64,000 nucleotides of DNA. Origin: an uncultured Planctomycetales bacterium. Its GTDB lineage: Bacteria > Omnitrophota > Gorgyraeia > Zapsychrales > Fredricksoniimonadaceae. The notes below the pieces were generated by a model. The model did no database searches and was not told where the DNA came from. It saw only the letters and a list, made by a program, of their open reading frames with translations. Both the position numbers and the translations under genes were made by a program. Shown here piece after piece: positions 1 to 64,000 of the stretch (the stretch's first letter is position 1; every line of letters starts with the position of its first letter). The stretch lies in contig CAZNDZ010000001.1 in NCBI GenBank assembly GCA_964572155.1, positions 974,290-1,038,289 of the forward strand. Reading direction: 5' to 3'.

Positions 1-1
1 T

Positions 2-1078
2 TTGATCAAAGATGCTAAAACGCCTATGGAGAAGACACGCGTCATTGTAGAGTTTGTCCAAAATAATTTCCGTTATGTTGCGCTTAATTTTGGCGACCAT
101 ACCGTTGAGCCACATAATACCGTTGATATTTATCGCAATCGCTACGGCGACTGCAAGGATCTATCGTTATTAACAAAATACATGTTAGAAGTGGCGGGGC
201 TTAGTTCAAGCATTTGTTTGATGAACTCCGAGTATTCCCCATCTCCAGAAAATGTTTTACCAAGTCCAAATATTTTCGAGCACGTGATTTTAGAAGTTCT
301 AATTGACGGAAAGAAGTATTTCTTAGATCCGCAATTAAAAGGTTTTGATGTGGGGCAATACCCAGCTGATTATGACAATGCCAATGTCATGGTCATTGAA
401 GATACAGGGGAATATCGTTTTGAGCAGTTGCCTGTCATGCCAGATGAAGCGCATGTTTTAATCAGCAAGAATGATGTGACGATTAACGCAGATGGTAAGG
501 CAAGTTTTGAAGTTCGTGTCACATTGCCCATTGAAGCATCTCAAGGATTTCGAGCCCAATGGGAGTCTATGAGTGATGATGATAAGAATAAGTTCTATGA
601 GGGAATGCAAAGCAGTTTTGCTCAAGGGGGCAAGATGCTTGCCCATGAGGTGCATGGCATTGAGAATCGTTATGGTCCGCTGGAATTTTATTTAAAGTAT
701 GAATCACCGACGGTATATCCGATCGTTAATGACATGATTTTACTTAAGGAACAACAGCAAAATGATTTGCCAGATTTTGCCCAAGAACAACGTATTTATC
801 CTATATTTTTCCCAACCAATTCCTTGATTAAAACCACTTTTGTTTATCATATAGGTGATGGCTTAAAAGTTGATTTTATCCCCAAGGGGTACAAGCTGTC
901 GTTTGATTTTGTTGATATCAGTATAGAATATTTAACAGAAGGCAATACAGTGACCATGAATGCCCTTTATCGTATCAAGCGTTCAACCATTCCACCACAA
1001 CGCTATAAAGATGTTAAAAATTTCCGTAATGAAATCTATAAGAAAAATGATCAATACATCGTGCTAAAGAGAAAATAA
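2..1078 (+). CDS. transglutaminase-like domain protein (5'-partial, continues upstream of window)
   Basis: Open from window start; motif RYGDCKD (Gly-Asp-Cys catalytic Cys context of transglutaminase-like cysteine protease fold); no start codon in window. Confidence 0.55.
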   Translation: MIKDAKTPMEKTRVIVEFVQNNFRYVALNFGDHTVEPHNTVDIYRNRYGDCKDLSLLTKYMLEVAGLSSSICLMNSEYSPSPENVLPSPNIFEHVILEVLIDGKKYFLDPQLKGFDVGQYPADYDNANVMVIEDTGEYRFEQLPVMPDEAHVLISKNDVTINADGKASFEVRVTLPIEASQGFRAQWESMSDDDKNKFYEGMQSSFAQGGKMLAHEVHGIENRYGPLEFYLKYESPTVYPIVNDMILLKEQQQNDLPDFAQEQRIYPIFFPTNSLIKTTFVYHIGDGLKVDFIPKGYKLSFDFVDISIEYLTEGNTVTMNALYRIKRSTIPPQRYKDVKNFRNEIYKKNDQYIVLKRK

Positions 1079-1079
1079 C

Positions 1080-3047
1080 ATGAAAAGTTTATGGAATAAT
1101 AATGACGCCAACCGCTTCAAAGATGATCCATTAAGTTTACGTGTTTACACGTCACGTTTGTTAGGTAAAGAAACATCCTTGGTCTTGCATGGGGGTGGTA
1201 ATACATCCGTCAAGGCTTTGGTGCGCGATGCCTTTGGTGACATGCAGGAAGTGTTATATATCAAGGGCAGTGGTTGGGATTTAGCGACCATTGAGGCCGC
1301 AGGTTTTGCAGCGGTTAAATTAGAAGCGTTAAAGCGTATGGCTGCATTTGAGAAATTATCCGATACCGACATGGTGTCTTTGCAGCGCGCCAGCATGCTC
1401 AATCCAAATGCCCCAAACCCGTCGGTAGAAGCCATCTTGCATGCGATCATTCCATATAAATATGTCGACCATTCTCACACCGATGCTATTGTTGCTATCA
1501 CCAATACACCAGATGGCAGACGACGCATTGAAGAAGTTTATGGAAATGATGTTTTAATTGTTCCCTATGTCATGCCTGGTTTTATTTTGGCGAAGAAGAT
1601 TTATGACATGACTAAGAACCTTGACTGGAAAAAGTATAAGGGCATGGTCTTACTTAATCACGGCCTTTTTACCTTTGCCGATAGCGCCAAAGAAAGTTAT
1701 GAACAGCATATTGCTTTAGTTGATCGTGCGGAGAAATATATCAAAGAACAACGCATCAAGATTGCCACCAAACGCGCGGAAAATGTTCCACTCGAAGCAT
1801 TAGCGCGCATTCGTCACGCTGTTTCAAAAATACAAAAGGCTGCCGTTGTCTGTCATGTTAAAGACGATTCCTATAGCGTTGGTTTTGCACATTTGTCGAA
1901 TGTGGCAACCATCGGCACACGCGGCACATTAACCCCGGATCATGTGATCCGCACTAAACCCATACCTGTTGTCATCCAAAGTGAACCAGAAAATGACGTC
2001 GATCGATATGCGAAGAGTTACCAAGAATATTTTGATCGATATAACACTGGAAATCTGAAGTGTCTAGATTTAGCGCCACGCTGGGCGATTTGGCCTAAGG
2101 TTGGTTTATTAAGCTTTGGACGTTCTTATAATGATGCGCTAATCTCGTCGGACATCATTGATCATACCATCATCGCCATTCAAAATGCTCAAGGCATGGG
2201 TGGGTGGAAGGTCATATCTCAAAAAGATATTTTCGAGATGGAGTACTGGGAATTAGAGCAAGCCAAGTTAGCTAAAGGGGACAAGCCCAAATCGTTACAA
2301 GGTAAAATCGCTTTAGTGACGGGAAGTTTTAGCGGTATCGGCAAAGCAGCGGTTGAATATTTAGCCGCGCAGGGCGCCCACGTTGCTGCTCTGGATATTA
2401 ATAAAGAAGTTTTAAGGACATTTAATTCCAAAAATATTCTGCCCATCGTATGCGATGTGACCAAGGATAAAGATATCAAGCAAGCCGTAGAAAAAACAGT
2501 GCGTCATTTTGGTGGTTTAGATATAGTCGTGAGCAATGCCGGTATTTTTCCATCGAGCAGTAATATAGTGGATATGGATCCAAAGGTGTGGGATAAGAGT
2601 GTTGCGATCAATTTAACCAGCCATCAACGCTTGATGACCCAAGCAGCAAGATATTTAAAATACGGCATCGATCCAACCATTATTATCGTTGGATCTAAGA
2701 ATGTTCCAGCGCCAGGTCCCGGAGCGTCTGCCTATTCTGTTGCAAAGGCTGGTTTAACTCAATTAGCCAGAGTTGCTGCCTTAGAAATGGGCGCACACGG
2801 GATCAGGGTTAACGTGCTTCATCCCAATCAAGTCTTTGACACCGCCATATGGACCAAGGAAGTCTTACAAAAACGCGCAAAGAGTTATGGATTAAGTGTG
2901 GAAGAGTACAAGACGAACAATATTTTAAAGACAGAAATCACCTCAAAACATGTCGCTGAATTAATTGTGACACTCGCAGGTCCTGCATTTAACAAAACCA
3001 CAGGCGCACAAATCCCCATTGATGGCGGCAACGACAGAGTAATCTAG
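1080..3047 (+). CDS. bifunctional class II aldolase (rhamnulose-1-phosphate aldolase-like) / short-chain dehydrogenase
   Basis: 655 aa; N-terminal class II aldolase/adducin-like region; C-terminal SDR with GSFSGIG Rossmann motif and YSVAK (YxxxK) catalytic motif. Confidence 0.7.
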   Translation: MKSLWNNNDANRFKDDPLSLRVYTSRLLGKETSLVLHGGGNTSVKALVRDAFGDMQEVLYIKGSGWDLATIEAAGFAAVKLEALKRMAAFEKLSDTDMVSLQRASMLNPNAPNPSVEAILHAIIPYKYVDHSHTDAIVAITNTPDGRRRIEEVYGNDVLIVPYVMPGFILAKKIYDMTKNLDWKKYKGMVLLNHGLFTFADSAKESYEQHIALVDRAEKYIKEQRIKIATKRAENVPLEALARIRHAVSKIQKAAVVCHVKDDSYSVGFAHLSNVATIGTRGTLTPDHVIRTKPIPVVIQSEPENDVDRYAKSYQEYFDRYNTGNLKCLDLAPRWAIWPKVGLLSFGRSYNDALISSDIIDHTIIAIQNAQGMGGWKVISQKDIFEMEYWELEQAKLAKGDKPKSLQGKIALVTGSFSGIGKAAVEYLAAQGAHVAALDINKEVLRTFNSKNILPIVCDVTKDKDIKQAVEKTVRHFGGLDIVVSNAGIFPSSSNIVDMDPKVWDKSVAINLTSHQRLMTQAARYLKYGIDPTIIIVGSKNVPAPGPGASAYSVAKAGLTQLARVAALEMGAHGIRVNVLHPNQVFDTAIWTKEVLQKRAKSYGLSVEEYKTNNILKTEITSKHVAELIVTLAGPAFNKTTGAQIPIDGGNDRVI

Positions 3048-3053
3048 ATTTAA

Positions 3054-4325
3054 TTATCTACGTCGACCACGTCCACGAGAGAATTTGTTGGAGCTAAACA
3101 CCACTTGTGGTTTTTGGAAGTTGGCTAACTTTACCGTCGGATGTGATTCCGCGACAGGTAATTTGTAACGCATGACGCGTTCAATGTTAGCCACATCCGC
3201 CCGTTGGTCAGGGGATGCAAAAGAGATCGCGTGACCAGCATGTCCGGCACGACCTGTACGGCCAATGCGGTGAACATAATTGTCAGGATCATCAGGAAGA
3301 TCATAATTGATAACAACTTCAATACCCTTAACGTCAATACCGCGTGCGGCAATATCGGTTGCAACTAAGATGCGGTAACGTCCAGATTTAAAACCTTCTA
3401 AAGCTTCTTTGCGTTGACCTAAAGAACGGTCAGAGTGAATTTCCGCAGCCTTGTGGTTTAAAGAACGGATGGCCTTGGTTAATTTGGTAGCACCATGTTT
3501 GGTTCTAGAGAAGACTAAGATTGGGCCATGGTATTGAGCGAGTACGCTTGCTAACAAATCATGTTTTGATTCACGGGCAACGACGAATAGTTCTTGAGTA
3601 ATTTTATCAGCTGTGGTTCCAGCTTGAGCGATTTCAATTTGAGTCGGAAGCTTCATATAGGAATTAGCGATCGACAAGATTTCTTTAGGCATGGTCGCCG
3701 AGAATAACATCGTTTGGCGTTCTGCGGGTACTTGACGCAAAATATCTTTGATATGAGGTGCAAAGCCCATGTCGAGCATGCGATCAGCTTCGTCTAAGAC
3801 AACGATATGCACATCTTTTAAATGAACCGTTTTTTGTTGCATATGATCCATCAAACGGCCAGGGGTCGCGATGATGATGCGAGGGTTCATGCGCAAAGCA
3901 CTTAATTGCTTGCCCATAGGGTCGCCACCGATCAAGACAGCGGTTTTAATACCGATGGCAGGGGTGATCTTGCGTAAGCTCTCATCAACTTGGATGGCGA
4001 GTTCACGAGTAGGCACAATAACTAAGCCGCGGCCTTTGATTTGAGCAAGGCGTTGGATCATGGGAATACCAAAGGCCAAGGTTTTACCTGTGCCGGTTTG
4101 GGCAATACCCATGACGTCTTTACCTTCAATACCAATGGGAATGGCTTGTAATTGAATTTTTGTTGGGACCGTAAACTTGTTGCGGTCTAGGATACTTAAG
4201 ATGCTTGGGGCAATCCCCAAGTTGTAAAATGAGTTTTCGTTTGAGTTCATGGGGTATACCATAACACTATTCAGATAAATATGCAAACTTTCTTCTTTTT
4301 CGACGACTCCTGTACTAAAATGCAA
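3054..4325 (-). CDS. DEAD-box ATP-dependent RNA helicase
   Basis: Motifs AQTGTGKT (Walker A), VLDEADRMLDMGF (DEAD box), SAT, HRIGRTGR; Arg/Gly-rich C-terminal tail. True start probably an internal ATG (MVYP.. or MNSN..) since the track start is TTG. Confidence 0.85.
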   Translation of the reverse strand: MHFSTGVVEKEESLHIYLNSVMVYPMNSNENSFYNLGIAPSILSILDRNKFTVPTKIQLQAIPIGIEGKDVMGIAQTGTGKTLAFGIPMIQRLAQIKGRGLVIVPTRELAIQVDESLRKITPAIGIKTAVLIGGDPMGKQLSALRMNPRIIIATPGRLMDHMQQKTVHLKDVHIVVLDEADRMLDMGFAPHIKDILRQVPAERQTMLFSATMPKEILSIANSYMKLPTQIEIAQAGTTADKITQELFVVARESKHDLLASVLAQYHGPILVFSRTKHGATKLTKAIRSLNHKAAEIHSDRSLGQRKEALEGFKSGRYRILVATDIAARGIDVKGIEVVINYDLPDDPDNYVHRIGRTGRAGHAGHAISFASPDQRADVANIERVMRYKLPVAESHPTVKLANFQKPQVVFSSNKFSRGRGRRR

Positions 4326-4327
4326 AT

Positions 4328-6034
4328 ATGACGGATCAAAATATTATTATTTTTTTAATTCAATTGTTTTTACTGCTTGGATTGTCACGCGTCCTTGGGG
4401 AAGTGCTGAATCATTATCGCCAACCCGCTTTAACCGCAGAAATCATTGTTGGTGTTCTCCTGGGGCCAACCATTCTTGGCCGTTTGTTTCCACATGTGCA
4501 AGATTATTTATTCCCACAAGATTTAGTTCAGCAAACCATGTTTCAAACTGTGGCATGGCTTGGTGCATTTTTCTTTTTGCTCGAGGCTGGTTTGTCCATT
4601 GACTTTTCAAGTGCGTGGCGCCAGAAGTCCGAAGCATTAACGATTGCCATCACCGATATTGTTGTGCCTATGGTCATTGGTTTTACGTTGGCGTGGTTTT
4701 TGCCTGATGCCTATTTGGTTTCAACAGATCGACGCATTGAATTCTCAGTTTTCTTTGCCACCATTCTAACAGTATCGGCAATGCCTATCACCGTGCGTAT
4801 TTTACATGACTTAAAATTGTCAAAAACAGACCTTGGTTTCTTAATTTTGACCGCGCTTTCGGTTAACGATATTTTAGGTTGGTTGCTCTTTACCGTGGTA
4901 TTTGGTTTCTTTATGCAAAACACGGTTACGCTGCCAAGCATGATAACCACGTTCTTAGAAGCAGGTTTTTTTGTGGTGTTTTGTCTGACGTGGGGCCGAC
5001 AATTAAGCAATTGGATCGTCAATAAAATGAAGGCCTATCATTTACCCGAACCTGCGGCATCGTTAACATTCATTTTCTTATTAGGGCTTTGGTCAGGAGC
5101 AATTGCTCAAAAAGTGGGCTTGCATGCCTTGTTTGGTTTCTTCTTAGCTGGAGTTATGGCAGGGGAAGCCAAGGCATTATCTGAGAAAACACGTCACACC
5201 ATTAGCCGCATCGTTTATGCCTTGTTTGTTCCTTTGTTCTTTGCAGGCATTGGTTTAAAGATGGATTTCTTGAAGTATTTTGATGTGTTTCTTATTTTGT
5301 TTGTGGCCGTTGTGGGGATTGGTATACGATTTTTAGGGGCTTGGCTTGGGGTCACCATGACCCAATTGCCTAAAGAGAATCGCACGGCGATTGCTATTGC
5401 ACATACGCCAGGCGGGATGATGGAAATTGTCATGGGTTTGGTGGCGCTTGAAAATCATTTGATCACACCGACGGTGTTTGTGTCCATCGTTCTTGGTGCC
5501 TTGTTGACAGCGGTTGTGGTGGGGCCTTGGTTTAGTTGGGCCCTCAGGCAACGCAAGCATGTCAGTGTTTTTGAATTCTTTACCCGAAGCGGCATCGACG
5601 CTGCGTTAAAAGCCCAAAGCAAAGAGCAGGCCATCATGCAACTGTCCGACATTGCGTTTCATGAAACAGGCATTGATTTAAATGACATCACAACCGCCGT
5701 ATTAGAGCGAGAAGCTTTGGTTGGGACGGGCTTGGAACATGGCGTTGCGATCCCGCATGCGCGGTTGGTTGGTTTATCGAAACCAATCGTCATTTTTGCT
5801 AAGACTGTGCATGGCATTGAATGGGATTCTCCTGATGGGAGCAAATCGCAATATATTTTCTTAGTCTTAACGCCTAAAGACGATGATGTTATCCCGGTTC
5901 AAATCTTGCAAGCTATCGCCAAGGTCATGCATGACCCGCACACATTGGCCACATTAAATGCTCAACATGATAATGCGCAAATTTGGAGTGTATTTCAGCA
6001 TGCTTTTGATAAGCTATATGTCGAGCGAAGATAA
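4328..6034 (+). CDS. CPA2-family cation/proton antiporter fused to C-terminal PTS EIIA (type-2, PtsN/fructose-like) domain
   Basis: 568 aa; ~12 hydrophobic helices typical of Kef/NhaP-type CPA2; C-terminal ~150 aa with AIPHARL motif (phosphorylatable His context of EIIA-2 fold). Confidence 0.65.
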   Translation: MTDQNIIIFLIQLFLLLGLSRVLGEVLNHYRQPALTAEIIVGVLLGPTILGRLFPHVQDYLFPQDLVQQTMFQTVAWLGAFFFLLEAGLSIDFSSAWRQKSEALTIAITDIVVPMVIGFTLAWFLPDAYLVSTDRRIEFSVFFATILTVSAMPITVRILHDLKLSKTDLGFLILTALSVNDILGWLLFTVVFGFFMQNTVTLPSMITTFLEAGFFVVFCLTWGRQLSNWIVNKMKAYHLPEPAASLTFIFLLGLWSGAIAQKVGLHALFGFFLAGVMAGEAKALSEKTRHTISRIVYALFVPLFFAGIGLKMDFLKYFDVFLILFVAVVGIGIRFLGAWLGVTMTQLPKENRTAIAIAHTPGGMMEIVMGLVALENHLITPTVFVSIVLGALLTAVVVGPWFSWALRQRKHVSVFEFFTRSGIDAALKAQSKEQAIMQLSDIAFHETGIDLNDITTAVLEREALVGTGLEHGVAIPHARLVGLSKPIVIFAKTVHGIEWDSPDGSKSQYIFLVLTPKDDDVIPVQILQAIAKVMHDPHTLATLNAQHDNAQIWSVFQHAFDKLYVERR

Positions 6035-6036
6035 AT

Positions 6037-6855
6037 ATGATATCCAATGAACAATTAAAAGAATTTGGTTTTGAAAATATTGAGAAATTCCCGAGGCTGC
6101 TAAACAGCCACGATGTGAGCATCAGCTTGCCATCTGCGATTGCTAATGGGGTAGCTGCCGTTAATGTCACGATAGATCGAGGCATTGCGATTCCAGTCCA
6201 AATCCCAGGCGTGCCTAACGGCATGATCATCCGTTATAACGGCACCATGGTGTATGTTGCACATCGTATCCCCGAAGATCCAGCATCTAATTTACAAGCC
6301 ACATTTACAGACGACATCTCCTATGATATCCGTTTGGAGTCTTTTAATATTATGCGCCGTGCCGTCGAGGTTGATCCTGACTTAAGGCCAGTATGGGAAG
6401 AAATTCAAGGGCATTGGATGCATTGGTATCCACCATTTCTTAAAGAGATCAACCGTCAAAGTTCTGGTCAGTACAAGTCGATTGCCGGTGCTGTTAAAGT
6501 GATGGAATTCTTATTAGCGAAATTCATCACCGACGTAAAAAACCAAACCCCGCAAGCCGCTGCGATACCGCTGCGCATCATCGTACAGACCTTAGAAGAA
6601 ATGCGCAAAGGCTGGCAAGGGGAGGAATTCATCGCTGACCAAACCACCGTTGGTCAAATCATGCTCACGGGTTTAGACAATTACGCCCAAGAACATTTGC
6701 GAGGCAAACTAAGAAAAGCTTTAAAAAACCCCGTATTTTGTTCCGACGCATCATTCGAAGTCTTTTACGAACCTCGCGCTATCCCAGCCATAAAAATAGT
6801 CATCGATAACCCAGCCGCATCCGACGATTTTTCACAAGGCATTGATTTAGTGTAG
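6037..6855 (+). CDS. hypothetical cytoplasmic protein
   Basis: 272-aa ORF starting 3 nt after the antiporter stop, likely co-transcribed; no recognisable motif. Confidence 0.4.
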   Translation: MISNEQLKEFGFENIEKFPRLLNSHDVSISLPSAIANGVAAVNVTIDRGIAIPVQIPGVPNGMIIRYNGTMVYVAHRIPEDPASNLQATFTDDISYDIRLESFNIMRRAVEVDPDLRPVWEEIQGHWMHWYPPFLKEINRQSSGQYKSIAGAVKVMEFLLAKFITDVKNQTPQAAAIPLRIIVQTLEEMRKGWQGEEFIADQTTVGQIMLTGLDNYAQEHLRGKLRKALKNPVFCSDASFEVFYEPRAIPAIKIVIDNPAASDDFSQGIDLV

Positions 6856-6911
6856 ACAGGGCAAAATTCTTCTGATATATTATCGCGTTCTTTTTAGCAA
6901 AAATTTTTTCA

Positions 6912-6987
6912 GGGCCATTAGCTCATCCGGTAGAGCATCTGACTCTTAATCAGAGGGTGGCAGGTTCGAGTCCTGCATGGCCCACCA
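6912..6987 (+). tRNA. tRNA-Lys (anticodon CTT)
   Basis: Cloverleaf GGGCCAT..ATGGCCC acceptor, anticodon loop CTCTTAA, GGTTCGAGTCC T-arm, ends ACCA. Confidence 0.85.
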
Positions 6988-7064
6988 TTATATTCAGTGG
7001 GGCATTGAGTTTTTCTAAATGCCGTTGTTAAAGATCCCCATTCTAAAACGAAGGGGGATCTTTA

Positions 7065-7508
7065 ATGACTTATGAGATAGACCAGTCGGGTAAGGTTGAA
7101 GACACTAATAAATTAACCGTAGTAGCGTACGCGAATGGTAAAATAAAGAGTGTAAAGATTGGCAGCGTTGAGAAACGAAAATTGCTAGCTGCCATGCGGA
7201 CACTGGATTATCCAAAACACAATTACGTCTATAAAATCTTTGCCGCATTGATTTATTTCTTACTTGAAGATGAGAGAGTTGATGCAGTAGTAATTGATTA
7301 CGAGTACACCGGTCATGAAGAAAGTGTCATAGGTATTCTTAGGTACTTGTTAAATAAAAATAAAAGAAATATTCCAACTATTCGGTTTGGTTTTGTTGGA
7401 AAATCAAGTCCGGCTCATAAAGCAGCGGTAGAGGTTTTTAGAGGAAATAAAGAAGCAGATTTGGTTGTTGGAGCAAAGGAAGTTTTAAGATTGTTGTACA
7501 ACAGGTAA
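7065..7508 (+). CDS. hypothetical protein (tRNA-adjacent orphan, atypical codon usage)
   Basis: 147 aa; preceded by perfect 10-bp hairpin AAAGATCCCC/GGGGATCTTT enclosing the RBS; codon usage (AGG/AGA/GTA-rich) differs from neighbours. Confidence 0.4.
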   Translation: MTYEIDQSGKVEDTNKLTVVAYANGKIKSVKIGSVEKRKLLAAMRTLDYPKHNYVYKIFAALIYFLLEDERVDAVVIDYEYTGHEESVIGILRYLLNKNKRNIPTIRFGFVGKSSPAHKAAVEVFRGNKEADLVVGAKEVLRLLYNR

Positions 7509-7678
7509 TAAAAAAGAGTTGGAGATCTTCCTCTAGGGAAGATAACCCTTAGCTAAGGACCGTCCATTACGATCGGTAGTCACTAAGGCGTCCAACCTGA
7601 TTTAAATATATCTGATAGGTTGGTTCCTGTCAAGGTAAACGGTAATCTCAATTAACGCTTAACAAAAGACAATACAAC

Positions 7679-8485
7679 ATGGACATTCCGACATTACAGC
7701 AAAAAGCCGTGGTTATGCGCCGCGAGATTTTAGAGACGTTAGAGGTTGCGGGTTCAGGGCATCCGGGTGGTTCTTTATCGGCGGTTGAAATTATGCTTTC
7801 TTTATACGGACATGCCATGAAACATGATCCTAAGAATCCTAAATGGGAAGAACGCGATCGTTTGATCATTTCTAAAGGCCATGTGTCTCCCGTCGTATAT
7901 GTTACGCTCGCAAATTTTGGTTATATCCCTAAAGATGAATTAAAAACATTTCGTAAATTTGGTGCGCGTTTACAAGGTCACGTTGTGACCAAGGTTCCAG
8001 GCATTGAATTTAATACAGGTTCACTTGGCCATGGTTTATCATTTGCCAATGGGATTGCCTTGGGTGCACGCATGCGCAAGAAAACATTTCAAACCTATTG
8101 CATCATGGGCGACGGAGAAATTCAAGAAGGTAGCGTTTGGGAAGCAGCCATGACGGCAGCACATTTTAAGTTGACCAATGTGACGGCCATTGTTGATTAT
8201 AATAAGGTACAAGAAAATGGTTTGGTTAGCGATATCAAAGGGCTTGAACCATTGGGACAAAAATGGGCGGCTTTTGGTTGGCATGTGATTGAAGTCGACG
8301 GTCATAATCTTAAAGATTTAACCACGGCGATGGATGAAATTAAAAATATTAAAGATAAACCAACCGTGATCATTGCACATACCGTCAAGGGTAAGGGTGT
8401 ATCGTTCATGGAAGGTAAGAGCGCGTGGCATGGTAAGGCGCCTAATAAAGAACAATTAGCACAAGCGTTAGCGGAGTTAAAATAA
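7679..8485 (+). CDS. transketolase, N-terminal (TPP-binding) subunit
   Basis: GSGHPGGSLS and GDGE motifs of transketolase PP domain; 268 aa split-type. Confidence 0.85.
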   Translation: MDIPTLQQKAVVMRREILETLEVAGSGHPGGSLSAVEIMLSLYGHAMKHDPKNPKWEERDRLIISKGHVSPVVYVTLANFGYIPKDELKTFRKFGARLQGHVVTKVPGIEFNTGSLGHGLSFANGIALGARMRKKTFQTYCIMGDGEIQEGSVWEAAMTAAHFKLTNVTAIVDYNKVQENGLVSDIKGLEPLGQKWAAFGWHVIEVDGHNLKDLTTAMDEIKNIKDKPTVIIAHTVKGKGVSFMEGKSAWHGKAPNKEQLAQALAELK

Positions 8486-9441
8486 TGACAACGACCGAAT
8501 ATAAACCAACCCCAACACGTGACGGCTTTGGTGAAGAGTTAGTGGCTTTAGGTAAAGTAAACCCGAATATCGTCGTCACCTCCGGTGACTTAGAAGACGC
8601 CACCCGTGCAGAATATTTCAAAAAAGAATTTCCAGATCGATTTTTTAATTTAGGCATCACCGAGCAAGATGTTGTTGGGACCGCGGCAGGTTTGAGCACC
8701 CAAGGTTATGTTGCTTTTGCGACATCCTTTGCCGTGTTTCTAACCAATCGTGCCTATGACATGATCCGCTTAGATGTTTGCTACAACAATTGCAATGTGA
8801 AAGTTGTGTGTTCCCATGGCGGCGTTACCGTTGGTGAAGATGGGGCGAGCGCACAATGCTTGGAAGATTTTGCCATCATGCGTGTGTTGCCAAACATGAA
8901 AGTGGTTGTGCCAGCTGATTATATTGAAGCCAAGAAAGCCACCCGCGCGATTACGGCAGAATTTGGTCCTTTTTATATGCGTACCTCACGCGCGCCATTA
9001 CCAGTATTTTCAAAAGAATCTGATCCTTTTGTCATCGGCAAAGCCAATGTGTTACGTGACGGAAAAGATGCCACGATCATTGCCTGTGGTGTTATGGTTG
9101 CGCAAGCGTTAAGTGCTGCTGAGATATTAAAAAAAGAGAACATCAACGTGCGCGTTATTAATATGCACACGATCAAGCCCATCGATGAAGCGGCGATTTT
9201 AGCGGCTGCCAAAGAAACAGGCGCCATTGTTACGGCAGAAGAACATCAAATGATCGGCGGTTTGGGTTCTGCGGTCGCGGAAGTCCTATCACAAAAACAT
9301 CCAACACCTCTGACCATCATCGGGGTTAAAGATAGTTTTGGTGAAAGTGGCACACCGGATCAATTGCTTGCACATCATGGTTTAAAAGATATTAATATTG
9401 TCGACGCTGTTAAGAAAATCATTAGCCGTAAGAAGTCATAA
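8485..9441 (+). CDS. transketolase, C-terminal (pyrimidine-binding) subunit
   Basis: 318 aa; start overlaps N-subunit stop (ATAATGA); typical split transketolase arrangement. Confidence 0.85.
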   Translation: MTTTEYKPTPTRDGFGEELVALGKVNPNIVVTSGDLEDATRAEYFKKEFPDRFFNLGITEQDVVGTAAGLSTQGYVAFATSFAVFLTNRAYDMIRLDVCYNNCNVKVVCSHGGVTVGEDGASAQCLEDFAIMRVLPNMKVVVPADYIEAKKATRAITAEFGPFYMRTSRAPLPVFSKESDPFVIGKANVLRDGKDATIIACGVMVAQALSAAEILKKENINVRVINMHTIKPIDEAAILAAAKETGAIVTAEEHQMIGGLGSAVAEVLSQKHPTPLTIIGVKDSFGESGTPDQLLAHHGLKDINIVDAVKKIISRKKS

Positions 9442-9449
9442 ATTTAGGA

Positions 9450-10559
9450 GTGTCAACTATGCCTACATCAAAGATGTCAGAAATTGCCAACCTAGGTCAA
9501 AGTTTATGGATTGATAATATCAGCCGTTCCATGATCGAGGGAGGTCAATTAAAGTCTTTGATTGAAAAAGGTTTACGCGGTCAAACATCAAATCCTACCA
9601 TTTTTAAACAAGCCATATCGACGAGCAATGATTATGATGGGCGCATTGTTGAACTAACGCAAAAGGGTAAGAGTATTTTCGAAGTCTATGATGTGCTCAC
9701 GATCAAAGATGTTCAAGATGCCGCAGATTTATTTGCGGGTGTCTATAAAGAAACAAAGGGTTTGGATGGTTATGTGAGTTTAGAAATTAACCCCAAACTT
9801 GCCAATCAATATGAAGCCCAGTTAGCTGAAGGTGTGCGTTTATGGAAGGCCTTGGCTCGTCCCAATGTCATGATCAAGGTGCCTGCGACAAAAAACGGCT
9901 GTAAGGTCGTTGCTGATTTGATAGGGCAAGGCATCAATGTGAATGTAACATTAATTTTCTCCGCTGAGCAATATAGCGACGTTGAAAGAGCATATATCAA
10001 AGGTTTACAAACCTTAGCAGCCAAAAAAGGTGATTTATCAAAAGTAAGATCCGTCGCCAGTGTCTTCGTTAGCCGTTTAGATACAGCTATTGATAAATGG
10101 TTGGATGATAATAAGCAAAGTGCATTACGTGGCAAAGCTGCGGTCGCTAATTGTGAAATCATTTACCATAAATACACCACGGCTTTTTCAAGCGCTGAGT
10201 TTAAAGCATTGCAAGCCAACGGAGCGCATGAGCAACGCGTTCTATGGGCATCGACGGGAACCAAAGATGCGGCGTATAGTGATGTGAAATATATCAATGA
10301 GTTAATTGCTAAGAATACTGTTAATACTGTTCCAGATAAAACTCTAGAAGCATACTGCGATCATGGGACAGTCAAGATCGCTTTACCTGCCAATGTATCT
10401 CAAGCGCAACATCATGTTGAAGCTTTGCGCCAACTCGGCATTGATCCTAACGTTGTTTGTTCGAAGTTGTTAGAAGATGGGTTGATTGCTTTCGAGAAAT
10501 CTTTCGAAGAGTTGATGGCGTCCATCGAAGCTAAATCCCAGACTTTAGCCAAACGCTAA
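9450..10559 (+). CDS. tal: transaldolase
   Basis: GQTSNPTIF motif, Schiff-base Lys region; SD AGGAG upstream; follows tkt genes (pentose phosphate operon). Confidence 0.8.
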   Translation: MSTMPTSKMSEIANLGQSLWIDNISRSMIEGGQLKSLIEKGLRGQTSNPTIFKQAISTSNDYDGRIVELTQKGKSIFEVYDVLTIKDVQDAADLFAGVYKETKGLDGYVSLEINPKLANQYEAQLAEGVRLWKALARPNVMIKVPATKNGCKVVADLIGQGINVNVTLIFSAEQYSDVERAYIKGLQTLAAKKGDLSKVRSVASVFVSRLDTAIDKWLDDNKQSALRGKAAVANCEIIYHKYTTAFSSAEFKALQANGAHEQRVLWASTGTKDAAYSDVKYINELIAKNTVNTVPDKTLEAYCDHGTVKIALPANVSQAQHHVEALRQLGIDPNVVCSKLLEDGLIAFEKSFEELMASIEAKSQTLAKR

Positions 10560-10647
10560 AAAACTCAAAAAATCAATTTTTTTAAACAACCTCACGTTTA
10601 TAATAAAGGTAGTTATTCTTTATACCAACGATAAACGAGGAGGTTTC

Positions 10648-11331
10648 ATGAGTTCATTAGAAATGATTTTGCTTCCACCAACGAAAATACTTTTGGCGCA
10701 GATGACGCAATTTGTAAGTAGTTTGTTGTTGGTAACGATCTTGTTGTTAATTGGTTGGATCATTTCGAACTTCGTTATTAAGAGTGGTATTACAAATTTA
10801 TTGAAAGTGCTTAAAACAGATAAAATCGCCGATCGTTTAGAAATCGATCGCATTTTATCCAAGGGTGGGATCAATATCCCATTATCAGAGTTGGTTGGTA
10901 ACATTTGTTATTGGTTATCCATGTTGATTACCTTTGTTGTGGCGGTCAATGCGGTTGGATTAACGGTCGCAGCACAATTGTTAGAACGCATTGTCTTGTA
11001 CGTTCCAAATATTATCTCAGCTGTGTTTATTTTAGTTATCGGTATCTTTGTTTCAGCGCTCTTAAAGAATGTCGTTAAGACCGCTACAAGCAATGCTGGT
11101 ATTTCGCAATCGAATTTCTTAAGTTCTATTGCTGAAACAGTGGTCATCATCTTTGCTGTTGCGATCGCTATGGAACAATTGCAAATTGGCGCGCGCATTG
11201 TAGAACTTACCATCAGCATTGTTTTGGGATCCATTGGTTTAGGATTTGCTATTGCTTTTGGTTTGGGCTGCAAAGATTTGGTTGGCAAAACCGTTACGCA
11301 ATTCATCGATAAGTTGAAAAAAGAAAAATAA
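10648..11331 (+). CDS. integral membrane protein with repeated conserved TM helices (MscS-associated TM_helix-like)
   Basis: 227 aa, several hydrophobic helices with repeated pattern; SD GAGGAGG upstream. Confidence 0.45.
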   Translation: MSSLEMILLPPTKILLAQMTQFVSSLLLVTILLLIGWIISNFVIKSGITNLLKVLKTDKIADRLEIDRILSKGGINIPLSELVGNICYWLSMLITFVVAVNAVGLTVAAQLLERIVLYVPNIISAVFILVIGIFVSALLKNVVKTATSNAGISQSNFLSSIAETVVIIFAVAIAMEQLQIGARIVELTISIVLGSIGLGFAIAFGLGCKDLVGKTVTQFIDKLKKEK

Positions 11332-11353
11332 TCGACGTACATCATTAAAAAGA

Positions 11354-11383
11354 AGAGGCTCATTTTGTGGGCCTCTTTTTTTT
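11354..11383 (+). terminator. Rho-independent terminator
   Basis: AGAGGC..GCCTCT 6-bp stem followed by T8 run immediately after 10648..11331 gene. Confidence 0.6.
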
Positions 11384-11430
11384 ATCATTCTTTTCTAGAT
11401 AAGAGTAAAGGAGTGTATTAAACTTACAGT

Positions 11431-12912
11431 ATGGATCCTTGGGGCAACATAACTTCTCTAAACTATAGAGAAATCAAACAGTTACAGAATAAAAAGCTGC
11501 ATCATTTTCTAAACACCAACGTATATCCGTTTAGTCCGCATTACCAAAAATTTTTTGATGATCATAAGATTAATCCGAAGAAAATTCATAGCATTGAAGA
11601 TTTAAAAGATCTTCCATTTTCGACAAAAGCTGACTTGATGACAAAGGAAAGCCCTGCCAAGTACAAAGATTTTATCTTGCAGCCGGATCAAGCGAAGATA
11701 AAAAAATATTGGCCGAAAGTCACGTTATTGGATATGGCGGCAGAGTCGTTGATTTATGGGAAACAGCAAGTCGCTGATCGTTTAGGAAGAGAATACCGAC
11801 CGATCTTTATGACTTTTACAACAGGCACCACCAGCTGGCCAGTGGCATTTTTATATAGCCGTTATGATTTAGATAATTTGAACTTGTCGGGTAATCGCAT
11901 GATCAAGTTATTTGATATTAAGCCTGAAGAACGCATCATGAATATTTTTCCTTTTGCGCCGCATTTAGCGTTTTGGCAAGTATTCTTTGGCGCCGTCGAA
12001 GGTAATGTTTTTGCGTTAAGTACCGGTGGTGGCAAAGTGATGGGTACAGATGGAAACTTAACGGCGTTAAGCCGTATACAATCGTCGGTTATTTTAGGCG
12101 TGCCTAGTTACATTTATCATTTGATCCGTTATGCTCAAGACAAGGGGCAAGATCTTTCGTTTTTGAAGAAAATTGTTTTAGGTGCCGGCAAAGTTACTGT
12201 TAATTATAAACAAAAACTTTCTGAGATGTTGGCAAGACAAGGTGCAAAAGATGTGCGCATTTTTGGGACCTATGGGTTTACCGAAGCGCGTAGCGCATGG
12301 GCTGAATGTCCGGCGGAAAATCATTTATCAAGCGGCTATCATTTATATCCAGATAAAGAAATCTTTGAAATCATCGATCCTGATACAGGCAAAGTGAAGG
12401 GTTTAGGGGAAGATGGTGAGATCGTTTATACGTCGATCGATTCCCGTGCCAGTGTTGTGTTGCGTTATCGCACAGGTGACTATGTTAAGGGTGGTCTTGT
12501 CCATGACGTATGTCCTTACTGCAAGCGTTTAACATTGCGTTTATCGAGTGATATTTCACGTTTATCAGATTCCAAAGATTTGCAACTGTCGAAAGTCAAG
12601 GGCACCTTGGTTAACTTAAATCATTTTGGCAATGTTTTAAATGACATTGCAGAAGTTGATGAATGGCAGATTGAAATTCGCAAGCATAACAATGATCCCT
12701 ATGAAGTCGACGAGGTGGTTGTCTATATCACACCTAAGGCAGGCGTTGTTCAAGAAGCTTGTGCGGCCATGATCAAAGACAAAATCATTGGTGCAACTGA
12801 GGTTGCTCCTAATGAAATCAAATTCATCCCTTTAAACGAAATGATTAAGAAGTTAGAACTTGAGACGGCTAATAAAGAAAAACGCATTCTAGATGTTCGA
12901 CCGAAAGGATAA
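11431..12912 (+). CDS. PaaK/F390-synthetase-like adenylate-forming (acyl-CoA) ligase
   Basis: 493 aa; FTTGTTS phosphate-loop-like motif, architecture of phenylacetate-CoA ligase family; first gene of beta-oxidation operon. Confidence 0.5.
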   Translation: MDPWGNITSLNYREIKQLQNKKLHHFLNTNVYPFSPHYQKFFDDHKINPKKIHSIEDLKDLPFSTKADLMTKESPAKYKDFILQPDQAKIKKYWPKVTLLDMAAESLIYGKQQVADRLGREYRPIFMTFTTGTTSWPVAFLYSRYDLDNLNLSGNRMIKLFDIKPEERIMNIFPFAPHLAFWQVFFGAVEGNVFALSTGGGKVMGTDGNLTALSRIQSSVILGVPSYIYHLIRYAQDKGQDLSFLKKIVLGAGKVTVNYKQKLSEMLARQGAKDVRIFGTYGFTEARSAWAECPAENHLSSGYHLYPDKEIFEIIDPDTGKVKGLGEDGEIVYTSIDSRASVVLRYRTGDYVKGGLVHDVCPYCKRLTLRLSSDISRLSDSKDLQLSKVKGTLVNLNHFGNVLNDIAEVDEWQIEIRKHNNDPYEVDEVVVYITPKAGVVQEACAAMIKDKIIGATEVAPNEIKFIPLNEMIKKLELETANKEKRILDVRPKG

Positions 12913-12915
12913 TAT

Positions 12916-14193
12916 ATGAAACGTATAGCCATTGTTGATGGGATCCGCACGCCATTTTGTAAAATGGGCACATCATTTAATTATTTAAGCGCTGTTGATT
13001 TGGGTCGCATTGCCTGCCGTGAATTGATCGAACGCACATCATTGGATGTAAAACAAATTGATGAAGTCATTTTGGGCTGCGTCGGACAACCGGCCGATGC
13101 CGCAAACATTGCGCGTGTGGTTGCTTTGCTTAGTGGTGTTCCAAAAACAGTGCCAGCCTTTACAGTTCATCGCAATTGTGCGTCGGGGATGGAAAGTGTT
13201 ATTGATGCGGCCATTAAGATTCAAGTTGGGGAAGCAGAATGTATTTTAGCCGGTGGTACAGAATCGATGAGCAATATCCCATTCTTTTATAGTAAAGAAA
13301 ACCAAGAGCTTTTTATGGAGCTCGGTCGCGCTAAAACCCCGCTTATGAAAATTCAAACATTATTAAAGTTTCGCCCAAGTAAATTATTAAACCCACGCAT
13401 TGGTCTGCAACTCGGGTTAACCGATCCTGCCTGTGGTTTAAATATGGGTCAAACCGCAGAGGTGTTGGCCAAAGAATTTGGGATCACTCGAGGGGAACAA
13501 GATAATTTTGCATTGCAAAGCCATCTAAAAGCTTTAGCCAGTAAGGCCATTTTGCGTGAAGAAATTGTGCCTGTTATTCCTGGGCCGAAATTTAAAGAAG
13601 CGGTGATCGATGACAATGGCCCACGCGAAGGTCAGACCATTGAAGCATTAACGAAATTAAAACCATTCTTTGAACGCAATACAGGGACAGTCACGGCGGG
13701 AAATTCATCTCAAGTGACCGATGGTGCTTGTGCAGTTTTGGTTATGAGTGAAGAAAAAGCCAGGGCTTTAGGCTATGAACCATTGGGTTATATCCGTTCT
13801 TTTGCCTTTGCCGGTGTGGAACCAAATCGTATGGGCATTGGGCCGGCGCATGCTATGCCCAAGGCACTCAAGAAGGCGGGTTTGAAATTATCAGATATGC
13901 AAGCCGTTGAAATCAACGAAGCCTTTGCTGTGCAAGTCCAAGCGTGTTTGAAAGCCATGGCATCTCCAAGTTTTGCCAAGGATTTTGGTTATGAAGGTAT
14001 TTTAGGCGACATTGATCCAAAGCGATTAAACGTTAACGGTGGTGCGGTTGCTTTAGGTCATCCCGTCGGTACAACAGGCGCGCGCTTGATTGTAACCTTG
14101 TTGAAACATTTAAAACGCAACAATTTAAATATTGGTATTGCTTCCTTGTGTATCGGTGGTGGGCAAGGTGCTGCCATTATTCTTGAAAGATAG
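12916..14193 (+). CDS. acetyl-CoA C-acyltransferase (thiolase)
   Basis: NCASGMES active-site Cys motif, C-terminal CIGGGQG motif. Confidence 0.85.
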   Translation: MKRIAIVDGIRTPFCKMGTSFNYLSAVDLGRIACRELIERTSLDVKQIDEVILGCVGQPADAANIARVVALLSGVPKTVPAFTVHRNCASGMESVIDAAIKIQVGEAECILAGGTESMSNIPFFYSKENQELFMELGRAKTPLMKIQTLLKFRPSKLLNPRIGLQLGLTDPACGLNMGQTAEVLAKEFGITRGEQDNFALQSHLKALASKAILREEIVPVIPGPKFKEAVIDDNGPREGQTIEALTKLKPFFERNTGTVTAGNSSQVTDGACAVLVMSEEKARALGYEPLGYIRSFAFAGVEPNRMGIGPAHAMPKALKKAGLKLSDMQAVEINEAFAVQVQACLKAMASPSFAKDFGYEGILGDIDPKRLNVNGGAVALGHPVGTTGARLIVTLLKHLKRNNLNIGIASLCIGGGQGAAIILER

Positions 14194-14201
14194 GACATTG
14201 C

Positions 14202-15623
14202 ATGCGTTATAAAATCATGTTGATGATGACGGTTGTCTTTATATCGACCCAGTGCCACGCAGGTACTTTAACAAGCACCATTAGTGATCAAGACGCTGTG
14301 GAGGTGACTGTCTATAATAGTAACTTGGGCTTGGTCAAAGACACGCGTCATTTTAAAGTAAACAGCGGAGTTAATGAATTACGTTTTATGGACGTGGCCT
14401 CTTCTATTATGCCTCAGACGGTGCAAATAAAACCTTTAGATAATGTTGATGCATTTTCTGTTTTAGAACAGAATTATGAATATGATCTGATGGATTCTAA
14501 TAAATTAATGGATAAGTACGTCGGGAAAAGCATTAGATTGATGACAAAAAATCCTTACCAAGATAAGACGGATATTGTTGAGGCGACTTTGCTGAGTAAC
14601 AATAACGGCCCGATTTACAAAATTGGCGATGAAATTTATTTGAATTATGGTGGTTCACCTATACTGCCAAAGATTCCTGAGAATTTGGTATCAAAGCCGA
14701 CGCTGACATGGTTATACAAATCTAAAACAGATGCTAAGCAAAATGTGCAAGTTTCCTATTTAACCAATGGCATAGGTTGGAAGGCAGATTATATCCTAGT
14801 GACAAATAAGGAAGATAATGGCGCTGATTTAAGTGGTTGGGTGACATTGGATAATAATAGCGGCGCAGAATATAAAAATGCCAAATTAAAACTTGTTGCT
14901 GGGAATGTAAACCGAGTACAAGACATGCGAGCTAATGTTGGCTATTTGAAAGCTGCCAGAGCGATGGCCATGGAAAGTGATGCGGCAGGAGGGTTTCAAG
15001 AACAATCATTTTTTGAATATCATATTTATGATTTACAACGCAAGACCACCATTAAGAATAATCAAAGTAAGCAAGTAAGTTTGCTAGAAGCTTCAAAGAT
15101 TAAAGTAGAAAAAGAATTTATGGTGCAAGCGGATCAAAATTATTTCTGGGGAAATTATGGTGGGCAAGAATTAAAGCAGCCGGTTAATGTCTACTTGAAG
15201 TTCAAGAACTCAAAAGAAAATCATATGGGGATGCCGTTGCCAGCTGGGACCATGCGTTTGTATAAGGAAGATGGTCAAAAGAGTTTGCAGTTTATTGGTG
15301 AAGACGCTATCAAGCATACACCCAAGGATGAAGATGTTGAGATTAAAGTGGGTGAAGCTTTTGATGTGGTGGCAAAACGTGTCCAAATGAATTTTGTGCA
15401 GCGTTCTAATTATTTTGAGATGACGTGGGAATTAACGGTTCGTAATCACAAAGAAGAAGATATTACGGTTGGCTTTAAGGAGCCCCTTTATGGTGATTGG
15501 AAAATCACCTCCAGCAGTCATTCATATAAAAAGCTTGATGCAAATTCAGCACGTTTTGATGTTGCCGTACCAAAAGATGGTGAAGTCAAGGTAAGTTATA
15601 CCGTTAATATCCGACGCAACTAA
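14202..15623 (+). CDS. secreted hypothetical protein (signal peptide; DUF4139-like)
   Basis: 473 aa; N-terminal MMTVVFISTQCHA signal; embedded between thiolase and FadB genes. Confidence 0.45.
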   Translation: MRYKIMLMMTVVFISTQCHAGTLTSTISDQDAVEVTVYNSNLGLVKDTRHFKVNSGVNELRFMDVASSIMPQTVQIKPLDNVDAFSVLEQNYEYDLMDSNKLMDKYVGKSIRLMTKNPYQDKTDIVEATLLSNNNGPIYKIGDEIYLNYGGSPILPKIPENLVSKPTLTWLYKSKTDAKQNVQVSYLTNGIGWKADYILVTNKEDNGADLSGWVTLDNNSGAEYKNAKLKLVAGNVNRVQDMRANVGYLKAARAMAMESDAAGGFQEQSFFEYHIYDLQRKTTIKNNQSKQVSLLEASKIKVEKEFMVQADQNYFWGNYGGQELKQPVNVYLKFKNSKENHMGMPLPAGTMRLYKEDGQKSLQFIGEDAIKHTPKDEDVEIKVGEAFDVVAKRVQMNFVQRSNYFEMTWELTVRNHKEEDITVGFKEPLYGDWKITSSSHSYKKLDANSARFDVAVPKDGEVKVSYTVNIRRN

Positions 15624-15628
15624 CAGGA

Positions 15629-17752
15629 GTGTCTATGTCTATTCTTTATCGAGAAGAAGCAGGTATTGGTTATATCACATTTGACCAGCCAGACTCTAAA
15701 GTGAATGTCTTAAGTTCAGCTGTCTTAACCGCATTTGAAAAGATCATTGATGAATTTAAGTCTGTGTCAGCGATTAAGGTGTTGGTCATTCAAAGTGCGA
15801 AGAAAGATATTTTTATTGCAGGCGCGGATATTAAAGAAATTGAAACCATGACGGAAGTGGCCGATGCGAAATCAAAGTCTCAAGCGGGTCAGCGCATTTT
15901 AAATAAGTTAGAAGATTTGCCAATCCCGACGGTGGCGGTCATTGATGGTGCTGCGTTGGGTGGTGGTTGTGAATTAGCGCTTGCCTGTACATATCGTGTG
16001 GCAACGTTTAGTGATAAAGTGCGCATTGGTTTGCCAGAAGTTAATTTAGGGTTTGTCCCTGGGTTTGGTGGCACGTACCGTTTACCGCGTTTGGTTGGTC
16101 TGCAAGGTGCGTTAAAGTTAATTTTAGCAGGTGCGCCCATCGACGCGAATGCATCACTCAAGATGGGATTGGTTGACGCGCTTTATCCTCAAACAGGTTT
16201 GAATGTGCGTGTGCGTGAATTTGCCTTAGCCGCAGGTGCAAGTCCTCGTAAATGCATTGTTAAAAGACCCGTTAAACGCGGTTTTGATGCATTCCTCGAC
16301 AACAATGCTTTTGGCCAAGACATTGTTTTTGGTAAATCAAAAGAAGGTGTGCTCAAAGCCACAAAAGGTTTTTATCCAGCACCGTTGAAAGCCTTAGAAG
16401 TTGTTAAACGTACGATTGCCTTAAAACGTCCTTACGCATTAGATATTGAGTCGAGTGCTTTTGCAGAATTAGCGGTTACGCCTATCTCAAAAAATCTGGT
16501 TAAAGTATTTTATCTATCTGAGAAATATAAGAAATTAACAGTGCAAGGTGCTGACAATATAAAGCCACATCCTGTAAAAAAAGGCGCGGTCATTGGTGCT
16601 GGGATTATGGGCGGTGGGATAGCACAGTTGTTATCAAATCGTGGGGTGTGGGTGCGCATCAAGGATATTAACTACGATGCCATTGCCAAGGGTTTGAAGG
16701 CTGCTTTTGATGTTTATAATGGGGCGCTTAAACGTCGCAAGCTAAAGCCTGCGGATATGAATATTAAGATGTCCATGATTAGTGGCACGCTTGATTACAG
16801 TGGTTTTAAAGATGCGGACATCGTCATTGAAGCGGTTGTGGAGAATATGGACATCAAGAAAAAAGTTTTTGGGGAATTGGGTAATTATGTTAATGGCAAT
16901 ACGATTTTGGCAACGAATACATCGTCGCTGTCTGTTAGAGAAATGGCCAGTGTTGCTAAGGATCCGTCTAAGGTTATTGGTTTCCATTTTTTTAATCCCG
17001 TGCATCGCATGCCGTTGATTGAAATCATCACCACACCAAGTACTTCTCAAGAAACCTTGGTATCAACGCTTGAGTTTGCAAAACGTTTAGGGAAAGTGCC
17101 CATTATTGTCAAAGATGGCCCTGGGTTTTTGGTTAATCGCATCTTATTAGCCTATATTAATGAAGCAGGTCGTATCTTAGAAGATGGAGCTAGCATTGAA
17201 ACAGTCGATCGTTTGGCTGTGAAATTTGGCATGCCCATGGGGCCTTTTACTTTGGCCGATGAGGTTGGTCTTGACGTGGGGGTAAAAGTATTGCATATTT
17301 TAGAGGCAGGTTTAGGTGAGAGATTTAAGGCAGTGTCTATCTTTGATAAAGTTCTTGAGAAGAAGTTGCTTGGCAAGAAATCTGGTAAAGGTTTTTATAT
17401 TCATGGCAAAGAGCGTGTGATTAACCCTGAAGTAAATGGGTTGGTGCGCAGTGGATCAGGGGTAGGTGAGCAAGACGCGATTGACCGCATGATGTATATC
17501 ATGATCAATGAAGCCGCGATGATCATTGAAGAAGGCATTGTTGACAGTGCCGATACCGTCGATGTTGGTATGATCATGGGCACAGGGTTTCCACCATTTC
17601 GAGGTGGTTTGTTACGGTATGCCGATAGCATTGGCATAGAGACATTGGTTAAGAATATGGAAGCCTTTGAAGCGCATTTTAAAGACGGGCGTTTTAAACC
17701 ATGTGGGTATTTACAAATTTTAAGAAGAGAAGGAAAGAATTTCTATAATTAA
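15629..17752 (+). CDS. fatty acid oxidation complex alpha subunit (enoyl-CoA hydratase / 3-hydroxyacyl-CoA dehydrogenase)
   Basis: 707 aa; N-terminal crotonase fold (AGADIKE), central GAGIMGGGIA NAD-binding motif of 3-HCDH. Confidence 0.85.
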   Translation: MSMSILYREEAGIGYITFDQPDSKVNVLSSAVLTAFEKIIDEFKSVSAIKVLVIQSAKKDIFIAGADIKEIETMTEVADAKSKSQAGQRILNKLEDLPIPTVAVIDGAALGGGCELALACTYRVATFSDKVRIGLPEVNLGFVPGFGGTYRLPRLVGLQGALKLILAGAPIDANASLKMGLVDALYPQTGLNVRVREFALAAGASPRKCIVKRPVKRGFDAFLDNNAFGQDIVFGKSKEGVLKATKGFYPAPLKALEVVKRTIALKRPYALDIESSAFAELAVTPISKNLVKVFYLSEKYKKLTVQGADNIKPHPVKKGAVIGAGIMGGGIAQLLSNRGVWVRIKDINYDAIAKGLKAAFDVYNGALKRRKLKPADMNIKMSMISGTLDYSGFKDADIVIEAVVENMDIKKKVFGELGNYVNGNTILATNTSSLSVREMASVAKDPSKVIGFHFFNPVHRMPLIEIITTPSTSQETLVSTLEFAKRLGKVPIIVKDGPGFLVNRILLAYINEAGRILEDGASIETVDRLAVKFGMPMGPFTLADEVGLDVGVKVLHILEAGLGERFKAVSIFDKVLEKKLLGKKSGKGFYIHGKERVINPEVNGLVRSGSGVGEQDAIDRMMYIMINEAAMIIEEGIVDSADTVDVGMIMGTGFPPFRGGLLRYADSIGIETLVKNMEAFEAHFKDGRFKPCGYLQILRREGKNFYN

Positions 17753-17753
17753 C

Positions 17754-18314
17754 ATGGACGCAGAATTAAAACGTAAAATCTTGTTTTGGATTGCCACCAG
17801 TTTAGGGGTTATTCTTATTGGTTTGATATTCTGGTATTTATCTAATATTGGGCAATATCATCGTTACCGTGATGATATGTATAAGTTTAGCATCAGCTTT
17901 CCTAAACGTTGGTCCTACAAGATTCATCCAGAGCCAGGTGGGGCAATTTTATTTGTAGCGCCACAAGAACGCGTCGATGAAACCTTTACGGCGACGATCA
18001 ATGTTGCTGTCCAAGTGTTGCCGTCGAATATCGCTTCATTAAGAGATCTAACAGAGACGGTTACAAAGCAAATGAAGGGTGTGTTTAATAATCTAACTGT
18101 TGAGAAATCTGTCCCTGTTCAAATGGGCGATCGTAAAGCGTGGATGATGGTTTTTGCTGCAGAAAAGCCGGAGCCAATCAAGATATTAACCGTCTGGACA
18201 ATTCGCGACGCTGAAAAAGCTTACATCTTAACCTACTTGACCAAAACACCAACTTACCCAAAGTATTTGCCTTACGTTGAGTACATGATGAAAAGTTTTA
18301 AGACGTTTAAATAA
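17754..18314 (+). CDS. membrane-anchored hypothetical protein
   Basis: 186 aa; one N-terminal TM helix then soluble domain. Confidence 0.4.
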   Translation: MDAELKRKILFWIATSLGVILIGLIFWYLSNIGQYHRYRDDMYKFSISFPKRWSYKIHPEPGGAILFVAPQERVDETFTATINVAVQVLPSNIASLRDLTETVTKQMKGVFNNLTVEKSVPVQMGDRKAWMMVFAAEKPEPIKILTVWTIRDAEKAYILTYLTKTPTYPKYLPYVEYMMKSFKTFK

Positions 18315-18318
18315 TCTA

Positions 18319-18990
18319 CTATTTAATAAATATCCGTAGCAATCTAAGAACAATTATAAATACGACGAGGATGATGATGGGTGGCGCGCTGCCTGCCCAC
18401 ATGGCAGGGCATATTTGCCCAGTAAAGAGGCGGTACCAAAGAATATAAATAACAACAGCGCTGATGCCAGCAATGATCATGTGTTGGATGTTTAAGTCTT
18501 TGGGTGGTGTTGAGCGTTCTGTCTTACTAGGGCAACCAATCTGTTGAGCAATTTTATCCGCCGTCGGTTTAAGGTCTGCAGCATTCTTTGACGCTTTATG
18601 CATCAAATATGTAGTATTATCTTTTGTGCGTAGTTGTAAATGAAATGCTGTAGGTGATGGTTCGTCCTCGCTGTACATTTCATATTCAATGATCTCAATG
18701 GATTGGATATGATCAAAGGGAATAATGGTATCGTTGTTAGTAAAGCGCGTTTGTTTGGTTATTTTAATATTTTTCGAATTTGGATTAATGGTGATGGTTT
18801 GTTTAAAGTTAGAGATGACACTATAAACCCATCCACCTAAGAATAGCATCCCTATCCATAAAAGGATGGGGGGTGTTGTTAAAAATAACCCAGCTAAAGT
18901 CATGCCAAGGCCAAATAAGCCAATAAATAATGTAGCGAGTTCGTCTTTTTTAACATCGCCTTCAATGGTCATGATTTCTAAGTTGTTCAT
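18319..18990 (-). CDS. hypothetical membrane protein
   Basis: 223 aa; three hydrophobic segments. Confidence 0.4.
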   Translation of the reverse strand: MNNLEIMTIEGDVKKDELATLFIGLFGLGMTLAGLFLTTPPILLWIGMLFLGGWVYSVISNFKQTITINPNSKNIKITKQTRFTNNDTIIPFDHIQSIEIIEYEMYSEDEPSPTAFHLQLRTKDNTTYLMHKASKNAADLKPTADKIAQQIGCPSKTERSTPPKDLNIQHMIIAGISAVVIYILWYRLFTGQICPAMWAGSAPPIIILVVFIIVLRLLRIFIK

Positions 18991-18999
18991 AGCAAATTT

Positions 19000-19644
19000 T
19001 TATAAGCCCATACGGTCGGTTAAGAATTCTTGCATGGATCGGCTGTTTAAATAGTGATTGGTGCGCAGTTGGTGGCCGATTGTATCCGTCGGGGTGGGGC
19101 CGTAGTTATGGCCGGGATAAACGATGGTCTCGGGGGGTAGTTTGGCAATCACGGTCGATAGGCTTTTGTACATGACTTTCGCGTCGCCCCCAGGTAGGTC
19201 GCATCGGCCGCATCCGTCGATAAATAAGGTGTCTCCGCTAATCAATTTGCCTTGAGCTAAGAATACTTGGCAACCTGGGGTGTGGCCAGGGGTGTGAAGG
19301 ACGTCGAAAACAATATTGCCAACAGTTAAGTTTGCTTTGTCGTCAATCGGGACTAAGTTCTTTAAGTTTTTGGTTAAGAAGGGGGCTTCATGTTTCGAAA
19401 TATACACAGGCATGTCTTTAAATGCTAATGCCTGAGGCAGGCCATTAACATGATCAGGATGAGCGTGGGTTAAAAAAACGCTTGTGATGTTATATTCGAG
19501 GCGTTTGGCTTCACTTAATAGAAAAGGCACGTCCCATGCTGGGTCCACCATTGTCATTTCCTTAGTCGATGGATCGCCTAAGAGATAAAGAAAGTTATTG
19601 AGTGGTCCGATTTCGTATTGCGCAATGAACAGTTGATTTTTCAT
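19000..19644 (-). CDS. MBL-fold metallo-hydrolase (glyoxalase II-like)
   Basis: THAHPDH motif (HxHxDH), downstream His/Asp ligands. Confidence 0.75.
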   Translation of the reverse strand: MKNQLFIAQYEIGPLNNFLYLLGDPSTKEMTMVDPAWDVPFLLSEAKRLEYNITSVFLTHAHPDHVNGLPQALAFKDMPVYISKHEAPFLTKNLKNLVPIDDKANLTVGNIVFDVLHTPGHTPGCQVFLAQGKLISGDTLFIDGCGRCDLPGGDAKVMYKSLSTVIAKLPPETIVYPGHNYGPTPTDTIGHQLRTNHYLNSRSMQEFLTDRMGL

Positions 19645-19706
19645 ATGGTTTATTTATACTTGGGGTTGTTGATTTAATCAAGTGTTATATAAAAGAAAGG
19701 GAGTAT

Positions 19707-20258
19707 ATGGCTTTATTAGAGTCGATCAAGATCCCGCTAGGTACTGTGATCCCATCATTTGAATTAAAAGATGCGTTAGGAAAATCGTACACCTCAGATG
19801 CCATATTTGGTGAACGTGGCCTTTTGGTTGTTTTTACCTGCAATCATTGCCCATACGCGTTAGCCGTATGGCCAAGGGTGGTGCGTTTGGCAAATTATGG
19901 TAAAGGCATGCGCGTTAATACTGTTGCCATTAATCCAAATATTAATCCTAATTTTCCCGACGATGCTCCAGATAAAATGGTGATCAAGGTCAAAGAATTG
20001 GGCATTGAATTTCCTTACCTTGTTGATGCAACACAAAAGGTGGCTAATGATTTTAAAGCCCAATGTACGCCAGATATTTACTTGTTCGATAAGAGCAAAA
20101 AGTTGGTTTACCACGGTCGTATTGATGATAATTGGAAAGATGAAAACGCGGTGACCCGTGAAGAATTAAAAGAAGCGATGAATAATATGGCGGCTGGCCG
20201 TGCCATTGATCCAAAACAAAATCCTTCCATGGGATGTTCGATTAAATGGAATGATTAG
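19707..20258 (+). CDS. thioredoxin-fold redoxin (AhpC/TSA-redoxin family, CxxC)
   Basis: FTCNHCPYA CxxC motif; 183 aa. Confidence 0.6.
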   Translation: MALLESIKIPLGTVIPSFELKDALGKSYTSDAIFGERGLLVVFTCNHCPYALAVWPRVVRLANYGKGMRVNTVAINPNINPNFPDDAPDKMVIKVKELGIEFPYLVDATQKVANDFKAQCTPDIYLFDKSKKLVYHGRIDDNWKDENAVTREELKEAMNNMAAGRAIDPKQNPSMGCSIKWND

Positions 20259-20274
20259 TTTTATTTCCTAAAGT

Positions 20275-20300
20275 AACCCTGTAAAAAGGGTTGCTTTTTT
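20275..20300 (+). terminator. Rho-independent terminator
   Basis: AACCCT-GTAAAA-AGGGTT hairpin followed by GCTTTTTT after redoxin gene. Confidence 0.6.
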
Positions 20301-20326
20301 ATTTATTAAATGATACAGTGTCTCAT

Positions 20327-20776
20327 ATGCCATCAACCACTGTGACCAGAGAGCAGCAGCGCTATGAACAGTATTTGCTTAAAGCCGGGTTAAAGTTTAG
20401 CCGCGGGCGGGTTGGTGTGTTTAAGGAAGCTATGGTAGCGCACGGTCATTTTACAGCAGAAGACATTGTGAAAGTATGTGGTTTGCATAAACCTAAGATT
20501 TCGCGAGCAACCGTGTATCGTACACTGCATGAAATGTTGGAAACAGGTGTTATTCGAGGAACAGCGTTTGGCGAAAAGCATCAAATTTTTGAGCATGTGT
20601 ATGATGAAAAACCGCACCATCATGCACGATGTATTCACTGCCATGAGCTCATAGAATTCAAAGATTTAGGCGAAGACAAACGATATCATCCCATTCTAGA
20701 GAACCAGGGTTTTAAAATATTAGGACATGAAATGCATTTTTATGGTGTATGTAAAAAGTGTCAGGAGGGACAATGA
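20327..20776 (+). CDS. Fur-family metal-responsive transcriptional regulator
   Basis: [15 protein letters not shown] and CKKC metal-binding motifs; start moved to the ATG at 20327 because the track start overlaps the upstream terminator; stop overlaps mntH start. Confidence 0.75.
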
Positions 20777-22104
20777 GAAAAGCTTGGCGTCAAGATGTGG
20801 GCCATCCAAGTCTAAGAGAGGTTTACGCTTCAGTGCCTATTGCATTAACAGCTAGCCCTTGGCGTAAAATGTTGGCATTTTTTGGTCCGGGTTTGATGGT
20901 GGCGGTTGGTTACATGGACCCGGGTAATTGGGCAACGGATTTAGCGGGTGGGGCACAATTTGGTTATGCGTTGCTATCTGTCATCTTGATTTCAAATTTC
21001 ATGGCCATCTTGTTGCAACATTTGTCCTTAAAACTTGGTATTGTAACTGGCCGTGATTTGGCTCAAGCTTGTCGAGATCATTATAGTCGTCCTGTGGCGT
21101 TTGTTTTATGGATATTATGTGAGATTGCGATTGCTGCCTGCGATTTGGCAGAAGTGATAGGTTCTGCGATTGCATTAAATCTTTTGTTTGGTATCCCGTT
21201 AGTTGTTGGTGTTGTGATAACGGCGTTAGATGTTTTTATTATTTTGTATTTACAAAATAAAGGCTTTAGGGTGCTTGAATGTATTGTAGGAGCTTTGATT
21301 TTTATCATTGGTGGGTGTTTTGCCTATGAAATGATTGTTTCTCATCCGTCGATGGCGGGCATCATGTCAGGATTAATCCCTCAAACGCAGATTATTACAA
21401 ATCCGGCTATGTTGTACATTGCCATTGGTATTTTAGGCGCAACGGTCATGCCACATAATTTGTACTTACACTCAAGTATTGTGCAAACCCGTGCATTTGA
21501 ACGCAACGATGATGGTAAGAAAATGGCTATTAAGTTTGCAACGATCGACTCTACGGTCGCGTTGTTGTGTGCTTTCTTTATCAATGCAGCAATTCTAATT
21601 CTAAGTGCTGCAGCCTTTCATGGGACAGAACATGCAGGGGTGGCAGATATCAATGATGCGTATAAATTATTAACACCGGTTCTAGGTGCGGGTTTAGCGA
21701 GTACATTATTTGCGGTGGCTTTATTGGCGTCAGGTCAGAACTCGACGCTGACAGGGACATTGGCAGGGCAAATTGTTATGGAGGGATTTTTAAATATACG
21801 CCTGCGTCCATGGATGCGCCGATTATTAACCCGATTAGTTGCCATTGTCCCAGCGGTCATTGTGGCGGCCATGTATGGTGAAAAAGGGGTGGGAAGTCTG
21901 CTTGTCTTAAGTCAGGTTATATTATCATTACAATTGAGTTTTGCGGTTATCCCGCTGGTTATGTTTACAAGCGATAAATTAAAGATGGGACAATTTGTAA
22001 ACCCGCGTTGGTTGCAATTGACGGCGTGGACGATTACCGTTATTATTGTTGGATTGAATTTGTATTTACTTTTTCAAACCTTTAAAGGGTGGCTTGGTCT
22101 TTAA
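20758..22104 (+). CDS. mntH: Nramp-family divalent metal (Mn2+/Fe2+) transporter
   Basis: [18 protein letters not shown] consensus Nramp motif; 11-12 TM helices. Confidence 0.85.
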
Positions 22105-22546
22105 TATGTATAAAAAAATTTTAATCCCATTAGATAATTCATCGACTGACAAAGTTATTTTAGAGCACATTGTTCCTTTGGTTAAATTGACAGGTGCTCA
22201 AGTTATCTTGACGCATGTTGCCGATGGTTTTGGTGCGCGTCTTCAAGATCAGTTAAACTTGGCTGATTCACAAGAAATCAACGACGATCAAAAATATCTA
22301 AATGCTGTAAGTGAGCAAATGAATGCAAATCATATTCAGGCAAAAGCTGTGCTGTTACAAGGCAAAGAGCCAGCGGAGGCGATTCAATCGCTTGCAGAAC
22401 AAGAACATTGTGATTTGATTGCCATGGCCACCCATGGCCATGGTTTTGTAAAAGATGTTATTTTAGGGAGTGTTGCGGATCAATTGCGGCATAATACCAA
22501 TATTCCCATTTTAATGATTAAGGATCCAAATAATGAACATTCCTGA
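22094..22546 (+). CDS. universal stress protein (UspA family)
   Basis: 150 aa, C-terminal ATP-binding glycine-rich motif region (MATHGHG..GSVA). Confidence 0.7.
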
Positions 22547-23375
22547 GTATTTGCCGCGCATGTTGGATTTTGCCAAGAAGGCAGGGGAAATTGCCTTGCG
22601 GTATCGTGATGACAGTGCTCCAGGGTTAAAGCCAGACCAAACCATCATTACAAAAGCAGATAAAGAAATTTCAGCGTTGTGTAAGATGATGTTTGCCGAT
22701 GTGATCGATGGCAAAGAGCATATCATGATCGACGAAGAAGATCCGCAAGTCGCAAGTTATTTAGATCAAAACACATTGAATAAGGCCACGTATGTGTGGT
22801 CTGTTGATCCGATTGATGGAACGCGTTTGTATGCCAATAAAATGCCAACCTTTGGCATTTCTTTGGGGGTATTAAAAGATCTAAAGCCGTGGCTTGGGGT
22901 TGTCTATTTTCCAGTCCTAAATGAATTGTTTGTGTCCGACGGTCAATATGCCTATTTTGTAACCCAGCCATTTACAGATCAAGAGAAGCGTCAATTGATT
23001 GTGCCGATCGATGAACAATTGTCGCCGCAGTCATTATTCTTTTGTAATGATACATTCTTCCGTAAATTTAATTGGGCTGATAAGGATTTTCATATCATGA
23101 TTCATGCTTGCGCGGTGGTTAATTTGTGTTGGCCAGCGATTGGACGTGGGGTCGGATGTTTTCTAAAATCTAGCCTTTGGGATTTTGCGGGGAGTTGGCC
23201 TATTATGAAGGCGGCGGGGATGGATTTTCGTCGTGTATCAGATGGAAAATTAATCGAACGTATTGAGGTGGGAATTTTTGCAGGGGGTAAGAAGCATTGG
23301 GAGCTTAATGATTATTACCTGATTTCATCAAAACGAAATTTTGACATCATCAAATCAAAGATAACGGGTCTATGA
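22533..23375 (+). CDS. inositol monophosphatase family protein
   Basis: WSVDPIDGT motif. Confidence 0.75.
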   Translation: MNIPEYLPRMLDFAKKAGEIALRYRDDSAPGLKPDQTIITKADKEISALCKMMFADVIDGKEHIMIDEEDPQVASYLDQNTLNKATYVWSVDPIDGTRLYANKMPTFGISLGVLKDLKPWLGVVYFPVLNELFVSDGQYAYFVTQPFTDQEKRQLIVPIDEQLSPQSLFFCNDTFFRKFNWADKDFHIMIHACAVVNLCWPAIGRGVGCFLKSSLWDFAGSWPIMKAAGMDFRRVSDGKLIERIEVGIFAGGKKHWELNDYYLISSKRNFDIIKSKITGL

Positions 23376-24130
23376 TACTCACCATTGATATTGGAAATAC
23401 CACAATTGCGCTTGCGCTCATGGATAAAATGCGGGTGAAATTTATGACCCGTTTGGATACAGGTTTGTCCAACCATCGATTAAAAACAGCTCTCGTTGAT
23501 GTGTTAAGTAAGATTAACCGTAAGCATGATTCCATTAAAGGGGTTGTTATATCCAGTGTTGTTCCAAATAAAACCAAGATAGTGGAGCAAGAATCTAGGA
23601 AAGTCTTAAAATTGAAACCAAAAGTGGTTGGTTTTGACTTATCCGTTCCTATGGTAAATCGATATAAGAATCCAAAGCAGGTGGGTCAAGATCGTTTGGT
23701 TGGCGCATATGCAGCCATGAAGCTTTATGGCAATCCTGTGATTGTCATTGATTTAGGGACGGCCATTACCTTTGATGTTGTCTCGCCAAAAAAGGAATAT
23801 TTAGGTGGGGTGATTGTCCCAGGGATTCGATTATCGGCGGAATCATTGTTTTTAAAGACCGCGATGTTGCCGAAAATTGATATCAAGGCTCCTAAGACGG
23901 TGATTGGCCGCACGACGGAAGAAAGCATTTTAAGTGGTTTATTTTATGGGTACGGATCATTATGCCAAGGCTTTATTGAGCTTATTGCTAAGCAAATTGG
24001 TGGGCATCCAAAGGTGGTTATGACCGGCGGGCACACCCACTTGATGAAGAAGTTTGTTGCCTCGAAAATCCGCATCATCGACGACCACCTTGTTCATAAG
24101 GGAATGGCACTGTTAGCCCTTGAGTGCTAA
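23372..24130 (+). CDS. coaX: type III pantothenate kinase
   Basis: LTIDIGNTTIALAL N-terminal ASKHA motif; 252 aa. Confidence 0.85.
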   Translation: MILTIDIGNTTIALALMDKMRVKFMTRLDTGLSNHRLKTALVDVLSKINRKHDSIKGVVISSVVPNKTKIVEQESRKVLKLKPKVVGFDLSVPMVNRYKNPKQVGQDRLVGAYAAMKLYGNPVIVIDLGTAITFDVVSPKKEYLGGVIVPGIRLSAESLFLKTAMLPKIDIKAPKTVIGRTTEESILSGLFYGYGSLCQGFIELIAKQIGGHPKVVMTGGHTHLMKKFVASKIRIIDDHLVHKGMALLALEC

Positions 24131-24138
24131 AAATTTTC

Positions 24139-24166
24139 TTGACAAAAAAATAAGCTTTGTTATATT
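24139..24166 (+). promoter_or_regulatory. sigma70-type promoter of groES-groEL
   Basis: TTGACA -16 nt- TATATT. Confidence 0.6.
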
Positions 24167-24191
24167 AGCACTCTGTAAATTGCTCTGCTAA
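24165..24191 (+). promoter_or_regulatory. CIRCE-like HrcA operator (degenerate right half)
   Basis: TTAGCACTC-N9-CTCTGCTAA overlapping the -10; a perfect GAGTGCTAA half-site also lies at 24122..24130 in the coaX stop codon. Confidence 0.45.
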
Positions 24192-24245
24192 ATTTTTAAA
24201 TCAGATTTTTCGTGTAACAACCATATAAATTCAAAGGAGAAGCAT

Positions 24246-24536
24246 ATGGCAATTCAACCGTTAGGCGACCGCATTGTGGTCAAAGTACTCGAAGCAAAAG
24301 AAGTCACCAAGGGTGGGATCTTACTTCCTGAAACTGCAAAAGAAAAGCCTCAAGAAGCCAAGGTTATCGCTGTTGGCAAAGGCCGTGTTAAAGAAAATGG
24401 CCAATTGATCCCCTTAGAAGTTAAGGTTGGCGATCGCGTGCTTTATGGTAAATACAGCGGCACCGAAATTACCTCCAGCGAAGGTGAAGAGCTTTTGATC
24501 ATGAAAGAAGAAGACATTTTAGCGATTGTAAAATAA
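24246..24536 (+). CDS. groES: co-chaperonin GroES
   Basis: 96 aa, canonical GroES sequence; SD AAGGAGAAG. Confidence 0.95.
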
Positions 24537-24546
24537 TTCTAAATAG

Positions 24547-26211
<1,665 letters not shown>

Positions 26212-26214
26212 TAA

Positions 26215-26235
26215 AAAGGTGTCTGTCACCTTTTT
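26215..26235 (+). terminator. Rho-independent terminator (first of tandem pair)
   Basis: AAAGGTG-TCTGT-CACCTTT + TT. Confidence 0.6.
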
Positions 26236-26241
26236 AATTCA

Positions 26242-26270
26242 AGAGGGTGCTTTACAGCACCCTCTTTTGT
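26242..26270 (+). terminator. Rho-independent terminator (second of tandem pair)
   Basis: AGAGGGTGC-TTTACA-GCACCCTCT + TTTGTTTG. Confidence 0.65.
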
Positions 26271-26286
26271 TTGTATAATACCGTCG

Positions 26287-26967
26287 ATGAAAAAACTTTA
26301 TATTGTCCTCATAGTTATTGTTATCACCATTGTTGGATTAAGCTTCGTAAAAAATTTCTTAATCAAATCAACCGTTGAATTTGGAGCCACTCAAGTTCTA
26401 GGAGCCCCTGTTCATATTGGAAGCATGTCAGTCGGTCTTTTTAGTCAGACCGCTGATATCAAAGCATTAACTGTTCAAAATCCAGCGGGTTTTCCCGATG
26501 GTGAATTATTAAATATCACCCATGTTCGTGTTGACTATGATTTAGCACAGGTGCTTAAAGGCAATATTCATCTGCGCGCATTGGTGCTTAATTTAAAAGA
26601 AATGAATTTGATCAAAGATAAGAATGGTAAGTTGAATGTCAATGCGTTAAAGATTGCGGAGAACAAAGACCCCAATGCTAAGGTGCCACCATTTACCATT
26701 GATACGCTGGTCTTAGATTTAGGTAAAGTGCATTATTGGGATTATAGCTTTGTTCCGCCAGGTCATCATGAGTATGATATCAATATCCATGATAAAACAT
26801 ATCATGATATCAAAAGCGCAGAGAAATTTGCAGCGCTGGTCATGATGGAATCATTGACACCGACGAAGGTTAAAAGTTTGGTCAATTTTGGATTTAATAC
26901 GGTCGACAAAGTCTTTGGTACGGTCAAAGACGCCGGTTCATTAATTAAGGGTTTAATTAAACCATGA
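26287..26967 (+). CDS. membrane-anchored hypothetical protein
   Basis: 226 aa; N-terminal TM helix. Confidence 0.4.
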   Translation: MKKLYIVLIVIVITIVGLSFVKNFLIKSTVEFGATQVLGAPVHIGSMSVGLFSQTADIKALTVQNPAGFPDGELLNITHVRVDYDLAQVLKGNIHLRALVLNLKEMNLIKDKNGKLNVNALKIAENKDPNAKVPPFTIDTLVLDLGKVHYWDYSFVPPGHHEYDINIHDKTYHDIKSAEKFAALVMMESLTPTKVKSLVNFGFNTVDKVFGTVKDAGSLIKGLIKP

Positions 26968-27524
26968 TGATAGAAGAGAGTAGCGACATGACAGAACATA
27001 AGATTAGAACATTTTTTGCAGCCATCGTTTGTGCCTTTACCATTTTGGGGGTTTCTAGTTGCGCATTATTTCCCTTAAGTTCAAAACCAGAAGCAAAAAA
27101 AGCCGACGTGCCTGCAGCTGTAGTAAAAAAGGAAGAAGCGCCCGCACCTGCTGCGGTTGCTAAAGTTGAGGCACCAAAGAAGGAAGAAGTAAAAGAAGCA
27201 GCTGCGCCTCTTGTGGCTGAAGTTAAAGAGGATAAAGAAGAAGTAGCTAAATCTGATGATGCAACAGTGTTGAATAATAGCGCTAATGCCGTTTGGTTAG
27301 CTTCTTTAAAAGCAATTAAACAAATCGGATTGATTAGCAAACAAGAATTATTAGCCCGTCATATTCAAGCACGTGTGCGTGGTGCAGATGTACATATCAC
27401 AATTGAGAAACTTGGAGCCCAAAGTGTCCGTTTAACCGTTAAAGCCACCCGTGAATCCGGCAATGACGCGGACCTAAGTGCTGAAATATTTAATAAAATT
27501 AAGGACTTAGCCAAGGTTTTCTAG
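26964..27524 (+). CDS. hypothetical exported protein with Ala/Lys/Glu/Pro low-complexity linker
   Basis: 186 aa; N-terminal hydrophobic segment with ...GVSSC lipobox-like cysteine; AKKEEAP-type repeats. Confidence 0.4.
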   Translation: MMIEESSDMTEHKIRTFFAAIVCAFTILGVSSCALFPLSSKPEAKKADVPAAVVKKEEAPAPAAVAKVEAPKKEEVKEAAAPLVAEVKEDKEEVAKSDDATVLNNSANAVWLASLKAIKQIGLISKQELLARHIQARVRGADVHITIEKLGAQSVRLTVKATRESGNDADLSAEIFNKIKDLAKVF

Positions 27525-27527
27525 GGT

Positions 27528-29195
<1,668 letters not shown>

Positions 29196-29202
29196 TTTGG
29201 AC

Positions 29203-29292
29203 GGAGAGGTGGCCGAGTGGTTGAAGGCGCACGCCTGGAAAGCGTGTGGACGTGAAAGCGTCTCGAGAGTTCGAATCTCTCCTTCTCCGCCA
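29203..29292 (+). tRNA. tRNA-Ser (anticodon GGA)
   Basis: GGAGAGG..CTTCTCC acceptor, long variable arm, anticodon loop CTGGAAA, GTTCGAATC T-loop, GCCA end; 7 nt after ABC-F stop. Confidence 0.85.
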
Positions 29293-29303
29293 GATTTTTC
29301 TCT

Positions 29304-29398
29304 AAGCGTTAGTTCACCAACCTGAAGGAGGGGAACTAACGCAATACTAGAGAAAAATCAAGGATGCCTGTGAGCCAACAGGCGAGTAGGCGCCGCCA
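29304..29398 (+). ncRNA. conserved structured element (copy 1): hairpin + conserved 3' module ending GGCGCCGCCA
   Basis: ~85% identical to 57674..57769 in the 3' 60 nt; 5' hairpin GCGTTAGTTC/GAACTAACGC covaries with the GCGATGAACTTTT/AAAAGTTTATCGC stem in copy 2. Confidence 0.45.
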
Positions 29399-29420
29399 GT
29401 CCCCGCACAGAGCATGGACA

Positions 29421-29438
29421 GACGAGTCGGCGCCGCCA
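29421..29438 (+). repeat. partial tandem reiteration of the element 3' motif (GACGAGTCGGCGCCGCCA)
   Basis: Near-duplicate of GGCGAGTAGGCGCCGCCA 23 nt downstream of copy 1. Confidence 0.4.
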
Positions 29439-29599
29439 GCCACGGATTAAGTCCCGCGCAAATACATTCATCATTTTTCCCTCTTAATAAATCATCTCCA
29501 ATTCTTTTACACACATCTATACTTTCTTAAAAAGTTAGTTATAGTAATAAATGGTATGGTTTTCATAAGATCAAAGATTTTAAGAAATAATAGAAAATT

Positions 29600-31672
29600 A
29601 TGACAAAACATTTTTGGCCCAAGCGATTTATGACTTGGCGGGATTTGATTATTACACCCGCAATTGAAGGGCTACTTTTTTTTATTTCTATCAAAGCTGG
29701 GCTTTATACCTATCGACAACGTCCTGATTTGTTTTTGGCTTTTATTGTTTCGTATGCAACGTTAATTTTCGGGACTGTCGTGGTATTGATAATTCTTCGC
29801 AGAATCGCTCCCGTGCGTGAAGGAAAATTTTCTCGTGAAGAGGAGCCGGGACGATTTTATGTTTGGAAACTGCATCAGTTTCTATCGCTGATTAATCTGT
29901 ACATTCACTATCAAAATAGTCTCTTACCGCCGCCAATTCGAAAATTTTTTAGCCGTCTTTTGGGAGCTAAAATGGGAAAAGGTTTGATTTCCATTGGTGG
30001 GCTGATGATAGATCCTTACCTTATTGAAGTTCAAGAAAATGCCATGATAGGGCGTGATGTTCTGATTTTGCCTTCAATATTAGATCAAAAAGAGCTCACG
30101 TTACGCCGCATTGTAGTTAAATCCGGGGCTGTTATAGGAGCGCGGTCCGTGCTTTTGCCAGGGGTCACGGTAGGAAAAAGTGCAATGGTAAAAGCAATGT
30201 CGTTAGTACCTGAGGGAACTGTCATTGGAGATTACGAAATTTGGGGAGGCATTCCAGCCCAAAAGATGGGTGAAATTCCAAGACCAGAAACTCCTGCAGA
30301 GCCAAGATTTGGGGCATGGCGGGACATGGTGATTAGTCCTTTGGTTGAACTGTTTTTATTAACGCTTTCAGGCTGGGGAGCATGGTGTGTGGTTAGTAAG
30401 TACGGTGGAGGACTTTTTGTAGCCATGCTTGCAGGGTATATATTCTTGGTAGCATCGACGATCATTTTTATTCGGATTTTGCAGGCAATTTATCCTTTTC
30501 GATCAGGAACCTTTTCTTTTGAAAAGCAACCTGAAGTTTGTTATTTATGGAATTTAAAAGAATTCTTATGCATTATGAATCTCTTTATCCATTACCAAAA
30601 TGGTCTTGTACCGTCTTCACTACAAAAGTTGTTTATGTGGCTTTTAGGAATGCCCTGGAAAACAAGAAACGGCTTACTCTCAGCGAGTGGGGTCATTACT
30701 GATCCGAGTCTTGTTGAATTAGAAGAGGGAGTTATTCTTCATCATGACGCTTTTCTTTTACCTCATGCGGTAGCAGTAGATTCCTTGGTGTTAAAAAAAA
30801 TTAGCATTAAACGCGGCGCTTTAATTGGTGCCCGTGCTATGATCATGCCTGGAGTGACGGTGGGTGAATACGCCCAGGTGTTACCGATGTCATTGGTTAC
30901 GATGGACAAAACGATTCCTTCTTACGAAATATGGGGCGGAGTTCCTGCCCGCAAAGTGGGAGAAGTTCCTCGGATGTCCAGAGAAGTCGAAGGATCCTAT
31001 AGTACAACAAATATTTGGGATCGGGTGATAACAATCGGCGTCGAAATCTTTTTAGGATTTCTGGCATGGCAGGGTATGAAGATTGTGGAAAAATTTCTTA
31101 CTCTTGACCTCTTTGGAAAAATATTAGTTCTTTATCTTCTTTTTAGTTTGGCAACTATTGTTGTACTGATGTTTATTCGAACCATTTTTCCTTTTTGGCA
31201 AGGAGTTTATCGACAAAAGGAATATCCTGCTATTTTTACAATATGGCGTTTGCACGCCTTCTTGTGTATAACCAACTTGTTTTTGTTTTATCAAAATGGG
31301 CTTTTGCCGCCTCCCTTGCGGAAATTTTTCATTATGCTCCTTGGAGCTCGGGTTAGGTTAAACGATGTGTTATCTATCGGAGGCATCGTCGCAGATCCTT
31401 ATTTCTTCTCGATTGACGACAATGCTATGATCTTAACCGATGTTTTGATTATGCCGGTTTGCATAGGTCAAGGTGAAATCCGATTGAAGAAAATTGAGTT
31501 ACGAGAAAGAGCTATTGTTTGTGAACGCGTTATACTCATGCCAGGGGTCAGGGTAGGGGAAGGGGCATATGTTATGCCAATGTCCTGGGTCCAGGAAGAT
31601 ACCAAAATTGGCCCTGGCGAAATTTGGGCAGGAATTCCCGCCCAAAAGGTTGGTATGGTTAATGAAAGCTAG
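29600..31672 (+). CDS. triplicated transmembrane hexapeptide-repeat (left-handed beta-helix) transferase-like protein; resembles the tandem C-terminal domains of Pls-type NRPS-like polymerases
   Basis: 690 aa made of three ~230-aa homologous units, each with 2 TM helices, an NL(Y/F)IHYQN(G/S)L(L/V)PxxxxK(F/L)F..LLG block, a GAR..PGV.VG hexapeptide block and a terminal EIWGG(I/V)PA(Q/R)K(V/M)G motif. Confidence 0.6.
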   Translation: MTKHFWPKRFMTWRDLIITPAIEGLLFFISIKAGLYTYRQRPDLFLAFIVSYATLIFGTVVVLIILRRIAPVREGKFSREEEPGRFYVWKLHQFLSLINLYIHYQNSLLPPPIRKFFSRLLGAKMGKGLISIGGLMIDPYLIEVQENAMIGRDVLILPSILDQKELTLRRIVVKSGAVIGARSVLLPGVTVGKSAMVKAMSLVPEGTVIGDYEIWGGIPAQKMGEIPRPETPAEPRFGAWRDMVISPLVELFLLTLSGWGAWCVVSKYGGGLFVAMLAGYIFLVASTIIFIRILQAIYPFRSGTFSFEKQPEVCYLWNLKEFLCIMNLFIHYQNGLVPSSLQKLFMWLLGMPWKTRNGLLSASGVITDPSLVELEEGVILHHDAFLLPHAVAVDSLVLKKISIKRGALIGARAMIMPGVTVGEYAQVLPMSLVTMDKTIPSYEIWGGVPARKVGEVPRMSREVEGSYSTTNIWDRVITIGVEIFLGFLAWQGMKIVEKFLTLDLFGKILVLYLLFSLATIVVLMFIRTIFPFWQGVYRQKEYPAIFTIWRLHAFLCITNLFLFYQNGLLPPPLRKFFIMLLGARVRLNDVLSIGGIVADPYFFSIDDNAMILTDVLIMPVCIGQGEIRLKKIELRERAIVCERVILMPGVRVGEGAYVMPMSWVQEDTKIGPGEIWAGIPAQKVGMVNES

Positions 31673-31683
31673 TTATATAATTC

Positions 31684-32910
31684 ATGACTCGAAAAAAACG
31701 CATATTATTTATTGGTGAAGGTGGCAGTCTGGCGCATATTGTGAGGCCTTTGGTTTTGGCTAAGCTTTTGGATCCAGAGCGGTTTGAAATTTCTTTTGCC
31801 TGCGCCCTGTGGTATAAATGGTTGCTAGATCATAGTGGCTTTCAATATTTTCCTTTGCCAACAATGACGCGAGATGACTTTCGTGATCATTTGAGTGCAG
31901 GACAGCCGCTCTATAATCGTGCGACATTAGAAGAGTATGTTGCGGCAGAATTAGATTTATTTAAAAAACTTTCGCCGGACTTAATTGTTGGTGATTTTCG
32001 AATTTCTCTTGGGGTATCAACCCAGTTAACCAAAATACCATACGCGGCTATTTCGAATGCGTTTTGGAGTCCTAATTCGACGTTAAAGAAGATTGTACCA
32101 GATTTAGGTTTTCTGAAATTTACAGGCAGAGAACTTGGACAACTTATTTTTGATCTGGCATATCCAATTGCAGCAACAACAACTCATAGCCATGGTTTTA
32201 ATGCGGTACGCAAATCATATGGGCTTGAACCCTTTAAAAGGCTGGAAGAAATATATACATTCGCGGATTGGACGCTATATACCGATATCCCAAGTTTGGC
32301 TCCAACTAAGGTTTTAGGAGAAGGCGAGCAGTACATGGGGCCGATCTTGGATATGCCTCAAATTGAGCAGCCGACATGGTGGCAACAGTGGCCTAAAGAC
32401 AAACCCATTGTTTATGTTGGTTTAGGATCAACTGGAAATATTACGCTCATGGAGAATATCATTGAAGCGTTATCGCAAATGGACGTAACTGTTTTATTAG
32501 CCACGGCGCAGCGGGTGAATCGCAAAGAATGGCCCAGTAATTTTTTTGTAGCTCCTTATATCTCAGGGCTTGAAGCATCAGCACAATCACAACTTATTTT
32601 ATATAACGGTGGCTCAGGGAGTGTTTATCAGGCTTTGTCCTGTGGGCGTCCTGTTTTAGGCTTTCCGACGAATATGGACCAATTTTTATGTATGTCCTTG
32701 ATTGAAACAAAAATGGCTGGTAAGAAAATTATTGGCACTTCAGCCAATGTGAATAACATTAAAGCCAATGTTGCAGAAATTTTATCTAATCCAGGGTATA
32801 GTCAAGGTGCGCAAGCTTTAGCGCAGGAAATAAAGCAATATAAAGTGGAAGAAAATTTCCCCAAGTTTATTGATGCTTGGGATAAAGGCATTCTCAAACG
32901 GAGATCCTAA
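31684..32910 (+). CDS. MGT-family (UDP-glycosyltransferase/macrolide-GT-like, GT1) glycosyltransferase
   Basis: 408 aa; N-terminal ILFIGEGGSLAHIVRPL acceptor-domain start, C-terminal LILYNGGSGSVYQALSCGRP..G.P donor-binding signature. Confidence 0.75.
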   Translation: MTRKKRILFIGEGGSLAHIVRPLVLAKLLDPERFEISFACALWYKWLLDHSGFQYFPLPTMTRDDFRDHLSAGQPLYNRATLEEYVAAELDLFKKLSPDLIVGDFRISLGVSTQLTKIPYAAISNAFWSPNSTLKKIVPDLGFLKFTGRELGQLIFDLAYPIAATTTHSHGFNAVRKSYGLEPFKRLEEIYTFADWTLYTDIPSLAPTKVLGEGEQYMGPILDMPQIEQPTWWQQWPKDKPIVYVGLGSTGNITLMENIIEALSQMDVTVLLATAQRVNRKEWPSNFFVAPYISGLEASAQSQLILYNGGSGSVYQALSCGRPVLGFPTNMDQFLCMSLIETKMAGKKIIGTSANVNNIKANVAEILSNPGYSQGAQALAQEIKQYKVEENFPKFIDAWDKGILKRRS

Positions 32911-32911
32911 T

Positions 32912-34531
32912 ATGGATGAAAATATAATATCAACAGAGTGGGATTATATCATTGTCGGTACAGGCATGGGCGGCGCAACAATTGGCTATGCTTTGGCAAA
33001 AGCAGGAAAGAAGGTTTTGTTTTTAGAAAAGGGGCAGGACTATCAAAATAATCCCAAAGCTTTAAAAGGAAATTTTTTAGAAGAGTTTATTTCAAAAGAA
33101 GATGTTCAAGGTACTGCGGGTGATTATTGTAATGCTGGTCGGGCAAATATGGAAATCTGGGATGCTGCCAATGGCAAAACCTTAAAACCTCTCTTGGGTT
33201 CTGGTAGCGGTGGATCAACGGCACTTTTTGGGATGGTCATGGAGCGACTATGGCCCCAAGATTTTGAACCAAAAAAATATCATCCCAATGCGGACAAGGA
33301 CTGTTCGCTTCCAGAACGGTGGCCTATTACCTTTGCAGAGATAGAGCCATATTATCGTCAAGCAGAATGGTTGTATGGCGTGACCAGTACATGGCCAGAT
33401 CCAATGCGCGCAGATCAAACTTTTAGTTATAGGCCTGGGCCAGAACCAATGCCTAAAACATTACGTTTAATGAATGCCCTCAAGAAGCGCGGTTATCATC
33501 CATATTTATCGCCCTTGGCGTTGGATTGGGTTCCTGATTGTAAGTTCTGTCAAAGCTACTTATGTGAAAAAAATTGTAAGAATGACGCGGCAAAGATTTG
33601 CCTTAACCCTTCACAAAAGAAATTTGGAGCTACGTTATTAACAAATTGTGAGGTCTTGCGTTTAGATGCGGATGAGCATCGTGTTCGCTCTGTGCAAGCG
33701 CGTTATCAAGGCAAGGAAATTACATTAAAGGGGCGGTATGTGATTTTAGCGACGGGTGCGCTATCAACGCCGCTGTTGTTATTGCAGTCGAGCTCCAATA
33801 TTTGGCCCAATGGTTTAGCCAATCGCTCCGGTCTTGTTGGGAAAAATCTGATGCGTCATTACATTGATATTTTGGCATTGTTCTCGCGTACGCCATTCCC
33901 AAAAAACTCGACACTTAAGGAGATCGCTTTAAGTGATTTTTATTGTGTTAAAGGGGAAAAGTTTGGCATCATAGGATCTTTTGGACATATGCCACCTACA
34001 ATGATGGTCTTAAATGATATAGAAAATGATATGCGAAGTCATGGTTCTAAATTTGCATCGCTTTTTCATGCCATGCGTCCTCTAACGGGTTGGTTCTTAT
34101 CTAGATTATTAGATCAGGCGGGTTATGCATCTTTGATATTAGAAGATCTTCCTTATCCGGATAATACCGTATCGTTGCGTAAAGACGGGAATGGCTCACA
34201 AATGGCTGTCAATTATCGCATTCGTCCATCGGAATGGGAACGCATTAAGCGTTTTCGCACCATGGCCCAGAAAGCATTTGCACCAAATCCGATGATGCTA
34301 ATGCCTCAGGCTGATAACTTAAAGTTTTTAGCGCATGCTTGTGGAACGTGTCGTTTTGGAGATGATCCTGCTTCGAATGTTCTAAATAAATTTAATCGCA
34401 CGCATGATGTAGAAAATTTATATATTATTGATGCATCATTTTTCCCCTCAAGTGGTGGATCAAATCCAGGGTTGACCATTGCCGCCAATGCCTTGCGAGT
34501 GGCGGATCATTTGATTGCTAAGGATGTTTAA
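32912..34531 (+). CDS. GMC-family FAD-dependent oxidoreductase
   Basis: IIVGTGMGGATIGYALAKAGKKVLFLEKG FAD-binding fold; C-terminal GMC signature; start taken as the ATG 2 nt after the GT stop. Confidence 0.75.
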   Translation: MDENIISTEWDYIIVGTGMGGATIGYALAKAGKKVLFLEKGQDYQNNPKALKGNFLEEFISKEDVQGTAGDYCNAGRANMEIWDAANGKTLKPLLGSGSGGSTALFGMVMERLWPQDFEPKKYHPNADKDCSLPERWPITFAEIEPYYRQAEWLYGVTSTWPDPMRADQTFSYRPGPEPMPKTLRLMNALKKRGYHPYLSPLALDWVPDCKFCQSYLCEKNCKNDAAKICLNPSQKKFGATLLTNCEVLRLDADEHRVRSVQARYQGKEITLKGRYVILATGALSTPLLLLQSSSNIWPNGLANRSGLVGKNLMRHYIDILALFSRTPFPKNSTLKEIALSDFYCVKGEKFGIIGSFGHMPPTMMVLNDIENDMRSHGSKFASLFHAMRPLTGWFLSRLLDQAGYASLILEDLPYPDNTVSLRKDGNGSQMAVNYRIRPSEWERIKRFRTMAQKAFAPNPMMLMPQADNLKFLAHACGTCRFGDDPASNVLNKFNRTHDVENLYIIDASFFPSSGGSNPGLTIAANALRVADHLIAKDV

Positions 34532-35370
34532 TGAGTGTTGTGCGCAGACAACTTGATGTAACACAATTAAAAGGGGATTGGGCTTTAGTTACCGGAGCTT
34601 CAGCTGGTATAGGTAAGGAATTCTGTATTCAACTGGCTCAACATGGCATGAATGTTATCATGGTGGCCAGACGTCAACATCTTTTAGATGCCTTGGCACA
34701 TCAGCTTGAAGATGATTTTAAGATCAGATGTTTGCCCATTGCATTAAGTTTAGATGACCCTCAATCAATTACGAAGATTAGAAAAGTTGTTAATGCTGAA
34801 AAAATCAAGATCCGATTGCTCGTTAATAATGCTGGTATAAATTATTATGGACGATTTGAATCGATGGATGCTGGACAGAATATTCAAATGATGTATTTGA
34901 ATATAGTTGCTGTCTCATTATTGTGTAGAGAATTTTTAAATGATCTTAAGGATTTTCCGACGAGTGCTATAGTCAATATTTCATCTCAAGCTGCTCTTAA
35001 TCCAATTCCAGGGGCAGCCTTATATGCAGCGACCAAAGCATTTGTGCATAGTTTGAGTTTGTCTTTGTATGAAGAACTTAAACGTACAAGTGTCATCGTG
35101 CAAACGGTAATTCCATGTCCTACAGAAACGGAATCTTCACGCAGCACAGATGTAAGATTTGGGAAGATAAAGGGCTGGCGAAGTGTAACAGAAGTTGTTA
35201 AGATTTCATTAGATCATTTAAAAATAGATGAGCCTGTTACCGCAATTGCCGAAAATCTTTTTATACAAAAACTTTTTGTCAATTTAATGTCAGAGAAAGT
35301 AGTTTTAGCCAAAATGGGCTCAATCTTTTTAGACAGAAATGTATTTAATAAAGATAAGGAGATGGAATGA
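34531..35370 (+). CDS. short-chain dehydrogenase/reductase
   Basis: [11 protein letters not shown] and YAATKAF (YxxxK). Confidence 0.75.
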
Positions 35371-36233
35371 AAGGTATTATCTTAGCGGGAGGCAGGGCAA
35401 CAAGGCTTTATCCAATTACCAAAGGGGTCTGCAAACAGCTTTTGCCAATTTACGATAAGCCGATGGTTTATTATCCGTTGTCAGTACTCATGCTTGCTGG
35501 CATTAAAGATATTCTGATCATATCCACGCCTGATGATTTACCTAAGTTTGAAAATCTTTTTGGGGATGGAAAGTGGCTCGGGGTAAAGATTTCTTATGCC
35601 GTTCAGCATCAACCAAAAGGTATTGCGCAGGCCTTTCTCGTGGCTGAGGAATTCATTGATAATAAACCAGTGTGTTTGGTTTTGGGTGATAATATCTTTT
35701 ACGGCGGCAATTTACCAAAATATCTAAAGCAAGCAGTGAGCATTAAACAAGGCGCCACTGTCTTTGGTTATAATGTCACCGATCCACAGCGCTATGGTGT
35801 GGTCTCATTTAATAAGAATATGAAAGCAGAATCTATCGTTGAAAAACCAGTAAATCCTAAATCTAGTTGGGCAGTGACGGGGTTATATTTTTATGATAAT
35901 CAAGTCGTTAAGATTGCCAAAGCATTAAAGCCGTCTGCACGAGGTGAGTTAGAAATTACGGATGTCAATAAAGTGTATTTGGCTAAAAAGAAATTAAATG
36001 TGCAATTGATGGGGCGTGGGTACGCGTGGCTCGATACTGGTACATATCAATCATTAATTGATGCGTCGGTGTTTATTAAAACTATAGAAGAACGTCAGAA
36101 TTTGAAGATCGGTTGTATTGAAGAAATTGCGTATAAACAAGGTTGGATCAATAAGTCCCAATTATTAGCCTTAGCCAAAGGAATTCCGACAAGCTATGGT
36201 GAATATCTAAAAAGGATTGCGATAAATGAATAA
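35367..36233 (+). CDS. rfbA: glucose-1-phosphate thymidylyltransferase
   Basis: [33 protein letters not shown]-terminal signature; 288 aa. Confidence 0.9.
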
Positions 36234-37059
36234 AGATATCTTAATTATAGGTGATGGTTATATCGGTCGTAAATTATCAAAGGCGCTTAATGCACGCTTA
36301 TCGGCCAAACGTGTTCGTTTTTATGAAGACGTTGAAGGATTGGTTAAGAAATATCGTCCTAAGATTTTGATCAATACAATCGGCCATGTGGGTAAATCTA
36401 ACGTTGATGATTGCGAAAAGGCAGTGGATAAGACCCTTAATGCAAATACCTTTGTGCCTATTCTCATGGCGGAAGTGGCTTTGCGTTACAATATTAAGTT
36501 AGTCCATATTAGCAGTGGATGTATCTATCATTACAAATATGGCCATCAGAAACCTATTCTAGAAAGTCGCAATCCAGATTATTACGATTTATTTTATAGC
36601 CGTACAAAAATTTATACAGAAGATGCGTTACTGCGTTTGTCACGCAAAAAAAACATGGTTAATATTTTGATCGTGCGCATTCGCGTGCCTTTAGACAATG
36701 TGCCAAATCCCAAGAACTTACTGACCAAGTTAATCAAGTATGGTAAGGTGATTGATGCGCCTAATTCAGTGACGTATATTCCAGATTTTATTGAGGCTCT
36801 AAAGCATTTGATTCGCAAAGACGCTAAGGGTTTATATAATGTTATGGCGGATGGGGCTTTGTATTATCCAGACTTGATGAAGCTTTATCAAAAATATGAT
36901 CCTAAGTTCAAATTCGAGATCATCAAGCTTAAGAATTTGTCATTAAAACGTACCAGTCTAATCATGTCGACGACAAAATTACAAAAAAGTGGTTTTAAAG
37001 TAAGACCTATCAAGGAGATAATAAAAGAATGCGTGGAAAATTACACACAATCCTCGTAA
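36226..37059 (+). CDS. dTDP-4-dehydro-6-deoxyhexose reductase (RfbD-like NAD(P)-dependent reductase)
   Basis: 277 aa; [13 protein letters not shown] nucleotide-binding start, YSRTK (YxxxK); positioned between rfbA and rfbB. Confidence 0.6.
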
Positions 37060-38036
37060 CGGGGGCAGCAGGTTTTATTGGTAGTGAATTTGTTAGGCAG
37101 AAAGTTAAAGACGCAAATGTTAAAATCATTGCGGTTGATAAGCTAACCTATGCGGGTGATGTTAAGCGATTTGCAGAGGTCAAAAATAAATTTAAATTCT
37201 ATAAAGCTGATATTTCTAATCGTGTTCAATTGGAGCGTGTTTTTAAAGCCCATCGTCCTGATACCATTATCCATTTTGCCGCTGAAACGCACGTTGATAG
37301 AAGCATCCGTGATGTCTGGCCGTTTATATCAACGAACGTAAATGGCACACAAAATTTGATTGATTTGGTTCGAAAATATAAAACCCCCAAAATGGTGCAT
37401 ATTTCAACCGATGAGGTTTATGGTGATAGCCATAAAGGATGGTTTAAAGAAACCGATCAAATTAAAGCTAACAATCCATATTCTGCAACGAAAGCCGCCG
37501 CTGAACATTTGATTAGAGCTGCGATACGCACATATCAATTTCCAGCCATCATTATACGCCCGTCGAATAATTATGGGTATTGGCAATATCCTGAGAAATT
37601 AATCCCCGTGGTCATTTTAAAGGCTTTGAATAATGAACGGGTTCCAGTTTATGGGAAGGGTAAGCAGGTTAGAGAATGGCTTCATGTTAGCGATTGCGCT
37701 AGAGCTGTGGATACGATTTATAAAAAAGGTAAAATTGGAGAGACCTACAATATAGGTACGTATTATGAACAAGAAAATATTAAGACCGTTGAAATGATTT
37801 TAAAACGTATGAATAAACCAAAGAGTTTAATTCAGTTTGTTCCAGATCGTCTAGGTCATGATTTCCGCTATTCTGTCGATTGTTCGAAACTTGAAAAGTT
37901 GGGTTGGAAGCCAAAGGTTGATTTCACATCTGGTCTTGATCATACCGTGACGTGGTTTTTAGATAACTTGCCATGGGTTGAACAAAAACGAAAAGTGATT
38001 AAATCGTTTTGGGACAAGGTTTATAAAATGAAATAG
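37029..38036 (+). CDS. rfbB: dTDP-glucose 4,6-dehydratase
   Basis: [25 protein letters not shown] motifs; 335 aa. Confidence 0.9.
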   Translation: MRGKLHTILVTGAAGFIGSEFVRQKVKDANVKIIAVDKLTYAGDVKRFAEVKNKFKFYKADISNRVQLERVFKAHRPDTIIHFAAETHVDRSIRDVWPFISTNVNGTQNLIDLVRKYKTPKMVHISTDEVYGDSHKGWFKETDQIKANNPYSATKAAAEHLIRAAIRTYQFPAIIIRPSNNYGYWQYPEKLIPVVILKALNNERVPVYGKGKQVREWLHVSDCARAVDTIYKKGKIGETYNIGTYYEQENIKTVEMILKRMNKPKSLIQFVPDRLGHDFRYSVDCSKLEKLGWKPKVDFTSGLDHTVTWFLDNLPWVEQKRKVIKSFWDKVYKMK

Positions 38037-38136
38037 CCTTGTTTGGTAATAAAAATGATTAATAACATGCTATTTATGATATAGTACCCATTCGTTGTTT
38101 TTTGGTATTTTACTTTAGGAAATACAAATTTCACTA

Positions 38137-41100
38137 ATGGCTAATGCTGTTAGGGTTTTTTTATCGCAAAGGATTGTAATGCCGATTGTTAAGGACGATA
38201 AGAGCTTAGAGCGTGTCGCGGGTGAGGTGGCTTTTCAGCGGGGGATGAGTTATTACCGAAAAGGTGCGGTTAAGACCGTTGCACGTAAGGGTAATTATTT
38301 AGAAGGTTTGGTCCAAGGATCAGATACCGATCCGTTTCATGTGCGGATTTTGATCAAGGGCTTAGATAATTTTCGTTTAGCAGAATGCACGTGTCCCTTC
38401 AAATTGGGAAGCATGTGCAAGCATGCCGTTGCTGTTTTGTTGCATTGGAATCATTATGTGGCGATCAACCATACCGTTGATTTAAGCAAAATGATTTTCT
38501 TAGACGAGAAGCAGCTGCGTTTAAATGCGCAGCAGAAACCAGTGGTTAAGGCAGTTACCGAATCGTCGACAAAATCAGAAGCAAAGCCTAAGCCAAAGAG
38601 GCCAAGTTATCTTCTACCTGCTTATGAATATAGGTCCCCACAAAAGCCGCGTATCCAAATTGCCTTTGCCTTAAATGGCTTCAATGGTAATGGCTTAAGA
38701 AGCATACCGTTTAAAATCTTTATCATTCACAGCGACATAAAACTTTCCGTCACAAATTTACGTGTCTTAATCAATCAAAATAATGCGCGGGATTCAAAAC
38801 AATTTAAGTTTTCAACGTTAAGCGCGTCTCAGCAACATGTCTTGCATTTGCTCAATGAGTTTTCCGTCATGGATGGAAGTCGAGACAATGGTTTTGCAGT
38901 GCCGCAATTTAAAATGAAGCGCATGCAATGGGCCATCTGTTTAGGCGTTATGGCCAAGTGTGAAGATCTTGAATTTGTCGATATTAAAACCAATCAAGCC
39001 ATAACTGTAAATGCACTAGACAAGTTAATACTGAGCATCCATATCCGTCAGATGGAGCAAGGGCAATGGGGCGTTACGGCAACATTCAAAGATCCTAATA
39101 ATGCTACGCGTGATTTTAGTCATGTGCATATTCAAGAAGGTCAGCCGGTATGGTTATATGATGAGGCCATTCCAAGTTTTCAAATGATGCATGAGTCGAT
39201 AAGTCATGCATTTTTAGTCGATTTTCTTAATAATGAACGCGTCCTTGATTTACCTCAAATCCCATATTTTATGACCAGTGTCCTTGATTCATTACGATCA
39301 TCGTGTGAGATCATAGGAGATGTCGACGCAATTCAAAAAGCCACCTTTATCAAGCCAACATTAAAGTCTCGTTTAGATTTAAACTATGTGAAGAATGCAG
39401 TCCGCGCTAAGTTGTCATTTATTTATGATAACGGCACGGCATATGCCTATGAAGGGGATATGAGTTTAGAGCGCTATGCCATGGTGGGAGATGATAAAGC
39501 CATGCAATGGGTTGTGCGTGATCTCGATGAGGAAAATGCCAAGGTGTCTTTTCTTCTCAAAGATTGTGGTTTTGAATGGGGTAAGAATTCTAAAACCTTT
39601 TCATTAACAGGTTCTGATGAGATCCTAGGATTTGTTTATCAAAAGTTGCCAATGTTGCGACGATCCATGGAAGTTCATTGTTCTAAAGATTTTGAAGCAA
39701 AATTATTAAACAACAATTTCTTTGAGCCTGTGGTACGACTGACAGGAAGTGGTATTGACTGGTTTGAGTTTGATGCGGTTTACAAAGTTAAAGGTTTAGA
39801 TGAAACCATCACGCACGAGAAAATAAAGCGGTTAATCGCAGAAGGGCAGAACTTTATTCGATTAAAGAAGGGTGAGATTTTACCCATCCCGCTTGAATTT
39901 TACGAACGCATTGAGCAGTTAAACGAAGAGTTAGACACTAAGAAGATCCATTTATCCCAAATCCCATTTGTGATGGATGAGTTAAAGCGCCAAGGTTTAA
40001 CTTCAGACGTTGATCAAAATTTATCCACGTTATATCGAGATTTGAAAAACTTTCAATCCATCGAGCCGGCAACCGTCCCTGATTCAGTTAAGGAAGTCCT
40101 GCGTGATTATCAACATAAGGGTGTGGATTGGTTATCGTTTTTAAAGCGTTTTAAGTTTGGTGGTATTCTGGCTGATGAAATGGGTCTTGGTAAAACGTTG
40201 CAGGCATTGACCATGGTTCAGTTGGAAATAGAAGCAGGAAATGCCATGCCATCCTTAGTCGTGTGCCCAACAACGTTAGTTTGGAATTGGCATGAAGAAA
40301 TAAAGAAGTTCTTACCTAATGCCCGCGTATTAATTCTAAATGGAAATCATCGTCGTGATTTATTTGATCAAATCAAAGATGCGCATGTGGTCATCACATC
40401 ATATCCATTATTGCGTCGTGATATTGAGCTTTATAAGAAATTTTCTTTTAATTATGTCATTTTAGACGAAGCTCAAAATATTAAGAATCGTCATACACAA
40501 AATGCACAAGTAGCCAAGTCATTAAAAGCCACGTATCGTCTTGCCATGACGGGTACGCCCATTGAGAACAGCATCATGGATTTGTGGTCGATCTTTGATT
40601 TCTTAATGCCTGGCTTTTTAGGTAATGCGAATAACTTCAAGAAGCGTTATGAAATACCTATCACTAAGTTTCAAGATAAAGATCAGTTAACCAAACTTTC
40701 AAGCCGTATCTTGCCGTTTGTCTTAAGACGTCTTAAGAAAGACGTTATTAAAGATTTGCCGGATAAGATCGAACAGATTTCATATTGTGAGTTGGAACCA
40801 ACACAGGCTAAGATTTATACGAAGATGATTGAGTCGGCACGTGACATTGCAACCAAGAGCGTGGCCACCCAAGGTTTTGAAAAAAGCCGTATGGTGATCT
40901 TAACGTTGATCTTGCGGCTACGCCAAATTTGTTGTCACCCCATCATCGCACAAGTCGATCTTGGGCATCGCAATGTTTCAGGTAAGATGGAATTGCTTAA
41001 AGAGACATTAGCAGAGTTATTATCTGGTGGGCACAAGGTTTTGATCTTTAGCCAATTTGTTTCGATGCTTAACTTTATGGAAGATTATTTGAAACGTGAA

Positions 41101-41490
41101 GATATTGCCTATGCATATCTTGATGGGTCGAGCAAAGACCGTCAAGGCGAGGTCGAGCGTTTTAATCAAGATCCTAACCTAAAAGTTTTCTTATTAAGTT
41201 TAAAAGTAGGTGGTGTAGGTTTAAATTTAACGTCTGCAGATACGGTCATCATCTACGAACCATGGTGGAATCCCGCTGTTGAAAACCAAGCCATCGACCG
41301 TGTTCACCGCATCGGCCAAAATAATTCTGTCTTAGCCTATCGTTTAATCACCAAAGGCACCATCGAAGAAAAAATGCTAGAACTCCAAAACCGCAAACGC
41401 TTTCTCATGGATTCTCTAGTTTTATCTGAAGACAGCATCGGCAAAAAGCTTGATTGGGAAGATATTAAGTTCCTGTTGGATATGAAATAG
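38137..41490 (+). CDS. SNF2-family DNA-dependent ATPase/helicase with N-terminal SWIM zinc finger
   Basis: CxC..CxH SWIM (ECTCPFKLGSMCKHAVAVLLHW); DEMGLGKT, DEAQNIKN, helicase-C (LKVGGVGLNLTSADTV..E..WNPA...QA.DR.HRIGQ). Confidence 0.8.
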   Translation: MANAVRVFLSQRIVMPIVKDDKSLERVAGEVAFQRGMSYYRKGAVKTVARKGNYLEGLVQGSDTDPFHVRILIKGLDNFRLAECTCPFKLGSMCKHAVAVLLHWNHYVAINHTVDLSKMIFLDEKQLRLNAQQKPVVKAVTESSTKSEAKPKPKRPSYLLPAYEYRSPQKPRIQIAFALNGFNGNGLRSIPFKIFIIHSDIKLSVTNLRVLINQNNARDSKQFKFSTLSASQQHVLHLLNEFSVMDGSRDNGFAVPQFKMKRMQWAICLGVMAKCEDLEFVDIKTNQAITVNALDKLILSIHIRQMEQGQWGVTATFKDPNNATRDFSHVHIQEGQPVWLYDEAIPSFQMMHESISHAFLVDFLNNERVLDLPQIPYFMTSVLDSLRSSCEIIGDVDAIQKATFIKPTLKSRLDLNYVKNAVRAKLSFIYDNGTAYAYEGDMSLERYAMVGDDKAMQWVVRDLDEENAKVSFLLKDCGFEWGKNSKTFSLTGSDEILGFVYQKLPMLRRSMEVHCSKDFEAKLLNNNFFEPVVRLTGSGIDWFEFDAVYKVKGLDETITHEKIKRLIAEGQNFIRLKKGEILPIPLEFYERIEQLNEELDTKKIHLSQIPFVMDELKRQGLTSDVDQNLSTLYRDLKNFQSIEPATVPDSVKEVLRDYQHKGVDWLSFLKRFKFGGILADEMGLGKTLQALTMVQLEIEAGNAMPSLVVCPTTLVWNWHEEIKKFLPNARVLILNGNHRRDLFDQIKDAHVVITSYPLLRRDIELYKKFSFNYVILDEAQNIKNRHTQNAQVAKSLKATYRLAMTGTPIENSIMDLWSIFDFLMPGFLGNANNFKKRYEIPITKFQDKDQLTKLSSRILPFVLRRLKKDVIKDLPDKIEQISYCELEPTQAKIYTKMIESARDIATKSVATQGFEKSRMVILTLILRLRQICCHPIIAQVDLGHRNVSGKMELLKETLAELLSGGHKVLIFSQFVSMLNFMEDYLKREDIAYAYLDGSSKDRQGEVERFNQDPNLKVFLLSLKVGGVGLNLTSADTVIIYEPWWNPAVENQAIDRVHRIGQNNSVLAYRLITKGTIEEKMLELQNRKRFLMDSLVLSEDSIGKKLDWEDIKFLLDMK

Positions 41491-41606
41491 TTGACTTTGC
41501 CTTACAAATATGCAAAATGTTTTAAAGAAGCCCTTCGTCCGTTTTACTCCTGCCGCTTCTGAAGTTAATTAATCGTTATAGTCTAAAACCTATCAGGAGG
41601 GCTTCC

Positions 41607-42638
41607 ATGCTACCTAAAAGCTACGGCGTTTTTCTATCTGATTTAAAAAAACGTATTGTACAAGAGCGTTTAAAAGTCGTTTTGTCCACCAATGCTGCAT
41701 TAGTAATGATGTATTGGGATATAGGTCAAGCAATCTTAAATAAACAAAAAGAAGAAGGTTGGGGCACAAAAGTCATTGATAGATTGTCGTTAGACTTAAG
41801 TAAGTCTTTTCCTGACATGAGTGGTTTCTCACCAAGAAATTTGAAATATATGCGTGCGTTTGCTGAAGCGTGGAAAAATAGATCAATTGTGCAGCGGGCC
41901 GTTGCACAATTGCCTTGGAGGAGTAATATTGCATTATTAGATAAGTTAGAAACAATTCAAACAAGGTTATGGTATGCACAAAAAACAATTGAGTGTGGAT
42001 GGAGTAAAGATATTTTATGTGTTCAGATTGAAAATCAATTACATTTACGACATGGGAATATAACACATAATTTTGTAGAATCTTTGCCACCAACAGAATC
42101 TGATATGGCTCAACAGATATTTAAAGATCCATATCTCTTTGATTTCTTAGGAACAGGTGATCCAAGAAGAGAAGCTGAATTAGAACAAGGCTTAATGGAT
42201 CATATACAGAAGTTTCTTTTAGAGTTAGGGGCTGGTTTTGCCTTTGTTGGTCGTCAAGTTCGTCTTGAATTAGGTGGTGATGAGTTCTTTATTGATTTGT
42301 TATTTTATCATCTAAAACTTCGTTGTTACGTTGTTATTGAGTTAAAAGCTGTGGCATTTGATTCTGGGCATATTGGTCAATTAAATATGTATTTAAACGT
42401 AGTTGATGATATATTCCGTCATCCAGATGATAAGCCAACTATAGGTCTGCTTTTAGTTAAACATAAGAATAAGATGGTTGCTGAATATGCATTGCGTGGA
42501 TTTAAAAAGCCGATTGGCGTTGCTCAATGGGAAACAGAGATAACACGTTCATTGCCAAAGAAACTTAAAACAAGTTTGCCAACCATTGAAGAGCTTGAAA
42601 CAGAATTGAGTAAAGATGTATCCAGTAAGGGTAAATGA
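41607..42638 (+). CDS. YhcG-like PD-(D/E)XK nuclease family protein (DUF1016)
   Basis: 343 aa; C-terminal GFAFVGRQ..DLLFYH..YVVIELK PD-(D/E)XK core. Confidence 0.6.
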   Translation: MLPKSYGVFLSDLKKRIVQERLKVVLSTNAALVMMYWDIGQAILNKQKEEGWGTKVIDRLSLDLSKSFPDMSGFSPRNLKYMRAFAEAWKNRSIVQRAVAQLPWRSNIALLDKLETIQTRLWYAQKTIECGWSKDILCVQIENQLHLRHGNITHNFVESLPPTESDMAQQIFKDPYLFDFLGTGDPRREAELEQGLMDHIQKFLLELGAGFAFVGRQVRLELGGDEFFIDLLFYHLKLRCYVVIELKAVAFDSGHIGQLNMYLNVVDDIFRHPDDKPTIGLLLVKHKNKMVAEYALRGFKKPIGVAQWETEITRSLPKKLKTSLPTIEELETELSKDVSSKGK

Positions 42639-42679
42639 TGGTAAGATTTCTGCATCAAAAATTTATTTAAGGAAATAAA

Positions 42680-44479
42680 ATGTCACAAATTCTCGAACAC
42701 AAACTAGATATTTTAAAATCGGTTTTTGGTTATCAATCGTTTCGGCCGTTGCAGGAGGCGTGTATTGATGCGGTTTTAAATAAGCAGGATACATTGTTGC
42801 TCATGCCAACGGGTGGGGGTAAGTCGATTTGTTATCAGATTCCTGCGTTGATGTTTGATGGGTTGACTGTTGTTATCTCGCCGCTGATTTCGCTCATGAA
42901 GGATCAGGTGAGCCAATTAAAAGCGTTGGGTGTTGAGGCGGAGTTATTAAATAGTTCATTGACGTGGGAAGAATATGCGTATAACAAAGATCGTATTGTA
43001 TCTGGTGTAACCAAGCTGTTGTTCTGCGCGCCTGAGACATTATTTAAAGAAGAGATTTTAGATATGCTCGGGTCCTTAAAGATTGATTGTATCACGATCG
43101 ATGAAGCACATTGTATTTCGGAGTGGGGGCATGATTTTAGGCCAGAATATCGTCGGATAAAAGATATACGCCATTTATTTCCGGATGCAGTCTATTTAGC
43201 AGTGACCGCAACAGCTACACCTCAAGTGCGCCAAGACATCATTGTAAATTTAAACCTTAAGAAACCCTTACAACTGGTTGCTAGTTTTAACCGTGATAAT
43301 TTATTCTATGAGGTAACCCCGCGTAATCGTGGCACGGATCAAGTGGTGGAATTCTTAGAGAGATTTCGTGGCTTAAGCGGCATCATTTATTGTTTTTCGC
43401 GCAAGCAAGTCGACCAATTAACCAAGGATTTAAAACATTTTGGATTCAAAGCATTGCCGTATCATGCAGGTTTAAGCGACGACGTGCGTCATAAAAATCA
43501 AGAAGCGTTTATCCGCGACGATGTGCCCATCATGGTTGCAACCATTGCCTTTGGGATGGGGATTAACAAGCCAAACGTTCGTTTTGTCATTCATCATGAT
43601 TTGCCCAAAAATATTGAGTCTTATTATCAAGAGACGGGTCGTGCAGGGCGCGATGGTTTGCCGTCGCATTGTTTGTTGTTATTTTCTGCAGGTGATGGTG
43701 CGAAAATCCGTTATTTTATTGATCAAAAACCAGACATCGCCCAGAAACGCGTCGCGACCAATCATTTAAACACCATGATGGCCTATGCCCAAGCACACAC
43801 ATGCCGACGCATCCCATTGATCACATATTTCGGGGAAGACTACAAAATAGAAAATTGCGGGCAATGCGATAATTGTGTCAACGGTCATGCAGCGCCTGAG
43901 AATATTACGGTTGAAGCCATCAAATTTTTGCAATGTGTAAGCGAGACGGAAGAACGCTTTGGCGCGGTTTATGTCATTAACATTTTACGTGGTAGTCAGA
44001 TTGAGAAAGTTTTGCAAAACAATCATGATACCTGTGCGACCTTTGGTGCAGGCAAGCATTTAACTGTCTTGCAATGGCAACATTTGGTGTCACAATTCTT
44101 AGCTCAAGATTTGATTAGTAAGAGTGAGGATTATGGTGTCATTAGTCTTAATCAAAACGCTTATGAGGTTCTAAGCGGCAGGCGTTTGGTTTCAGGGTAT
44201 CATTTAGAAGAAGCTAAAAGTTCTAAGAAGACAACCCGACGTGTGGAAGGCCTTGGTGATACTGACCCCGAAGCCGCTTTATTTGAACGTTTGCGCGTTT
44301 TACGTAAACGATTAGCCGATGAAAAAAGTGTACCGCCCTACATTATTTTTTCTGATAAGACCTTACTTGATATGTGCAAACGCAAACCTAAAACCAAGGC
44401 ACAATTTGCGCAAGTTTATGGGGTGGGGGATCAAAAGTTACAAATGTATTGCGATGTTTTTATTTCTGCAATAGGATAA
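42680..44479 (+). CDS. recQ: ATP-dependent DNA helicase RecQ
   Basis: MPTGGGKS, DEAHC, zinc-binding CxxC..C..C RQC region, C-terminal HRDC; 599 aa. Confidence 0.9.
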   Translation: MSQILEHKLDILKSVFGYQSFRPLQEACIDAVLNKQDTLLLMPTGGGKSICYQIPALMFDGLTVVISPLISLMKDQVSQLKALGVEAELLNSSLTWEEYAYNKDRIVSGVTKLLFCAPETLFKEEILDMLGSLKIDCITIDEAHCISEWGHDFRPEYRRIKDIRHLFPDAVYLAVTATATPQVRQDIIVNLNLKKPLQLVASFNRDNLFYEVTPRNRGTDQVVEFLERFRGLSGIIYCFSRKQVDQLTKDLKHFGFKALPYHAGLSDDVRHKNQEAFIRDDVPIMVATIAFGMGINKPNVRFVIHHDLPKNIESYYQETGRAGRDGLPSHCLLLFSAGDGAKIRYFIDQKPDIAQKRVATNHLNTMMAYAQAHTCRRIPLITYFGEDYKIENCGQCDNCVNGHAAPENITVEAIKFLQCVSETEERFGAVYVINILRGSQIEKVLQNNHDTCATFGAGKHLTVLQWQHLVSQFLAQDLISKSEDYGVISLNQNAYEVLSGRRLVSGYHLEEAKSSKKTTRRVEGLGDTDPEAALFERLRVLRKRLADEKSVPPYIIFSDKTLLDMCKRKPKTKAQFAQVYGVGDQKLQMYCDVFISAIG

Positions 44480-44487
44480 TTTTAATT

Positions 44488-44841
44488 ATGCGTCAATTTG
44501 TCTGCACCTTAACTCTGCTCTTATTCTTTATTTGGATTCTTCCTTTAGGGTTTTTTATTAAGCCTTCTCAGGAAAAACAGGTTTGTGGTGGTCAACGCGC
44601 TATCTGTTTGTGTCATGTTGCTACAGCAAAACCACAAGATAGGCCATTGGAAGGTGTTTCTTTAAAAGGTAGTACGGATCATAATGCGAAGAGATCTCCT
44701 GCAAATGGGGGCATTAATTATTTTACTCTTGCTCAATCAATTAGTTTAAAGGGTGTTATTTTAACTTCGCATGTAGAAAGTAATCTTCTCTGCTACAAAA
44801 GTCCTTATCTAGTTAAGCTTGATCACGTCCCAAAAGTCTAA
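44488..44841 (+). CDS. hypothetical membrane-anchored Cys-containing protein
   Basis: ATG at 44488 just after recQ stop; N-terminal TM helix; track start overlaps recQ. Confidence 0.35.
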   Translation: MRQFVCTLTLLLFFIWILPLGFFIKPSQEKQVCGGQRAICLCHVATAKPQDRPLEGVSLKGSTDHNAKRSPANGGINYFTLAQSISLKGVILTSHVESNLLCYKSPYLVKLDHVPKV

Positions 44842-44957
44842 TTTTTTCTTCATAGTTTAGATATCTGATGAATAAGTAGTTTTTATGCTTATTTCATTTC
44901 GTCCTATTTTTAGTCATTCTGAGTCAAAATTCAAGGATGTATAGAAAGAGGTGAATC

Positions 44958-45194
44958 ATGGTAGGTGCGAAAATAGTCTTGGTGAGTGGCATATTGATGG
45001 CGGGAGCTGTTCCACTTCAACAGACTTATATAAATACAAAATTTAATGAAAGAATTCCATTTGTTTCTAAAGGTAGTCATATAAAAGAAGAAGTAGTTTT
45101 TAATAATGGAAATTTAAAGATATTTAGAACATTCGATGAAAACGGTAAGCAAATATTAAATCAAGATGATGGGAATGAATGTGTGGATTTATAA
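44958..45194 (+). CDS. MORN-repeat protein (short/fragmentary)
   Basis: 78 aa, signal-like N-term, one MORN-variant repeat. Confidence 0.4.
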   Translation: MVGAKIVLVSGILMAGAVPLQQTYINTKFNERIPFVSKGSHIKEEVVFNNGNLKIFRTFDENGKQILNQDDGNECVDL

Positions 45195-45224
45195 TAAATC
45201 ATTTAAATAACGGGAGAAACTACA

Positions 45225-45686
45225 ATGAATGAATTTAATGCTATTGTAATGACAACTCTTTTATTATGCCCTGTACATGCAGAAACAAATCGCCCAGCGC
45301 TTAATCAAGTACAAAAAGGGAGCAATGCAAACGATTTGGTTCAGATAGAACAGCAGGATAAAGGCGGTAAGTTAAACGGTTATATTCGCGAGTATTACCC
45401 AAATGGTAATTTAGCATTTGTGCAACAGATGAAAAATGGAAAAATTAATGGTGAAGTTAAGTCTTATTATGAATCAGGAAGTATTAAGGGAGCTGTTCGT
45501 TATATCAATAATTTACAAGAAGGTATATCTAGAGAATATTTTAAGAATGGCGCAATCAAGGAAGAGGTTGTTTATCTTGATGGGCAGATGATGAGTTTAA
45601 AGAAGTTTGATGAGCAGGGAAAGCTTGTGTTTAATCAAATAGGGAAGTTTGATTTTGGATGCGCTGTTAATAGTAATAATGAATAG
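45225..45686 (+). CDS. MORN-variant repeat protein (YwqK-like)
   Basis: Repeated Y(Y/F)xNG.(I/L)K.E motifs x4; signal peptide. Confidence 0.6.
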   Translation: MNEFNAIVMTTLLLCPVHAETNRPALNQVQKGSNANDLVQIEQQDKGGKLNGYIREYYPNGNLAFVQQMKNGKINGEVKSYYESGSIKGAVRYINNLQEGISREYFKNGAIKEEVVYLDGQMMSLKKFDEQGKLVFNQIGKFDFGCAVNSNNE

Positions 45687-46041
45687 TCTAAGAATTTTAC
45701 TCTTGCTATATATGGTCTTTTTCTTTGGTCTTCAACGTGGAATGGCGGAGACTCACATTGAAGACCAAGGAAGAAAGGTTTATTTGACCTATGGATGTGC
45801 TTTATGCCATGGAAAGAATGGTGATGGTCGTGGGATAAATGCTAGAAACTTTGATCCAGAGCCGACTGATTTCCGAGATCCTAAATATTATCGTCATGGT
45901 AGCAATAAAGAAAGCATTCGTCGATCTATAAAGTATGGGATACAGGAACAGGCAAGTGTGATGCCCGCATTTGAGCATCTTACGAAAGAAGAGCTGGATG
46001 AATTAACGGCTTTTATTTTCTCGATGCAAATTAAAAATTAA
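45679..46041 (+). CDS. class I c-type cytochrome
   Basis: CALCH heme-binding motif, downstream Met ligand region; signal peptide from the ATG at 45679. Confidence 0.7.
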   Translation: MNSLRILLLLYMVFFFGLQRGMAETHIEDQGRKVYLTYGCALCHGKNGDGRGINARNFDPEPTDFRDPKYYRHGSNKESIRRSIKYGIQEQASVMPAFEHLTKEELDELTAFIFSMQIKN

Positions 46042-46056
46042 TATAAAGGGGATAAT

Positions 46057-46569
46057 ATGAAAATATTAAAGGCATTTCTAGCAATTATATTTGTATTAAG
46101 TGTGGGGGTGGTAGCTGCCCACGAGGAACATAAAGATACGGTGCTAGAGGATGAATCTATTGTGGTTTTTAATGCTTGGGTAAGGATGATGCCATCATCG
46201 CAGAAGATAACTGCGGCTTATATGGTTATTGAGAATAATCTGGATCATGAAATTATTTTAGAATCAGCTACATCAGCAAATGCGGAAGTTGTAGAGATCC
46301 ATCAAATGACAACAGAAAATGGCCAAATGGTAATGAATATGGTAAATGCGCTCTCAATACCAGCTAAGGGTGAAGTTGTTTTAAGTGAAGGGGGTTATCA
46401 TTTAATGTTGATTAATTTAAAGAAAGCAACGAAGGTGGATGATTTGATACCTATAACGCTTCATATTAAAGGACAAGATGATGTTATGATAAATGCAAAA
46501 GTCAGCGATAAGATGCCATTTAATGAAAAATTTTGTTCTTGTTGTTCTATGCCAAAGAAAAGTAAATAA
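46057..46569 (+). CDS. PCu(A)C-type periplasmic copper chaperone (DUF461)
   Basis: Signal peptide; His/Met-rich HxM..MxxM copper-binding pattern; between cytochrome c and SCO1. Confidence 0.55.
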   Translation: MKILKAFLAIIFVLSVGVVAAHEEHKDTVLEDESIVVFNAWVRMMPSSQKITAAYMVIENNLDHEIILESATSANAEVVEIHQMTTENGQMVMNMVNALSIPAKGEVVLSEGGYHLMLINLKKATKVDDLIPITLHIKGQDDVMINAKVSDKMPFNEKFCSCCSMPKKSK

Positions 46570-46571
46570 CG

Positions 46572-47153
46572 ATGTATAAAAAGTTATTAATAATCTTGGT
46601 TTGCATTGCTACTTCGGTCGGATGTGGACAATCCGAGAATAATGAGAAGCTAAATTTTAGCTATTTGAATCCAAGTAGAGATTTTACCTTGGTCAATCAA
46701 GAAGGTCATCCTTTTCAATTAAAAGATCATCGCAATAAAGTGGTTTTATTATTCTTTGGATATTTAACATGTCCAGATGTTTGTCCTACAATGTTATCTA
46801 AACTAACAAGAGTATATAAACTGCTAAATCAATCCAACATAGGAAATGTTTTAACAGTTTTTGTTTCTGTTGATCCAGAACGAGATACGTCTCCAAAGTT
46901 AAAGGAGTATTTGGAGTATTTTGATATTAATGCTGTTGGTTTGACTGGCACCAAACAAGAGATTGATGTTATTGTAGATGCTTACAAAGCAAATTACGAA
47001 AAAGTACAAGTTAATTCAGCTGTTGGGTATTTGTATAATCATTCAGATTACTTATATTTAATAAATAAGCAGGGCGAAGTTTGTCATTTATTTCGCAGGG
47101 AGGATAGTGTTGATAAGATCGTAGAGATTATTAAAATGTTTAGTAAAAAATAG
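46572..47153 (+). CDS. SCO1/SenC copper chaperone (thioredoxin fold)
   Basis: CPDVCP (CxxxCP) motif, lipoprotein-type N-term (SVGC). Confidence 0.8.
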   Translation: MYKKLLIILVCIATSVGCGQSENNEKLNFSYLNPSRDFTLVNQEGHPFQLKDHRNKVVLLFFGYLTCPDVCPTMLSKLTRVYKLLNQSNIGNVLTVFVSVDPERDTSPKLKEYLEYFDINAVGLTGTKQEIDVIVDAYKANYEKVQVNSAVGYLYNHSDYLYLINKQGEVCHLFRREDSVDKIVEIIKMFSKK

Positions 47154-47208
47154 ACAAATATTTTTAACTGATTTTTAATTTCTTTGTGATATATTACCCA
47201 ACAATATC

Positions 47209-47643
47209 ATGATAAAAAATATTAAAATTTTCCTCATATTTTTGATTTTTGTTCTAGCCGCAGGGTTTACGTTTTATAAAGTTTCTGCATGGCAAAAGCA
47301 TCAGCAGCAGCTTGATTTAGGGCGGGAATTGCGCAAGGCTATTTCGGCGACCATGCTTGATTTAAGCCAAGCTAAGAGTGGTTCTATTCAAGGTGTTCCG
47401 CCAGATGGGCAGTGGCATCATGCGGCGAGTTTTAATACCTATGAGTATGGTCAAATTAGCTATACATTTAAAGATCGTCAGCTGATTCGCCAAGATCCTA
47501 AAGGCCAACAAGTCATAGCGAATCATGTGCATGAATTTAATCTACGACGAACCCCCAGTGACCCTATGATTGTTGATGTAAAGGTCGTTTTAAAGGATGG
47601 AATTTTAATACCACAAAATTTTAGAGTGCGTTTACGGGAGTAA
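47209..47643 (+). CDS. membrane-anchored hypothetical protein
   Basis: 144 aa; N-terminal TM helix. Confidence 0.35.
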   Translation: MIKNIKIFLIFLIFVLAAGFTFYKVSAWQKHQQQLDLGRELRKAISATMLDLSQAKSGSIQGVPPDGQWHHAASFNTYEYGQISYTFKDRQLIRQDPKGQQVIANHVHEFNLRRTPSDPMIVDVKVVLKDGILIPQNFRVRLRE

Positions 47644-47644
47644 A

Positions 47645-48175
47645 ATGGATTTTCAAGACGCATGGGGCAAAGCGCTCAAAGAAACAGAAATTATCCGCTC
47701 ACGGATCATGGGTTTACACACCTTTGATCAAACCCATGTGCCATATGTGTTGCTAAGTGCATCGAGCATAAATCCAGGTGACACTGTTGTGCGCAGTGGT
47801 GAGGTCTTGGTCGATCGTCCGTCGCTCATTTTGCCGCCCCATATCCCACAATTTGAAGGTTTTTCATTTGATGATTTAAATGGCGGTGAAGATGCTCTGA
47901 TTAACTTTTTATTAGTCCGAGGGGTTTCATTACCGTCGTTAAAGTATAACAATAAGACCAATCAGCTAGATGTCTTTGAAGGTAAGGTCGACCAAGCCAT
48001 TGCTCATTTTGGTAATCGTTTGCAACGTGAAGAAAATACGTCGACAGGTTTGATTGTCGCACCAGAAGATGTATGGCAATTTTCTTTGCTCATTTTTATT
48101 TGTTCCCAAATTTCACGCAGTTCGGCATCTGATATTCGCCGCCTACTAGAAGACTTTCGCCGACGCAATGCGTAG
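47645..48175 (+). CDS. hypothetical protein
   Basis: 176 aa; starts 1 nt after previous stop. Confidence 0.35.
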   Translation: MDFQDAWGKALKETEIIRSRIMGLHTFDQTHVPYVLLSASSINPGDTVVRSGEVLVDRPSLILPPHIPQFEGFSFDDLNGGEDALINFLLVRGVSLPSLKYNNKTNQLDVFEGKVDQAIAHFGNRLQREENTSTGLIVAPEDVWQFSLLIFICSQISRSSASDIRRLLEDFRRRNA

Positions 48176-50753
48176 ATTAATCCCCATATTAACAGTACTA
48201 TTGTTGTTATTTAATCCTGCCCGATCTTTTGCAAGTCCTGAAATTCACAAATCTGTTTTAGACAATGGTTTAACGGTGCTGGTCACACCCATGCCATCAA
48301 GCGAAGTGGTGTCTATTTATATGTATGTCAAAACCGGTGCTGCTACTGAAGGTCGATTTACGGGGGCTGGGATTTCGCATTTTATCGAACACATGCTTTT
48401 TAAAGGCACGCAACGCAGAGCAGTTGGTGCCATTGCTAAAGAAGTGAAATCATTGGGGGGTAATATCAATGCCTCAACGGATTTAGATTACACCATATAT
48501 ACGCTTGATTTACCCAAAGATAAATTGAAACAAGGTGTTGATATCATTGCTGATATGTTGCGCAATTCTGTGTTTGATAAAGAAGAAGTTGAAAAGGAAC
48601 GTAAGGTGATTCACGGAGAGATGCGTCTATACTATGACCGTCCAATCCGTCGATTAAGCGTTGATGTCTTTAAAAATGTTTTTAAACATCATCCGTATCA
48701 ACATACAACGATCGGCTATGAAAGTTTGTTCGACGGAATTTCTCGCGATGATCTTTATGGCTACTATCAAAGAAACTATATTCCAAACAATATGATTCTA
48801 TCTTTAGCAGGTGGGTTAGATGCGGATGAAGGACTTAAATTAGCTCAAGAATTTTTTGGTACTTTCAAACCAAAGCCATACCCACAACATAATATTGTTC
48901 CTGAGCCTCCACAAATTTCTGAGCGTTATTATGAAGAATATTATGACACACCGCTGTTTTGGTTTTCATTGGCGTTTCAAGGCATGGCATTAAATGATCC
49001 TGATGTATATGCCATGGATTTACTGAGCATGGTGCTTGGCGGTGGTCAAGGATCTAGGTTTTATAAAGATATTTATCAGAATAAAAAACTTGTCGCTCAA
49101 ATCTCTTGCATAAATTATACGCCTCATCATAAAGGGGTCTTTGAGATTGAAGGGACAATGGATAAAGACAACTTAGCTAAAGTGCGCGAATCTGTTTTAG
49201 CGATTGTCGATGATGTTAAACGTAGAGGGATTACTACGGAAGAATTAGCAAAGATCAAGGTTAAGGCTAGTGCAAGTTTGATATATGACAATCAAACATC
49301 TTCTAGTATTGCGTATAAAGCGGCAACGGATGAGGCCATGACAGGCGATTATCGATTCTCAGAGCATTATGTGGCAATGATAAAGAAAGTCACGAATGAC
49401 GATATTAAGCGCGTGGCGAATCGGTATTTAAATACGTCCTCACTGAGTGTAACAGTTGTTAAGCCATTGGCAGCTAAACCGAAACCATCGTCTAAAAGCC
49501 AGCAGAAAGATAGTGGCAAGATCGAGAAAATTGTCTTGGATAATGGGTTAACACTGTTACTCAAAGAAGATCATACAGCAGCGTTGGTTTCTTTGCAGGC
49601 GGTGCTTCATGGAGGGTTACGTTCAGAGAACAAAGATAATAATGGGATTGCCAATCTCTTTACGTCAGTTTGGACAAAAGCAACCAAGCGCCAATCAGAA
49701 GCGCAAATGATTAAGGATCTTGAGGGTAGGGCGGCATCGTGTGGGGCATATTCTGGTTATAATGCATTGGGCATCACCATGAACTTTTTATCTACAGACA
49801 TCGATTATGGACTAAATCTATTTGCCGATGTGATTAAGAATCCAGTTTTTGAAGACAGTATCATTGAACGACAACGTGATGCCATTTTAGTTGCGATCAA
49901 ATCTAGAGATGATGATATCCGTGCGATGACATTCCGTCGAGCCATGGCTGTTCTATATGAAAAACATCCTAATCACATGGATATTTTAGGAACAAATGAG
50001 ACGATTACTAAAATCACAAGGAAAGATTTAGAAACGTATTATGCCCGTTTTGTTGAGCCTTCAAATTTGGTAATTTCTGTTTTTGGTGATATTGATGCTG
50101 CAAAGGTTAAGGCATCTCTAATAAAATCGTTAGGGGGTCTAAAACGCCGTGATGTTGACATTCCTGTAGTTTTAGAACCAGAACTGAAATCACCTCGCAT
50201 GGAAACAATTAAGACTAAGAAATCACAGGCTGTTTTGGCAATGACATTTTTAGCACCTGCGTTTGCAGACAAAGATCGATTTGCTATGGAGGTGATTAAT
50301 ACGACGTTGGGCGCAGGTTTAAGCGGACGGTTATTTGTAAAAGTACGGGATCAGTTGGGCAAGGCTTACACGGTTGGTTCGTCGTATACACCAGGGTTTG
50401 ATACGGGTAATATTACGCTTTTTTGTTTGACGACCAATGCAAAAGTTGATAGTGTCAAAGAAATCATGGCTAAAGAAATCGCTGATTTAAAAGAGCAGTT
50501 CATGTCGGATGAGGAGTTAAATAGCGTCAAAGCATATATGAAGGGCTCGCATCAAATGGGCTTAAATACCGTAGGGGCCCAAGCTGCACACAGCGCCTTT
50601 AATACCCTCTATGGACTTGGCTATGATTATGATGAACATTTTAATAAGTTCGTCGATGCGGTAAGTAAAGAAGATGTGAAGGCTGCGGCAAACAAATATT
50701 TAAATTCAAATCAGGCAGTTACGATCACCACATTAGGGGAAGACAAATCGTGA
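48168..50753 (+). CDS. secreted tandem (two-unit) M16-family zinc peptidase
   Basis: Signal peptide; HFIEHMLFKGT (HxxEH inverted zincin) in unit 1; unit 2 homologous but lacks HxxEH. Confidence 0.8.
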   Translation: MRRLIPILTVLLLLFNPARSFASPEIHKSVLDNGLTVLVTPMPSSEVVSIYMYVKTGAATEGRFTGAGISHFIEHMLFKGTQRRAVGAIAKEVKSLGGNINASTDLDYTIYTLDLPKDKLKQGVDIIADMLRNSVFDKEEVEKERKVIHGEMRLYYDRPIRRLSVDVFKNVFKHHPYQHTTIGYESLFDGISRDDLYGYYQRNYIPNNMILSLAGGLDADEGLKLAQEFFGTFKPKPYPQHNIVPEPPQISERYYEEYYDTPLFWFSLAFQGMALNDPDVYAMDLLSMVLGGGQGSRFYKDIYQNKKLVAQISCINYTPHHKGVFEIEGTMDKDNLAKVRESVLAIVDDVKRRGITTEELAKIKVKASASLIYDNQTSSSIAYKAATDEAMTGDYRFSEHYVAMIKKVTNDDIKRVANRYLNTSSLSVTVVKPLAAKPKPSSKSQQKDSGKIEKIVLDNGLTLLLKEDHTAALVSLQAVLHGGLRSENKDNNGIANLFTSVWTKATKRQSEAQMIKDLEGRAASCGAYSGYNALGITMNFLSTDIDYGLNLFADVIKNPVFEDSIIERQRDAILVAIKSRDDDIRAMTFRRAMAVLYEKHPNHMDILGTNETITKITRKDLETYYARFVEPSNLVISVFGDIDAAKVKASLIKSLGGLKRRDVDIPVVLEPELKSPRMETIKTKKSQAVLAMTFLAPAFADKDRFAMEVINTTLGAGLSGRLFVKVRDQLGKAYTVGSSYTPGFDTGNITLFCLTTNAKVDSVKEIMAKEIADLKEQFMSDEELNSVKAYMKGSHQMGLNTVGAQAAHSAFNTLYGLGYDYDEHFNKFVDAVSKEDVKAAANKYLNSNQAVTITTLGEDKS

Positions 50754-52102
50754 GTTCCAAGAGTCAAATATTAGCGCTGGAAACGATGATCTTAGAGCGG
50801 GTAAAAGGCCGCATGAAGATCATTCACGACCAAGACGAGCGCATTGAGCTTGCCGCTAAAGTCTTAGACGAGATTTTATTGCACCATGAGAACTTTCGCC
50901 CGCTTTTTAAAGATGATCATGAGAAAAGTAAATTCTTAAATGACTTCTTATCGTATGGGATTCTTGAGGATTTATTGTGTGATGCCAATGTCGAGGACAT
51001 CGTCATCAATGCCTTAAAGCCCATTTATATCCACCATTCCCAAAAAGGTTTTATCCCGACACGACATCAGTTTAAAAATCATGCGGAGTTAAATATTTTT
51101 ATCGATAAGCTTCTGATTTTTTCTGGACGTACCGGCTATAAAAAGATCGCAAACTTAGAACTAATGAATTTAGCAGGTCGTGTGAATATTGTTGATTCAC
51201 CCCTTGGGCCTCAGGTGACGATTACTAAAGCTAAGCTTGATCCATTAAGCATTATCGATTTGATTAAGAGTGGCAGCTTAACCTATGAGGTGGCAGGGCA
51301 GTTATGGCTTTATATGGAAGGTTTATCTGTTCGACCTGCAAACATCATCATTGCCGGTGGTCCGGGGACGGGTAAAACAACATTACTTAATGCGCTTTTG
51401 AGTTTTATCCCTGCCAAAGATCGTCTGGTTGTGATTGAAGATACGTTAGAATTAAATACATTTTTAGAAGATAGCTGCTCTCGTCTAGAAACAGATGATG
51501 AGATCAGTTTAGCAGATTTGGTCAAGAATAGTTTACGCATGCGCCCTGAACGCATCATCGTTGGTGAAGTTCGTGGGGAAGAAGCGCGGGATATGATCAC
51601 GGCTGTTAATGTCGGGAAATACTGCATGGGCACCATCCATGCCTTAACATCTCGAGAAGCGATCTTGCGTCTGCAAAATGAGCCGATGAATGTGCCGGAG
51701 TCGCTGATCAATATGATCGATGTTTTTATCATTTTAAAGCGTTATCACGTTGACGGGCGTATTTTTCGTGTGGTCGATGAGGTTTCAGAAACAAGCGGCA
51801 TGGAAAATCTTAAGGTCTTATTAACACAAGTATTCAAATATAATTTTGAACAAAAGCGCATTTTACCGGTTGCATCTAGTACTGTTTATCGTGATCGTTT
51901 GGCCATGGAGTCAGGTCAAACGCCGCGTGATGTGATCAATGAAACATGGATTCGAGCTGTTGTATTAAAGGCGTTGGTGGATAAGGGTGTGCATACCGTT
52001 AAAGAAGTATCAACGTTTTGCCGTTTTTATGCCAAGTCTCCGGTTGAAGCCATGGTTAGCATCGGCCTTGACCGCGACAAACTGCTCAAAGAAATCCAAT
52101 AA
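50750..52102 (+). CDS. CpaF/TadA/FlaI-family secretion ATPase (VirB11-like)
   Basis: GGPGTGKTT Walker A, VVIEDTLEL, MRPERIIVGEVRGEEA (FlaI/CpaF signature); GTGA start/stop overlap with M16 gene. Confidence 0.7.
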   Translation: MSSKSQILALETMILERVKGRMKIIHDQDERIELAAKVLDEILLHHENFRPLFKDDHEKSKFLNDFLSYGILEDLLCDANVEDIVINALKPIYIHHSQKGFIPTRHQFKNHAELNIFIDKLLIFSGRTGYKKIANLELMNLAGRVNIVDSPLGPQVTITKAKLDPLSIIDLIKSGSLTYEVAGQLWLYMEGLSVRPANIIIAGGPGTGKTTLLNALLSFIPAKDRLVVIEDTLELNTFLEDSCSRLETDDEISLADLVKNSLRMRPERIIVGEVRGEEARDMITAVNVGKYCMGTIHALTSREAILRLQNEPMNVPESLINMIDVFIILKRYHVDGRIFRVVDEVSETSGMENLKVLLTQVFKYNFEQKRILPVASSTVYRDRLAMESGQTPRDVINETWIRAVVLKALVDKGVHTVKEVSTFCRFYAKSPVEAMVSIGLDRDKLLKEIQ

Positions 52103-52251
52103 TTGATAAAAGACGTGTCCCTAAAAAATCGGTATACATTTGTCATTTTTATTGTATAATTTGGACTCTTAAAAGAAGCCTTTTTGCGCCTGTCCTACTT
52201 CGCTCCAAAACTTTCGTTTGGGAGCTTCGAAGGACTAAGACAAGTTATCTT

Positions 52252-52328
52252 GCGCCTGTAGCTCAATTGGATAGAGCATCAGTCTACGGAACTGAGGGTT
52301 AGAGGTTCGATCCCTCTCAGGCGCGCCA
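52252..52328 (+). tRNA. tRNA-Arg (anticodon ACG)
   Basis: GCGCCTG..CAGGCGC acceptor, anticodon loop CTACGGA, GGTTCGATCC T-arm, GCCA end. Confidence 0.8.
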
Positions 52329-52331
52329 TTT

Positions 52332-53063
52332 ATGTTATCCAAGATCAATAAAAAATCCTCAGTCTCATTCGATGTTCTCTATGGCCTTGGTCAAGAACTC
52401 CATGCGCCCTTGCAATCCTTGGTTAAAAGTACCTCGACATTAATAGCTCAAAATAAAGCCAAAGATTTCGAATACATCACATACAAAGATTTTAAGAAAA
52501 CCATGGCGACCTTAGAACAAATGAACCGCCAGTTGGAACGTTGTGCCCAAACAACAGAGCGTATGATTCAGTTGCATCAAATTAAGAATAAGGCAGCAAC
52601 AGATAATTGTAAAATTAATGATGTGGTTGCAGATGTCTTGGATTTGTTATCCCAACAATTAAAGAATGCAAAAATAACAGTAACACCTAAGCTGGTTAAG
52701 TATTTACCCAAAGCAGCCATTAGCAATGTGGCACTTCAACAAGTGGTTTATAATATTTTGCTCAATGCCATACAAGCCATGCCAGCAGGTGGGAAAATTC
52801 GCATTCGCACCGGTTGGAATGGTGCAAAAGCGACGGTGGGTTTAGTGATCGAAGATGAAGGTGTTGGTATTCCTCCAGAATATTTAACCAAAGTCTTTGA
52901 ACCTTTTTTCACCACCAAAGAACGCGGCATTGAAAAGAATTCTGGTTTAGGTTTATCCATCGTTCATTCCATTGTTACCGCGGCACATGGCAGCATTGCT
53001 ATTCAAAGTTCATTAAGGCAGGGCACTGTTGTTACAATCGACATTCCTGTATCTCTAAAATAA
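52332..53063 (+). CDS. histidine kinase catalytic core (DHp + HATPase_c) lacking sensor/TM region; possibly 5'-truncated
   Basis: H-box LGQELHAPLQSL near N-terminus, N-box/G-box (GLGLSIVHSIV); ORF begins 3 nt after tRNA-Arg. Confidence 0.55.
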   Translation: MLSKINKKSSVSFDVLYGLGQELHAPLQSLVKSTSTLIAQNKAKDFEYITYKDFKKTMATLEQMNRQLERCAQTTERMIQLHQIKNKAATDNCKINDVVADVLDLLSQQLKNAKITVTPKLVKYLPKAAISNVALQQVVYNILLNAIQAMPAGGKIRIRTGWNGAKATVGLVIEDEGVGIPPEYLTKVFEPFFTTKERGIEKNSGLGLSIVHSIVTAAHGSIAIQSSLRQGTVVTIDIPVSLK

Positions 53064-53067
53064 TCCC

Positions 53068-53532
53068 ATGATCAAGTTAGACGAAATCTTTATGCAAGAA
53101 GCCCTGCGCGAAGCCAAGCGTGCGTATGAGGCTGACGAAGTTCCTATCGGTGCCGTCGTTGTTTTTGAAAACAAAATCATTGCCAAAGCGCATAACCAGA
53201 TTGAAATGCTCAAAGATCCCACCGCCCATGCCGAGATGATTGCCATCACCGCAGCAACAAATTATCTTGGATCTAAATGGTTAAATGAATGTCAGATGTA
53301 TGTAACCGTTGAGCCGTGTTCCATGTGTGCCGGTGCGCTTGTATTAGCCCGTCTTAAACGCCTATGTTTCGGTGCGCATGAACCAAAGACAGGTGCTTGT
53401 GGTTCGCTGCTAAATATCGCATCACATGAGAAATTGAATCATCGGGTTGATATTGAGTTTGGCGTTTTAGCTCCTGCATGCGGGGGTATATTAACGGATT
53501 TCTTTAAAAAGAAACGTCGTGTTTCCATTTAA
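53068..53532 (+). CDS. tadA: tRNA-specific adenosine deaminase
   Basis: HAEMIAI and PCSMCAGAL zinc-binding motifs. Confidence 0.85.
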   Translation: MIKLDEIFMQEALREAKRAYEADEVPIGAVVVFENKIIAKAHNQIEMLKDPTAHAEMIAITAATNYLGSKWLNECQMYVTVEPCSMCAGALVLARLKRLCFGAHEPKTGACGSLLNIASHEKLNHRVDIEFGVLAPACGGILTDFFKKKRRVSI

Positions 53533-54091
53533 AACTGATCCAAATCGTTTTTGTGATGATCCTGACGTGGTAGATATGCTGCGCGTCAAGTCAGGAGAGT
53601 CGCCCGCTTTTGAGAAAATTTTAGAACGCAATTTCCAAAAAATGTTTCAATTTGCCTACCGTTATTTAAATGGTCAGCGAGAATTAGCTGAAGATGTAAC
53701 CCAAGATGTATTTATTAAGTTGTATGAGATGGCCCCAAGGTATGAGCCTAAAGCTAAAGTATCAACGCTATTATTTCAAATGACCCGCAATGCATGTTTG
53801 AATCAACTGCGTCAGAAAACGCCTGTGTCATTAGATGCAGTGGTTGATGTTTCGGATGGGAAAATACAGCATGATCAGAGCATGCTTCAAGATGAACAAG
53901 CACAAGCGGTACGTGAGGCTATTGACCGTCTTCCAGAAAATCAGCGAACAGCTATACTTCTGAGACAATATGAAAACTTAAGCTATGAAGAAATTGCCGC
54001 AAGTTTAGGCGTTAGTGATAAGGCTGTTAAATCATTGCTCAATAGGGCCAAAGAGAATCTAGCCATTGATTTAAAGAAATATATTCTTTAA
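53519..54091 (+). CDS. ECF-type RNA polymerase sigma factor
   Basis: Sigma-70 region 2 (EDVTQDVFIKLYE) and region 4 (LSYEEIAASLGVSDKAVKSLLNRA); alternative start at the ATG at 53576. Confidence 0.75.
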   Translation: MFPFKTDPNRFCDDPDVVDMLRVKSGESPAFEKILERNFQKMFQFAYRYLNGQRELAEDVTQDVFIKLYEMAPRYEPKAKVSTLLFQMTRNACLNQLRQKTPVSLDAVVDVSDGKIQHDQSMLQDEQAQAVREAIDRLPENQRTAILLRQYENLSYEEIAASLGVSDKAVKSLLNRAKENLAIDLKKYIL

Positions 54092-54136
54092 TAAAAACGG
54101 AACTTTTTAGGTATTGATGTGTTTAAACAGTAGGAT

Positions 54137-54502
54137 GTGTATATGGATAAAAATCAAGAAGATAAGATTAGTGAATTATTGAGTACCTATCAAGCGCCTT
54201 CGCCGCGCGCTGATTATAAGGAAAGATTTTGGGTTAAGTTGGTTGGACAACATAAGCCAAAGTCAAATCCTCTTTTTATGTTTAAATGGGGCGTGGCGTT
54301 GAGTTGTGTCGCGATGTTTATTTTTGGGGTTGGTATATTTGAGAAAATACGTCTAGATGGGCAATTATCGAAGCTCAGTACTGATCAGGTTCAAATGATT
54401 GCACAAGTTGAAGTGGTAGAAAATTTGGATGTTTTACAAGACTTTATAACGATAAAAAACATTGAAGAGATTGAATTGATTGAAGATTCGGAGATGGTTT
54501 GA
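54137..54502 (+). CDS. putative anti-sigma factor (single-pass membrane)
   Basis: 121 aa, cytoplasmic N-term then TM helix (WGVALSCVAMFIFGVGIF); immediately downstream of ECF sigma. Confidence 0.5.
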   Translation: MYMDKNQEDKISELLSTYQAPSPRADYKERFWVKLVGQHKPKSNPLFMFKWGVALSCVAMFIFGVGIFEKIRLDGQLSKLSTDQVQMIAQVEVVENLDVLQDFITIKNIEEIELIEDSEMV

Positions 54503-54690
54503 TGCGTTCAAGAGTTTTTCTTATATCGACGTTGTTTACCATGACTGTTTGGTTAAATCCCGTAAGTGCTAATGAGCAGATTTATAAGGAAGATGAAGAA
54601 ATTATTGCTCATTTAGAAATGTTAGAAAAGATGGAAATTTTAAAAGATGATAGTTTTGATATCGTAGAACAAGAAGAGGTCAATCAATGA
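54499..54690 (+). CDS. small secreted acidic protein
   Basis: 63 aa, signal peptide, translationally coupled (ATGA overlaps). Confidence 0.35.
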   Translation: MMRSRVFLISTLFTMTVWLNPVSANEQIYKEDEEIIAHLEMLEKMEILKDDSFDIVEQEEVNQ

Positions 54691-55187
54691 AAAAAATGAT
54701 CATGATATTAATGCTTATGTGTTGGGTGACCATGGGTTATGCCAATGAGGCAGTTGTTGTTACGCAGTCTCAAAAAGAGCGTTGGCAGCAGTTAACCGAT
54801 GATGAAAAACAAGCATTACGCCAAAAGTGGAATGAATATCAGCAAATGGATCCGAAGGCCCGTGCACAGGTACAAAAACGCTACAAACGCTTTATGGAAA
54901 TGCCACCGGAAAAGCAGGAGCGATTGCGTCGCAATTGGCAAGCGTTAAAGAATATGACCCCAGAGCAGCGTCAACGTGTAAAAGAACGTTATCAAGAGCT
55001 CAAGCGTATGAGTCCGGAAGATAGAAAGCGTTTTATTGAGAATAGCAATAGATTCCAGAGTCTCACGCCTGATCAGCAAGAACGTTTACGTCAGCGGGCT
55101 AATCGTCTTGAGCAAATGCCGCAGGAAAGAAGAAAGGCTATAAAGCAAAGGATTGAGAAAAGAATGGAAAAAAAACGGAACTTTTAG
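54687..55187 (+). CDS. periplasmic LTXXQ-motif repeat protein (DUF3106 / Spy-CpxP-like)
   Basis: Signal peptide; 4-5 repeats of L(T/S)P(D/E)Q(Q/R)..R..(Y/R) e.g. MTPEQRQRVKERYQELKRMSPEDRKRF. Confidence 0.55.
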   Translation: MKKMIMILMLMCWVTMGYANEAVVVTQSQKERWQQLTDDEKQALRQKWNEYQQMDPKARAQVQKRYKRFMEMPPEKQERLRRNWQALKNMTPEQRQRVKERYQELKRMSPEDRKRFIENSNRFQSLTPDQQERLRQRANRLEQMPQERRKAIKQRIEKRMEKKRNF

Positions 55188-55243
55188 GTGTGTGCTGTGT
55201 TTAAAAGTGTAGAGAGTAGCGGCATACATAAAAAGGAGAGTAT

Positions 55244-55786
55244 ATGAAAACACAGGTAATGGTAGGGTTAGTCGCAGTCTTAGTGGTGGGGAGTTTTATA
55301 GTCAAAGCTGGTGCAGAAGAAACTACTGGTAAGGAAGCTTGGGGTCAAATACGTGAGGAAGGTAAAGCCGCGCGTGCAGAAGAAATGGCATTACGTCAAC
55401 AAGCAAGAGAAGCATATCAATCTGGGGATATAGAGAAAGCAAAAGCCTTAAGGGCTCAATTGAAAGAAACACATCAAGCTAATATGAAGGAGTTCAAGGA
55501 AAAACGTGGTGAACTTCGAGAAAAAAGACGTGAAATGATGGATAAGCGAGAAGATCGTTTTGATCGACGTGAAGATGTTCGTGATCGTCGTGAAGATGTT
55601 AGAGATCGTTTAGAAGATAAATATGACGCCACTCATGATGGTGGTCGCTTAGATAAAATCGAAGATCGCAGGGATCGTCGTGAGGATGTGCGTGATCACC
55701 GTGAAGATGTCCGTGATCACAGCGAAGATCGTCGTGAAAGACGTCGTGAAGCCGGTGCTGCGCATGGGGGTAAAAAGAGAAAATAG
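55244..55786 (+). CDS. secreted highly charged repeat protein (REDVRD(R/H) heptad repeats)
   Basis: Signal peptide; C-terminal tandem REDVRDR repeats encoded by 21-nt DNA repeats. Confidence 0.45.
   Translation: MKTQVMVGLVAVLVVGSFIVKAGAEETTGKEAWGQIREEGKAARAEEMALRQQAREAYQSGDIEKAKALRAQLKETHQANMKEFKEKRGELREKRREMMDKREDRFDRREDVRDRREDVRDRLEDKYDATHDGGRLDKIEDRRDRREDVRDHREDVRDHSEDRRERRREAGAAHGGKKRK
55557..55745 (+). repeat. 21-nt in-frame tandem repeats (CGTGAAGATGTTCGTGATCGT-like)
   Basis: Imperfect direct repeats coding R-E-D-V-R-D-R. Confidence 0.6.
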
Positions 55787-55871
55787 ATTATCCTCAAATT
55801 AAAACAGATGCTTTACACAGAACGTTAAATCTGTTATAAAAGACTTCTCTTCGGGCAAGATTTCTAAACCC

Positions 55872-55893
55872 TTCTCGGAGAGAATCTTTTTTT
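55872..55893 (+). terminator. weak Rho-independent terminator
   Basis: TTCTC-GGA-GAGAA + TCTTTTTTT. Confidence 0.35.
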
Positions 55894-55988
55894 GGAGAGG
55901 TGGCCAGCAAAGCTAGAAATAACACTGTGGAAGCTTGCACTACTTCACCAGTTTTTCTAGAATTTGATATAGTAATTTAGTTGTAACT

Positions 55989-56080
55989 GGAGAGGTGGCA
56001 GAGTGGCTGAATGCAATTGCCTGCTAAGCAATTGACCTGGGTAACTGGGTCCTCGGGTTCGAATCCCGACCTCTCCGCCA
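55989..56080 (+). tRNA. tRNA-Ser (anticodon GCT)
   Basis: GGAGAGG..CCTCTCC acceptor, anticodon loop CTGCTAA, long variable arm, GTTCGAATCC, GCCA. Confidence 0.85.
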
Positions 56081-56163
56081 TTTTATTAGGTGAACCGTCC
56101 GTCGAGGAGTGGGGCGGAAATCGCCCATACTAATTGTGGACGCGAACCCTGAGGAAAAAGATT

Positions 56164-56523
56164 ATGGCAGTAAAATTTAAAAAGCTTACACCGAATTTAA
56201 TTGTTTCTGAATTGGATGAACTGATTTCACCCGAACTGGTATTTACCAATCATCTCGGCCAAATTATGTCGAAGCAGGATGACCTTAGTGCGCACCGTTC
56301 CGGTTTTATAAAGAGCAGATCCATTGAACAGGCTGAGCAACAAGTTTTGTGTAAGGGGGACATTGCAATTGTTTCAGTCCTGTCACATATCGTTGGAGAG
56401 ATAGACGGTGTACGGTCTGATGCCGCTTTGCGTTATACGCGTATCTGGCGAAAAAGAAAGTTCGGGATATGGCAGGTCGTTGTTGCACATTCAATCTTGG
56501 TTAACAAAGGAAACTTATGCTGA
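56164..56523 (+). CDS. NTF2-like/SnoaL-like (DUF4440-type) small protein
   Basis: 119 aa from the ATG with SD GAGGAAAAAG; C-terminal YTRIWRKRKFGIWQVVVAHS pattern; elevated GC and CTG/CCG codons. Confidence 0.45.
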   Translation: MAVKFKKLTPNLIVSELDELISPELVFTNHLGQIMSKQDDLSAHRSGFIKSRSIEQAEQQVLCKGDIAIVSVLSHIVGEIDGVRSDAALRYTRIWRKRKFGIWQVVVAHSILVNKGNLC

Positions 56524-57446
56524 AAATATTTTGTTTGGCAGGCATATTTTTCCTGTTTGTTGCGCATGCGGCCTTGGCGCAAGGAGAATTAAAGGCGAAA
56601 ATTGAACGAATTATTTCTCCAGTGAAGGCGAAAGTTGGTGTTTCCATCCTGGCGATAGAAGATAAAGTGACCGTAAACGTTAATGGCGGAAAGCAATTCC
56701 CTATGCAGAGTGTTTTTAAATTTCCTATCGCCCTGGCTGTTCTGGGCGAAGTGGACAAAGGACGGTTTTCTCTGGAACAGGAGATCAATATACGTAAAAA
56801 CGATCTTCTGCCGGATACCTGGAGCCCAATTCGTGAGAAATATCCGGACGGTGTAAAAATGTCTTTGGCCGAGGTGATTAAATATACCGTGGCGGAAAGC
56901 GATAATAACGGATGTGATATTCTCTTGCGACTTCTTGGAGGTCCATCAACAGTTAATAATTATATACACAGCCTTGGCATCAAGGGGTTCTCTGTCCAGT
57001 TCAACGAAAAAGAAATGCATGAGAAATGGAGTGCCCAGTTTTCCAATTTGACAAATCCTGCGGCCGCCGCCGAATTGCTTAGGACTTTTTATGTAGGAAG
57101 CATTTTATCCCGGAAAAATTTTGATTTTCTTTGGAATGTTATGACGGAAACAAAGACAGGGAAGAACAGGATCAAAGGCCAGTTGCCAGAGGGGACTTCG
57201 GTTGCACATAAAACAGGGACGTCCGACACGAATGAGGAAGGCCTGACGGCTGCCGTCAACGATGTGGGCATCGTGACCTTGCCTGATGGTAAACATTTTG
57301 CCATTGCCGTATTTGTTTCAAATTCGAGAGAGGATATCATCACGAATGAAAAAGTTATAGCGGACGTTTCCCGGGCTGCATGGGATTATTTCGTGGAACG
57401 GAAGAATAACGGTTCGCTTTCGCTTCAAAATAGCGTGAATAAATAA
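56517..57446 (+). CDS. Ambler class A beta-lactamase, Bacteroidetes CepA/CblA/CfxA-like (subclass A2)
   Basis: SVFK (SxxK), SDN (AESDNNGCD), KTG (HKTGTSD), LPDGKHFAIAVFV; signal peptide; higher GC and codon usage unlike flanks. Confidence 0.9.
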   Translation: MLKIFCLAGIFFLFVAHAALAQGELKAKIERIISPVKAKVGVSILAIEDKVTVNVNGGKQFPMQSVFKFPIALAVLGEVDKGRFSLEQEINIRKNDLLPDTWSPIREKYPDGVKMSLAEVIKYTVAESDNNGCDILLRLLGGPSTVNNYIHSLGIKGFSVQFNEKEMHEKWSAQFSNLTNPAAAAELLRTFYVGSILSRKNFDFLWNVMTETKTGKNRIKGQLPEGTSVAHKTGTSDTNEEGLTAAVNDVGIVTLPDGKHFAIAVFVSNSREDIITNEKVIADVSRAAWDYFVERKNNGSLSLQNSVNK

Positions 57447-57673
57447 AAAGCATGGAGGGTTTTGAATTAAGCCGTTTTTGCAGGGATTCTTATAGAATTT
57501 AACCGTTTTTGTGATAAAACACCTTTTATATACGGTCGGGTATTGTCGATTGGCCCTCCTAAGGATATCAGTGCTCCCATACTACGTTTACGGTAGAGTT
57601 TTATAAGTAGCGGTATCTCAAGGGGTTGTAGGGTTCGCCTACCGTCTACAATTACCCGCCAGTTTCTTTCCAA

Positions 57674-57769
57674 AAGCGATGAACTTTTAACCCGAAGGGA
57701 AAAGTTTATCGCAATACTAGATGAAGAAACCAGGATGCCTACGAGCCAACAGGCGAGTAGGCGCCGCCA
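57674..57769 (+). ncRNA. conserved structured element (copy 2)
   Basis: See copy 1; hairpin GCGATGAACTTTT/AAAAGTTTATCGC then CAATACTAGA..AGGATGCCTACGAGCCAACAGGCGAGTAGGCGCCGCCA. Confidence 0.45.
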
Positions 57770-57773
57770 TCAT

Positions 57774-57822
57774 GGATCTAATCGCAAGTCATTGTAGGGT
57801 AATGGCTTGCGATTTTGTGTTT
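57774..57822 (+). repeat. direct-repeat element A (GGATCTAATCGCAAGTCA core + 8-bp hairpin + T-run)
   Basis: 18-nt core identical to 58601..58618; ATCGCAAG/CTTGCGAT stem followed by TTTGTGTTTG. Confidence 0.55.
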
Positions 57823-57930
57823 GTATTTGAAATTAATTGGTGCCCAAATGATTATTCTTCATTGTTGGAAATTTGATTAAAAGGATTTTTGTTGGTTCGG
57901 GTAATTAGAAAATGATATACTAAATAACTT

Positions 57931-58401
57931 ATGAAAGTTCCTCGCATCTACATTGATACATCTGTCATCGGTGGTTGTTTTGACGCTGAGTTTGCGAAGT
58001 GGTCTAATGGTTTGATGAAAGATTTTAGATTGGGGCATTTTAAACCGATCGTCTCAGATATTGTTACTGTTGAGTTGATTAAAGCGCCGGAACAAGTCAG
58101 AAAGAAATATGCTGAATTAATTGAAAACGGTGCTGAGAGAATTGAAGAAAATGAGAAGGTTGATCGACTTGTGCAAGTTTATAGTAAACGAAAGATTCTA
58201 AGTGAGAAGTTTACTAATGACATGATTCATATTGCATTGGCAACCGTATATGATGTTGATTTGGTGGTTAGTTGGAATTTTAAGCACATCGTGCATTTTG
58301 ACAAGATTAGACAGTTTAATGCAGTTAATAAGGAATTAGGACATAAACTTATCCAGATTCTTTCTCCTCGGGAGGTTACGAATTATGAAGAAGAAATTTG
58401 A
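57931..58401 (+). CDS. PIN-domain protein (putative toxin/RNase)
   Basis: N-terminal IYIDTSVIGG (PIN Asp motif), conserved acidic residues downstream; 156 aa. Confidence 0.6.
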   Translation: MKVPRIYIDTSVIGGCFDAEFAKWSNGLMKDFRLGHFKPIVSDIVTVELIKAPEQVRKKYAELIENGAERIEENEKVDRLVQVYSKRKILSEKFTNDMIHIALATVYDVDLVVSWNFKHIVHFDKIRQFNAVNKELGHKLIQILSPREVTNYEEEI

Positions 58402-58552
58402 TGCCGTTCAAATGGTAAGAGAAATACGTGATAATTTGTATAAGGAAACTAAACGGATGACCGGTAAAGAGCGTATTAATTTTTATCGTCAAAAAGCCAA
58501 AGAATTTTATGTAGAATTGGGTCTTAAAGAACCTGTAGCTAAGACTCGTTAA
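58385..58552 (+). CDS. small ORF (55 aa) overlapping PIN gene stop; putative cognate partner/antitoxin
   Basis: Not in ORF track (<60 aa); ATG at 58385 overlaps PIN stop by 17 nt in +1 frame; basic helical peptide MKKKFDAVQMVREIRDNLYKE.. Confidence 0.4.
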   Translation: MKKKFDAVQMVREIRDNLYKETKRMTGKERINFYRQKAKEFYVELGLKEPVAKTR

Positions 58553-58600
58553 TCGGTGCCCAAAAGGTGCCAATCTCAATCACAAACATCGGATTTTATC

Positions 58601-58652
58601 GGATCTAATCGCAAGTCAATCGTATATATTGGTTTGCGATTTTTCTTTTTTT
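58601..58652 (+). repeat. direct-repeat element B (GGATCTAATCGCAAGTCA core + hairpin + T-run)
   Basis: Matches element A; ATCGCAA/TTGCGAT stem + TTTTTCTTTTTTT. Confidence 0.55.
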
Positions 58653-58689
58653 GTTAGAATGGTTTTGTGCTTAAAGGGGGCCCAATATT

Positions 58690-58992
58690 ATGATAGACGT
58701 TGACACAAAAATTCAAATGTTTGCCGTGATCGCGGAGGCTCGCAGGGTGTTTCCTTTTAATGTGCCTGTTGCTTGCCATTGTGAAGGGCGATGTGATGAG
58801 TGTTTGTTTAAATTGCTTGAGTTGTTGGAGATTGATTTAGATAATTGGAATGATAGGTTAAAACGTGGTGAAATTCCTCGTTCGATAGATATTCAAGTTT
58901 TAGAGGGTTATTGTCGGGATGTTACTGAAGTCTTGATCAAGGATGGGTATCAGCTGTTGTCGTCAGGTTGGGTAAAGGGAGCTAATGTTTAA
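58690..58992 (+). CDS. small Cys-rich hypothetical protein (CxCx3Cx2C)
   Basis: 100 aa; CHCEGRCDEC cluster; stop overlaps class D beta-lactamase start. Confidence 0.35.
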   Translation: MIDVDTKIQMFAVIAEARRVFPFNVPVACHCEGRCDECLFKLLELLEIDLDNWNDRLKRGEIPRSIDIQVLEGYCRDVTEVLIKDGYQLLSSGWVKGANV

Positions 58993-59782
58993 ACGCCTAA
59001 CATTTATAACGGTATTGTTTATATACACATTCCTACCCATATCTTTGAAAGCTGAGGCCATAGATGCATCATTATTTCAGCCGTATCACGCGGCCATGGT
59101 TATTTATAATCGCACTTCTGGTGAGATGGTAGATATTAATCCTGAACTTGGACAGCGAAAATTAGCCCCGTGCTCAACGTTCAAAATTTATAATACTTTA
59201 ATTGGGCTTGAATTAGGGTTGCTTAAAGGGCCTGATGATCCTTGGTATACATGGGACGGAGTTGTTCGTGATATTGAGGGGTGGAATAAAGATTTAACGT
59301 TGCGTGAAGCATTTGCGGTTTCTGCGGTTCCAGCTTATCAGAATTTAGCACGGCAAATTGGCGAAACCCGAATGAAAGATTATATCAATCTCCTTAATTA
59401 TGGTTCACGGGACACTTCTTCCGGGATTGATGTTTTCTGGTTGCCACGTCCAAATACCATGCCGATTACTATTAGCGCACAAGAACAGGTGAGTTTGCTA
59501 AATCAACTGCTTGATCTGAAATTACCTTTTCATCAAGAAAATATTGCTATCTTAAAAGATGTGATGAAAGTGATGAGTACAGAAAAGGGAACCCTTTATG
59601 GTAAAACCGGGTCGGGAATGAATGCGGATGGAAAATGGAATTTGGGGTGGTTTGTTGGGTTTCTTGAAAGTGGCGGCACAACGTATGTTTTTGCATGTAA
59701 TATTACCAAGGGTAAAGAGCCATCAGGGAAGGTTGCCCGCGAAATTGTTAAAAATGTTTTTAAATCACAAGGTCTTTTATGA
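58985..59782 (+). CDS. class D (OXA-type) beta-lactamase
   Basis: Signal peptide; STFK, SAV, YGS(YGN-like), KTG, WFVG (WxxG) motifs in canonical order; 265 aa. Confidence 0.8.
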   Translation: MFKRLTFITVLFIYTFLPISLKAEAIDASLFQPYHAAMVIYNRTSGEMVDINPELGQRKLAPCSTFKIYNTLIGLELGLLKGPDDPWYTWDGVVRDIEGWNKDLTLREAFAVSAVPAYQNLARQIGETRMKDYINLLNYGSRDTSSGIDVFWLPRPNTMPITISAQEQVSLLNQLLDLKLPFHQENIAILKDVMKVMSTEKGTLYGKTGSGMNADGKWNLGWFVGFLESGGTTYVFACNITKGKEPSGKVAREIVKNVFKSQGLL

Positions 59783-60444
59783 TGAGGAATGGTTTGTTGC
59801 GATACATAATTTTTATATTGGTATCTGTTATAGGTTTAGTTTTGTTTGGAAGGCTTGGTTTAACTGAAAGTAAAGCGCCAACTTCATTTAAGCACGTTCC
59901 GTTACAATATATCGTTGCATTGGGTGACCCGTCCACAAGTTCAGGGGTAGGTGCAGAAACGTGGGGGTTGTGGAATGAGGATCCGGGGCCTCGAGGTTGT
60001 CGGTTGGAGCATTATGATACGTTAAAAGCGGCAGGTGGTATCGCGCCGGCACAATGGAAATTTGATGATCAAGATTGGTGGTTGGAAGAGCATGGCGTGA
60101 TGATGGAAAAGCCTATCTTTCCTTTACCAGCTGGAAAGTATGTAGTCACAGGTGGTCGAGAAGTGACAACGGTGTTGACGATCTTTCCTAAAGATAAGGA
60201 AGGGGTGGTCCGTTGGTCATTAGAGAATGGCGCCAAACTTTATGATGTAACTCATTTGCCATGCCATGCAGCACGCTATACTCCGTTAAAACAAAATGTC
60301 CCATGTTCTCCTAAAATGGCGCCAAATGCAATTTTTCCCGTTGCGCCAGGTGTTCCTATGCCATCCATTGATGGATGCAATAAACAAGAATACGCGGTAC
60401 TTTTTGTTATTGGCGTTGAGGTTAAAAACAAGGAGGCTCAATGA
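59779..60444 (+). CDS. membrane-anchored hypothetical protein
   Basis: 221 aa; N-terminal TM; ATGA overlap with upstream gene. Confidence 0.4.
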   Translation: MMRNGLLRYIIFILVSVIGLVLFGRLGLTESKAPTSFKHVPLQYIVALGDPSTSSGVGAETWGLWNEDPGPRGCRLEHYDTLKAAGGIAPAQWKFDDQDWWLEEHGVMMEKPIFPLPAGKYVVTGGREVTTVLTIFPKDKEGVVRWSLENGAKLYDVTHLPCHAARYTPLKQNVPCSPKMAPNAIFPVAPGVPMPSIDGCNKQEYAVLFVIGVEVKNKEAQ

Positions 60445-61046
60445 GAGTAAAATTATTTTTTGTCATGTTGATGACAGCTTTGGTCGTACCCCAATTGGTT
60501 TTTGCCGATGTTAATTTAAGGCCTAAAACACCAGCAGAGTGGCAAGAATATTTGCGTTATCGTCGTAATCAAACCTTAGAAGATTTATATAAAGTAAGGC
60601 CTGAGGCGCGTTGGGAAATTGCAAAAGCTAAAGGGTATGCAACGTTTACAAGTTTGAATGTAAATCTGTTGTTAGCTAGCATGTCGGGTGGTCGAGGGAT
60701 TTTGCATGAAAATGGTGTGATTGGTAAAGACACTTTCATGCGCATGGCTCAAGGCGGGCTCGGTTTAGGTTTGGGGGTAAAAGATTTTCGCGCGGTTTTT
60801 ATTTTTGATAATAAAGAAGTAATGAATCGGTTTTTAAATAGTGGCTGGTCGTTTGGTGGTGAGGCAGATGCGGCCATCAAAGGTGGTGGTGAGGGTGCAT
60901 CGACCAGCGGGGCGATCACGATCGCGCCAGGATTAAGGGTGTATCAGTTAACAGAGAATGGTTTGGCATTACAAGCAACAGTGCATGGGACGAAGTATTG
61001 GCGTGATGCATATGTTAACGGCGATAAAGGCGCTAAAGACAAATAA
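60441..61046 (+). CDS. secreted SYLF-like (DUF500/Ysc84-like) Gly-rich protein
   Basis: Signal peptide; GGLGLGLG and FGGEADAAIKGGGEG glycine-rich blocks. Confidence 0.45.
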   Translation: MRVKLFFVMLMTALVVPQLVFADVNLRPKTPAEWQEYLRYRRNQTLEDLYKVRPEARWEIAKAKGYATFTSLNVNLLLASMSGGRGILHENGVIGKDTFMRMAQGGLGLGLGVKDFRAVFIFDNKEVMNRFLNSGWSFGGEADAAIKGGGEGASTSGAITIAPGLRVYQLTENGLALQATVHGTKYWRDAYVNGDKGAKDK

Positions 61047-61137
61047 GAGTTATTTATTTTTTTGTTTGCCTAAGTTTACTTGAAAGAGCTACAATACAAG
61101 GTGGTGTTCTTTAAAAATCCTAGTGGGAGGCAAAGCA

Positions 61138-61572
61138 ATGTCCAATGTCAGTGAAATCCTTAAAGTCAAAGGCAATACCATTTGGTCTGTGAGCCCTCAA
61201 ACTACAGTTAGCGATACCATCAAGCTCATGGCCGAGAAAAATATCGGCGCATTGTTAGTGCTTGAGAATGATAAGATTGTTGGGATTTTTTCTGAACGTG
61301 ATTTTGCTCGCCATTCAGCTAAACGTGATTTACGCCTTGAAGGCACCTTGGTCAAGGATGTAATGACCAGCCGTATCCTCTTTGTTAACCCATCGGTTAC
61401 GACGGAAGAATGTATGTCCTTAATGACAACCAAACGCATCCGCCATTTACCTGTTTTAGATAATGATAAACTCGTTGGACTGATAAGCATCGGTGATGTT
61501 GTCATTAAAATCATCGAAGATCAAAAATTCTCGATCACACAATTAGAAAGATATGTGACGGGAGGAGTTTGA
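61138..61572 (+). CDS. CBS-pair domain protein
   Basis: Two CBS motifs; start at the ATG preceded by GGGAGG SD. Confidence 0.75.
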   Translation: MSNVSEILKVKGNTIWSVSPQTTVSDTIKLMAEKNIGALLVLENDKIVGIFSERDFARHSAKRDLRLEGTLVKDVMTSRILFVNPSVTTEECMSLMTTKRIRHLPVLDNDKLVGLISIGDVVIKIIEDQKFSITQLERYVTGGV

Positions 61573-61575
61573 TGT

Positions 61576-61989
61576 ATGCATGTTTTTGTCAGTAAACCTT
61601 ATGTGTTGGGTTTGGTGATATGTTTTTTGGGTGGTTGTGCGGCATCCAAGGATCTTCACCAAGAATATCAACAGGTTGATTTTACTGACGGTATTTCCCA
61701 AGAAGAAGCTATCATTATCGCACAAAACAAGTTGTCGCATTCGCCAGGATATATTTATAAAGAAGTAGATTTTTATAGTCCCACCGTTGAAAATATCAAT
61801 TGGGAAGACCCAAAAAATATCTTAATGAGAGAAAATATCATTGGGTATTATCAGAAGTTTCAAGAAAATTGGTCCGTCCGTTTTGCGCCGCAGTTTCATG
61901 GCAATGTAAACAAGCAGGTTGGATGTCAGGTTTGGGTTAATAAAAAATCTGGTGAAACGCAGGTCAGTTGTTCGAGGGTAAATCTGTAG
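61576..61989 (+). CDS. lipoprotein, hypothetical
   Basis: LGGC lipobox after hydrophobic N-term. Confidence 0.45.
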   Translation: MHVFVSKPYVLGLVICFLGGCAASKDLHQEYQQVDFTDGISQEEAIIIAQNKLSHSPGYIYKEVDFYSPTVENINWEDPKNILMRENIIGYYQKFQENWSVRFAPQFHGNVNKQVGCQVWVNKKSGETQVSCSRVNL

Positions 61990-62632
61990 TAGTTGTTTCT
62001 TGCCGTTTTTTAACTTCTTCCAAAAGTCTTTTGACAAGCTCGGGGTCTTTGGCAATTTCTAAGACCTTGGGATTTTTCATGAGTCCGATATAGTCTTTTT
62101 CTTGGGCCATCTTCCTGATTTCTGGATCATTCGCAATGTCTTGGATGCGCGGGTCTTTGACCAATGTTTCTAACGTCACAGGCTTTGTGTTGTTGTCGGG
62201 TTTCGGTTTAAATTTATCGATGATCGGTTTCATGATCACAGATTGATGGATGTCTTTGGTGATGGGTTGTTGTGATGCAAAAAAGTTTGGCAAGATGGTA
62301 AAGACATAAATCAAGGGGATGAAAATTAACGCGCCCCAAACCACCGTGATGATGCTTCCCAATATCCTACTAATAATAGAAGGCTGCTGTTGATCTTCTG
62401 GGCTTCTTATCAACATCCCGATGCATTTGAATAATAAATATAAGATGATGGGTCCGGCAATCGCAATCAATAAAGCGATCGCGGCGTTATGCATTGTTTT
62501 GTAATGGTAATATGCGGCACCAAGTGACAATGCTGTTGCCAGTGGATGCAAGAGGGAGGCCCAAAAACCACGGATGGCGCCCTTCATGATGAAGATTAAA
62601 ATGACTAGAAAAATGGCAATATCAGTAATCAT
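61964..62632 (-). CDS. CvpA-family membrane protein with C-terminal soluble extension
   Basis: N-terminal 4-TM region typical of colicin V production protein family. Confidence 0.6.
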   Translation of the reverse strand: MITDIAIFLVILIFIMKGAIRGFWASLLHPLATALSLGAAYYHYKTMHNAAIALLIAIAGPIILYLLFKCIGMLIRSPEDQQQPSIISRILGSIITVVWGALIFIPLIYVFTILPNFFASQQPITKDIHQSVIMKPIIDKFKPKPDNNTKPVTLETLVKDPRIQDIANDPEIRKMAQEKDYIGLMKNPKVLEIAKDPELVKRLLEEVKKRQETTTTDLPSNN

Positions 62633-62840
62633 TAATTTTTAGTATACCATTTTTTCTAAACATAAAAACATCAGTTTTTCGACTATTTTTAACCCCATTG
62701 TTTGTAATGGTTTACGCAATGTACATGTCATTTTGTCGGCGAGGTGGTGTATTTATAATATTTGATAACAATATATAGACATGATATTATTTATATAGAA
62801 GTAAACCGTGCAACCTTAAGAAGATAAAGAAAGAGTTTGG

Positions 62841-64000
62841 ATGAAATTTGCCACAAAGCTAGTGCTTTGGGTAGTTCTTGTAGCGTTCTTCGTGACCACT
62901 GTCAATCCTACGACAGCTCGCGCTGACCTTGCTTTTTTACCAGCGCCAGGCACCATGGTTTCTTTAACCCCAGCGTATGCACCGCCACTTGTTCGTGGTA
63001 TCAAAGTATATAAAGACAATCCTTTCAAATTTGATTTCATTGTGGATGCAGGTGACAGCAAGTATGGTCCCAATGATCCTGCATTTAAAGAATCTGGTAA
63101 AAAATTAATTGCATATTTCTTAGCTTCGTTGACCACACCAGAAAAAGACATGTGGGTGAATTTAAGCCCATATGAAAAAGACCGCATCATCCCGCAAAAT
63201 TTTGGTGACACGCAAATGGGTAATGAATTATTAGCCCAAGATTATTTGCTCAAACAAGTCACCTCATCATTGATGTATCCAGAAGGCGAAACTGGTCGCG
63301 AGTTTTGGAAAAAGATTTACATGGAATCGCTCAAACGTTTTGGAAGTTTGAACATTGTGGTCAACACTTTAAACAAAGTATGGATTGTCCCAGACCGCGC
63401 GGTTGTTTATGAGAATCCAAAAGACAATACGGTTGTTTTAGTTGAAAGCCGTTTGAAGGTTATGTTGGAAGAAGACTACCTTGCTTTAACTAAACAAAAA
63501 GTTGAAGTGGCCGCAGCTAATCAACAAATGTCTAATGACATCATCCGCGAAGTGGTGGTGCCTGCTTTAGAAAAAGAAGTTAACGAAGGCAGAAATTTCG
63601 CCTCCTTGCGCCAAGTCTATCATTCGCTCATTTTAGCTACGTGGTATAAAAACAATTTAAAGAAGAGCATTTTAAGCAGAGGGTATGTTGATCGCAATAA
63701 GACCAATGGTATTGATATTGAAAACAAAAATTTGAATCAATTGATTTACGAGCAATACCTCAAGTCCTACCGCAAGGGTGTTTACAATTATATTAAAGAA
63801 GAAGTTGATCCTGCAACCAACACTGTTGTGCCTAAGAAACATTTTTCGGGTGGGTTTACGGCGCTGGGCTTAAATTCCAAAATTCAGAACGAAGCTGCAC
63901 AGAACCCAGATGCAGCCAAGAAGGTCTTAACACTGCGCAATGTCTTTTTATTTACAGCGGGATTAACAGCCTTTGCTGGTATTAATAATGATTCTAATTC
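62841..64000 (+). CDS. secreted hypothetical protein (3'-partial, runs off window)
   Basis: ATG at 62841, signal peptide MKFATKLVLWVVLVAFFVTTVNPTTARA, no stop through 64000; absent from ORF track; overlaps weaker antisense ORF 62816..63211. Confidence 0.5.
   Translation, partial: MKFATKLVLWVVLVAFFVTTVNPTTARADLAFLPAPGTMVSLTPAYAPPLVRGIKVYKDNPFKFDFIVDAGDSKYGPNDPAFKESGKKLIAYFLASLTTPEKDMWVNLSPYEKDRIIPQNFGDTQMGNELLAQDYLLKQVTSSLMYPEGETGREFWKKIYMESLKRFGSLNIVVNTLNKVWIVPDRAVVYENPKDNTVVLVESRLKVMLEEDYLALTKQKVEVAAANQQMSNDIIREVVVPALEKEVNEGRNFASLRQVYHSLILATWYKNNLKKSILSRGYVDRNKTNGIDIENKNLNQLIYEQYLKSYRKGVYNYIKEEVDPATNTVVPKKHFSGGFTALGLNSKIQNEAAQNPDAAKKVLTLRNVFLFTAGLTAFAGINNDSN

Follow-up and report, generated by a model that had tools for sequence, protein, structure and literature searches.

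How did a small pair of genes, one of them encoding a beta-lactamase, come to lie directly behind a tRNA-Ser gene in a bacterial genome? A first-pass annotation of the window (the whole 64-kb stretch of DNA that was analysed) had read the pair as a foreign insert at 56134-57446, acquired site-specifically 3' of tRNA-Ser(GCT). The tRNA gene (ARAGORN and Rfam), the NTF2-like gene (Pfam DUF4440) and the 309-aa beta-lactamase (Pfam and the NCBIfam A2 model) that it had named were all confirmed. The explanation that we favour, and consider probable, is that 56078-57658 is a recently mobile cassette without a recombinase of its own, inserted after G73 of an Omnitrophota tRNA-Ser(GCT), belonging to an integron-like pool, whose movement would depend on a trans-acting recombinase and whose expression would rely on read-through from the tRNA promoter.

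Host, docking site and composition

The host belongs to Candidatus Omnitrophota, as its GroEL is 83-89% identical to that of named Omnitrophota MAGs, the sole taxon named among the matches. ARAGORN calls tRNA-Ser(GCT) at 55989-56080 on the + strand (59.5 bits in Rfam). The features of the docking site and its surroundings are as follows.

55894..55905, + strand: 12-nt string GGAGAGGTGGCC, equal to the 5' end of tRNA-Ser(GGA); a conserved leader feature outside the cassette
55944..55973, + strand: promoter-like site TTCACC-18-TATAGT (with TG), 16 nt 5' of the tRNA, from a consensus scan; presumed to drive the tRNA and, through read-through, the cassette
55989..56077, + strand: tRNA-Ser(GCT) up to the discriminator base G73 (56077), the docking site, from ARAGORN, Rfam and junction alignments
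56056-56061, + strand: T-loop box GGTTCG of tRNA-Ser(GCT)
57659..57661, + strand: host-encoded CCA, pushed away from the tRNA by the insertion (compare the unoccupied tRNA-Ser(GGA))
57676..57769, + strand: native post-tRNA-Ser region, with a hairpin (57676-57712) and a conserved element (57723-57769) ending GCCGCCA
57780..57824, + strand: first terminator-like hairpin and T run 3' of the tRNA and the cassette, a consensus match only

The conserved post-tRNA-Ser element to which the annotation had drawn attention is real, with 57723-57769 being 89% identical to 29352-29398, which lies at a comparable distance behind tRNA-Ser(GGA). The latter gene is unoccupied and reads ...CTCCGCCA|GATTTTT. By this comparison, the region 57676..57769 is the one that directly adjoined tRNA-Ser(GCT) before the cassette was inserted. 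The tRNA-like string at 55894, previously taken as a sign of acquisition, is indeed present, but a similar GGAGAGGTG...GAAGCTTGCACTACTTCACCA stretch is found at the same upstream position in a relative, L179 (sigma factor only 68% identical). Since the string also stands upstream of the expected tRNA in that relative, it is a leader feature and not an insertion scar.

Foreign origin had also been argued from higher G+C and rare codons. This is a modest signal, in which the codon usage of the beta-lactamase gene (bla) alone stands out: CTG, CCG, GCG and GGC together make up 8.4% of its codons vs 4.4 +/- 1.6% (z = 2.6), the top value of the 44 window genes compared, and its leucine codons differ from those of window genes in both TTA (0.10 vs 0.43) and CTG (0.28 vs 0.05). 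The GC content of 56134-57446, in contrast, reaches 0.436 where the window averages 0.406 (sd 0.024), which is the 90th percentile of same-size windows; bla alone reaches z = 1.1 for GC and z = 1.7 for GC3, and the DUF4440 gene is compositionally not distinct. The stronger case for mobility comes from identical copies in varied contexts, and not from composition.

Cassette boundaries and identical copies

Thirteen independent contigs that carry the exact bla or DUF4440 protein match the window at 99-100% by blastn only over ~56054/56078..57658, and in L003-L010 and L050-L052 this identity is confined to 56078..57658. The insert was thus first drawn too short, its right limit having been placed at the bla stop codon, and the true unit of 1581 nt is composed as follows.

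56078..57658, + strand: mobile cassette, consisting of CCA, left module, DUF4440 gene, bla and right module ending ...ACCCG
56078..56150, + strand: left module, with CCA, a T-rich stretch, GTGAACC, small hairpins and the box AATTGTGGACGCGAACCCT (56132-56150)
56164..56523, + strand: DUF4440/NTF2-like gene, 119 aa (Pfam PF14534, 57.3 bits vs a cut-off of 25.2, E 2.4e-15)
56517..57446, + strand: bla, encoding a subclass-A2 class A beta-lactamase of 309 aa (Pfam Beta-lactamase2, E 2e-45)
57503..57658, + strand: right module, kept across the cassette family and ending ACCCG (57654-57658); nhmmer E 2.5e-37
57630-57653, + strand: right-module box AGGGTTCG-CCTAC-CGTCTACAATT, inside the right module

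The left flank of the cassette copies takes six different forms, namely five distinct tRNA 3' ends and one right end belonging to a related cassette, and each of them finishes in CCG-CCA. To the right of ...ACCCG follow seven unrelated sequences, with a flank GC of up to 0.49 vs 0.41 in the window. The junctions read CCG|CCA-TTTTATT on the left and ACCCG|CCA on the right, and right junctions elsewhere carry whatever came after G73 in the respective host. The cassette starts immediately after G73 and supplies its own CCA, and the tRNA should therefore stay intact; ARAGORN still calls tRNA-Ser(GCT), CCA included, despite the insertion. Because the host too encodes CCA (57659-57661), the boundaries are ambiguous by 3 nt. 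One copy, L004, has the same cargo and right module, but the first ~65 nt of its left module have diverged. Samples that contain the cassette include SRR10036065. Together, these base-precise junctions uphold the earlier claim of site-specific foreign acquisition, and on the evidence of the alignments the identical cassette demonstrably stands in multiple independent contexts and has probably been mobile in the recent past.

Could the genes be native, with the varying contexts reflecting assembly breaks or chimeras at a repeated tRNA? De Bruijn-graph assemblers break contigs at repeats, and many of the contigs do end inside or beside the tRNA. We find this scarcely credible, as contigs of independent origin and assembly (Logan, ENA, JGI, plus one NCBI record) run straight through the junctions, an identical cassette is joined to distinct T-arm sequences, the seven different right flanks run on for up to 1.9 kb, and the codon usage of bla is an outlier. 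Among the relatives and flanking-gene look-ups examined, neither an empty site nor a circular junction was recovered for this cassette and host: exact-protein look-ups of the flanking genes gave the same genome only, L179, the closest relative contig, stops short of the tRNA, and a scan of a genome collection found distant Omnitrophota only, at ~34% identity.

Both ends of the cassette are recognizable as modules. The left module is matched by nhmmer at 56075-56149 (E 5.9e-20; family alignment A4), and the right module was defined from three homologous copies in the array L053 and a 93-sequence alignment, A3. Exactly one match to each is present in the 64-kb window, and nhmmer finds no further cassettes downstream of 57.7 kb. 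The left-module box AATTGTGGACGCGAACCCT is an inverted copy of the right-module box, and both are subterminal, the left box lying 54-72 nt inside the left end and the right box stopping 5 nt before the right end. The association of the two boxes does not amount to strict covariation, and its counts are inflated by copies of one cassette. Neither secondary structure nor covariation is much conserved in the modules. The right-end/left-end junction folded as single-stranded DNA gives z = -3.2.

Two other readings of the right module were considered and rejected. As a structured RNA (a tRNA-like 3' element or a guide-RNA scaffold), it has essentially no consensus structure across 93 copies (RNAalifold, -3.8 kcal/mol), folds as a single sequence at z = -0.89 and matches no family in an Rfam search; a tRNA-like fold projected on the alignment leaves just 62% of cells paired, with no convincing covariation. 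As a coding sequence, the minus-strand ORF at 57467-57673, which recurs as an ORF cluster in 18 loci, is a by-product of nucleotide conservation: its wobble positions are invariant, yet an internal 5-mer freely alters the encoded residues.

The cassette family and its possible modes of movement

The cassette is not alone. A motif scan of metagenomes matched at least 120 contigs, and nhmmer found, among the matches listed, 136 right modules in 114 loci and 51 left modules, every one of them co-oriented (51/51 left and 136/136 right). Left modules start with CCA and are ~70 nt long; right modules are ~140-190 nt long and end ...ACCCG. What lies upstream of the left modules, again among the matches listed, is a tRNA-Ser (17), a previous right module (16) or another ...CCGCCA end (15), and nearly all family junctions come after ...CCG. 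In the 45 tRNA-containing loci among these matches, the usual arrangement is a tRNA-Ser with a module on the same strand 0.5-3.5 kb further downstream, and all four isoacceptors (GCT, GGA, TGA and CGA) are represented. The left-to-right spans measured among the matches listed are all 0.5-3.5 kb (42/42), with a median cassette of ~1.1 kb. Two or more right modules occur in 18 of the listed loci; in L053, three homologous copies separate a bla plus SnoaL unit, a class D beta-lactamase gene and one further gene. From these alignments, we recognize a large family of cassettes, evidently docked singly or in tandem, either behind tRNA-Ser or where an earlier cassette ends in ...CCG.

Where tRNA-Ser genes are unoccupied, they continue as ...CTCCG|TTTTTTCGCC... 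or ...CTCCG|AAAATTTTCCCG..., with hairpin sequences that are also found after the ...ACCCG| of right modules. An orthologous pair provides both states of one site: the site in L060 is empty and lacks an encoded CCA, the one in L080 holds CCA plus 2.2 kb, and their downstream flanks are homologous. Taxonomic placement of the other family loci relies on synteny and on 47-67% identity of host proteins, and is hence indirect. The literature searched, in which subscription journals are largely not covered, yielded no description of tRNA-Ser-docked cassettes.

Cargo of the family includes class A and class D beta-lactamases, methyltransferases, toxin-like genes and cupins, with HNH proteins bearing homing-endonuclease-associated repeats, GIY-YIG and Bro-N proteins recurring. 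As the first-pass annotation had noted for integrases in the window, a screen for recombinase motifs found none in the window, nor in ~90 cargo proteins or the loci among the matches listed; the tyrosine-recombinase motif pair occurs in no ORF of at least 90 aa of the window or of those loci, and no recombinase was found among recurrent ORF clusters near modules. Cassette neighbours are annotated as other than integrase, and the sole recombinases seen were large serine recombinases beside tRNA-Asn genes, ~4.8 kb from modules.

The resemblance to integron cassettes lies in units of ~0.5-3.5 kb that are mostly promoterless, hold one to three genes and have a conserved recombination-type module at the 3' end, in a single docking site beside a strong promoter, and in co-oriented tandem arrays of miscellaneous adaptive cargo. 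However, the cassettes described here lack the attC architecture and GTTRRRY core (the RYYYAAC ... GTTRRRY pair is absent on either strand of 55981-57800), their modules are longer, conserved in sequence and split over both ends (~70 nt and ~140-190 nt), the dock is a tRNA-Ser 3' end rather than attI, no integrase gene is adjacent, and the host phylum is Omnitrophota. Tycheposons and other tRNA-targeting islands also integrate at tRNA 3' ends, leave the tRNA intact, push older elements distally and include tRNA-Ser among their targets. The tycheposons of Prochlorococcus are reported to encode a tyrosine recombinase of their own and to lie between attachment sites of ~40 nt that are partial tRNAs (bioRxiv 10.1101/2020.12.28.424599). 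The present cassettes, in contrast, carry no integrase (the 1581-nt cassette encodes DUF4440 and bla only), have a core of only CCG(CCA), and bear dedicated end modules in place of a partial tRNA. Judged by its ends, our cassette does not qualify as a tRNA island of the classical kind, which would have direct repeats of a partial tRNA.

A classical element, either an integron cassette (attC x attI, IntI) or the remnant of an integrase-bearing tRNA island or prophage, would account for small, promoterless, co-oriented genes with miscellaneous cargo in arrays, and for tRNA 3'-end insertion with tandem accretion like that reported for tycheposons. We nevertheless hold this to be very improbable. 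The boundaries are not at G|TTRRRY and the RYYYAAC...GTTRRRY pair is missing; neither IntI nor another integrase is found in the window or the loci among the matches listed; there is no 15-40-nt tRNA direct repeat, as the right end GGGTTCGCCTACCGTCTACAATTACCCG and the tRNA have only the terminal CCG(CCA) in common, besides the GGTTCG box at a different spacing; and all 42 spans among the matches listed are too small for int-bearing elements. A phage origin was rejected as well, with no motif match in a viral contig collection.

Other known elements move without a recombinase of their own. The pdif modules of Acinetobacter plasmids are small resistance or toxin-antitoxin units presumed to be moved by trans-acting host enzymes, bounded by 28-bp XerC/XerD sites in alternating orientation. 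Our cassettes are likewise recombinase-less units bounded by recombination sites, but their ends are long and asymmetric and their target is a chromosomal tRNA gene. A Tn7-like mini-element was discarded, as the junctions have neither terminal TGT...ACA inverted repeats nor a 5-bp target duplication. Elements of the IS200/IS605 group insert in a specific orientation 3' of a short sequence, have no terminal inverted repeats or real target duplication, carry subterminal hairpins and can be mobilised in trans. The present cassettes resemble them in their fixed short target, single orientation and lack of a terminal inverted repeat or target duplication, and differ in that no transposase or TnpB is seen in them and their hairpins are weakly supported. 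To our knowledge, cargo cassettes in arrays and tRNA-Ser specificity are not features of IS200/IS605.

Accordingly, could the same cassettes be non-autonomous elements, moved by single-strand (HUH/Y1, IS200/IS605-like "peel and paste") or other transposition with the transposase in trans, inserting 3' of a short ..CCG target and recognised via subterminal hairpins? Insertion is always 3' of CCG and in one orientation, CCG is also found at the right end of the cassette, the junctions have no terminal inverted repeats and no duplication of more than 3 nt, and subterminal hairpins can be drawn in the left module (CGTCCACA-CTAAT-TGTGGACG) and the right module (GTAGG-GTTCG-CCTAC). The target is on the + strand, whose cumulative GC skew rises over the profiled 50-64 kb, and which is therefore probably the lagging-strand template. 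We regard this mode as unlikely. No Y1 transposase was seen in the part of the host genome covered, the hairpins have no compensatory changes, tRNA-Ser specificity implies recognition beyond a 3-nt target, and known IS200/IS605 ends are much shorter and less conserved in sequence.

Less probable still, in our estimate, is a scenario that needs no dedicated recombinase, in which cassettes are exchanged when their conserved flanking modules undergo homologous recombination, perhaps with stimulation by homing endonucleases that the cassettes carry. The recurrence of HNH, GIY-YIG and Bro-N proteins as cargo would fit this, and the L004 pattern is expected from recombination inside cassettes. However, an empty tRNA-Ser has no right-hand homology, yet the junctions after G73 are base-precise and adjoin unrelated host flanks, and an identical left module adjoins six different upstream sequences.

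We therefore return to site-specific capture by a recombinase acting in trans. The cassette would be circularised, and the junction of its right and left ends (~240 bp) may act as an attP-like site that recombines with the tRNA-Ser 3' end. The partners would have in common a GGTTCG box 17-27 nt upstream and CCG at the crossover, and insertion behind the ...CCG end of an earlier cassette would produce tandem arrays. The enzyme is presumably encoded elsewhere in the genome. As a counterpoint, the identity between cassette end and target is only CCG (plus CCA if host-encoded), which is short for a classical tyrosine integrase. Consensus scans found no promoter-like site between the tRNA and the first cassette gene, and a single one inside the cassette, at the DUF4440/bla junction (56501-56530); the promoterless cargo may thus be transcribed by read-through from the tRNA promoter, like integron cassettes from Pc, with the native terminator lying downstream of the insertion.

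Significance and cargo

We lean, if only slightly, towards a broader hypothesis, in which Omnitrophota, and perhaps their relatives, possess an integron-analogue capture system of their own: tRNA-Ser as both dock and promoter, end modules of ~70 and ~170 nt, a cassette-borne CCA, an unlinked recombinase of a possibly new type, and a pool that holds class A and class D beta-lactamases. If so, gene capture in the manner of integrons has had an independent origin, in which the sites differ and a tRNA gene serves as the platform. Omnitrophota are a widespread uncultivated phylum of very small cells, and such cassettes would explain how streamlined genomes sample accessory genes. Because the cassettes have no attC sites, attC-based integron searches would miss them; the left and right modules would instead serve as a simple sequence signature for mining a large hidden pool in metagenomes, among them mobile beta-lactamase genes of subclass A2 and class D that form a reservoir in the environment. 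Which enzyme, then, could recognise the 3' end of tRNA-Ser and place DNA precisely behind its discriminator base?

The product of bla is, by family model and motifs, a class A beta-lactamase of subclass A2 (NCBIfam NF012099, 386.9 bits against a cut-off of 320, E 4e-116). The SxxK, SDN and KTG motifs spotted at first reading align with those of solved A2 enzymes: SVFK (S70-x-x-K), SDNNG (S130-D-N), NEKEMH (E166) and HKTGTS (K234-T-G) align with PDB 6pq8. The closest solved structures are A2 enzymes, 6pq8 being the best match (E 1.4e-100), with 5gs8 at E 1.3e-97 and PER-1 (1e25) at E 2.8e-65. A hydrophobic N-terminal segment ending ALA-Q reads as a Sec-type signal peptide and the enzyme as secreted. 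Compared with the subclass (CGA/CIA, TLA, VEB, PER, CME, CepA, CblA and CfxA), the product passes the same model with the same catalytic motifs and reaches no named family, falling below the NCBIfam cut-off of every one: CGA/CIA (366.9 vs 510), TLA (345.7 vs 640), VEB (302.6 vs 670), and likewise CepA (232.2 vs 660), CblA (226.3 vs 625) and CfxA (153.3 vs 625). The protein search agrees with the proposed Bacteroidetes type in that the subclass is A2 and the named relatives are Bacteroidota, but at only 56-62% identity these do not reveal a direct donor. The closest proteins (64-72%) are unnamed metagenomic ones, and four homologues at ~71% identity are themselves cargo of the same cassette family (L053, L090, L092 and L110). 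A class D beta-lactamase homologue lies at 58985-59782. A plasmid search found the cassette on no plasmid, the nearest plasmid gene to bla being blaTLA-3, with 62.7% nucleotide identity across 45% of the query.

The DUF4440 gene is preceded by GAGG at 56151-56154, and its 3' end overlaps the start of bla by 7 nt. The pairing of DUF4440 with an A2 bla is also found in L054, in an unrelated, gene-dense context.

Junctions of the inserted unit

Two same-strand genes follow tRNA-Ser(GCT) after a non-coding gap of 83 nt, the start of bla overlapping the DUF4440 stop by 7 nt.

Features of the insertion locus
55944–55973, 5' of tRNA-Ser(GCT): promoter-like site (consensus scan)
55989–56080, + strand: tRNA-Ser(GCT), CCA included (ARAGORN and Rfam)
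56164–56523, + strand: DUF4440 gene (NTF2-like fold), 119 aa (Pfam DUF4440, E 2.4e-15)
56517–57446, + strand: class A beta-lactamase gene (bla), 309 aa (NCBIfam subclass A2 model)

The first-pass annotation had proposed that a foreign bla cassette was inserted site-specifically at this tRNA; the observation is real and the conclusion right, on better grounds than those offered, namely an identical unit in many contexts. Searching for exact copies of the Bla and DUF4440 proteins turned up more contigs, independent in sample and assembler, which by blastn match the window at 99–100% identity only over about 56054/56078 to 57658 and diverge beyond. On the left, the shared sequence starts CCA^TTTTATTAGGTGAACC... 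(carets mark junctions) and is preceded by six different sequences, 6/6 ending CCG-CCA. Five of these are distinct tRNA 3' ends (CCCGACCTCTCCG in the window, CCCTGCCTCTCCG, CCCGTCCACCCCG, and CCCTCCCTCTCCG in two versions with different T-loops), and the sixth, in contigs L008 and L050, is the right end of another cassette, GTAGGGTTCGCCTACCGTCCACGACTACCCG. On the right, identity is kept through ...CCGTCTACAATTACCCG (57658), after which seven unrelated sequences follow, some with a GC of 0.485–0.488 vs 0.41 for the window. Since identity is confined to this span while the flanks differ, the inserted unit is 56078–57658 (1581 nt), its position being ambiguous by 3 nt because the host also encodes CCA at 57659–57661. 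As a matter of sequence comparison, this recurrence of one unit in six left and seven right contexts is the decisive evidence for a cassette. Without the unit, the tRNA would lie directly before a hairpin (57676–57712) and a conserved element (57723–57769), and a matching layout stands behind the unoccupied tRNA-Ser(GGA) at 29203–29292, where the copy of the element (29352–29398) is 89% identical.

Many unoccupied tRNA-Ser genes in contigs bearing the cassette's end modules have no encoded CCA, reading ...CTCTCCG^TTTTTTCGCCAAAGGCGAAAAAAC... or ...CCG^AAAATTTTCCCG..., and the hairpin sequences of such sites are also found directly after the right-module end ...ACTACCCG^. In one orthologous pair, the empty locus L060 carries tRNA-Arg, tadA and tRNA-Ser(GCT) ending ...CTCTCCG^AAAATTTTCCCGATAAGGGAAAATTTGAGGACACTGAAGCGAGCG, and the occupied locus L080 reads ...CTCTCCG^CCA-(2.2 kb)-ACTACCCG^AAAGATTTCCCGACAAGGGAAATTTTGAGGGCACTCAAGTGAGCG. 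The crossover therefore falls immediately after the discriminator base (G73, at 56077 in the window). The cassette would bring the CCA in, and host sequence once behind G73 would be moved to after ...ACCCG; insertion thus changes the maturation required of the tRNA 3' end, as the CCA is supplied by the cassette. The same pattern, unoccupied genes often without and occupied genes with a cassette CCA, is seen in L057, L060, L095, L102, L154, L155 and others; a few cassettes (L075, L162, L167) lack the CCA.

Other repeated elements surround these tRNA genes. The motif ACAG[G/A]CGAGT[A/C]GGCGCCGCCA, whose end, GCCGCCA, is like the insertion target, occurs in two tandem copies behind tRNA-Ser(GGA) (29378–29439) and once behind the cassette (57749–57770), and may act in processing or termination, or as a secondary site for docking; comparable GGCGAGATCTCGCC...GGCGGATCCGCCA elements lie behind tRNA-Ser genes in L058 and L083. 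Upstream of tRNA-Ser(GCT), a tRNA-Ser 5'-like string, GGAGAGGTG... (55894–55905), followed by GAAGCTTGCACTACTTCACCA, is also kept at the corresponding position in a relative (L179:3699–3707) and could be a leader or regulatory element. The gene just upstream of the tRNA (55244–55786) encodes a low-complexity charged protein with no Pfam match, with 21-nt periodic repeats (55520–55750) giving DRREDVRD-like units.

A family of cassettes at tRNA-Ser genes

Contig L053, which encodes the top protein match to Bla (P0001; its bla is 71% identical to that of the window), holds an array in which three homologous copies of window 57503–57658, the right module, separate bla with a SnoaL gene, a class D beta-lactamase gene, and one further gene. 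The class D gene (L053:1855–2649), itself a cassette, is 68% identical to window 58985–59782. Both internal right-module copies are followed by CCA and left-end sequence like 56081–56150; of these two left ends, that of the class D cassette is the shorter and the more diverged. A scan of metagenome contigs with a degenerate right-end motif, GGTTCG-N5-CGTC.AC.A.TACCCG, gave at least 120 matches. Profile searches found at least 136 right modules, in 114 of the 120 matches listed, and at least 51 left modules, belonging to the two commonest types, among them; all 136 right and 51 left modules among the matches listed are co-oriented. In the window, the profiles find one left module (56075–56149, E 6e-20), one right module (57521–57661, E 2.5e-37), and no more. 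Among the matches listed, what stands before a left module is an intact tRNA-Ser in 17 cases, a previous cassette's right module in 16, and some other ...CCGCCA end in 15, the last group including 3' fragments of tRNA-Ser as well as a second right-end family; the distance from left-module start to next right-module end is 541–3497 nt (median 1087 nt). At least 18 loci have two or three right modules, and where tRNAs are called (45 loci), a tRNA-Ser on the same strand, with anticodon GCT, GGA, TGA or CGA, usually stands 0.5–3.5 kb upstream of the module. Cargo among the matches listed comprises methyltransferases, DNA methylases, a glyoxalase-like protein, cupin, SDR, alpha/beta hydrolase, TPR and membrane proteins, Bro-N, HNH homing-type and GIY-YIG nucleases, and three further A2 beta-lactamases. 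On sequence grounds, the window cassette is one member of a widespread set of integron-like cassettes without an integrase, anchored at Omnitrophota tRNA-Ser genes.

The second right-end family (...GTTCGAAC...ACACCG^CCA) also stands before left modules in L125, L126, L155, L158 and L138, and there are at least three left-module types (...AATTGTGGACGCGAACCC; ...GGGGATTCGAAC; one beginning TTGTTGACGCTCAGGCGAACCC); judged by its ends, the system is broader than the right-end motif scanned captures. Left ends of the TTGTTGACGC type typically carry a Bro-N domain protein (L073, L080, L117, L132, L141, L161, L163), in several cassettes followed by an HNH endonuclease with homing-endonuclease-associated repeats, and GIY-YIG genes also recur as cargo; selfish nucleases seem to be passengers of the cassettes or to assist their movement.

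As first noted, the host is no Bacteroidetes: the window GroEL (24565–26208) is matched exactly by a 1.34-Mb NCBI contig, all its named matches are Candidatus Omnitrophota/Omnitrophica MAGs at 83–89% identity, and a scan of species-representative genomes with the M16 peptidase matched only distant Omnitrophota (about 34% identity). Among the matches listed, host genes in module-bearing loci include serS, tadA, dnaX, recR and a type II secretion ATPase; those compared are in micro-synteny with the window versions, at 47–67% identity, which fits loci from the phylum of the window host.

Several known systems were considered and rejected. Integrons have an attC core pair, a G^TT boundary and IntI; the cassette, with no RYYYAAC...GTTRRRY pair, no G^TT boundaries and no IntI in the window or the 120 loci listed, is not an integron cassette in the strict sense. 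A classical tRNA island or tycheposon is contradicted by the missing integrase and partial-tRNA direct repeat, and a Tn7-like mini-element by junctions without terminal inverted repeats or a 5-bp duplication. The right module matches no Rfam family and folding tests give no support for an RNA structure; the minus-strand ORF that spans it is spurious, a result of its conserved nucleotide sequence. In the literature, including two 2026 preprints on Omnitrophota genomes and mobile elements and the tycheposon paper, with most subscription-journal papers outside the scope of the search, we found no description of tRNA-Ser-docked cassettes, an absence that is not proof of novelty.

Proposed movement and expression

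Target and cassette end share only CCG and an upstream GGTTCG box, which lies at −22..−17 from the junction in the tRNA (T-loop) and at −27..−22 in the right module, where a variable 5-mer lies between box and junction; the left module holds an inverted copy (AATTGTGGACGCGAACCCT, 56132–56150). The joined right-end/left-end junction folds as single-stranded DNA better than shuffled sequence (z = −3.2). In the proposed model, the ~240-bp junction of a circularised cassette would act as an attP-like site, which a recombinase encoded elsewhere would join to a tRNA-Ser 3' end or to an earlier cassette end. Compared with its place in the target, the box in the cassette end is shifted 5 nt outward, an arrangement similar to that of attP and attB half-sites in large serine integrases, a likeness to which we give little weight. 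An IS200/IS605-like single-strand mechanism is a less likely alternative.

No recombinase was found among the cassette-encoded genes. As first noted, there is no integrase in the window: a motif screen of all ORFs of the window and the 120 loci listed found no tyrosine recombinase, only large serine recombinases beside tRNA-Asn genes and away from modules. Two of these (L073:6312–7766 and L096:4408–6054, each locus oriented with its cassette right module on the + strand) adjoin tRNA-Asn(GTT) a few kb downstream of modules and probably belong to other integrated elements. The chief interest of this system lies in the recombinase that would move tRNA-Ser cassettes, and in its chemistry.

Consensus scanning finds no promoter-like site from the end of tRNA-Ser(GCT) to the start of the first cassette gene, and no terminator-like hairpin downstream before that at 57780–57814; the left-module end CCCTGAGG leads into a Shine-Dalgarno-like GAGG before the first gene. 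The simplest model is that cassette genes would be read through from the tRNA promoter. The + strand carries nearly all long ORFs of the window, and over the profiled part (50–64 kb) the cumulative GC skew climbs, consistent with a single leading-strand replichore; the strand bearing the tRNA target would then serve as template for lagging-strand synthesis.

Origin of the beta-lactamase

Bla scores 386.9 bits on the curated NCBIfam class A subclass A2 model (cut-off 320), and falls below the cut-off for every named family (CGA/CIA, TLA, VEB, PER, CepA, CblA, CfxA). Its SVFK, SDN, E166 region and KTG align with the same motifs of solved A2 enzymes, the best PDB match being 6pq8 (E 1.4e-100), then 5gs8 (E 1.3e-97) and PER-1, and its N-terminus reads as a putative Sec-type signal peptide ending ALA-Q. 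The earlier assignment to Bacteroidetes-type class A enzymes is right as to subclass, and a recent transfer from Bacteroidetes is no more than a possibility. Named relatives are Bacteroidota (Pedobacter, Arcicella, Adhaeribacter and others), at 56–62% identity. The nearest proteins are metagenomic (64–72%), and four homologues at about 71% (in L053, L090, L092 and L110) are themselves cargo of the tRNA-Ser cassette family; diversification of the lineage seems to have taken place within the pool of cassettes. No PLSDB plasmid has the cassette, the nearest plasmid gene being blaTLA-3, which matches 45% of the query at 62.7% nucleotide identity.

The claimed compositional foreignness is only weakly borne out. 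Codon use of bla is an outlier, with CTG+CCG+GCG+GGC at 8.4% of codons vs 4.4 ± 1.6% (z = 2.6, top among the 44 window genes compared) and clearly different leucine codons (TTA 0.10 vs 0.43; CTG 0.28 vs 0.05), but the GC of 56134–57446 (0.436) is at the 90th percentile of same-size windows (mean 0.406, sd 0.024), bla alone has z = 1.1 for GC and 1.7 for GC3, and the DUF4440 gene is not distinct. Composition alone makes a marginal case for foreign origin.

A DUF4440-bla pair with overlapping frames (55% and 67% identity) is also found in the gene-dense contig L054. This same-strand run (L054:1–14623), in which no cassette modules were seen, consists of small detoxification/resistance-type genes separated by short gaps or none (acetyltransferases, SnoaL/DUF4440 proteins, a metallo-beta-lactamase-fold protein, the pair itself, cupin, methyltransferases, nitroreductase); the two-gene module may derive from a context of this kind. 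The class D (OXA-like) homologue at 58985–59782, with STFK and KTG, reaches 203.6 bits against the NCBIfam class D model, short of its cut-off (250), and lies in a four-gene operon (58690–61046) 1.3 kb downstream of the cassette, without flanking modules. Between them, a weak PIN-domain gene (57931–58401) and an overlapping 55-aa ORF are bracketed by direct repeats TTAAT[T/C]GGTGCCCAAA (57833–57848 and 58549–58564) and by two hairpin copies AATCGCAAGTCA...TTGCGATT (57780–57814 and 58607–58641); by its sequence, this region (57833–58641) looks like a second small insertion.
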